Assembly (NCBI RefSeq): GCF_000446015.1
Contig: NC_022093.1
Span: 90,001-122,000, forward strand
Origin: Thermofilum adornatum
GTDB lineage: Archaea; Thermoproteota; Thermoprotei; Thermofilales; Thermofilaceae
Reading direction: 5' to 3'
DNA length: 32,000 bases
This document shows positions 1 through 32,000 of this stretch, in pieces (within the stretch, counting starts at the first letter, position 1; each line of letters opens with the position of its first letter). Below the pieces are notes generated by a model, which was not told the DNA's origin, made no database searches, and saw nothing but the letters and a program-made list of their open reading frames with translations. A program made the translations under genes and the position numbers.

Positions 1-516
1 ATAACAGAGACTATTGTCAACTTAACAATGGCATTCCCAGCAATCGTCGTAGGAACCGGGATACTTGTCCTCTATACATTCCTGGGGCTTAGGGGCAACA
101 TGTGGGCTCTAATACCTGCACACATGTTCTTCGCCATTCCATTTTCCCTTAGAAGCATAACAGCCTCGTTTATGCAGGTTCCAAAGGACTTAGAGGAGGT
201 TGCGAGAGTATTCGGCGCGACGAGGTTGCAGGTGATACAGAAGGTTTACCTTCCACTGACTTGGAGAGGCATGCTTTCTGCATTCATTTTCTCAATGGCG
301 ATTTCGCTCAATGAATTCGTAATGACACAGCTACTGGGAGCACCCTCAGTAAAGACGCTCACAATAGTTGTTTACGAGCTTATAAGGGGCTACGCAATTT
401 CTCCTCCAAGGGCCGCGGCAGTGAGCCTGTTTATACTCCTTCCGAGCTTGATTGGTGGAATTTTGTCTGAAAAATATTTGCGTGTATCCCTGTCTCTTGC
501 AGGAGGTGGTAGGTAA
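1..516 (+). CDS. ABC transporter permease, C-terminal part (5' end outside the window)
   Basis: The frame is open from base 1, with no stop before the first Met at 28. The protein is hydrophobic and multi-helix, with an EAA-loop-like segment (DLEEVARVFGATRLQVIQKVYLPL) typical of binding-protein-dependent permeases. The TAA stop at 514-516 directly abuts the ATG of the ATPase at 517. Confidence 0.85.
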   Translation: MTETIVNLTMAFPAIVVGTGILVLYTFLGLRGNMWALIPAHMFFAIPFSLRSITASFMQVPKDLEEVARVFGATRLQVIQKVYLPLTWRGMLSAFIFSMAISLNEFVMTQLLGAPSVKTLTIVVYELIRGYAISPPRAAAVSLFILLPSLIGGILSEKYLRVSLSLAGGGR

Positions 517-1599
517 ATGGTAAAAATAGAATTGGTAGACGTATATAAGGGGTATTATGGCGGCAAAGTGGTTGCAGCAGAGATTCCATACCTAGAGATA
601 AGAGACAGAGAATTCTTTGGACTGCTGGGTCCCTCTGGGAGCGGAAAAACAACGACACTACGTATAATTGCTGGTCTAACGATGCCTGACAGGGGCAAGG
701 TGCTGATAGATGGTGAAGACATAACCTATGTGCCGCCAGAAAAACGTGGACTTGGAATGGTTTTTCAGAGCTGGGCTCTGTTCCCACATCTCACGGTATA
801 CGAGAACATTGCCTTTGGCCTGAGACTGAAAAAGGTTCCAGATGACGAGATCTCTCGAAAGGTTAAGTGGGCTGCAGAGCTTCTACGCATAGAGGAGCTC
901 TTGGATAGGTATCCCTACCAGCTCAGCGGTGGACAACAGCAGAGAGTTGCAGTTGCTAGAGCCATTGTAGTTGAGCCACGGGCTTTGCTATTCGACGAGC
1001 CTTTAAGCAATCTTGATGCAAAACTTAGGGAACAAGTTAGGTTTGAACTCAGCAGGCTACAAAAAGAGCTAGGCATAACGTCTATCTATGTCACTCATGA
1101 CCAGGCAGAGGCACTTGTAATGTGTGACAGAATTGCAGTAATGAACAAGGGCAGGATAGAACAGCTTGGAACACCAGAAGAGATATACAGCTCGCCTGCC
1201 ACCCCCTTTGTAGCTGAGTTCATGGGGGTCACAACCCTTATCCCAGGAAATATCATAGAAGTTCTTAACCCCTCAGCTGGAATTGTGAGAGTTCAAATAG
1301 AGAACAGCGACATAACGCTTGTTGCAAGGACCCGTGTCGAGAAAGCCAGCTTAGGCAATCCTGTACTCTTAGCAGTGAGGCCAGAACTCGTCGAACTAGC
1401 AAGCGGTGGAGAACAAACAAATGTTGTCGAGGCAAAGATTTTGGCTTCGTCGTATCTAGGCGACCACATGGAATACATCCTCGGTCTTGGAGAATACCAG
1501 ACAAGGCTCAGAACGTCTACAAGTATACGGCTACAGCCAGGCGAAAAGGTAAGAATAACTTTAGACGCGAAAAGGCTCTTCGCTGTCCCCCGCCAATAA
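517..1599 (+). CDS. ABC transporter ATP-binding protein (MalK/PotA/UgpC-like, with a C-terminal TOBE-like regulatory domain)
   Basis: Walker A GPSGSGKTT, ABC signature LSGGQQQRVAVARA, Walker B LLFDEPLS and H-loop VTHD are all present. At 360 aa it has an extra roughly 120-aa C-terminal beta-rich domain. Confidence 0.95.
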   Translation: MVKIELVDVYKGYYGGKVVAAEIPYLEIRDREFFGLLGPSGSGKTTTLRIIAGLTMPDRGKVLIDGEDITYVPPEKRGLGMVFQSWALFPHLTVYENIAFGLRLKKVPDDEISRKVKWAAELLRIEELLDRYPYQLSGGQQQRVAVARAIVVEPRALLFDEPLSNLDAKLREQVRFELSRLQKELGITSIYVTHDQAEALVMCDRIAVMNKGRIEQLGTPEEIYSSPATPFVAEFMGVTTLIPGNIIEVLNPSAGIVRVQIENSDITLVARTRVEKASLGNPVLLAVRPELVELASGGEQTNVVEAKILASSYLGDHMEYILGLGEYQTRLRTSTSIRLQPGEKVRITLDAKRLFAVPRQ

Positions 1600-1610
1600 A
1601 GAGTCACAAC

Positions 1611-2324
1611 TTATTTTCCAATAGTTTTTCTGATTAATTCTGAGTTGTCAGCTGTGATAAAGTCTGCTCCGTTTTCTACGGCGCTGAGGGCTTCCTCGGG
1701 AGTATTTATGTTCCAGACGTTGACTAGAAGCCCTTTTCTGTGGGCTATCTCTGAGAACTGTTCCTCGAATAGTAGGCTGTGAATGCTGACTATGTCTGCT
1801 ACCTTTGCGGCGGAGAGAATGGCTTGGGGGGTTGGGTTTGGCAGGTCTGCTAGGGTAGGTATGCCCGGAACCAGTCTCTTAACGTTGAGCAATACGCCCC
1901 AGTTGCCTGAGAGGATTACTGTCCTGTCTTCGAGGCCCCACTGGAGGACTTTTCCGAGGACTTCCTCCTCTATTCCAGGCATTTTTATCTCGATGAAGGC
2001 GCCTACATTCGAGGAGGCTATTATGTCTAGGTATTCTTCTAGGAGTGGAACCTGTACGCCTTTGAATTTCTCTGAGAACCATGACCCTGCATCTAGGCTC
2101 CTGATATAGTCGATTGTTTTTTCGAAGACAAAGCCCTCGCCGTTTGTTGTCCGTTTAAGGGAAGGATCATGGATACATACGATTGCTCCGTCCCGTGTCC
2201 TATACACGTCTGTTTCTACAAAGTCTGCCCCGTCTTTTATGGCTTGCTCAAAGGCCGGCAATGTGTTTTCGGGCGCCTTTGTGCTTGAGCCTCTGTGGGC
2301 TACAATGAATATTTTTCGTGCCAC
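1611..2324 (-). CDS. ugpQ: Glycerophosphodiester phosphodiesterase (GDPD family, cytoplasmic UgpQ-like)
   Basis: The N-terminal GDPD signature is present: IVAHRGSSTKAPENTLPAFEQAIKDGADFVETDV. The protein is 237 aa with no signal peptide. Confidence 0.85.
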   Translation of the reverse strand: MARKIFIVAHRGSSTKAPENTLPAFEQAIKDGADFVETDVYRTRDGAIVCIHDPSLKRTTNGEGFVFEKTIDYIRSLDAGSWFSEKFKGVQVPLLEEYLDIIASSNVGAFIEIKMPGIEEEVLGKVLQWGLEDRTVILSGNWGVLLNVKRLVPGIPTLADLPNPTPQAILSAAKVADIVSIHSLLFEEQFSEIAHRKGLLVNVWNINTPEEALSAVENGADFITADNSELIRKTIGK

Positions 2325-2362
2325 ATCCCATTAGAGAACGTGTTATCCAAAAAAATTATTGT

Positions 2363-2956
2363 TCACTTTATTTGTTCTGCCAATGCTTCTAGGCATTCAT
2401 TATTTACCTTGAAGTTCAATGGTTCAGGGAGGTCTTCTCTGACACCTACTCTACGACTTCTAAGGACACATTTGTCTTCTATTGCTAGGTAGTCGAGTAT
2501 CTTTAGTCGGGAGTCTTCACGGCAAAGAAAACATCCGTGAAGAGACTTATCGATGGAAAGATACCTTGTAAGCCTTCCTGGCCCAAATATCGGTCTAAAA
2601 ATGTTAAATTCCTCTCCTTGTCTTTCCACTGGCAGAATCGATCTTACAAGGACGGCCCCGTATTCTCCCGGAGGATGTGCAACAATGTTTAGGAGCCACT
2701 GTCTATGGATACCGTAGACAAGAGCCGTGCATACAGGGCCCCTCATTACTTCTGCGAGGTTTCCTCCCCTGCGGGCTCGTGACGCGGGGTCTTCTATGCC
2801 GAAATAGGGCTCTGTCTCTATAATGATACCCATGCGTTGAGAGTCTGTGTTGTAGAGTATTTTTCCCAAGAGTTCCCTCGCTACAATTTGTGGGCTTCTC
2901 TCGTAGAACCACTTTTCAAGCATTTTGAAATTCATTTTAACCATTAGGGGCAACAA
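2363..2956 (-). CDS. mpg: DNA-3-methyladenine glycosylase (MPG/AAG family)
   Basis: Family-typical blocks are FYERSPQIVARELLGKIL, IIIETEPYFGIEDPASRARRG and ALVYGIHRQWLLNIV. The true start may be one of the internal Met codons (MNFKM / MLEKW). Confidence 0.8.
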   Translation of the reverse strand: MLPLMVKMNFKMLEKWFYERSPQIVARELLGKILYNTDSQRMGIIIETEPYFGIEDPASRARRGGNLAEVMRGPVCTALVYGIHRQWLLNIVAHPPGEYGAVLVRSILPVERQGEEFNIFRPIFGPGRLTRYLSIDKSLHGCFLCREDSRLKILDYLAIEDKCVLRSRRVGVREDLPEPLNFKVNNECLEALAEQIK

Positions 2957-3088
2957 TGAGAGTAGATTAATTTTTATGTTTTATAAAACTCAACTAAAAT
3001 TTTGTTCTTTGGTAAATTTCAAATTCCACTTAAAACCACTTTAATCCTTATTTCCAACTTATTTTACAATGTACCCTGGTGAAAAACA

Positions 3089-4165
3089 ATGAACAAAACA
3101 ATAGCTGCACTGGTAATAGCCCTACTAGTAGTGACACAGGTCTTCGCATCAACGATAGTAGTATCCCAGCCAGGAACAACAGACCAAGAAAAACTCAGCA
3201 GACACATTAGCTTCCTATATAACCAAACAGTTAGGCTGGAGAACTTCATCAACTCCCACGTAGCGAATGAAACAAAGAAACAAGAACTACTGGGAGAAAT
3301 ATCAAGTGTCAAGAACATCCTCGACCAAGCTAAGAACACGCTTGCCGCTGGCGACTTAAACCAGACAAGGGAGCTTATTAGGCAAGCATCATCCGAGCTA
3401 AGAGCGATAGCTCTCCAGCTTACAAAAGAGATTAGGGAACGCGCACAAGAGAGAAAACAAAGATTCATAGAGGCTGAGATAAGAGCCCTCACCAACCAGG
3501 TCGCAGCATTGTCAAGGGTGGCTGAAAAATTCAAGAGCCTCGGAGCTGATGTGTCTAACGTTACAAGCCTCCTTACCAGCGCCTCGAACCTACTCAGCCA
3601 AGCACAGACATCCCTAAAGAACAATGACACCACGAAAGCTTTACAGCTCCTAGCACAAGCACGGGAACAAATAAAACAGGCAGAGAAATCTATACGGGAC
3701 CTAGCGACACAGCTTAGGGCCAGACAGGTACAAAAAGACTTGGAACATTTTGTCAACGCTACGCAACGTATATATGAGAGACTTGAAAAATTCGCCCCAA
3801 ACATTGCCCAGATGTTTAAGAACTGGAGCGATACCAGGATAAAGGAGGCCCAGTCCCTGATATCACAAGGAAAAAATGTGGAGGCCCTATTGAAGCTACG
3901 CCAAAGCTTCTTCGAGATGAACCATGTCGTCGCCGGTCTAATGGAGCTTGGAAGAGTGGAAACCACACTTCGAGAAACTGAGAATATTGCCAAGGTTATC
4001 CGCACATGCAACGCCACTTTGGCGTCCCTAATTGATAGCAAGGTACAAGAGATACGGGTTGCCACGAATAACAAGGACCTGCAGAAGGTCCACGAGCTTA
4101 TGGGCGAGCTTAGACAGCTAATAGCACAGTCAAGATTTGCATGCAGACCGGCTAGGAAAAAATAA
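3089..4165 (+). CDS. Secreted or N-terminally anchored coiled-coil protein (hypothetical)
   Basis: The N-terminus looks like a signal peptide or anchor (MNKTIAALVIALLVVTQVFAS). The rest is Gln/Leu/Lys/Glu/Ala-rich helical sequence with heptad-like character. It carries eight N-x-S/T sequons. I recognise no enzymatic motif. Confidence 0.7.
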   Translation: MNKTIAALVIALLVVTQVFASTIVVSQPGTTDQEKLSRHISFLYNQTVRLENFINSHVANETKKQELLGEISSVKNILDQAKNTLAAGDLNQTRELIRQASSELRAIALQLTKEIRERAQERKQRFIEAEIRALTNQVAALSRVAEKFKSLGADVSNVTSLLTSASNLLSQAQTSLKNNDTTKALQLLAQAREQIKQAEKSIRDLATQLRARQVQKDLEHFVNATQRIYERLEKFAPNIAQMFKNWSDTRIKEAQSLISQGKNVEALLKLRQSFFEMNHVVAGLMELGRVETTLRETENIAKVIRTCNATLASLIDSKVQEIRVATNNKDLQKVHELMGELRQLIAQSRFACRPARKK

Positions 4166-4186
4166 AATATTTTTTCTTTTCTATTT

Positions 4187-6088
4187 TTATAGGCCTAGAA
4201 TCTTTCTTATCCAGTTTACTAGATTTTCGAACGCCAGGCTTATCTTCAGCAAGATGTCTTGTATCCAGTCACCAATGTTTTTGCTGGGTTGCGGGTTGCT
4301 TGGAGCGCTAGGTGTCTGGCTGGGCTGGCTTGGTGTAGTTGATTCTCCTTGCTTTGGCTGTTGGACTGTTTCCTTGAGATTAATGGTTTTAAGCAGGTCT
4401 TGGACGAGTTCTCCAAGCTGTGAGCTCAGCTTCAAATATGCCAGGCGATCCTGTAGCTCGGCGCCGCTAGACTGGTTTAGATAGTATATTGAGGCAATCA
4501 TGTCTGGATATGTTGACGCGACTGCCATGGCGTTTTTCCTCGAGACTTCTGTATAGGGATCTTTTCCTGATGCCTGTGCCTGGAAGTAGAGCATGGCCGC
4601 CTCTGCCAGTGCAATGCTTCTAGCAGCCGCTATTGCGGCGAACAGTGGCTTCTTGGAAGAGTAGAGGCTGGTTGCCAGCGTATAGTATATCTGTGAAGAG
4701 TCGATTAATGTTAGGTCTCCACCAGCCTCGCTGAGTACTGAGTATATGTATGGCCACGTACTCCTAGCTACTGAGATATATGTTGCAGCTACCTGTGAAG
4801 AGTCTGGTAAAACCCCTGCCTGTAGACCGTTGCTCCAGGCTTTTGCTTCATCTATGAGGGCCGACGAAAAAGCTATGTTTTGAAGGGCTGTTGATGGGTC
4901 TGTATTCCACATGTTTGCTGACTCGTTGTATAGTTTGAGTGCCTGGACTGTCTTGTCTATTGAGAGCGTAAGGATGTTGAGTTCTAGGACGTTTCTGGGT
5001 GCCTTGTTGCTTAGTTCATCAATTGTTGCAGTTATCTGGTCCGAGATGGCCTGCACTTGTTGGTCTAGCTGTACATTTGAATAGTAGTCTACTAAGAGCT
5101 TTATCCATCTAGAGATGGCTATGCTTGATGTGAGTAGCGAAATGGATGATACATCTCTGGTGGATGCCCGAGACAAGTAGCTTTTTGCATATCTATCCAA
5201 GTAAGAGTTCAGGGTGGACTTGCCGACGCTTGTCAGCCTCGATGCGTTGACTTTTGTGTATGCCTCGTTAAGCTCCCTTTGTGCAATCTGTGTGAGCTGG
5301 CTTCTAACCTTATCTATAATCTTTATAGCATCGCTACTCAGATATGGTGCTGTGGTATAGCTTGCAGGAATTTTGACGCCGAAAAAGTAGTACAGAGCAT
5401 CAGTCAGAGTGGTGACCTCGACAACCCTGAGACCCCAATTCTTGTGGGCGTAGTCCGTAAGATTGATGACTACCGGCTGGGTTGTGTAGTAGCGGAAGGG
5501 TCCAATTCTCTTTACAACTGTCTGGTACTGTGTGACAATGCTCTGTCCAGGGGGGACAAGAAATATTTTTGCACCAGCCTGGGCCACTGCCTGGGCCTTC
5601 TCGTATACACCTCCGACTGGACCCACTGTGCCGTCTGGGGAGATCATTCCTGTAACTGTTACAGAGCGGTTTATGGGCTTGCCTGTTAGGGCCGAGTAGA
5701 CCGCGATCGACATGGCCACTCCTGCACTTGGACCCCCAATGATTACCGCGTCTCCCTGGACTTTGAAGTAGTAGTTGTAGTTGGAAAAGTTGAGACCAAG
5801 AAGCCTCGTAACTACCCTGGCAGCCGCTGTAGCGGCGCCCTGGAAGTCTTCCTGTGTGAGTGAATAAGTCGACACGTACACGTCTCCCCATCCCTCGGTC
5901 ACAAATACGGAGATGTTTGTAGCGGAGCCTATCATTCCTGTCGAGGTTTGTGCCACTGCCGGCGCTAGTATCCAGGCGGAGCCAATTATCTTGAGTTGGC
6001 CCTGGGACGGCGCTGACAAAGAGGTAGGGACAAGGCTCAGCAGGAAAATCACTAAAATTATTGGTGCAAACAGCTTTCTATAGCTCAT
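4187..6088 (-). CDS. Secreted S16 (Lon C-terminal proteolytic domain) serine protease with a long helical C-terminal region
   Basis: Signal peptide MSYRKLFAPIILVIFLLSLVPTSLSA. The Lon-type catalytic block is IIGGPSAGVAMSIAVYSALTG...VTGMISPDGTVGPVGGVYEKAQAVAQAGAKIFLVP. Ser121 (GPSAG) and Lys164 are 43 residues apart, as in Lon. About 400 aa of helical sequence follow, then a Pro/Ser/Gln linker (TTPSQPSQTPSAPSNPQPS) and an amphipathic C-terminal helix. Confidence 0.8.
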   Translation of the reverse strand: MSYRKLFAPIILVIFLLSLVPTSLSAPSQGQLKIIGSAWILAPAVAQTSTGMIGSATNISVFVTEGWGDVYVSTYSLTQEDFQGAATAAARVVTRLLGLNFSNYNYYFKVQGDAVIIGGPSAGVAMSIAVYSALTGKPINRSVTVTGMISPDGTVGPVGGVYEKAQAVAQAGAKIFLVPPGQSIVTQYQTVVKRIGPFRYYTTQPVVINLTDYAHKNWGLRVVEVTTLTDALYYFFGVKIPASYTTAPYLSSDAIKIIDKVRSQLTQIAQRELNEAYTKVNASRLTSVGKSTLNSYLDRYAKSYLSRASTRDVSSISLLTSSIAISRWIKLLVDYYSNVQLDQQVQAISDQITATIDELSNKAPRNVLELNILTLSIDKTVQALKLYNESANMWNTDPSTALQNIAFSSALIDEAKAWSNGLQAGVLPDSSQVAATYISVARSTWPYIYSVLSEAGGDLTLIDSSQIYYTLATSLYSSKKPLFAAIAAARSIALAEAAMLYFQAQASGKDPYTEVSRKNAMAVASTYPDMIASIYYLNQSSGAELQDRLAYLKLSSQLGELVQDLLKTINLKETVQQPKQGESTTPSQPSQTPSAPSNPQPSKNIGDWIQDILLKISLAFENLVNWIRKILGL

Positions 6089-6188
6089 ATGTGTGAAAGG
6101 ACACTACACGATATTTAACGGTTATGTACTTGAAGACTACTCTGGGGGGCACATAAATTTATCTCCCAGAACAATATGTAACATAGAT

Positions 6189-6539
6189 ATGATTGTTGAG
6201 GAATACTCATTCGGCAAAATCCGCGTACACGGAAAGACATACACTAACGATGTAATTGTTACCCCTGAGAAAGTAGTATGCGAAAAGTGGTGGAGGAAAG
6301 AGGGCCACAAAGTTTTCCTTGAAGACATTAAGCAATTTTTGCTAGAATACTCTCCCAGGATAGTCGTTTTTGGGACAGGTTACCATGGACTTGTCAAGGT
6401 ACAGAGGGAAGTTTACAGTTTCTTAGAGGAAAAAGGCATAGAGATATACGCTCTGCCGACACGTGACGCGGTTAGGCTATTCAACGAGATAGCTACACGT
6501 GAAAAGAGCATTCTCGGCGCTTTCCACTTGACGTGTTGA
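6189..6539 (+). CDS. MTH938-like (DUF498 / NDUFAF3-like) domain protein
   Basis: The pattern FGKIRVHGKTYTNDVIVTPEKV...WWRKEGHKVFLEDI...PRIVVFGTGYHGLVKV...LEEKGIEIYALPTRDAVRLFNEI matches the MTH938 fold family. The ORF track extends it to a GTG at 6093. The ATG at 6189 gives the family-typical length of about 116 aa. Confidence 0.65.
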   Translation: MIVEEYSFGKIRVHGKTYTNDVIVTPEKVVCEKWWRKEGHKVFLEDIKQFLLEYSPRIVVFGTGYHGLVKVQREVYSFLEEKGIEIYALPTRDAVRLFNEIATREKSILGAFHLTC

Positions 6540-6579
6540 GGCTAGAAAAATACTTAAGGATGGTAAAACAATTTCTAAT

Positions 6580-6636
6580 GGGATGAAGAGGGGACAAAGC
6601 TCGGCTCCCCGTGAAGAAGCCGCTACTGTCTGACCG
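6580..6636 (+). ncRNA. Weak candidate C/D-box sRNA
   Basis: The layout is: ATGAAGA (6583-6589), a 12-nt spacer, CGGC (6602-6605), a 5-nt loop, GTGAAGA (6611-6617), a 12-nt spacer, then CTGA (6630-6633). Spacing is canonical for archaeal C/D sRNAs. However, both C-type boxes read UGAAGA instead of UGAUGA, and the D' box lacks GA. It lies in a 222-bp spacer between convergent genes. Confidence 0.25.
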
Positions 6637-6761
6637 GCACGCTAAATTTTACATACTGCAATAGTGTATTACATTTTTTGCTAGAAGGTATCCTGTCCTT
6701 GGTGCTTTGTTAAGTATTCTTCAGGACTCAATATCTCAAAAATGCCTTAAGTCAAGAATTA

Positions 6762-7085
6762 TCAAATTCTCATTCTCGTTTTCCTAATAATATCATCTAC
6801 AGAGTCTGATCCGAAAAATTCTAATATGTGCTTCCTGGCTTCCTCCACGTCTATTTCAAAGGTGTCTCCTGGTCCCAGGTCTTGTCGAGAAGACCCTTCA
6901 ATAGTCAACTTAAACATTGATACGGGGATCCTCGACGAAACTGAGTAAGCTAGTAGTAACCGTCGTGTGGCTTCGGCTACTGCCTCACTCCTAGACTGAA
7001 AGTAGCCTTTAGCCACAAGATTGTCAAGTTCCTGGACTAAGAGTTCAGGTAAACGCACACGTAATAAAGCATTCTTTTTTCTCAT
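6762..7085 (-). CDS. Ribbon-helix-helix (CopG/Arc/MetJ-type) DNA-binding protein
   Basis: The N-terminus is RHH-like: LLRVRLPELLVQELDNLVAKGYFQSRSEAVAEATRRLLL (beta-strand, then two helices). An uncharacterised C-terminal domain of about 60 aa follows. Confidence 0.65.
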   Translation of the reverse strand: MRKKNALLRVRLPELLVQELDNLVAKGYFQSRSEAVAEATRRLLLAYSVSSRIPVSMFKLTIEGSSRQDLGPGDTFEIDVEEARKHILEFFGSDSVDDIIRKTRMRI

Positions 7086-7143
7086 ACTATAGATGACCCT
7101 CTAGTCTTCAGTTTTTATGCTATCTTTCTGTGTGTATTATAGT

Positions 7144-8226
7144 TTACTTATTCAGCAAAGTTCCCGTCTGTTGAGATGTATAGATACCTATCCTTGAAGC
7201 CTCCTCTCTAAATTGTTGTGACTGCAGTAGACTTATGAAATCTCTTATAGCATCTTTTCTGAGAAGCTCTTTTCTTGTCGCGAAGTCGAACTTTTCCCTA
7301 GCTAAAGGTATGAACTCGAGTCCTAGTTCATCTGCAACCCACCTGGGGCCAATTGTTACGTCTGCCTTTTTCATGAGCACAGCTAGAGATGCCTCTCTAT
7401 GGGAATAATATTCTGAACTATAGCCCCTAATTCTGCGTGTCAAGGCTTGGATCGGAGAGCCTATTTCCTTGGAGATTTCCCTTAATAGGTATTGGGTAAA
7501 GAGATGGGTGCCGCTTCCTTTATTCCTGTTTGCCAGTACAACGTCGCTTCGTAGGAGATCCTTTGGGCTCTGAATGTTTTTTGGATTTCCTTTTTCCACG
7601 ATGAATCCTATTTCTCTCCAGTATCCATGTATCAATACCAGGCCTTGGTACAGTTTTTTCCTCAAGACATTTGTGTTGTATTCTCCTGTCTCTGGGTCTA
7701 TGATATGTATTCCTGCAAGGTCAGAGTAGCCATTTACTAATAGCTCTAGGCCGAGCTGTGAGCCCACTTTCAAATATTCAGCCACTTTTCCTTTTTCTTC
7801 ATATAGGTGGATAAGGAGCTCAACCCCTGGACAGTCGCTTCCAGAGATTCTTAGGGTTGGCGAGAGGTCTGTTTCCCTTATCCTTTTCTGGACAAGCTTC
7901 GAGAGTACTCTGTACTTCTCAGTTAGTATTTGCGCTTGTAGTGTTAGGATGACTTTTCCTCCGCCGAGCCCGCCTTTCTCCCTTTTTACGAGGTAGAAGC
8001 CAAGCTCGTCCTCCATTCTTTTTATTCTTAGCCAGATCGTCCTGTAGCTGACGTTAAGCTCTGCCGATACCCTTCTAATAGATCCTTTTTCCCGTATAGC
8101 TTCCAGCAACTCTAGATCTTCTTGTGTTATTTTATGACCGGAGACTTCGAGTTCCACGTTTACTATTGGCTTTGCGTCTTTAAGCTCACGTAAGAGTCGC
8201 ATCGTTTCAGCATTCGTCAAGACCAA
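7144..8226 (-). CDS. ModE-like HTH plus PBP-like domain transcriptional regulator (putative tungstate/molybdate-responsive)
   Basis: The N-terminus resembles the ModE/LysR-type HTH (LELLEAIREKGSIRRVSAELNVSYRTIWLRIKRMEDELGFYLVKREKGGLGGG). A roughly 230-aa periplasmic-binding-protein-like domain follows. It lies directly downstream of tupABC on the same strand. The ORF-track start at 8226 is TTG; the ATG at 8202 (MRLLRELK) is a likelier start. Confidence 0.7.
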   Translation of the reverse strand: MVLTNAETMRLLRELKDAKPIVNVELEVSGHKITQEDLELLEAIREKGSIRRVSAELNVSYRTIWLRIKRMEDELGFYLVKREKGGLGGGKVILTLQAQILTEKYRVLSKLVQKRIRETDLSPTLRISGSDCPGVELLIHLYEEKGKVAEYLKVGSQLGLELLVNGYSDLAGIHIIDPETGEYNTNVLRKKLYQGLVLIHGYWREIGFIVEKGNPKNIQSPKDLLRSDVVLANRNKGSGTHLFTQYLLREISKEIGSPIQALTRRIRGYSSEYYSHREASLAVLMKKADVTIGPRWVADELGLEFIPLAREKFDFATRKELLRKDAIRDFISLLQSQQFREEASRIGIYTSQQTGTLLNK

Positions 8227-8321
8227 TCAATAGATAATCCCTTGTACAAATATAATAATTCAACGAGCCACATGATCCAGAAAATTTCTCCCAGGTTTTC
8301 TAGAGGAAACACTAAACGAAA

Positions 8322-9026
8322 CTATATCCACTTCAAAATTTCTTCTTCAGATATCTGACCGCTAAATCTCTCCTTTATTTTTCCAGAGACTAAGACATAG
8401 AGATCATCTGCAATTTTTTTAGCCTCTGTGATGCTGTGGGAAACAATTACCGCGTAGCAATTTTTCTCCTTTACATATCTCTTTACAATGTCTTGGACAA
8501 TCTCTGCAGTATTAGGCGCGAGGCTGGCCGTGGGCTCGTCGAATAATAAGATTTCTGGGTTAAGGGCTAGTGTCCTGCCGATTGCTAAGAGCTGTTTTTG
8601 TCCTCCCGAGAGCCTATGTGCATTTATCTTGGCATATTCTTTGAGCCTAAGCATTGAAAGTATGCTTTCTGTTGTCTTTTTTGCCTCTTCTTTTGATGCC
8701 CCTCTAAGTCTCAGGGGAAGGTAGATATTATTGAAGATGCTAGCAGAGAGAACTGGGGGCCTTTGAGGGAGATAAGCAATTTTCTTCTGCAAGCTTCTCT
8801 TTTCAAGTTCGTTATCAAAGTCTATGGGCGAATCATCTATTTCTAGGCGTCCATCGTCGGGAGGAATAAGGAGTGCTAGTATCTTTAGGAGGGTGGATTT
8901 ACCCGAGCCATTGGGGCCCATAATTACGGCGATTCTACCCCTGTGGGCCTCGAGAGAAACATTGTCTAGTATCCTTGTTTTCCCAAAATATTTTACAATG
9001 TTTAATGCCTTAATCACTTCTTTCAC
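8322..9026 (-). CDS. tupC: Tungstate ABC transporter ATP-binding protein
   Basis: Walker A GPNGSGKST, signature LSGGQKQLLAIGR and Walker B ILLFDEPT are present. It overlaps the upstream permease gene by 17 bp. Confidence 0.85.
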   Translation of the reverse strand: MKEVIKALNIVKYFGKTRILDNVSLEAHRGRIAVIMGPNGSGKSTLLKILALLIPPDDGRLEIDDSPIDFDNELEKRSLQKKIAYLPQRPPVLSASIFNNIYLPLRLRGASKEEAKKTTESILSMLRLKEYAKINAHRLSGGQKQLLAIGRTLALNPEILLFDEPTASLAPNTAEIVQDIVKRYVKEKNCYAVIVSHSITEAKKIADDLYVLVSGKIKERFSGQISEEEILKWI

Positions 9027-9666
9027 CCATTCTGTATCTCAGTAGAAGGACGACAGCATTTATAGCGAAATAGACAAGAGTGAGCACTAGCCCTAGCCAC
9101 AGCACTGTGTCAAACTCTCCACTATTTGTGTAGTAAACTATCGCAGTCGTGAGAACCCTTGTATAGTACCTTATATTGCCGCCCACTATTATTACGGCTC
9201 CAACCTCTGAGACAGCCCTCGAAAACGCTGCCAGAACACCACTAATGATGCCTGTTCTAGCCTCGTTTATAAGCAACAAGACTTCGTAGTGAGCCGGCAG
9301 GGCTAGTGATTTAATGTATTCCCTGAGTTCTCGAGGTAGAGATTCCACCGCAGATATAGCCAGCCCTGTCACGATGGGTAAAGTTAGGAGGAATTGTGCT
9401 ATAATCATCGCCGCCGGCGTAAATAAGACCCCAAGGAAGCCCAGTGGCCCAGACCTAGACAGAAGGAGGTAAAGTATGAGGCCCAAGAGAACAGGCGGAG
9501 TACCCATTAAGGTGTTAATCAGTGTGATAGTGAGTTTCTTCAGTTTAAACTCGCTTGTAGCTATATATGCGCCCAGCCATACCCCTATGATTGACGAAAG
9601 AACAACGGCTACGCCAGATACTTGGATTGATAGCAAAGTAATCTGTATTAGCTCTGCTATATCCAT
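9010..9666 (-). CDS. tupB: Tungstate ABC transporter permease
   Basis: This is a 218-aa polytopic membrane protein of single-domain ABC permease size, located between the TupA-like and TupC-like genes. Confidence 0.8.
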   Translation of the reverse strand: MDIAELIQITLLSIQVSGVAVVLSSIIGVWLGAYIATSEFKLKKLTITLINTLMGTPPVLLGLILYLLLSRSGPLGFLGVLFTPAAMIIAQFLLTLPIVTGLAISAVESLPRELREYIKSLALPAHYEVLLLINEARTGIISGVLAAFSRAVSEVGAVIIVGGNIRYYTRVLTTAIVYYTNSGEFDTVLWLGLVLTLVYFAINAVVLLLRYRMGERSD

Positions 9667-9683
9667 TTGTCTCCCACTCTTCC

Positions 9684-10694
9684 TTAACTCCTGGAGAGGA
9701 GCTCCCTGTAAAATCTCACCTGTCCACTTTCCTCGTCGTACTCGTATGGGTCGTATATGCCTAGACTAGTCAAGTTTCCAAAGCAAACATTGAACAGCTT
9801 TGCTCCATCTTTAGTGTAGGTCCCAATGATTTTTTGTCCCTCGGGAGACACAAGAAAAGATACGAACAGCAGGGACTCGTTGTAGTGAACATTTGGAAAC
9901 TTTTTTGGATTGACTGGTATCGCCCTGTAGAGATTTAGGTATAATGGGTCGCCTTCACTCAAAATTACCAAATTTACTTTGTCTTTGAAAACTAGGAAAG
10001 TAGACCTGTCACACAGCGTGTATGCGCGAAGTTGATCGGCAATCATCAGGGTCTGGGACATCCCCTGGCCTGCTTCCTTGTACCAGGATTTTCCAGAGGG
10101 ATCCACCCCCGCCATTGCCCATAACGATAGCTCCCGGAGATTTGTTCCCGACTTGTCTCCCCTAGAGACAAATATGGCCCTACCCTGCTCTCCTGCCTGG
10201 AATATTCTCTTAAAGGCCTCTACAGCTCCTTTGGACCCTTTTACACCCGCAGGATCCTCTGGCGGACCCACCAGCACGAAATCATTATATGCGAAAGTAA
10301 CTCCGTGAACCCCATAGCCCTCCGAGATGAAGCGGTCTTCTAGATCTCTATTATGAACAATTATTAAGTCCGCGTCACCCCTTTTACCTAGCTCAACAGC
10401 TTGTCCCGTACCGACTGCAACCCATGTGACCTCTATCCAGGGGTACTTGTCCTCGAAACTCTTCTTAACTACATCTAGAAGGCCCGTCGCGTCGAGACTC
10501 GTAGTTGTAGCTATCCTAAGGACTACGTGCTTACGAGATGTTAGAGTCCAGGTGGTGTTTTGCCCATTTGCTTGGAATGAGGGAGCTAGAGATGTTTCAT
10601 GGATTTTCGAGATAAAAAATTGAGAAATTAAAGAGCCAACGATAAGTCCGAGGACGAATGAACCTAGCCAAAACATTAGACGGTAACCTTCCAT
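9684..10694 (-). CDS. tupA: Tungstate-binding protein (TupA-type substrate-binding protein), N-terminally anchored
   Basis: N-terminal TM anchor. The block LRIATTTSLDATGLLDVVKKSFEDKYP...VAVGTGQAVELGKRGDADLIIVHNRDLEDRFISEGYGV...YNDFVLVGPPEDPAGVKG matches the TupA TTTS / VGTG / NDFV-GP-DPAG pattern as I remember it. Confidence 0.85.
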   Translation of the reverse strand: MEGYRLMFWLGSFVLGLIVGSLISQFFISKIHETSLAPSFQANGQNTTWTLTSRKHVVLRIATTTSLDATGLLDVVKKSFEDKYPWIEVTWVAVGTGQAVELGKRGDADLIIVHNRDLEDRFISEGYGVHGVTFAYNDFVLVGPPEDPAGVKGSKGAVEAFKRIFQAGEQGRAIFVSRGDKSGTNLRELSLWAMAGVDPSGKSWYKEAGQGMSQTLMIADQLRAYTLCDRSTFLVFKDKVNLVILSEGDPLYLNLYRAIPVNPKKFPNVHYNESLLFVSFLVSPEGQKIIGTYTKDGAKLFNVCFGNLTSLGIYDPYEYDEESGQVRFYRELLSRS

Positions 10695-10730
10695 ATTTAA
10701 CCAATACCGTTATTATTTTTGTTACACTTC

Positions 10731-10756
10731 TATTTATAATTATCTATGTTTATCTA
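10731..10756 (-). promoter_or_regulatory. Putative tupA TATA box with adjacent direct repeat TTATCTA x2
   Basis: The segment tatttataat (10731-10740) reads TTATAAATA on the minus strand and lies 37-46 bp upstream of the tupA ATG (10694). TTATCTA occurs at 10740-10746 and 10750-10756, a 10-bp phasing. Confidence 0.3.
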
Positions 10757-10809
10757 CCTAAGAACAAGAAAAAGGGTTAAGTATTTACTTGTAATTTCAG
10801 GAAATTTGT

Positions 10810-13227
10810 GTGACTTGTATGTTGAAAGAAAGCCGAACGTATTCTGTCAGAGACATGGAAAACATGAGTATTAATGAAGTCATTGCCTATCTCTCTTCTA
10901 GCGAGGAGGGGTTATCTTCTGAAGAGGTTTCACGTAGGCTCAAGGAGTATGGATTTAACGAGGTTCCAGAAAAGAAAAAGAATCCATTGCTCGAATATTT
11001 GAAGCGTTACTGGGGGCCGCTTCCCTGGCTTATGGAGATAACGATTATCACTTCTATTGTTGCAGAAAAGATCCTTGAAGCTGAGATAATTGCCTTTCTC
11101 CTGGTTCTGAATGCAACAATAGGTTTTCTCCATTCAAGATCCTCGGAGAAAACGGTACAATTACTCAAGAAAAAGCTCTCGGTTAAGGTTAGCGTGCTAA
11201 GAGACGGAAAGTGGATAGAGGTAGATGCAAGGGAACTCGTGCCAGGCGACATTATTTTTCTAAGGATTGGAAGCATCGTGCCAGCGGACGCAAAAGTTAT
11301 CAACGGCAATATGCTTGTCGACCAGTCTGCACTTACAGGGGAGTCTCTGCCAGTAGAGGTTGGACCGGGAGGAATAATTTATTCTGGCTCCATAGTGAAG
11401 AGGGGAGAAGCTAGGTGCATTGTTGTTGCTACTGGCACAAAGACATATTTTGGTAAAACAATTGAGCTTGTAAAAGAGGCAAAGACAACTTCAATGCAGG
11501 AAGAAGCCGTCCTCAAAATTACACGTTACATGCTTTATGCTGGGCTAGTAGCCCTCGCAGTCTCAATTCCTATAGGAATAATGGAGAAGTGGAGCGTATT
11601 TTCCCTAATAGACTTAGCCGTAGTCTTCCTTATGTCATGTGTCCCTGTGGCTTTGCCAGCAGTATTAACAATAATGCAGGCTTATGGTTCAATGGAGCTT
11701 TCTAGGAGAAACGTTTTAGTGACTAGGTTAAGCGCAGTTGAAGACATCGGTGCCGTCAATGTTGCCTGCCTTGATAAGACGGGAACAATAACCCTCAACC
11801 AGCTGGAGGTTGTCGGTGTTAAAGGCTATGGCTTCACAGAGAAAGATGTAGTTCTATACGCTGTTTTGGCGTCTCGAGAAGAGGCCCATGATCCATTAAA
11901 CGATGCAATTATAACGTATGGTAAGAGAATTGGTGTCACAAGAGATCTATGCAAGGAGCTAAGCTTTACTCCTTTTGAACCATCTTTGAAGAGGTCTGAG
12001 TGCGTTGCGCTCTGCGGCAACGAAAAGGTTAGGGCTATCCTTGGTGAGCCAAAAACTGTCTTATCTCTATGCACAAATAATGAGCACCTTAAAGATAAAG
12101 TTCTCCAAGACATCGAGGAAGCTTCAAGGAAAGGTGCACGAACCCTTGCAGTAGCTGTCCAAAGAGGCGATTCACGGGAAGTCACATTTGCTGGACTTAT
12201 CCACCTTATGGATCCGCCTCGCCCGGATGCGCGGGAAATGATACTTAAGCTTCGCGAACACGGCGTGAGGCCAGTCATGCTTACGGGGGACAATGTAGCT
12301 ATAGCTAAGGAGATTGCAAGAAACGTAGCTATTGGTGAAAGGATTTTTTCAGTACGTGAGATTATGTCTAAGGACGTAAAACTCGAAGATATTATTGATG
12401 AGGCTGATGGTCTAGCAGAGGTATATCCTGAAGACAAATTCAACGTAGTAAAGGCTCTACAATCTAAAGGCTATAGAGTAGCCATGACTGGTGACGGAGT
12501 AAACGATGCACCTGCACTAAGCCAAGCAGAGGCTGGTATAGCCGTTAAACAAGCTACGGACGCGGCAAAAGCGACTGCAAGCCTCGTTTTGCTCGAGGAT
12601 GGATTATCCGTCATAGTTGATGCAATTACAGTTGGGAGAATCCTGCATCAAAGAGCCTTAACCTGGGTTATAAACAAGATTACTAAGACACTCCAGACCA
12701 TCCTCGTAATCCTCGTAGGAATGCTTTGGTTAAGAAAAATGACTATTACACCTATGGGGATGGCCGTCCTTCTGCTCGCCAACGACTTTTTAACAATGAC
12801 TATTTCGACTGATAATGCTCGGCCATCAATGAAGCCTGCCACGTGGAATGTGAAAAATATAATGATTTTCTCGCTCCCCTTATCTATAGCGATGCTCATA
12901 CCACCAGTGATTGTCACATATATCTCCCTCTCCGTGCTTAACTCATCTTGGAATGCTACCGTTTCTGCCGTGCTATTGTCACTCATCTACACGAGTCAAG
13001 TGAGAATACTTATGGTTAGGGAAAGGAAATGGCTATGGTCTTCTAGACCTGGGAGAGAACTAACTATTTCATTGCTCGGTACATTGATTGTTTTTACTCT
13101 CCTCGCTTATACTGGTATAATCTTTACGGAGCTAACTCCAAACCTTCTCTTAGTAGTTGCCACTACTTCATTGATACCTCTAGCCTTTGAACCCCTAAAA
13201 GTATATCTTGCAAAGAAATATTTTTAA
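10810..13227 (+). CDS. P-type ATPase, type III (plasma-membrane H+-ATPase-like, MJ1226 type)
   Basis: P-type motifs present: LTGESLPV (TGES), phosphorylation site CLDKTGTITLN, MLTGDN and MTGDGVNDAPAL. The 805-aa length and N-terminus (GLSSEEVSRRLKEYGFNEV) fit the H+-ATPase subfamily. The start is ambiguous (GTG 10810, ATG 10819 or ATG 10855). Confidence 0.9.
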   Translation: MTCMLKESRTYSVRDMENMSINEVIAYLSSSEEGLSSEEVSRRLKEYGFNEVPEKKKNPLLEYLKRYWGPLPWLMEITIITSIVAEKILEAEIIAFLLVLNATIGFLHSRSSEKTVQLLKKKLSVKVSVLRDGKWIEVDARELVPGDIIFLRIGSIVPADAKVINGNMLVDQSALTGESLPVEVGPGGIIYSGSIVKRGEARCIVVATGTKTYFGKTIELVKEAKTTSMQEEAVLKITRYMLYAGLVALAVSIPIGIMEKWSVFSLIDLAVVFLMSCVPVALPAVLTIMQAYGSMELSRRNVLVTRLSAVEDIGAVNVACLDKTGTITLNQLEVVGVKGYGFTEKDVVLYAVLASREEAHDPLNDAIITYGKRIGVTRDLCKELSFTPFEPSLKRSECVALCGNEKVRAILGEPKTVLSLCTNNEHLKDKVLQDIEEASRKGARTLAVAVQRGDSREVTFAGLIHLMDPPRPDAREMILKLREHGVRPVMLTGDNVAIAKEIARNVAIGERIFSVREIMSKDVKLEDIIDEADGLAEVYPEDKFNVVKALQSKGYRVAMTGDGVNDAPALSQAEAGIAVKQATDAAKATASLVLLEDGLSVIVDAITVGRILHQRALTWVINKITKTLQTILVILVGMLWLRKMTITPMGMAVLLLANDFLTMTISTDNARPSMKPATWNVKNIMIFSLPLSIAMLIPPVIVTYISLSVLNSSWNATVSAVLLSLIYTSQVRILMVRERKWLWSSRPGRELTISLLGTLIVFTLLAYTGIIFTELTPNLLLVVATTSLIPLAFEPLKVYLAKKYF

Positions 13228-13289
13228 ATGACTCGTTTTTATAAATATCTTTAAAGATAAACTATAACTATGAGAAAATCTTTTAATTA

Positions 13290-13586
13290 ATGATTAGTAT
13301 GACTGTATATGTTATTAAAAGAGACGGCTCAAAGGAAGAATTCGCTCCTGAAAAAATTGTTGTTAGTTGCCTAAAGGCTGGTGCACCCCTGGATGTAGCT
13401 AGGAGAATAGCTAAAATTGTGGAGGGGGACATTCTTAAAAGTAATGTGACAGAGGTTTCTACGAAAGAAATTATGAAAGAAGTGTTGACTCTTCTCAAGA
13501 AGGAGAACGAGGAGTGGTACAGGAACTGGATTATATTTGACAAGGCTGTAAAGAGACGCTCAACAGAAAAAGAAATTTCAAAGTAA
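13290..13586 (+). CDS. Stand-alone ATP-cone domain protein
   Basis: VYVIKRDGSKEEFAPEKIVVSCLKAGAPLDVARRIAKIVEGDI matches the start of the ATP-cone (NrdR / RNR allosteric domain) pattern. The protein is 95-98 aa with no zinc ribbon. The likelier start is the ATG at 13299. Confidence 0.65.
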   Translation: MISMTVYVIKRDGSKEEFAPEKIVVSCLKAGAPLDVARRIAKIVEGDILKSNVTEVSTKEIMKEVLTLLKKENEEWYRNWIIFDKAVKRRSTEKEISK

Positions 13587-13678
13587 GCCGAGTAAAATCA
13601 AAAATATATTTCTTTTTTCGTATTTCACTCTAACGTATAATTTTATATCCATCATTGCGAGCCGTAATTTTGTTCTTC

Positions 13679-13704
13679 CTTCATGATGAAGCAACATTTA
13701 TAAA
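13679..13704 (+). promoter_or_regulatory. Perfect 6-1-6 palindrome abutting a TATA-like box upstream of queT
   Basis: CTTCAT-G-ATGAAG lies at 13679-13691, followed by atttataaa (13696-13704). This is about 35 bp upstream of the ATG at 13738. Confidence 0.3.
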
Positions 13705-13737
13705 GTGCGAGACATCACTGAATAAGGTTGCAAAGGC

Positions 13738-14256
13738 ATGCGTTCACAGGATGTAGCTCTCTCGGCCTTAATTGCGGCTCTATATGCCGTTCTCGTAGTT
13801 GTTCTCCAGCCAATTTCTTTCCTGGCTTTCCAGGTTAGACTCGCTGATGCATTGCTCCCTCTTTCCATGGTTTATGGGTTCCCGGTGGCTGTCGGCGTCA
13901 GTCTGGGATGCTTCGTTGGAAACTTTTTGGCCGCTCCGTGGGGGAGCTTGTCTTTATCAATGATTGATGCGGTGTTTGGATCTATTGCTAACTTTGTGGC
14001 GAGTATGTTGGCTTATTTGATTGCTAAGAGGGGAGCGGGGATTAAGCTTAAGATTTGGGGCGCGGCGTCAGAGGCAGTTGTAGTCTCTATTATCGTGGGT
14101 ACTTATCTCAAGTTTTTGCTCGAGTGGGCTATGGGTATTGATCTCCCACTGATATTGTCAGTGCTAGGAGTTTTAGGCGGCTCCATTGTTTCGATTGTTA
14201 TTATTGGTGTCCCAGTAGCTGTAATTGTTGAAAAGAATTTTCCACGTCTTAAATAA
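13738..14256 (+). CDS. queT: QueT-family queuosine/archaeosine-precursor transporter
   Basis: This is a 172-aa polytopic membrane protein. The block ALIAALYAVLVVVLQPISFLAFQVRLADALLPL...GCFVGNF...IDAVFGSIANFVASMLAYLIAKR follows the QueT pattern as I remember it. Confidence 0.65.
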   Translation: MRSQDVALSALIAALYAVLVVVLQPISFLAFQVRLADALLPLSMVYGFPVAVGVSLGCFVGNFLAAPWGSLSLSMIDAVFGSIANFVASMLAYLIAKRGAGIKLKIWGAASEAVVVSIIVGTYLKFLLEWAMGIDLPLILSVLGVLGGSIVSIVIIGVPVAVIVEKNFPRLK

Positions 14257-14307
14257 AAAACCGTAACTCATGCTAAGCTTTATATTCAGGGTTTTTATTT
14301 ATTATGT

Positions 14308-14970
14308 ATGACTCAACAAACAATTGACCCGGGAAATGTACTGTCTAGAGCAATAGATTTTTCCGTGAAGCTGACAAAAGACGTTGGCAACCTGTTGATC
14401 TTGATTGTCCTGTCAATTATACCAATTGTTAACTTTATTGTTATAGGCTACTTTGCAGAAATAGTTTGGCAAAATCCCGAGGAGCCGCCGAAGCTAGAAA
14501 CATCGAGACTGGGTGAATATTTCGTAGAGGGTCTCAAGGTTATCCTAATATCGCTGGTCTACTTCATCGTCCCCCTTCTCTTAATAGGTATCGGCATGGT
14601 TACCAGCGGGGCCTTCCATCCAATGGGAATGACTGGCATAGGTTTCCTCAGGCTACTGGCTGGAGGAATATTTTTCTTGCTGGGCTTTATACTCTTGCTT
14701 GCCATTGCTTTCATTGCTTACCCACTTCTGGGAATAATTCTAAGAACTGGTGATGCCTCAAAGATATTTGCCTTCGGCGAAGCATGGAGCCTTATTCAGA
14801 CAATTGGTCTGGGTAACTACCTAGTCATTTTAATAGCGCTCCTCATTATCAATCTAATTGTTTCTGCACTTGGCAACATAGTAGCATTAATCCTGTCACC
14901 GTTTCTCATGGCTATAACCTTCAAAGCATTAGCCATAATAGTTGATACAAGATATCCTGCACGCCCCTAA
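14308..14970 (+). CDS. DUF4013-like integral membrane protein
   Basis: The N-terminal region (IIPIVNFIVIGYFAEIVWQNPEEPPKLE...YFVEGLKVILISLVYFIVPLLL) resembles the archaeal DUF4013 pattern. The protein is 220 aa with multiple TM helices. Confidence 0.55.
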   Translation: MTQQTIDPGNVLSRAIDFSVKLTKDVGNLLILIVLSIIPIVNFIVIGYFAEIVWQNPEEPPKLETSRLGEYFVEGLKVILISLVYFIVPLLLIGIGMVTSGAFHPMGMTGIGFLRLLAGGIFFLLGFILLLAIAFIAYPLLGIILRTGDASKIFAFGEAWSLIQTIGLGNYLVILIALLIINLIVSALGNIVALILSPFLMAITFKALAIIVDTRYPARP

Positions 14971-15197
14971 ATTATTTCTTTTTTCTCCTCTGGCTTGAAA
15001 AGCTCTTTGGGGAGAAAAGCTCTATAGAGCTCTTCCAAGAATTCCCTCTGGATCCTTACACGTTTCTTGACTTTTTCAATAAACCTTTTTGTATCCACAA
15101 TTAATAATATTCCTGCCTTGGATATAAATCTGATGTATCTATCGTTCATGCATAGGCCCGCTTTCCGGAACCCAGTAAGTTTTATTACGTGTCCCAT
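14967..15197 (-). CDS. Small basic hypothetical protein (76 aa; possibly 60 aa from the internal Met)
   Basis: The ORF exactly fills the 246-bp space between the DUF4013-like gene (4-bp overlap at its 3' end) and the membrane-protein gene at 15217. Its composition is Lys/Arg/Glu-rich. I recognise no motif. Confidence 0.4.
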   Translation of the reverse strand: MGHVIKLTGFRKAGLCMNDRYIRFISKAGILLIVDTKRFIEKVKKRVRIQREFLEELYRAFLPKELFKPEEKKEII

Positions 15198-15216
15198 GTT
15201 CTCTGTCTAGGTCTAA

Positions 15217-15939
15217 ATGGCTAGCACAAACCAGACTATCGTAAAGCCTGTGCCTCTAGGGTGGCTTGGTAGCTACCTCAGAATAATTGCCTTACTCCTC
15301 ACCGGCGTAGCAACAAGTTTCTCGGAGACCTTAACATGGCTACCCCTAGGCTATTTGGGTCTGACCAGCATTGTTTTTGGAAAAACTACAAATATGGAGA
15401 GGCTACTGGTGCTACTCTATTATTTAACTTTCCTCGTCCCAAACTTTGGCATAGAGGGGCTTCAGCAATTTCTCCCCAGCATAGTATTGTCTTTTACGTC
15501 TTTAGTATTTCTCGTCCTCTTGAACATTGAGGCACATAATACTATTTACATTCTGGGAGCCAACGAACTAGTGATTAACGGCTTGAGTGTTGAAGACTTA
15601 TCTTTTAAGAGTAGAAAAGTAGACCTTTCAAGCGAATATCTTATTAGAACAAAAAATCAACTTTCTAGCCGTTTCACTCGTACCCCTTTCCAGGAGATAG
15701 AGATTTTTACAGAGGAAAGGGTTTACAAACTACGAGGTGTCCCTAAGAAGGCGAGGATTGAGGATAGGCTGAAAAAGAGGGCGTCAGCGAAACGAGTCCC
15801 GAGAAAAGAAAGGTTGCCTATCGCGGAGAGAATGTCTGATGGGCTTGAAAATACAAAACCAGAAGAGAGGAAGGCTGGCAAAGATAACGAAGATACGTAT
15901 AAAGCAAGGAAAAATCTCATTGACGATTTTCTGCCGTGA
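15217..15939 (+). CDS. Membrane protein (about 4 TM helices), small cytoplasmic beta-rich domain and Lys/Arg-rich tail; partner of the BrxL-like ATPase
   Basis: Four hydrophobic segments lie within residues about 18-105. Next comes TIYILGANELVINGLSVEDLSFKSRKVDL...EIEIFTEERVYKLRGVP, which may be a bacterial-PH-like domain (inference). A highly basic tail follows (KKRASAKRVPRKERLP...KPEERKAGK). The TGA stop at 15937-15939 overlaps a GAGGTG Shine-Dalgarno-like element 5 nt ahead of the next ATG. Confidence 0.7.
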   Translation: MASTNQTIVKPVPLGWLGSYLRIIALLLTGVATSFSETLTWLPLGYLGLTSIVFGKTTNMERLLVLLYYLTFLVPNFGIEGLQQFLPSIVLSFTSLVFLVLLNIEAHNTIYILGANELVINGLSVEDLSFKSRKVDLSSEYLIRTKNQLSSRFTRTPFQEIEIFTEERVYKLRGVPKKARIEDRLKKRASAKRVPRKERLPIAERMSDGLENTKPEERKAGKDNEDTYKARKNLIDDFLP

Positions 15940-15948
15940 GGTGTAAAT

Positions 15949-17361
15949 ATGAGGGAAAATCTAGATTCAAAGATAAGGAGGGTTTTTGGACCTGTAGCAA
16001 TAAACAAGAAGATATCAAACAATGCCTCGATTGCCAGAATACCTAGATTTATCTCAGAGTACCTGATAAGCTATAAGTGCGGGGACAAACAGGACGCCTC
16101 CTGTATCTCTAGTCTCTCTAGATACATAGCCGAGCTTTATCCTGAACCTTCTCAGCGCGACCTATTCCTAAGCAAGCTTAAGGAAGACGGCCAGCTCAAG
16201 CTGTTAGACGAATTTAAAGTCAGGGTCGACTTGAAAAACAACGCATACATACTGGAGATCCCATCGCTACAGATTTTCGACGCGTATGTAAACGATGAAA
16301 TTGTCAAGAAAAACGAGAGGATATTCTCTGGCCTATGGGGGATAGGCCTCCTCTATTATTCTCCTGACGCCTTGAAGACTAAGAGAAGCATGACACCCAT
16401 CGTTTTGGAGGATTTCAGGCCGTTCCAGGCTTCCTATGTTGACTTGAATCTCTTCCGTGAGGGGAGGCGTTATTTTAGTCTTGAAGAATGGAGAGACCTG
16501 CTCGTGACAAGCATAGGGCTTAACCCAGAAGCATATTCACCACTCCAGAAAACATTGCTCCTGTTTAGGCTCGTCCCAGCAATTGAGACAAACGTAAACC
16601 TTTTGGAGCTCGGACCGAGGGCTACTGGGAAGACGTCGCTCTACAGAAACACAGTCTACTATGCGAGGATCTATGCAGGGGGCACAATTACTCCTGCCCG
16701 CTTGTTTTTCGATGCTAGGCTCTCTATCCCAGGAGACCTGGCTCTCCATGACATACTTGTCTTCGACGAGATAAGCAAGGTGAAGCTTCAAAACCCAGAC
16801 GAGCTTGCGTCCAAGCTGAAGGACTACATGGTCGACGGCTTCTTTGAAAGAGGAGCACTGAAAAGAGCACACAGCACATGTTCACTTGTCTTCGTAGGCA
16901 ACATAGACATGGAAAAAGTCCAGGACGTGGGATCCGTACTAAGCTACCTACCAGGCTTTATGCATGACTCTGCCTTCCTCGACAGGATACATGGGTTTAT
17001 CCCTGGCTGGGAGCTTCCAAAAATAATGAAGAGCGAGGTTTCCCTAGCTTCTGGCTATGGGCTGGCCTCCGACTATTTGGCAGAGGTTCTACACAGATTT
17101 AGGTCTGAGTCTGCCGAGGGAGTCGTAAACGAGCACTTTGAACTCATTGGCAACTATACGATACGTGACGAGAAAGCCGTGAAAAAATTGTTGTCAGGAA
17201 TGATTAAGCTATTCTTCCCAAATTATGAATTTGACAATAGGGAACTTGCAGAACTAGCTACGCTTGCCACAGATCTACGAAACAGGGTTGCAAGGCTCCT
17301 CACAAGGATGTCTCCCCAAGAGTTTCCTGAAAAAGAGTTAGGTATTAGGGTTAGGGGCTAA
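15949..17361 (+). CDS. BrxL-like AAA+ ATPase lacking the C-terminal Lon-like domain (TIGR02688-type)
   Basis: Walker A LELGPRATGKTSLY (residues 220-232), Walker B DILVFDEIS. The blocks LKDYMVDGFFERG, CSLVFVGNID, DSAFLDRIHGFIPGWELPKI, YGLASDYLAEVL and RDEKAVKKLLSGMIKL are collinear with the ATPase half of BREX BrxL as I remember it. The protein ends at 470 aa, and the next gene is convergent. Confidence 0.8.
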   Translation: MRENLDSKIRRVFGPVAINKKISNNASIARIPRFISEYLISYKCGDKQDASCISSLSRYIAELYPEPSQRDLFLSKLKEDGQLKLLDEFKVRVDLKNNAYILEIPSLQIFDAYVNDEIVKKNERIFSGLWGIGLLYYSPDALKTKRSMTPIVLEDFRPFQASYVDLNLFREGRRYFSLEEWRDLLVTSIGLNPEAYSPLQKTLLLFRLVPAIETNVNLLELGPRATGKTSLYRNTVYYARIYAGGTITPARLFFDARLSIPGDLALHDILVFDEISKVKLQNPDELASKLKDYMVDGFFERGALKRAHSTCSLVFVGNIDMEKVQDVGSVLSYLPGFMHDSAFLDRIHGFIPGWELPKIMKSEVSLASGYGLASDYLAEVLHRFRSESAEGVVNEHFELIGNYTIRDEKAVKKLLSGMIKLFFPNYEFDNRELAELATLATDLRNRVARLLTRMSPQEFPEKELGIRVRG

Positions 17362-17413
17362 GCTCCTTGAATGTGTTTGGTAGCGCGAGCTACTTTAATG
17401 CTTGGTTGCTAGG

Positions 17414-17428
17414 AAAAAAAAGAAAAAA
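17414..17428 (-). terminator. Oligo-T terminator of the dsrE-tusA-sqr-DUF1641 operon
   Basis: The minus strand reads TTTTTTCTTTTTTTT immediately after the TAA stop (17429-17431) of the DUF1641 gene. This is typical of archaeal intrinsic termination. A GTAGC-GCGA-GCTAC hairpin lies nearby at 17380-17393. Confidence 0.5.
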
Positions 17429-17830
17429 TTATTTTGTTTTGGTTTTTCCTATCGCTTTCAGAAGCTCCACCATTAAGCCGAGACCCTTCTGGACGTCTGG
17501 GTCCGACATTGCACGCATAAGGCCGGTAATGCCAACTGGTTTAGGTTCACGGGATAGAGCCTCTAGTGCGGCCTTTATGACGGGCATGTTTCCTTTTATG
17601 GCTTCAACGTCTATTGAGCCTGCAAGATCTAGGAGGTCGTCTATGTGGTCTAATAGTTTAAGTGTGCCCGGAGTCATTAAGAGCTCGGACAGTCTCCCAA
17701 TGAATTCTGGGTCGAGTAGGTCTCGTATGGTGTCTAGCAGGCCTAGCTCGTTCATTTTAACGAGCATGTCTAGGAATTTTTCTAGCGCCTCTCTCCTTTC
17801 CTTGGTCAATATTGTTTCCACCTTTACCAC
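17429..17830 (-). CDS. DUF1641 domain protein (SQR/FAD-oxidoreductase-associated)
   Basis: This is a 133-aa helical acidic protein (LGLLDTIRDLLDPEFIGRLSELL...LLDHIDDLLDLAGSID). It overlaps the upstream oxidoreductase gene by 7 bp. DUF1641 genes are commonly paired with this oxidoreductase class. Confidence 0.6.
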   Translation of the reverse strand: MVKVETILTKERREALEKFLDMLVKMNELGLLDTIRDLLDPEFIGRLSELLMTPGTLKLLDHIDDLLDLAGSIDVEAIKGNMPVIKAALEALSREPKPVGITGLMRAMSDPDVQKGLGLMVELLKAIGKTKTK

Positions 17831-19005
17831 CCTTCACCTTTTCTAATCATCTCGTCTGTTGCCTCAAAATATGCCTTAAATACTGGGCTCCAGAACTCTG
17901 GATACCTAATTGCACTCCAGTACGTGGCAACAAAGAGATCCTCCATTAGCCTCTTGAATTTGGAAAAGCGTACAGGGATCGGCGGATGGTCATAATCGCT
18001 TATAACGAATAGCCCTTTCCCGTCAGTTATTAGGGGACAATTTGTCCTGCCACTGTACCTAGCATCGATGCCCTGGAGCCTTGCAGCTACAACCTCTGCC
18101 TGTAGGTGTGCTGTTACTCCGCTCTTAGAGGTTGGCGCGTTTGTGCAGTCTCCAATGGCGAATGCGTCGTCGAAGCCTTCTACCTTGCTTGTGTATTTGT
18201 CTATTTTTATGTAGCCGTTTCCATCCTTGACGCTTTCAGGAGTAACCATGTAGCTGGGACCCCTATGGGGCGGTATAACTGTTGCAACATCAAAGGAGAG
18301 CTCTTCGCCCTCAAGGCTTATTATCTTCTTGTTGTCTAGATCAATCTCGTTGGCTGTAAAGAAGGTATGTAGCTCGATTCCCCTCGCATTGAGCTCGGGC
18401 TCAATAATGTCGGCAATCGTTTTGGATGGATACGCGTGTGGCACGGGAACAGCTAGGACAACTTTCACCTTGTTGCTTAGGCCCCTCTTTGAAAATAGCT
18501 CCCAAGAAAGAAATGTTCCCTTGTGGGGTCCCGGGGGACACTTGTAGATTGGGTCAGCAACAGCAATAACGAATCTGCCTGAATTCATTCCCAAGAGCGT
18601 CTTGTAGAGTTTCTCAGCATTTTCAGGTGAAGAATAAAAGTCTCCATAGGTTTCTAAAAGCTTCCTATGCCCAGGCAGGGCATCGTAGTCCAGCTCTGCC
18701 CCAGTTGCGAAAACAACGTAGTCGTAGCCTAGCTGCTTCCCATTTTTCGTCTTCACAGACCTGTTCTGCAAATCTACCTCTACAACCTCGTCCTGGACAA
18801 AATCTACATGAGGCTTCAGAAGCTCTCTCAATGGCCTTAGAAACTTTTCCTTTTTGACACCTTTGAACGCTATCCATAGATTCCCAGGCTGAAAGAAATG
18901 TAGAGGACTCTTGTCAACAACTGTCACTTGGAACTCTTCACGTGGCAAGAGGTTTGCGAGGATTGCTCCGCCTCCTCCGCCACCTAGAATAACAACTTTT
19001 TTCAT
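17824..19005 (-). CDS. sqr: Sulfide:quinone oxidoreductase (FAD-dependent pyridine nucleotide-disulfide oxidoreductase family)
   Basis: N-terminal FAD fold KKVVILGGGGGGAILANLL. Both SQR redox-cysteine contexts are present: IYKCPPGPHKG (compare IKC-GAP-K) and AFAIGDCTNAPTSKSGVTA (compare GDCTNLPTSKTAAA of eukaryotic SQOR). Confidence 0.8.
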   Translation of the reverse strand: MKKVVILGGGGGGAILANLLPREEFQVTVVDKSPLHFFQPGNLWIAFKGVKKEKFLRPLRELLKPHVDFVQDEVVEVDLQNRSVKTKNGKQLGYDYVVFATGAELDYDALPGHRKLLETYGDFYSSPENAEKLYKTLLGMNSGRFVIAVADPIYKCPPGPHKGTFLSWELFSKRGLSNKVKVVLAVPVPHAYPSKTIADIIEPELNARGIELHTFFTANEIDLDNKKIISLEGEELSFDVATVIPPHRGPSYMVTPESVKDGNGYIKIDKYTSKVEGFDDAFAIGDCTNAPTSKSGVTAHLQAEVVAARLQGIDARYSGRTNCPLITDGKGLFVISDYDHPPIPVRFSKFKRLMEDLFVATYWSAIRYPEFWSPVFKAYFEATDEMIRKGEGW

Positions 19006-19029
19006 ACAAAAACACCAAACACAAAAAAA

Positions 19030-19263
19030 TTACTTTTTAGCTACGACCTTTATTTTGGCAGTTATTACTCCTCCTTCCTTCTTCAGCTCCAGCAACTCGT
19101 TCTTCGTTCTCTCTATCCATGCCTTTACATCTGGCTCGAAGCCGGGGTCAGTCGCCATCACTATTATGACGTCTCCATTGTTTGCGTTCCTATATGCCCT
19201 TGTCAACGCTGAGATGGGTCCTGGGCAGGCCATTCCTCTAGCGTCAACAGTTATTTCTGGCAT
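19030..19263 (-). CDS. tusA: TusA/SirA-family sulfur carrier protein
   Basis: The protein is 77 aa. The motif DARGMACPGPI contains the conserved CPxP active-site cysteine. Confidence 0.85.
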   Translation of the reverse strand: MPEITVDARGMACPGPISALTRAYRNANNGDVIIVMATDPGFEPDVKAWIERTKNELLELKKEGGVITAKIKVVAKK

Positions 19264-19276
19264 GTCTATGGACCCT

Positions 19277-19684
19277 TTAGATGAATATTACTTCGTATTC
19301 CGCTGTCTCTTTCATGAAGAAAGTTGCTCCCACAATGTCGTCCACGATTGGGTCGAGGTGTTCTTTCTTTATACCCAGCATCTCAGCCATTAGGCTACAG
19401 ACGTAAACTTTTACATCTCCTGTCTCCTTGGCCTCTTTAACCATGTCGTACCAGCTTGGTGCCTTTAGTTTTTCCATGCCTTGGAGCAGTGCGGGAACCA
19501 TGTCCTCAAATTCCTTTGGGAAACGTGGCTGGGGCTTGTTTTTGGTAAAGTAGGGTGTTGCAAAGCCTGTTACAAAGATCCTTACGGGGACACCTAGGTT
19601 TGCAGCTGTTTGTGTTAGTACTCCTAGTGGTATGAATTTGTCGGCGGTTCCTGAGAACATTATTATTGCTAATCCTTTTGTCAT
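19277..19684 (-). CDS. DsrE/DsrF-like (DrsE_2 / DsrE3-type) sulfur-transfer protein
   Basis: The protein is 135 aa. Family-typical blocks are LAIIMFSGTADKFIPLGVLTQTAANLGVPVRIFVTGFA and the conserved cysteine block VKVYVCSLMAEMLGIKKEHL. Confidence 0.75.
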   Translation of the reverse strand: MTKGLAIIMFSGTADKFIPLGVLTQTAANLGVPVRIFVTGFATPYFTKNKPQPRFPKEFEDMVPALLQGMEKLKAPSWYDMVKEAKETGDVKVYVCSLMAEMLGIKKEHLDPIVDDIVGATFFMKETAEYEVIFI

Positions 19685-19801
19685 GTTTGGTCGAGTTTAT
19701 ATCATGATATGGTAATATAAAAATCATTATGTAAAGTTTTATACTTAAATTTGTTTTAACTGGTTATTTAGAAATAAAAATGATAAAAAAACCTGCGAAC
19801 A

Positions 19802-20551
19802 CTACTCAACTATGCTCGAAACCTTGCTTTTAAATTCTATGAAGGCTTCGAGGATAAGCTTTGAGACAGCTTCAAAGTATTCTCGGGAGCCTTGGTCCTT
19901 GAATTCTGTCTCTCCCTCTTTCTCCGAATAATTGATGATCGTGCCGGGGGTTGGATATGCCCTGATGCCATTGGAGTAAACATATATGGACTTTGGGTCG
20001 TAGAGCTTCTTCTTGACAAGGTTTGGAAAGGTTGCAAGGATCATTGCTGTCTCGTCTGTTGCGGCGTGGCCGCCTTCTTTTCCAAGTATTTTCTGTGTTA
20101 GTCCTTTTTCCCTTGCTAGGGTCCACCAGTCTACGACCATGACTGCCATTCTGAGGTTAAGCCAGGCGTTCCTAGCGGCGTTTTCTAGTGCCTGTGTGTT
20201 TCCGCCGTGCCCGTTTAGTATTAGGGCGTATTTGAAGCCGTGCATTTTCATGCTTTCGAGTATCTGGTAGACGTATTGTTCCAGTGTTTCTGGTTTTATC
20301 CTAATCGAGCCTGTGTAGCCGTGAAGGCTTGTGGTTACGCCATAATAGATGGGGGGCAGAAGTATTGCTTTGAGTTTTTCTGCTATATATTCTCCCATCG
20401 CGATTGGGATCAGTGCATCTGTACCTAGGGGGAGGTGGGTGCCGTGCGGCTCTATTGTCCCTACGGGTAGAATGAAGGTGTCTATTCCTTCTTTTTTGAT
20501 GAATTCTTCTAGTTCCTTGTATGAGAACTCTTCAAGTTTGAATGGTGGCAT
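19802..20551 (-). CDS. Creatininase-family amidohydrolase
   Basis: The metal-site region ILPVGTIEPHGTHLPLGTD is present, together with ILNGHGGN and GGHAATDETA. Confidence 0.8.
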   Translation of the reverse strand: MPPFKLEEFSYKELEEFIKKEGIDTFILPVGTIEPHGTHLPLGTDALIPIAMGEYIAEKLKAILLPPIYYGVTTSLHGYTGSIRIKPETLEQYVYQILESMKMHGFKYALILNGHGGNTQALENAARNAWLNLRMAVMVVDWWTLAREKGLTQKILGKEGGHAATDETAMILATFPNLVKKKLYDPKSIYVYSNGIRAYPTPGTIINYSEKEGETEFKDQGSREYFEAVSKLILEAFIEFKSKVSSIVE

Positions 20552-20601
20552 TTTAATCAGTAATAATGTTGTGAAAGAAAGATAAATTGTTTTTCTGAAT
20601 T

Positions 20602-21684
20602 CTACTTGTATGGAAGGGCTATCACGTTGCGCCAGCTTACTCCGAGAGCTAGCTCTGAGCCTATTTCTGGATAGAAGTTGTTTGGGAGATATGCTATTAA
20701 GCTACTTTTTCCTACTTTGATTCTGACCTCTGTCCTGTCCCCAAGGAACATGGCAAAGTCGACCCTTCCCCTAACAATGTTGTCTTCCTGGCTGGATTGT
20801 TCAACCTTAAAAGACTCTGGCCTTATTACGAGTGCTACTTCTCCAGTAAGGTCTGGCTGTATAGGTGTAGCTTTTAGGTCGATGTCTAGGTCTTCAACTC
20901 TGACGACGAGGTAGCTGTCTTGCTTTTCAACTATTCTCCCGCGGAAGATGTTGCTCCTGCCTAGGAACTCTGCCGTAAAGAGGTTTGTGGGCCTAAAGTA
21001 TACTTCCCTAGGTGTCCCGTATTGGAGAACTTTTCCCTTGTCCATGATAGCTATCCTGTCGCTTATACTCATGGCTTCGAGCTGGTCATGAGTAACGTAT
21101 ACCGCAGTTATTCCCAGAGATTTCTGTATACGCTTGATTTCTTCCCTCATTTCTATCCTAAGCTTTGCATCAAGATTGCTGAGAGGCTCATCTAGCAACA
21201 ATACCTTTGGCTGTACGACGAGTGCACGTGCAAGAGCTACCCTTTGCTGTTGCCCACCGCTGAGCTGCAACGGGTACCTGTCTTCCATGCCCTCAAGCTT
21301 CACAAGGCGGAGCGCTTCCTTGACCCTTTTCTCTATCTCCTCGTCACTGAGCTTGAGCTGTTTCTTCCTTATTTTGAGACCATACGCGACGTTCTCGAAG
21401 ACAGTCATGTGGGGCCACAAGGCATAGTTCTGGAAAACCATGGCAGTGTTTCTCAGGTAGGGTTTTAGGAAAGTCACGTCTTCGTCGTCAAAGTAGATTT
21501 TTCCCTCGTCTGGAACCTCGAAGCCTGCAATCATCCTGAGGGTCGTAGTTTTTCCGCACCCGCTTGGGCCGAGAATTGTGAAGAGTTCGCCGTCCCTTAT
21601 CTCGAGAGAAACATTGTCGACTGCCTTTACTGCCCCATATGTTTTAGTTACTCCTTCTAGCCTTATCCTTGTCACGGGACCCAC
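20602..21684 (-). CDS. ABC transporter ATP-binding protein (FbpC/PotA-type with a C-terminal TOBE-like domain)
   Basis: Walker A GPSGCGKTT, signature LSGGQQQRVALARA, Walker B LLLDEPLS. The GTG start immediately follows the permease TAG stop. Confidence 0.95.
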   Translation of the reverse strand: MGPVTRIRLEGVTKTYGAVKAVDNVSLEIRDGELFTILGPSGCGKTTTLRMIAGFEVPDEGKIYFDDEDVTFLKPYLRNTAMVFQNYALWPHMTVFENVAYGLKIRKKQLKLSDEEIEKRVKEALRLVKLEGMEDRYPLQLSGGQQQRVALARALVVQPKVLLLDEPLSNLDAKLRIEMREEIKRIQKSLGITAVYVTHDQLEAMSISDRIAIMDKGKVLQYGTPREVYFRPTNLFTAEFLGRSNIFRGRIVEKQDSYLVVRVEDLDIDLKATPIQPDLTGEVALVIRPESFKVEQSSQEDNIVRGRVDFAMFLGDRTEVRIKVGKSSLIAYLPNNFYPEIGSELALGVSWRNVIALPYK

Positions 21685-23889
21685 CTATATTCCTATAAAC
21701 GCGTACCTCTGCTTAAAGACTCTTACCACTATCAATATTGCAACAAGCTGTATTAAAATTAATAGCACACCCATCGCCGCAGCTATCTGGACGCCAATGG
21801 GGGATCCTCCCTTATACACGTTCATCATGTAGTACGTCATGGGGGCCTGGGACGGATTAAAGTTGCCAATCGTTATACTTGTGCTGACCTCTGTAGCCAT
21901 GTATATGAAGCCGAGGACCGCGCCGCTGAACACGTACGAGATAATGAATGGCAAGACAACGCCGAAGATGACCTTAGACCTCGTTGCCCCAAGGTTAAGT
22001 GCCGCCTCCTCGAGTCCCTCGTGTACTTGCTGGAAACCGGCAAAAACACTTCTAACGACATATGGGAGCTTCCTTATGCTGTATGCGATCACAAGAACCA
22101 CCCATGCTTGGAACGCGCCTATGGATGCTGGGTCTAGCGGGGTCTTCGCGAAGAACCTCGTGAAGAAGAAATAGTAGCCTAGAGCTATAACTAGGCCCGG
22201 TATAGCTAGTGGTATCGTTGCAAGAGTGTCGAGCAAGTTTGACAACCATTTTACCTTTACCCTGCTCACGCTGTAGCCGACCATTATTGCTAGGAGAACT
22301 GCCGTTACAACTGATAAGGTGGCATAGATAAGGGTATTCCTGATATAATTGAAGATTCCTGGATCTAGAAACAGCTTCTCAAAGTAGTCTAAGCTGAGGG
22401 AAGAAAAGCTCAGCGAGAAGCCCCTGGGGGGCATAATGTTGAATGCTAACAGGAAGACGCCTATCTGTGGGAAAACCGTAACCAGAACAAATGGGAATAC
22501 AAGTAAATACACGGCAAGCAGGCCGAGCTTTCCAAGGGGACGTTGCCTGGAGACAAGCCTTCCTCCCCTACTAATCATAGCGTAGCTCCTCATTCCAACA
22601 TAGTTCCTTATCGCGAGGAAGCCCATGACGGCTATAAAAAGCATGACAAAGCCTAATGCCGCTGATTCGGGCGACACAATGCCTGTCTGTGTAATAAAGC
22701 CTTTGAAAATCTGTGCGCTCATAAGGTTCCATTCTTGGAAGATTAGCGGCGCGCCTACATCTTCTATGCTGAAGATGTATACAATGATGGCCCCCGCAAC
22801 TATGCCAGGCAACGCGAGTGGAAACGTGACTGTCCGGAAGAGGTAGAATCCTTTTGCGCCTAGGTTCTCGCCCTGTTCCTCTGTGCTTGGGTCAATGTTG
22901 AGGAAAGCGCTGTATGCATTCATGAATACGATAGGATAGAAGCTTATTATCTGGGCCAATGCTACACCTGCAAGGCCGTCTATCCTGATGCTCCAGCCGA
23001 ACAGTTTAGAGGTAATCATCGATACGGGCCCATACTCGCTGAAGAGAATCTTTACCACATAGGAATTCACAAATGGTGTTACGAAAAGGGGAATCATTGA
23101 GAGCAACCTTAAAAGCTCTTTTCCGGGGAAACTGTACCTCGCAATTATAAAGGCAACTATTATACCGAGAACAGTGGCACTTATCGTTACAACAAGAGAG
23201 TTTAACAAACTATTAAGGAGAATTCCATAGTTTACCCCCTTAATGATGTAGAGTACACTTTCCCCATAGGGAACAGCGGTTATTGCCTGTTCGCCTGGGA
23301 GAAGCTCTAGCCTCACATAGTCCCTAGACGAGAATATCCTTTGAAAGTTTGCATACCACGGCAAACCTGCAGGAGGCTGAAAGGCGCCTATCAGCACGAG
23401 AAGAATCGGGGTAACCAAGAAGGTAACAAGAATAAATGCACTTAGCAGTATAAAGAGCCACATTACTGGGTCAAGCTGATAAAGGACGCTTCTAAGCCTC
23501 CTAGAAAGCGGAACTGCCTTTGCCCTAACTCTTCTTGCTTCCCGCAGATTGGACAGCTTCTCGTATAGGTATCCAGTCGCAGAAGTTGATAGCAAGGGAA
23601 GCAGGAAAAAACCAAAAGCCTTCGGTATAGATGGGATATTTATAAGGAAAATGAAGAAGTTGTAGATGAAGGAAAAAATCGAAAGAAAGCTGAGCGTGGA
23701 ACTGAACTTGATCCACCTATAGTCGTACCCGAGGCGCAGAATTATAGGGCCTAAGAGAATACCTAGCAACAAAAGTAGGAGCGACGTAATTCCTTCAAGA
23801 GAAAAAATATAGAAGAATTCGTAGGTTAGCGCTAGAGCTATTCCCACGACCCATATCGAGTTGCGTCCCAGCCTCATTAGGAGCCCCAT
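21685..23889 (-). CDS. Fused double-domain ABC transporter permease (FbpB/ThiP-type) with an extra N-terminal membrane module
   Basis: This is a 734-aa polytopic protein. It has two permease halves, each with an EAA-loop-like segment (EEQGENLGAKGFYLFRTVTFPLA and LEEAALNLGATRSKVIFGVVLPF). About 140 additional N-terminal residues contain roughly 4 hydrophobic helices. Confidence 0.85.
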   Translation of the reverse strand: MGLLMRLGRNSIWVVGIALALTYEFFYIFSLEGITSLLLLLLGILLGPIILRLGYDYRWIKFSSTLSFLSIFSFIYNFFIFLINIPSIPKAFGFFLLPLLSTSATGYLYEKLSNLREARRVRAKAVPLSRRLRSVLYQLDPVMWLFILLSAFILVTFLVTPILLVLIGAFQPPAGLPWYANFQRIFSSRDYVRLELLPGEQAITAVPYGESVLYIIKGVNYGILLNSLLNSLVVTISATVLGIIVAFIIARYSFPGKELLRLLSMIPLFVTPFVNSYVVKILFSEYGPVSMITSKLFGWSIRIDGLAGVALAQIISFYPIVFMNAYSAFLNIDPSTEEQGENLGAKGFYLFRTVTFPLALPGIVAGAIIVYIFSIEDVGAPLIFQEWNLMSAQIFKGFITQTGIVSPESAALGFVMLFIAVMGFLAIRNYVGMRSYAMISRGGRLVSRQRPLGKLGLLAVYLLVFPFVLVTVFPQIGVFLLAFNIMPPRGFSLSFSSLSLDYFEKLFLDPGIFNYIRNTLIYATLSVVTAVLLAIMVGYSVSRVKVKWLSNLLDTLATIPLAIPGLVIALGYYFFFTRFFAKTPLDPASIGAFQAWVVLVIAYSIRKLPYVVRSVFAGFQQVHEGLEEAALNLGATRSKVIFGVVLPFIISYVFSGAVLGFIYMATEVSTSITIGNFNPSQAPMTYYMMNVYKGGSPIGVQIAAAMGVLLILIQLVAILIVVRVFKQRYAFIGI

Positions 23890-24014
23890 TTAAAGTTTAA
23901 TGCAATATTTTATTTTTAATTTTTTTCGGAAAATGAGTTAGGGTGTGAGAACCTCTGTTCCCAATACTTCCAAAAAGAAAGAATAGTTTTAAAATAAATA
24001 CATTAATGAGGGGC

Positions 24015-25577
24015 CTACCCTCCAGTCATTTGTTTTAGAGTTGCCTGTACCTTGAGGTACTTCGCCCTGGCGGCATTTGTCCAGTCGTTCATGAGTCTCT
24101 GGTAGATTGCGGGGTCGCTTGCTAGTTTCGGGCTTATCTTTATGGCATAGTCAATTGTGAATGTTGTTTGTTGCCCTGTTAGTGGATCTGTGAATGTTAT
24201 GGGGTCAGTAAGCATGTTGACTAGTTGCTGGAACTGTGCATCTGTAATCTTTTTGTCGTTGTAGGCTTTGACTAACTGGGCCCATACGGGCTGGAGATCG
24301 TCGTGGGCGTTTACGAGTGTTGCCTTGAAGTAGTCGACAACGGCCGTTACCCATAGAGATGAGAGGGTCTCGTTGAATGGTATTCCCCCAGCATTAATGA
24401 CGTCGTCAAGAGCCTTCTTTAGGTCTGGCCTCTGCTTTCCCTGTGGAGTATCAAAGATCCTTGGATTTATAGGCAACCTGTTGATGTTCGGGTCAAGCCA
24501 TACGATTTGTCCCCCATTCTCGTTGAGGACCCATGCTACAAATGCTGCTGCCGCCGCCGGGTTTCTGCTTCCCTTGAGGACTGCGATTGGATCTGCATTT
24601 ACAATGCTTTCACCCTTCGGAATAATGTAGAGGCACGACGGGTTCTGTTGCTGTGCAGTGTAACCGTAGAAGTCGATCGTTGTTCCGACTGCGAGGTCTC
24701 CACGTATAACGGCATCTCTGACATCGCTACTCCCGCTATATATCTTGGAGTTTGCCGCGATTAGTGTGAGAACCCTCCATCCTTTGTCCCAGCCGTAGGC
24801 CTGTAGAATAATCTCGAAGATCCTTGTATTGCTCGTGCTCATTGTGGGGTCTGCGATTCCCACTACTTGTAGGGCCGGAAGAGTTACTGCATAGCTGGGG
24901 CTTCCAAGGTCTGACCAGCGTAGCGGTGTGGGCAATTTGTATCTAGCTAGAATGTCCTTGTTTACTGTGAAGCCGAAGCTACTTACGCTTGCTCCTATCC
25001 AGTGTATTTTCCCGTCGCTTCCCACCTTGTATGTCTCTGCACCAGCTATGGTCTTTGGTAGCTTTGCAACCTCGTCTAGTATTACCTTGAACTCTGGATG
25101 CTTGTCGACATCTATTGGTTCAATAAGACCCAAGTCGTCAATGAGGTTGAAGAGTGTCGGACCGCCGCCCCAGGCTACGTCTATTCCCTGGCCCTTCTGG
25201 GCCGCGTTCTTGATGTAGTCGGGCCACTGCTCGGCGTTTATCGGGAGGAAAACTATGTTCTGAATATTATACTTCTTCGCAACGTCACTATTGAGAAACA
25301 TGGTCCTCGTCACGTCTTGGATTGTTTGCTCGTGCCTTGTGATAACGTAGAGTGTTATGCCTTGAGAGGGTGGTGGCTGTTGCTGTGTCTGATTAGTTGT
25401 TGGCTGTGTTGGGGCTGTCTGGTTTGGCTGGGACTGGCCGGGTTGAGACGGCTGACTAGGCTGCGAGGGCTGAGAAGGCTGACTAGGTTGTGGGGGCTTG
25501 TATAGTGTAATAAAGATGGCTGAAACAATTAGTATTGCAAGTACAGCTAGAGCTAGAACAGTTGTTTTCTTGTTCAT
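24015..25577 (-). CDS. ABC transporter substrate-binding protein (family-1, Fbp/Pot/Thi-like), membrane-anchored via an N-terminal TM and PSQ-rich stalk
   Basis: An N-terminal TM (VLALAVLAILIVSAIFITL) is followed by PPQPSQPSQPSQPSQPSQPGQSQPNQTAPTQPTTNQTQQQPPPSQ and then a roughly 440-aa alpha/beta binding-protein-like domain. It sits at the head of the permease and ATPase genes. Confidence 0.8.
   Translation of the reverse strand: MNKKTTVLALAVLAILIVSAIFITLYKPPQPSQPSQPSQPSQPSQPGQSQPNQTAPTQPTTNQTQQQPPPSQGITLYVITRHEQTIQDVTRTMFLNSDVAKKYNIQNIVFLPINAEQWPDYIKNAAQKGQGIDVAWGGGPTLFNLIDDLGLIEPIDVDKHPEFKVILDEVAKLPKTIAGAETYKVGSDGKIHWIGASVSSFGFTVNKDILARYKLPTPLRWSDLGSPSYAVTLPALQVVGIADPTMSTSNTRIFEIILQAYGWDKGWRVLTLIAANSKIYSGSSDVRDAVIRGDLAVGTTIDFYGYTAQQQNPSCLYIIPKGESIVNADPIAVLKGSRNPAAAAAFVAWVLNENGGQIVWLDPNINRLPINPRIFDTPQGKQRPDLKKALDDVINAGGIPFNETLSSLWVTAVVDYFKATLVNAHDDLQPVWAQLVKAYNDKKITDAQFQQLVNMLTDPITFTDPLTGQQTTFTIDYAIKISPKLASDPAIYQRLMNDWTNAARAKYLKVQATLKQMTGG
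25396..25490 (-). repeat. 95-bp repeat, copy 1 (encodes the PSQ-rich stalk of the substrate-binding protein)
   Basis: 94 of 95 nt are identical to 27049-27143 in direct orientation. The single difference (25443 T versus 27096 C) is a synonymous CAA/CAG change. Confidence 0.95.
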
Positions 25578-25670
25578 TTTTATCGCCGTGAAATAATGGC
25601 AGTGGTTCTATATTTGTATTGTTCTGGATCACAAAAGAGAAAAAGACAGAAAAAACAATATTTTTAATGT

Positions 25671-26867
25671 TTATTTTTTGACCTCCGTTGCAGAAGAAGC
25701 CTTAGGTTTCCTGAGGAACATTAATGCCAGAACAACGACTATGAGGACAGCTTCGACGATAACGAGGATCATGAGCTCGTTTACGGTTCCGGCTAGAGAG
25801 TTAACAGTTGCCTTTAGAGAATCTACATCGTTCTTTATGGATTGGATGTCTCCCTGCATCTTTTGAATCGCTGATCCTTGAGATGACACCTGGGAACTTA
25901 GCTGGTTTAGGTTGCCGGACAGAGTTGAGACAGACTGCGAGAGGTCGCCCAACTTTCTCTCGATTGGTCCCGTCGTTATTAGTTTGACCCACCATTTGAT
26001 GAGGTTCTGTACGAATAGTGGGCCGTCAAGTGAGACGCCGTAGTAGCTTGACGCCCATGCTGGCTCGTAGTCGCCGTAGAGGCTCTCGCCTGCGACTACT
26101 ACCAGGCTGTTCTTGTCGCTGAAGTACTCGGCAGCATACATTACGAAGTCGTGGTCTCCTGTCCCTTTACCATAGGTCATCGGGTCATAGACGTATGGTA
26201 TTGGTGGGGTGTTGTCGCCGATGTATGCCTTGTGGGCCCATACGATCCTTATGAGCCCTGGGAAGGTTTCCTTTACGGGGTCGTGGTACTTGCCTTGGGC
26301 ATCCTGCCAGATAATGCATCCTGGCCCGTGCATGAGGATTGGCTTAGTTACCCCCTGCTTGATTATGTCTGTGAATAGCCCCGGAACATTGTCGGGCTCC
26401 ACAAAGGACAACATCCTGTAGTAGGCCTTAGCGGTCACGTTGGGGTTATCGCTGTAGACTGATCCATGCTCCAGGCGCAACTTTGTCCCAATGCCTGCAA
26501 GCAGGTCGTTTATCTGTACAATTGTCTTCTGTCCGGGGCCGTAGTCAGAGTCGCCCGCCACATAGAGAACCTTGTTTCCAGAGAAGAGCCAGTCCTTTAT
26601 TGCCTGTATTTCGTCCGGCGAGAAGGCGACTGTAGGCTGTCCTAGGAGTAGAATGTCTACTCCTTTTAGAACATCGGGTGTAATTGTCGTAGTTATTATT
26701 CTCCATTGTACGCCTGTAATGTTTCCCATGATATAGCTTAGATACTTGTTGCTCTCTCCGTGTCCTAGGTCGACGGCTACTGTTATTGGCTGGGCATGGC
26801 TGTTTACCGCGAAAACTAGTACGGCTACGAGGACCACGCTTACAATTAGAATTTTTTTGGTGTTCAT
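25671..26867 (-). CDS. Surface protein: signal peptide, DUF4350/GldG-like globular domain, coiled-coil stalk and C-terminal TM anchor
   Basis: Signal peptide MNTKKILIVSVVLVAVLVFAVNSHA. The globular region is VAVDLGHGESN...VDILLLGQPTVAFSPDEIQAIKDWLFSGNKVLYVAGDSDYG; the DUF4350-like assignment is tentative. A Ser/Gln/Leu coiled-coil segment follows (LSQSVSTLSGNLNQLSSQVSSQGSAIQKMQGDIQSIKNDVDSLKATVNSLAGTVNEL), then the TM LVIVEAVLIVVVLALMFL and a basic tail. Confidence 0.7.
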   Translation of the reverse strand: MNTKKILIVSVVLVAVLVFAVNSHAQPITVAVDLGHGESNKYLSYIMGNITGVQWRIITTTITPDVLKGVDILLLGQPTVAFSPDEIQAIKDWLFSGNKVLYVAGDSDYGPGQKTIVQINDLLAGIGTKLRLEHGSVYSDNPNVTAKAYYRMLSFVEPDNVPGLFTDIIKQGVTKPILMHGPGCIIWQDAQGKYHDPVKETFPGLIRIVWAHKAYIGDNTPPIPYVYDPMTYGKGTGDHDFVMYAAEYFSDKNSLVVVAGESLYGDYEPAWASSYYGVSLDGPLFVQNLIKWWVKLITTGPIERKLGDLSQSVSTLSGNLNQLSSQVSSQGSAIQKMQGDIQSIKNDVDSLKATVNSLAGTVNELMILVIVEAVLIVVVLALMFLRKPKASSATEVKK

Positions 26868-26918
26868 GTTTATCGAGTAATTAGAATGAGAAAAAACTAT
26901 ATAAATTAAGCGGTCGTT

Positions 26919-29075
26919 TTATGGATTCTTCTTCCTTTCTCTGAGTGCTAGTAGAACCAGCATCGCTACGGCTACGATGAGTATGCCTCCTGCGATCGGC
27001 AGGATAGGAAGAGTTGGCGGCTGGGCTGGCGGTGCCTGTGATGGCTGGGTTGTTGGCTGTGTTGGGGCTGTCTGGTTTGGCTGGGACTGGCCGGGCTGAG
27101 ACGGCTGACTAGGCTGCGAGGGCTGAGAAGGCTGACTAGGTTGCTGCGGCTGCTGGGTTGAGGGCGTAGGAGTCTGGTAGGCTAGTTTATATTCGCTTGT
27201 GGCCTGGTTGCCGGCGTTGTCGAAGGCTACCATCTTTATGGTTATGCTGTCGACGTTCTCGATAGGCGGAATCGTAAGTTTGTATACGAAGGAGGTTACT
27301 GGGGAGATGAGCGTATTAGGCGAGTAAAGTTCCGGTGCGAGTTTGTATTCTTTTCCGGCAAGAACATAGCTTGCCGTGAAGTTCTTTACGCCCCACCCGG
27401 GGTCGGCTACCTCCACAAAGACGTTAACTGTTGCCCCGCTGGCTGGCTGTGCTGGGTTAAGCATTTTTACCTTTATTGTTGGTGGCTGGTTGTCGGGGGC
27501 CCTGTACAATGCGAATTCGAGCCGGCCCTTGTAGGGCAGTTTAACGTGTAGGGCTAGGTAGAGCTTGCCGTCCAGGTACATTTTGTCCAAGACTTGTATG
27601 CTTGCACCGTTAAGAGCGTTTAGAACCTTTATGTTGAAGTCGCCTATCCAGGGGAGGCACCATACAACGGTGTTTTCGAGGTCCAGGTAAGAGAGGTCGT
27701 TTTCAACGCTGAAGACATAGGCTTCTCCCGACTGGAGATAATAGGTCGGGGTAAAGACTTGATTAGAGACTCCCAGGTTGTTTCTGGGAGGATAGATTCC
27801 TACGGGTATAGTGTTCTGGGCGAGCTTAGTAGAGTCATTGTTAAAGCCTATAAATGTGGAAGGCTTGAATGGGAAGTCTATATTCCCAGTGGTAAGGTCC
27901 AGCGTGTAGAAGTCTAAGCCGTCGTATATGGCGGAGCCCATCCCCAGGGTTGTGATCGTGATGAAATAGGTAGTGAAGCCCGTCCTCGTACTCGTATACT
28001 TCGTGAAGAGGTCCCTGTGGACATGGCCAGAGAACACATAGTTGACCTTGTAGTCCTCTATCATTTTCAGGAAGTATCTCACTGCATCCATGTTGGCGCC
28101 CCAGTACGAAGAGACGGGCGAGTTGGGGTTCTTCTGTGGGTCGTAGGGAGCGATTACGTTCTGGTCATCGTACCTCGTCTTGAGTTCTCCCTGATAGTAG
28201 AACACTGGGTGATGCACAAGTATGATCTTGATGGGAACATCCTTGTTGGCCTCGAGCACTTGGCTTGCCCACTGTAGCTGTTCCATTGGGGGATATCCTT
28301 GCTCAGGGGAAAAGAGTCCAATAATGAGGAGCTTGCCGCCTATGACCCTATACCACGTGGTGTCGCCGTAGTACTTTGTGAAGCTGTCGGGGGGATGATC
28401 GTGGTTTCCGGGGACTGCGAGGATTGGATAGCTATAGAGGAACGCATACTCAAACGAGACTGCCTGTGCATACTGGTCTGCAGAGGCTGTGTCGGCAATG
28501 TCGCCCGTGTCGATTATGAGGTCGGGGCCGAGCAGGCTGGCCACTAGGTATCCTGCGAGCCTGTTCATGTCGCCTGTTATAACGTCTGGCTGGCCTGCAC
28601 CATAGTGCTGGTCGCTGAAGTGGGCAATCTTCAGCTTGGATGGCAAAGTCTTGTAGACCCAGACGCTTCTAGGCAGCCTAATGGTTGTAGGGCCCTTGAT
28701 GACGAGGTCGTATAGGCCGGGCTCCACGCTTGGAGGTATAGATAACGTCAGGGTGTTCCCACTACTAGTGACCGTCACCGTATAATTTCTAATCTTCAAG
28801 CCAGAGTCGTAGACCACTGTATACATGTATGCCGAGGAAACTGTGCCGACCTGGACGTTCTGCTGGAGTTTAACCTGGACAGTGCCGCCGGGCTGAACAA
28901 TTGCGGGTTTCCCCAGGCCAATGTTAGTAGCGGGGTTTTGCTGTGCAAAGGAAAGTATGCCCGGTAGGTTTGGCTGTGAAAATGCTGGCGCAAAAGCGAC
29001 TGCCAGTACTATTATCAGGGAGAATATGGCGAGGTATCGAGAATTTTTCTCTATTTTGTTTGACATTTTCTTCAC
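26919..29075 (-). CDS. Surface-anchored calcineurin-like metallophosphoesterase with Ig-like flanking domains, PSQ-rich stalk and C-terminal TM anchor
   Basis: Signal or anchor sequence at the N-terminus. Metallophosphoesterase motifs appear in order: IAHFSDQHYG, IDTGDIAD, VPGNHDH, ILVHHP, FSGHVHRD. The C-terminus reads QQPQQPSQPSQPSQPSQPSQPGQSQPNQTAPTQPTTQPSQAPPAQPP, followed by the TM IAGGILIVAVAMLVLLAL and RERKKNP. Confidence 0.85.
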   Translation of the reverse strand: MKKMSNKIEKNSRYLAIFSLIIVLAVAFAPAFSQPNLPGILSFAQQNPATNIGLGKPAIVQPGGTVQVKLQQNVQVGTVSSAYMYTVVYDSGLKIRNYTVTVTSSGNTLTLSIPPSVEPGLYDLVIKGPTTIRLPRSVWVYKTLPSKLKIAHFSDQHYGAGQPDVITGDMNRLAGYLVASLLGPDLIIDTGDIADTASADQYAQAVSFEYAFLYSYPILAVPGNHDHPPDSFTKYYGDTTWYRVIGGKLLIIGLFSPEQGYPPMEQLQWASQVLEANKDVPIKIILVHHPVFYYQGELKTRYDDQNVIAPYDPQKNPNSPVSSYWGANMDAVRYFLKMIEDYKVNYVFSGHVHRDLFTKYTSTRTGFTTYFITITTLGMGSAIYDGLDFYTLDLTTGNIDFPFKPSTFIGFNNDSTKLAQNTIPVGIYPPRNNLGVSNQVFTPTYYLQSGEAYVFSVENDLSYLDLENTVVWCLPWIGDFNIKVLNALNGASIQVLDKMYLDGKLYLALHVKLPYKGRLEFALYRAPDNQPPTIKVKMLNPAQPASGATVNVFVEVADPGWGVKNFTASYVLAGKEYKLAPELYSPNTLISPVTSFVYKLTIPPIENVDSITIKMVAFDNAGNQATSEYKLAYQTPTPSTQQPQQPSQPSQPSQPSQPSQPGQSQPNQTAPTQPTTQPSQAPPAQPPTLPILPIAGGILIVAVAMLVLLALRERKKNP
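27049..27143 (-). repeat. 95-bp repeat, copy 2 (encodes the PSQ-rich stalk of the metallophosphoesterase)
   Basis: 94 of 95 nt are identical to 25396-25490. Both copies are in frame and specify the same stretch of about 32 aa: QPSQPSQPSQPSQPSQPGQSQPNQTAPTQPTT. Confidence 0.95.
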
Positions 29076-29250
29076 AACTATAGAATCCCCTCGTGTCTTT
29101 AAATTGTTTTCTTTCCATACGATAATAGGAAACTTTTCTCAAGACCTGCAACAAGTCATCAAGACGAGCTAAGAGCTTCTACAAAATTTTGCCCTCAAAG
29201 ACTTGGATTCTGCTCCTCAACGAAAAAGCTTCATAGAGCGCCGAGACCCC

Positions 29251-29880
29251 CTAGCGATGCCCCAGCTCTTCTTTTTCAAACAGCTCTCTAAGCTCTTCCA
29301 GCCCAATTTCAGAGACAGAAATCACCAATCCATTCATGTCCGTCCATACTGGGTACACGCCATTCCTCCCAAGCGCATAGTCGCTTGTAGCAGGCATAAA
29401 GTAAACTTCTAGCCTATCGAGAAGCGGGCCTACCTTTTCGCCCACTTTGCTTAGGAGATAAGCAGGAAGCTTTTCTCGAGAAAACGATACGACTTCTCCC
29501 CGCTGGATAGCCTTCACCCGGGCCGTCCAAACATCTGCAACAAACCCGTTATACAGCTCGCCCGGGGAAGACAGGTAGCCAGGTATACCATCTATTTCAA
29601 GGGTCAATTGGCCATCTCCACTAATCGTTGCAACTTTTCCACAGTCCGAGACATATGTCTTGAGACACACTACGTGGCTCGACCCGAGGCCCCTGGCCAC
29701 AGTGACCCGGAAAACTGCCCTCTTCTTCTCGTAGAACACCACCACAGTCCTGTTACTCGTTTTCTGGGGCTTGATGGGCAGCCCCAGGAGCGCGACCTTC
29801 CTAAGAGCAGTATAAGCAATGTCTGCAAGAGTCATGTTCAACCTTGCTTCTATTATCCTGTTTAGATCCTCCTCAAACAT
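29251..29880 (-). CDS. Hypothetical protein (209 aa from the ATG at 29880)
   Basis: The ORF-track entry 29251-30276 runs into the XPD gene out of frame with an Arg/Pro-rich, low-complexity translation. The first Met after the XPD stop (MFEEDLNRIIEARL) gives a globular-looking 209-aa protein, 80 bp downstream of XPD. I recognise no family. Confidence 0.55.
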   Translation of the reverse strand: MFEEDLNRIIEARLNMTLADIAYTALRKVALLGLPIKPQKTSNRTVVVFYEKKRAVFRVTVARGLGSSHVVCLKTYVSDCGKVATISGDGQLTLEIDGIPGYLSSPGELYNGFVADVWTARVKAIQRGEVVSFSREKLPAYLLSKVGEKVGPLLDRLEVYFMPATSDYALGRNGVYPVWTDMNGLVISVSEIGLEELRELFEKEELGHR

Positions 29881-29960
29881 ATCTCTTAAAGTCAAAGACA
29901 GGTGTATTTTAAATGTTGTTTTTGAAGAATAGAGAGGTTTCTCTAAATTATCTTGAAGTT

Positions 29961-31811
29961 TTATAGCCTGATTTTTTCCCAGGGTGGCTGTATGTGGTCC
30001 AGCTTTGTGTGGCTTATTTCTTGTCTTAGCTCGCGGACGTAGTCTGGCAGGAGTGGCAGGTAATTGTTGTAGCGGTGGTCGCCCAGGATTATTACTGCTT
30101 GGTCTCTTGGGCTTCTGAGGGCTCTCCCTATTGCTTGTGAGGCTTTGCGGAGGGCGGGGTATATGTATGCGTAGAGTCTTCCTTTTCCTTCTCCGTATAG
30201 CTCCTCGTAGTAGGAGATGTAGAGGTTGGTCTTTACTGTTGGTTTTTCGAAGGGTATTCCTGCGAGGAAGACGCATACAAGCTCTTTTCCGGGGAGGTCT
30301 ATGCCTTCGGCGAATCTTCCACCCATTGGTGCTACTAGTAGCCCTTTTCCTTCGTCTGCAAGCTCCTTGAACTCTTGGAGTACTTCTCCGGCTTCTTGGC
30401 CACTCATATCCCTTTTCTCGACGAAGACTTGGTAGCCCTTTTGTTGGCTTGTCTCCCTTAGACCTGCTTCTAGGAGCTTCAGCTGTATCCTGTAGCTGGC
30501 AGTGAAGACGGCCGTGTTTCCCTTTACCCTCTCGAGGACCTTTCCGATAGCTTCTACATATTTTCTGGCCATTTCCTGTGAGAGCTCTTCGCCTCTTGTT
30601 GTGAGGTCTTTTACAATGTATACGGATGCATTTGTCTCGTCGTATGGGCTGGGGACGCTTATGGGCTTGTAGTTTTTTACTCCTATTGTCTCGGCGAACG
30701 CCTCTATGGGGCTGAGGGTGCCAGACATAAATATTACCCTTCTAAACTTCTTCCAGACGTTTGAGAGTATCTCAGAGGATCTCATGTCCCATATGTTGAG
30801 GTGTATTTTGCCATCGATTTTTTCGGCTATCAGGGCTACTCCTCTTTCTCCCTCGTAGCTGGTTGCCTCTTCTAGGAAGTTTGCCAAGTGGTACAGGCTA
30901 CTGTGCGGCCTTTTACCTTCTCTAAACCTCATGTCCCTTACCTCCTCGCCTAGAATCTTCATTTTCTCTATCATTTCCTCGCGTCCATCTATGAGTTTAA
31001 GCGGGCTGAATACTTGGGACTCTTCTTCGCCTAGGCTCGAGAACTCTTTTTCCACGTTTTCCTGTATCTTGTCTATGAATTCGGCCATGTCTCTGGCTTC
31101 TAGTTCTTCTGCCTCTCTTTTCGCCCTCTCAATTGTGCCCTCTGTCACTGTGTCTCCGCCGAGGTTTAGCTGTGTCAGGTTGTGCGCCTCGTCCACTACG
31201 AGTATGGACTGGCTAAGCGGGAAGGCTCCCTTTATCGTCCAGGAGAGGTTCTCGTCTACCACGTAGTTATAGCTGAGCGATACTACGTCTGCCACTTTAA
31301 GCAACTCTCTCTGTAGAAAGTATGGGCATACCTTTTTCTTTCGGGCCCATTCATAGACTTCACTGTAGGTTAGCACGCCCCTGCTCAGCAGGATGCTGTA
31401 GTCTACGCCTTCCTCTAGCCTATTGTAGTATGGGCACCTCTTCCTCTCGCGGCTACATATGTAGGAGACCTCGCTGTAGTCAAGTGTCTCGCCGAACTCC
31501 TTCGCTAGGAGGCACATGTCCTTTTTCCCGCGGAAGCTCATAGCTATGAATCTTGCATTTGACTTTTCGCGGAAGACCCTGAACTCCTCGATTGGCCTGT
31601 CCGTCTCATTTCCCGTTCTAACGGCCCACACTATTCTTCCTCCCCTGTCTAGGAAGGGCAAAAGCGAATAGATTACTACAGGTGTTTTGCCGAAGCCTGT
31701 TGGGGCCTCGAGGATAACGTTGGCTGTCTTGAGTGTTTCCTGTATCTCTGAGGCTACCTCTAGTTGGCGGGGCCTCGGCTTGTAGGGAAACTTGTATTTC
31801 GAGAGGCTCAA
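29961..31811 (-). CDS. xpd: XPD/Rad3-family 5'-3' DNA helicase (FeS-cluster SF2 helicase)
   Basis: Walker A LEAPTGFGKT and DEAH box LVVDEAHNL are present. Four cysteines lie in the expected FeS-domain region (DMCLL, YICSRERKRCPYY, KKVCPYF). C-terminal helicase motifs are FMSGTLSP and GGRFAEGID. Confidence 0.9.
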   Translation of the reverse strand: MSLSKYKFPYKPRPRQLEVASEIQETLKTANVILEAPTGFGKTPVVIYSLLPFLDRGGRIVWAVRTGNETDRPIEEFRVFREKSNARFIAMSFRGKKDMCLLAKEFGETLDYSEVSYICSRERKRCPYYNRLEEGVDYSILLSRGVLTYSEVYEWARKKKVCPYFLQRELLKVADVVSLSYNYVVDENLSWTIKGAFPLSQSILVVDEAHNLTQLNLGGDTVTEGTIERAKREAEELEARDMAEFIDKIQENVEKEFSSLGEEESQVFSPLKLIDGREEMIEKMKILGEEVRDMRFREGKRPHSSLYHLANFLEEATSYEGERGVALIAEKIDGKIHLNIWDMRSSEILSNVWKKFRRVIFMSGTLSPIEAFAETIGVKNYKPISVPSPYDETNASVYIVKDLTTRGEELSQEMARKYVEAIGKVLERVKGNTAVFTASYRIQLKLLEAGLRETSQQKGYQVFVEKRDMSGQEAGEVLQEFKELADEGKGLLVAPMGGRFAEGIDLPGKELVCVFLAGIPFEKPTVKTNLYISYYEELYGEGKGRLYAYIYPALRKASQAIGRALRSPRDQAVIILGDHRYNNYLPLLPDYVRELRQEISHTKLDHIQPPWEKIRL

Positions 31812-31938
31812 ACTTATCCTTTGTTGGTTTTCGAGACTCTACTTAAAAAGATAGTGGGTTCCTGCATAGCATTTAAGGAACGCGTCACAAATGGATTTTT
31901 ATTGCATTTTGTCAATAGTGAAAAAGGAGGGTTCAGGG

Positions 31939-32000
31939 GTGCCGGCAAAGATTTGGAAGGTTGACCCATCTGATCCAGATCCAAGAGCCATCGAGGAAGC
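31939..32000 (+). CDS. Start of a probable Sua5/YwlC-type threonylcarbamoyl-AMP synthase gene (partial, runs off the window)
   Basis: A GTG at 31939 is preceded by GGAGGG (31926-31931). The translation VPAKIWKVDPSDPDPRAIEEA resembles the usual archaeal Sua5 N-terminus (..I.KVDP..PD...I.EAA). Only 20 codons are visible. Confidence 0.4.
   Translation, partial: MPAKIWKVDPSDPDPRAIEE

What the first reader, a model, noticed from the sequence alone, without database searches (positions are those of the whole stretch)
15217..17361. Orphan BrxL-like AAA+ ATPase without the Lon-like domain, translationally coupled to a 4-TM membrane protein: candidate two-gene system outside any BREX context
The 470-aa protein is collinear with the N-terminal and ATPase parts of BREX BrxL as I recall them. 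Matching blocks include ELGPRATGKTSLY (Walker A), ILVFDEIS (Walker B), LKDYMVDGFFERG, LVFVGNID, DSAFLDRIHGFIPGWELPKI and YGLASDYLAEVL. It stops where BrxL would continue into its Lon-like domain, and the next gene is convergent, so no split Lon gene follows. This matches the roughly 470-aa TIGR02688-type family, which has been described as lying downstream of a large PglZ-type protein. Here I see no pglZ, pglX methyltransferase or brxA/B/C within about 15 kb on either side. Instead, the gene sits 10 bp after a 240-aa protein with four TM helices, a small beta-rich cytoplasmic domain (possibly bacterial-PH-like) and a strongly basic tail. A GAGGTG ribosome-binding element overlaps the upstream stop codon. 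BrxL is reported to be a ring-forming, DNA-binding AAA+ protein. A membrane-tethered, Lon-less version could act on incoming DNA at the membrane as a defence or exclusion function. It could also be an uncharacterised housekeeping machine. I do not know of this pairing being described.
Basis: partly seen in the sequence, partly recalled or inferred. Interest (0 to 1): 0.8.

Follow-up and report, generated by a model that had tools for sequence, protein, structure and literature searches.

The report
Membrane-anchored Lon-less BrxL gene pair
An archaeal family (Thermofilaceae) stably keeps a two-gene operon pairing a DNA-ring ATPase known from the BREX anti-virus system with its own membrane protein and none of the other BREX genes, which offers a minimal natural setting for finding out what this ATPase does and how it is recruited.

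Summary
15949-17361 encodes a 470-aa Lon-less BrxL (BrxL_N + BrxL_ATPase; TIGR02688 at 433 bits, cutoff 329). It starts 9 nt after a 240-aa protein with four hydrophobic helices, a PH-like domain, a disordered basic linker and a conserved C-terminal peptide. No PglZ, PglX or BrxA/B/C lies in the 32-kb window.

The pair is real and conserved: all 13 loci with the membrane protein also have BrxL, across two genera, at a syntenic core-genome site, and both genes are under purifying selection. But the membrane partner exists only in Thermofilaceae.

Elsewhere, short BrxL is a promiscuous module. It follows DUF499-type ATPases, type IIG enzymes and other partners. The sister clade (bootstrap 100/100) sits in a methylase + ATPase + BrxL + possibly PglZ-like operon.

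Unrelated partners encoded just upstream of BrxL share a C-terminal R-S-W-D-x-L-L-type peptide. The membrane protein's tail resembles it only modestly.

Best reading (inferred): the membrane protein tethers the BrxL ring to the membrane, as a stripped-down derivative of a BREX-related defence operon. Whether it acts in defence or housekeeping is open.

Verdict: new variant of a known kind; interest 0.6.

The parts
15180..15187 (+). TATA-like box (TTTTATTA) 30-37 nt upstream of the membrane gene's ATG; a candidate archaeal promoter giving a leaderless or near-leaderless transcript.
   Evidence: Read directly from the sequence. Comparable A/T boxes (AATATAT, AATATTAT, AATGTTATT) sit at the same distance in L001, L003 and L013. 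Promoter function is inferred.
15217..15939 (+). Gene for the 240-aa Thermofilaceae-specific membrane adaptor (family 'F8').
   Evidence: ORF. No Pfam, NCBIfam or PADLOC hit. Homologues occur only in Thermofilaceae. dN/dS is 0.24-0.34 against near-identical strains.
15253..15540 (+). Four predicted membrane helices (aa 13-33, 37-54, 59-73, 86-108).
   Evidence: AlphaFold2 model, pLDDT 82-95 over most of this region and 68 over residues 71-80. Mean hydropathy is 1.1-1.45, with the best 19-residue window at 2.11. An N-in/C-in topology is inferred from the even helix number and from placing the K/R-rich C-terminal half (30 K/R in residues 109-240) in the cytoplasm.
15541..15792 (+). PH-like beta-sandwich domain capped by a C-terminal helix (aa 109-192), predicted to be cytoplasmic.
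   Evidence: Domain-only AlphaFold2 model, pLDDT 78.8. The top Foldseek PDB hits are bacterial PH domains 3dcx and 3hsa (probability 0.93-0.96, TM 0.59-0.63, E 0.25-0.6). There is no sequence-profile hit.
15793..15906 (+). Disordered, K/R/E-rich linker (aa 193-230) that varies in length and sequence between species.
   Evidence: pLDDT below 50. The alignment columns are rich in indels.
15907..15936 (+). Conserved C-terminal peptide R-K-N-L-I-D-D-F-L-P (family consensus R-x-N-[LR]-I-[DE]-x-[LF]-L-(P)); a candidate docking handle for BrxL.
   Evidence: Three of only 8 invariant columns of the family (N233, I235, L239) lie here, after a hypervariable linker. The peptide is encoded with varied synonymous codons across loci. 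Its resemblance to the tails of other BrxL-upstream proteins is modest. Binding to BrxL is inferred.
15938..15943 (+). GAGGTG Shine-Dalgarno-like element overlapping the TGA stop, 5 nt before the BrxL ATG.
   Evidence: Read from the sequence. A GGTG element follows the stop in L001, L003, L013 and L015.
15949..17361 (+). Gene for the 470-aa short (Lon-less) BrxL AAA+ ATPase.
   Evidence: dN/dS is 0.08-0.10. There are more than 1000 homologues, mostly archaeal.
15982..16359 (+). BrxL N-terminal domain (aa 12-137), described in the literature as HTH-like plus an OB fold that contacts DNA.
   Evidence: Pfam PF20442, 6.2e-27. Domain description from PMC12839542. Aligns to the 8emc N-terminal domain.
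16402..17337 (+). BrxL MCM-like AAA+ ATPase domain (aa 152-463).
   Evidence: Pfam PF13337, 2.9e-106, model positions 2-311 of 313.
16612..16635 (+). Walker A motif GPRATGKT (K228).
   Evidence: Invariant across 18 homologues.
16753..16776 (+). Walker B motif ILVFDEIS (D273, E274). E274 aligns with the Walker B glutamate of Acinetobacter BrxL (the paper's E280Q DNA-bound mutant; the residue equivalence is my inference).
   Evidence: Invariant.
17362..17448 (.). A/T-tract region between and over the ends of the convergent genes (a 15-nt A-rich tract, 14 of 15 A, then TTATTTTGTTTTGGTTTTT); a candidate bidirectional terminator.
   Evidence: Read from the sequence. Function is inferred.

Best explanation
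Shown:
- 15217-17361 has the layout of a two-gene operon that has been inherited vertically in Thermofilaceae.
- The second gene encodes a short BrxL. This is the BREX-type, MCM-like AAA+ protein that forms rings around dsDNA. It keeps its N-terminal DNA-binding region and intact Walker A and B motifs, lacks the Lon-like C-terminal domain, and is under strong purifying selection.
- The first gene encodes a lineage-specific protein with four hydrophobic helices, a PH-like domain, a long disordered basic linker and a strictly conserved C-terminal peptide.
- This BrxL lineage groups 100/100 with BrxLs that sit in methylase + DUF499-like ATPase + BrxL (+ possibly PglZ-like) operons. Thermofilaceae have none of those other genes at this locus.

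Inferred:
- The pair descends from such a BREX-related operon and kept only BrxL.
- The membrane protein acts as an adaptor. Its flexible linker and C-terminal peptide hold the BrxL ring at the cytoplasmic face of the membrane. The PH-like domains may themselves form a ring.
- Without the Lon-like domain, which in long BrxL mediates ring-to-ring dimerisation, the protein probably works as a single ring.
- Working guess on function: the tethered ring loads onto DNA at the membrane and blocks the replication or establishment of incoming viral or plasmid DNA. Location would then replace methylation as the way to distinguish foreign DNA from self.
For: Identity of BrxL. The catalytic motifs are present and invariant.

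Operon layout: a TATA-like box sits 30-37 nt before the first ATG; the junction is 9 nt with GAGGTG over the stop codon; the downstream gene is convergent with an A/T-tract region between them.

Obligate pairing: all 13 loci encoding the membrane protein have BrxL 0-36 nt downstream. The flanking genes change between lineages (QueT and DUF4013 upstream, DUF1641/SQR downstream in some; ModE-like or creatininase neighbours in others), so the pair itself is the conserved unit.

Selection: dN/dS is 0.08-0.10 for BrxL, similar to QueT and SQR. It is 0.24-0.34 for the partner. BrxL is 71% identical to the T. pendens protein, while the partner is only 36% identical yet keeps its tail.

Phylogeny: the membrane-paired clade has 100/100 bootstrap support. 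That clade plus the operon clade together also have 100/100. The operon clade alone has only 24/100, so nesting is possible. Branching follows the genera.

Independence from full systems: Infirmifilum KC_020 carries both the membrane-paired copy (L013) and a complete operon with its own BrxL (L016).

Adaptor architecture. Published bacterial PH-domain families are typically membrane-anchored with an intracellular, ring-forming PH domain (PMC2817789).

Tail: 3 of the 8 invariant family columns are in the last 8 residues, after an indel-rich linker. The constraint is at the protein level, because synonymous codons vary. Non-homologous proteins encoded directly upstream of short BrxL share an R-S-W-D-x-phi-phi or K-R-T-L-E-x-L-phi C-terminus. 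These include two DUF499-like ATPase families, a SWIM-like family, F50 and a 188-aa protein. That tail is their only cross-family similarity. A post-hoc regular expression finds it in 21 of 57 upstream-adjacent ORFs against 5 of 998 others. A Thermus megaplasmid partner ends PLLDEVLGLL.

Literature: the BrxL C-terminal domain mediates ring dimerisation, and the loading or recruitment factor is unknown (PMC10164562; PMC11974810 and PMC13326643).
Against: - No direct evidence of binding.
- The membrane protein's tail matches the tails of other partners only modestly. With a PSSM trained on the operon ATPases alone it ranks in the top 0.2% (window) to about 10% of ORF C-termini. With a broader model it ranks in the top 1-13%.
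- The transmembrane helices are only moderately hydrophobic, and no dedicated topology predictor was available.
- The PH-fold E-values are not significant.
- Features atypical of defence systems: a fixed syntenic core-genome site in two genera, vertical inheritance, housekeeping-like dN/dS, no match on viral contigs, and no defence genes nearby.
- BrxL is dispensable for restriction in some BREX systems and its activity is unresolved.
- There is no known way for BrxL alone to distinguish self from foreign DNA.
- The direction of evolution (loss from an operon versus recruitment into one) is not resolved by an unrooted-quality neighbour-joining tree.
Confidence: 0.45

Rival explanations
1. Same physical pair, but domesticated for housekeeping. 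The membrane-tethered DNA ring would serve a cellular DNA transaction, such as DNA uptake or exchange, chromosome-membrane attachment or segregation, or repair. It would not act in immunity.
For: The pair was found in every Thermofilaceae genome recovered by my BrxL and membrane-protein searches, at a syntenic core position among transporter and sulfur-metabolism genes. Inheritance is vertical and tracks the genera. BrxL's dN/dS of 0.08-0.10 equals that of its housekeeping neighbours. There is no modification enzyme or nuclease at the locus. No relatives were found on viral contigs.
Against: Every characterised or contextual relative of BrxL sits in restriction-like or defence-like operons. 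The nearest clade is in a methylase + ATPase operon. The partner evolves fast (36% identity against 71% for BrxL), as adaptors in conflict systems often do. No housekeeping role for any BrxL is known.
Confidence: 0.25
2. The BrxL works in trans with a restriction-modification, BREX-related or other system encoded elsewhere in the genome. The membrane protein would then be a regulator or localiser, not the only partner.
For: In BREX, BrxL associates loosely with a BrxB/C/X/Z complex and is dispensable for methylation. Short BrxLs pair with many different modules. Only 32 kb of this genome could be inspected.
Against: In all other architectures sampled, BrxL is encoded inside its operon, and each context class has its own BrxL clade, which implies tight co-evolution with a cis partner. 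Infirmifilum KC_020 has a complete operon with its own BrxL in addition to the membrane-paired copy (L013 against L016).
Confidence: 0.12
3. The two proteins are co-expressed but do not bind each other. The conserved tail would recruit something else, for example the sliding clamp PCNA. Its phi-x-x-phi-phi spacing at the extreme C-terminus resembles archaeal PIP boxes (from my own knowledge).
For: The tail's spacing (I-D-D-F-L, W-D-K-L-L, F-D-K-F-L) and its C-terminal position fit a degenerate PIP-like motif. The statistical match of the membrane protein's tail to other BrxL-partner tails is weak.
Against: The canonical PIP glutamine is absent from all tails. BrxL is the only gene immediately downstream of every protein family that carries the tail. 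A membrane-anchored PCNA binder has no obvious rationale.
Confidence: 0.1
4. A decaying remnant of a BREX-related operon with no current function.
For: The methylase, ATPase and PglZ-like genes of the sister operon are missing.
Against: Both reading frames are intact in 13 loci across two genera. dN/dS is well below 1 for both genes. The catalytic motifs are invariant. The 9-nt junction and SD element are conserved.
Confidence: 0.03

Closest known systems
BrxL of type-4 BREX (short, TIGR02688-type)
   Same: Same domain set: N-terminal HTH/OB region plus an MCM-like AAA+ domain, with no C-terminal extension. It scores above the TIGR02688 equivalog cutoff over the full model. The published description of type-4 BrxL matches this (PMC12839542).
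   Different: Type-4 BREX is defined by PglZ, BrxC and a PAPS-reductase/DUF4007 phosphorothioation module. None of these is in the window. Here the upstream partner is a 240-aa membrane protein instead of PglZ.
BrxL of type-1 BREX (long form; Acinetobacter structure 8EMC/8EMH)
   Same: Collinear over residues 12-460 (E = 1.5e-69), including Walker A and B. E274 appears equivalent to E280, judged from the aligned Walker B motif. It is expected to form an ATP-dependent ring around dsDNA (PMC10164562).
   Different: It lacks the inactive Lon-like C-terminal domain that mediates ring-ring dimerisation. It is not preceded by PglZ. In my sample PglZ/PglX neighbours occur only with the long bacterial and haloarchaeal form.
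DUF499-centred BREX-related ('BR', also called Hma) systems, especially type-3 BR with a standalone PglZ
   Same: The sister BrxL clade sits between an HmaB/DUF1156-type methylase plus a DUF499-like P-loop ATPase and a ~272-aa protein whose invariant motifs are collinear with those of PglZ. This is the probable evolutionary source of the Thermofilaceae BrxL.
   Different: Published BR systems use a helicase, not BrxL. The window locus itself has no methylase, no DUF499 ATPase and no PglZ-like gene.
Membrane-anchored bacterial PH-domain (PHb) proteins (DUF1200/DUF2244/bPH-type; structures 3dcx, 3hsa, 3b77)
   Same: N-terminal transmembrane helices are followed by an intracellular PH-like beta-sandwich with a C-terminal helix. 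These are the best fold matches. The published architecture and ring formation are in PMC2817789.
   Different: No sequence-profile similarity to any Pfam bPH family. There are four helices where the published families have two. It carries an added disordered linker and a conserved C-terminal peptide. It is archaeal and always coupled to BrxL.

Membership tests
BrxL, short form (NCBIfam TIGR02688; Pfam PF20442 + PF13337) | Whole-protein score above the curated TIGR02688 cutoff, with full-length model coverage | tested here: met
   433.3 bits against a cutoff of 329.3; model 1-449 of 449 matched to residues 9-456.
BrxL, short form (NCBIfam TIGR02688; Pfam PF20442 + PF13337) | BrxL_N domain followed by the BrxL_ATPase domain | tested here: met
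   PF20442 at 6.2e-27 (residues 12-137); PF13337 at 2.9e-106 (residues 152-463).
BrxL, short form (NCBIfam TIGR02688; Pfam PF20442 + PF13337) | Intact Walker A lysine and Walker B acidic pair | tested here: met
   GPRATGKT at 222-229 and ILVFDEIS at 269-276. Invariant in 18 homologues. Aligned to the 8emc motifs.
BrxL, short form (NCBIfam TIGR02688; Pfam PF20442 + PF13337) | ATP-dependent ring assembly on dsDNA | not testable with these tools
   Known only for Acinetobacter long BrxL (PMC10164562). Inferred here from homology.
BrxL, long Lon-related form (TIGR02653) | C-terminal inactive Lon-like domain | tested here: not met
   288.9 bits against a cutoff of 628.25; only model positions 3-461 of 675 matched. 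The protein ends at residue 470 and the next gene is convergent. The Lon_C protein 10 kb away is an exported, catalytically intact S16 protease, not a detached C-terminal domain.
BREX system (types 1-6) | PglZ (BrxZ) encoded in the locus | tested here: not met
   No PglZ hit among the window ORFs scanned by Pfam or PADLOC.
BREX system (types 1-6) | BrxC/PglY ATPase encoded in the locus | tested here: not met
   No DUF499, DUF6079 or BrxC hit in the window.
BREX system (types 1-6) | Modification module (PglX methylase or PAPS-reductase) in the locus | tested here: not met
   No methyltransferase or PAPS-reductase family found in the window.
BREX system (types 1-6) | A complete BREX locus elsewhere in the same genome that could use this BrxL | not testable with these tools
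   Only 32 kb is available. Indirect evidence: Infirmifilum KC_020 has a separate full operon with its own BrxL (L016) besides the membrane-paired copy (L013).
DUF499-centred BREX-related (BR/Hma) systems | DUF499 ATPase + N6-methylase + helicase core | tested here: not met
   Absent from the window. The ATPase and methylase, but not the helicase, are present in sister-clade loci.
Bacterial PH (PHb) domain membrane proteins | PH-like beta-sandwich capped by a C-terminal helix, located after N-terminal TM helices | tested here: inconclusive
   Top PDB fold hits are 3dcx and 3hsa (probability 0.93-0.96, TM 0.59-0.63), but E is 0.25-0.6. The model's secondary structure is 6 strands plus a helix.
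Bacterial PH (PHb) domain membrane proteins | Sequence-profile match to a Pfam bPH/DUF family | tested here: not met
   No Pfam hit at E <= 0.1. No PDB sequence hit with the family profile at E <= 10.
PCNA-interacting PIP-box proteins | Q-x-x-[LIM]-x-x-[FYW]-[FYWL] with the conserved glutamine (consensus from my own knowledge) | tested here: not met
   The hydrophobic spacing fits, but no tail has the glutamine; the position holds K, R, N, S or T.

The most novel reading that the evidence does not exclude
Two linked claims:
1. The short C-terminal peptide (basic-x-x-phi-[D/E]-x-phi-phi) on whichever protein is encoded just upstream of short BrxL is a general, portable recruitment handle for the BrxL ring.
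2. Thermofilaceae moved this handle onto a ring-forming, membrane-anchored PH-domain adaptor.

The result would be a modification-independent machine that captures or translocates DNA at the cell membrane. It would act either as an entry barrier against viruses and plasmids or as a domesticated DNA-uptake or DNA-handling motor fixed in the core genome.
Probability: 0.25. Interest if true: 0.8.

Novelty: new variant of a known kind. Interest (0 to 1): 0.6.

Why it matters
What BrxL does and how it is recruited are openly unresolved questions in BREX biology. The latest survey treats BrxL as specific to BREX types 1 and 4.

This locus and its relatives add three things:
- Short BrxL is a portable module. 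In archaea and Thermus it is combined with at least six unrelated partner sets.
- One archaeal family has reduced the system to BrxL plus a single membrane adaptor and kept it under purifying selection. That is a natural minimal system in which BrxL's intrinsic activity could be studied without five other BREX proteins.
- Partner proteins share a short C-terminal peptide. This gives a concrete, cheaply testable hypothesis for BrxL recruitment.

If the pair is a domesticated defence module, it would also be a clear case of immune-to-housekeeping exaptation in archaea.

Tried and rejected
- Detached Lon domain. The 633-aa Lon_C protein at 4187-6088 (minus strand) weakly hits the C-terminal part of a BrxL model (5e-7). 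It matches true Lon proteases far better (8e-15), has a signal/TM N-terminus and an intact GGPSAG...K dyad, lies on the other strand 10 kb away, and no Lon_C gene lies within 10 kb upstream of BrxL in Infirmifilum. Rejected.
- Membrane protein as a truncated operon ATPase. hhalign of the two families finds nothing (E 0.34). Rejected.
- Tail conservation as a by-product of the ribosome-binding site. The SD element lies at and after the stop codon, and the tail residues use many synonymous codons. Rejected.
- Small antisense ORF 14967-15197 as a third component. Its C-terminal ~35 aa are conserved in T. pendens, but the ORF and the DUF4013 gene it abuts are absent from Infirmifilum loci that keep the pair. 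Not part of the system.
- Mobile element origin. No BrxL relatives were found in the viral contig scan, there are no tRNA genes, no integrase or transposase family was hit, and synteny holds across genera. Rejected.
- Modelling the tail together with BrxL by a read-through construct. The tool refuses translations that contain a stop codon.
- Sequence-profile searches against the PDB gave nothing for the membrane family, for F4 or for the F3 ATPase.
- A metagenome scan with the 7-sequence membrane profile failed because it had no conserved stretch. A 4-sequence alignment worked.
- The bacterial sigma-70 promoter and hairpin-terminator scan is not informative for an archaeon.

Full report
**1. 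What is in the sequence**

The 470-aa protein is a BrxL.
- Pfam finds BrxL_N (6.2e-27, residues 12-137) and BrxL_ATPase (2.9e-106, residues 152-463).
- NCBIfam TIGR02688 scores 433 bits against a curated cutoff of 329 and covers the whole model.
- The long Lon-related model TIGR02653 reaches only 289 of the 628 bits required and matches only its first 461 of 675 positions.
- Five PADLOC BrxL models hit.
- The solved Acinetobacter BrxL (8emc) aligns at 1.5e-69 over residues 12-460.
- Walker A (GPRATGKT, K228) and Walker B (ILVFDEIS, D273/E274) are intact and invariant among homologues.
- The protein ends where the long form continues into its Lon-like domain, and the next real gene (DUF1641, 17429-17830) is convergent.

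The rest of the 32-kb window encodes ABC transporters, a P-type ATPase, an ATP-cone protein, QueT, DUF4013, an SQR-like flavoprotein, DsrE (the TusA assignment comes from the orthologous gene in related loci), creatininase, a metallophosphoesterase and an XPD helicase. No PglZ, PglX or BrxA/B/C was found by Pfam or PADLOC among the ORFs scanned. There are no tRNA genes.

**2. The upstream protein**

It has no Pfam, NCBIfam or PADLOC match. AlphaFold2 with a 7-sequence alignment (pLDDT 75.9) predicts:
- four helices (13-33, 37-54, 59-73, 86-108);
- a beta-rich domain 110-176 capped by helix 181-191;
- a disordered stretch 193-233;
- a short C-terminal peptide.

The helices are moderately hydrophobic, with mean Kyte-Doolittle values of 1.1-1.45 and a best 19-residue window of 2.11. 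The even helix number and the K/R-rich C-terminal half fit an N-in/C-in topology (inference).

Modelled alone (pLDDT 78.8), the soluble domain's three best PDB matches are bacterial PH domains: 3dcx (probability 0.96, TM 0.59) and 3hsa (probability 0.93, TM 0.63). Eukaryotic PH domains come next. The E-values (0.25-0.8) are not significant. Bacterial PH domains have been described as intracellular, ring-forming modules that usually follow N-terminal transmembrane helices (PMC2817789).

**3. Operon anatomy**

- A TATA-like TTTTATTA lies 30-37 nt before the first ATG. Similar A/T boxes sit at the same distance in T. pendens and two Infirmifilum loci.
- The junction is CCG TGA GGTGTAAAT ATG. That is 9 nt, with GAGGTG overlapping the stop codon.
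- A GGTG element follows the stop in the other membrane-paired loci (L001, L003, L013, L015).
- An A/T-tract region follows the BrxL stop.
- Promoter, coupling and terminator functions are inferred from the sequence.

**4. Is the pair conserved?**

Yes, but narrowly.
- A word-indexed search found one near-identical relative of the membrane protein.
- An exhaustive HMMER pass over 1.84 billion representative proteins found four.
- A profile search found three.
- A metagenome scan found four loci.
- All named relatives are Thermofilum or Infirmifilum; the unnamed metagenome loci carry BrxLs 63-99% identical to the window's.

In every one of the 13 loci recovered, BrxL follows at a gap of 0-36 nt. 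These are the window, L085, L086, L093 and L094; L087, L095 and L096; L001 and L002 (T. pendens); L015 and L088; and L003, L013, L089 and L090 (Infirmifilum).

The neighbourhood is a syntenic housekeeping region. QueT is upstream in most loci, and DUF1641-SQR-TusA-DsrE lies downstream in several. The flanks do differ in some lineages (L088, L090), so the pair itself is the constant unit.

Against near-identical strains, dN/dS is 0.08-0.10 for BrxL, comparable to QueT and SQR. It is 0.24-0.34 for the partner, comparable to DUF4013 and DUF1641. At greater distance BrxL stays 71-85% identical while the partner falls to 36-44%.

**5. Where this BrxL comes from**

The short form has more than 1000 homologues, mostly archaeal. 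I fetched 79 loci from species-representative genomes, called ORFs, and clustered the neighbours. I then typed the clusters by Pfam and PADLOC. The contexts fall into classes:
- (A) ~160 aa, then an HmaB/DUF1156-type methylase (~1000 aa), then a ~1085-aa P-loop ATPase (only a weak N-terminal HmaC match), then BrxL, then F4 (~272 aa), then F5 (~170 aa). Found in 15 loci.
- (B) The Thermofilaceae membrane pair.
- (C) A DUF499/HmaC ATPase, then BrxL, then 300-aa and 125-aa proteins.
- (D) A type IIG restriction-methylase directly upstream.
- (E) BrxL followed by an unannotated ~545-aa protein, next to a divergent CysRS gene.
- (F) SWIM-like 340-415-aa proteins upstream.
- (G) Classical PglX...PglZ-BrxL, seen only with the long bacterial form, and on a haloarchaeal plasmid.

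A Thermus megaplasmid adds an arrangement of vWA, tubulin-like, 677-aa protein, BrxL, exonuclease and RecQ.

In a neighbour-joining tree each class forms its own BrxL clade. The membrane-paired clade has 100/100 bootstrap support. That clade plus class A also has 100/100. Class A alone has only 24/100, so the Thermofilaceae clade may be nested inside it. Within the clade, branching follows the genera.

Infirmifilum KC_020 carries both a membrane-paired BrxL (L013) and a full class A operon with its own BrxL (L016). This argues that the paired copy is not simply a spare part for such an operon.

F4 has invariant motifs (VxDCxSxPE, NPxGxT, DxxxH, SDHGYD, HG) that are collinear with the invariant PglZ motifs in my bacterial PglZ alignment. 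hhalign aligns exactly the D..G[HE]...SDHG block, but weakly (E 0.0056, probability 6.5%). Pfam gives only sub-threshold hits to alkaline-phosphatase-superfamily families. F4 is therefore plausibly a minimal PglZ-like protein, but this is not established.

**6. The C-terminal peptide**

In the membrane-protein family only 8 alignment columns are invariant. Three of them (N233, I235, L239) lie in the last 8 residues, after a linker that varies from about 40 to more than 100 residues. The consensus is R-x-N-[LR]-I-[DE]-x-[LF]-L-(P).

The class A ATPases end in ...R-R-S-W-D-K-L-L-P-S or K-R-S-F-D-K-F-L-P. The SWIM-like family, the F50 family and L053 end in R-S-W-D-x-phi-phi. The DUF499 class and a 188-aa protein end in K-R-T-L-E-x-L-phi-x-x-F. 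The Thermus partner ends PLLDEVLGLL.

These partner families are otherwise unrelated. The only cross-family BLAST matches are the 8-17-residue tails themselves, and the F3 ATPase HMM hits only F19, through the shared P-loop region. The residues are encoded by varied synonymous codons, so the constraint is on the protein and not on the ribosome-binding site.

A post-hoc regular expression finds the motif in 21 of 57 upstream-adjacent ORFs against 5 of 998 others. To avoid circularity I trained a PSSM on class A tails only. The RSWD-type tails of the other families then score in the top 0.1% or better. The membrane-protein tails range from the top 0.2% (window) and 0.5% (T. pendens) to about 2% (Infirmifilum) and 7-10% (two others). 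A broader, family-weighted model places them in the top 1-13%.

My conclusions are these. A shared C-terminal peptide among non-homologous BrxL-upstream partners is well supported. That the Thermofilaceae tail is a variant of it is only suggestive. That any of these tails binds BrxL is an inference from adjacency. A PIP-box-like reading (PCNA as the partner) fits the phi-x-x-phi-phi spacing but lacks the canonical glutamine.

**7. Comparison with what is known**

- The 2023 structural study shows that BrxL forms ATP-dependent rings around dsDNA. Its Lon-like domain mediates ring-ring dimerisation, and it notes that a loading factor is unknown (PMC10164562).
- Later work still calls BrxL's role and recruitment unresolved.
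- The 2026 comparative survey states that BrxL is specific to BREX types 1 and 4 and that type-4 BrxL lacks a C-terminal extension. It describes DUF499-centred 'BR' systems as using helicases, and it never mentions transmembrane partners (PMC12839542).
- No paper in the library mentions Thermofilum together with BREX, or mentions TIGR02688.

So the protein is a member of the short BrxL family, with all testable features met. The locus is not a BREX system, because PglZ, BrxC and a modification module were tested for and are absent. It is not a BR system either.

**8. Mechanism and verdict**

Best-supported reading, at 0.45 confidence for the whole chain: a vertically inherited two-gene operon in which a membrane-anchored PH-domain adaptor tethers a single-ring, Lon-less BrxL to the cytoplasmic face of the membrane through a flexible linker and a terminal peptide. 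The pair derives from a BREX-related methylase-ATPase-BrxL operon. The most economical functional guess is exclusion of incoming DNA at the membrane without methylation-based discrimination.

Identity, pairing, selection and ancestry are shown. Tethering and function are inferred.

The main rival (0.25) keeps the same physical model but assigns a domesticated housekeeping role. It is favoured by the fixed core-genome position, vertical descent, low dN/dS and the absence of any nearby defence genes. Lesser rivals are action in trans with a system elsewhere (0.12), no direct interaction or another tail partner such as PCNA (0.10), and decay (0.03).

The finding is a new variant of a known kind. 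It is less unusual than 'orphan BrxL' suggested, because short BrxL turns out to be widely redeployed. It is more informative than expected, because it exposes that modularity and a candidate recruitment peptide. Interest: 0.6.

Noticed in passing
L004 3171-12717; also L006-L012, L014, L016, L019, L023, L061, L069: A conserved six-gene archaeal operon: ~160 aa, an HmaB/DUF1156-type methylase (~1000 aa), a ~1085-aa P-loop ATPase (only a remote HmaC/DUF499 match), short BrxL, F4 (~272 aa, PglZ-like motifs, hhalign E 0.0056) and F5 (~170 aa). It resembles the published 'type-3 BR' system, but BrxL stands in place of the helicase. The 2026 survey does not report BrxL in BR systems.
   Followed up: partly
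L041 1279-6406; L042, L043 (also L031, L059): A full-length type IIG restriction-methylase (PADLOC REase_MTase_IIG, E = 0) lies directly upstream of, or overlapping, a short BrxL in several archaeal MAGs. This is a BrxL/type IIG pairing that I did not find described.
   Followed up: partly
L025 9941-13018; L024, L027, L032, L037, L038, L082: A second two-gene BrxL arrangement outside defence islands. In Desulfurococcales and Pyrodictiaceae, BrxL is followed 1-6 nt later by an unannotated soluble protein of 541-573 aa (no Pfam or PADLOC hit), in most of these loci with a divergent cysteinyl-tRNA synthetase gene upstream.
   Followed up: no
L091 5628-20750 (Thermus oshimai plasmid pTHEOS01): A short BrxL sits in a row of vWA-domain protein, tubulin-like protein, 677-aa hypothetical, BrxL, 3'-5' exonuclease and a 1716-aa RecQ-family helicase. 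The 677-aa upstream protein ends ...PLLDEVLGLL.
   Followed up: partly
window 4187-6088 (-): A 633-aa protein with an N-terminal signal/TM segment, a Lon (S16) protease domain at aa ~50-185 with an intact GGPSAG...K dyad, a long helical region and a Pro/Ser/Gln-rich C-terminal stretch. It appears to be an exported Lon-like protease without an ATPase domain. A 628-aa Lon_C gene lies at the matching upstream position in T. pendens (L001 1-352). It is unrelated to the BrxL C-terminal domain.
   Followed up: partly
window 14967-15197 (-): A small ORF antisense to the intergenic region, abutting the DUF4013 stop. Its C-terminal ~35 aa (VRIQREFLEELYRAFLPKELF) are conserved at the protein level in T. 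pendens (VKFRIEFLKKLYGSLLPKDVS). The true start is uncertain, since gene calls range from 43 to 76 aa. It is absent from Infirmifilum loci, so it is not part of the pair.
   Followed up: partly
window 13738-14256 (+); L003 8537-9064; L089 4061-4597; L090 4453-4983: A QueT (7-deazaguanine precursor transporter) gene is the nearest or next-nearest co-directional upstream neighbour of the pair in most Thermofilaceae loci, but not in L088. This is probably just synteny. I note it because 7-deazaguanine DNA modification is used by some defence systems.
   Followed up: no
L065, L070, L073-L075, L077, L081 (PglZ C-termini upstream of long BrxL): Bacterial PglZ proteins directly upstream of long BrxL also end in an acidic or hydrophobic C-terminus with a terminal aromatic residue (...SDVDLW, ...SEVDLW, ...IREDLF, ...TRKLLF, ...REKYF). 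This might be a counterpart of the short-BrxL partner tail.
   Followed up: no
window 29961-31811 (-): An XPD/Rad3-type helicase (DEAD_2, HBB, Helicase_C_2) scores 1.7e-94 on the PADLOC 'typeIV_DinG' model. This is most likely ordinary archaeal XPD cross-matching the Csf4/DinG profile, since no CRISPR type IV genes are nearby.
   Followed up: no
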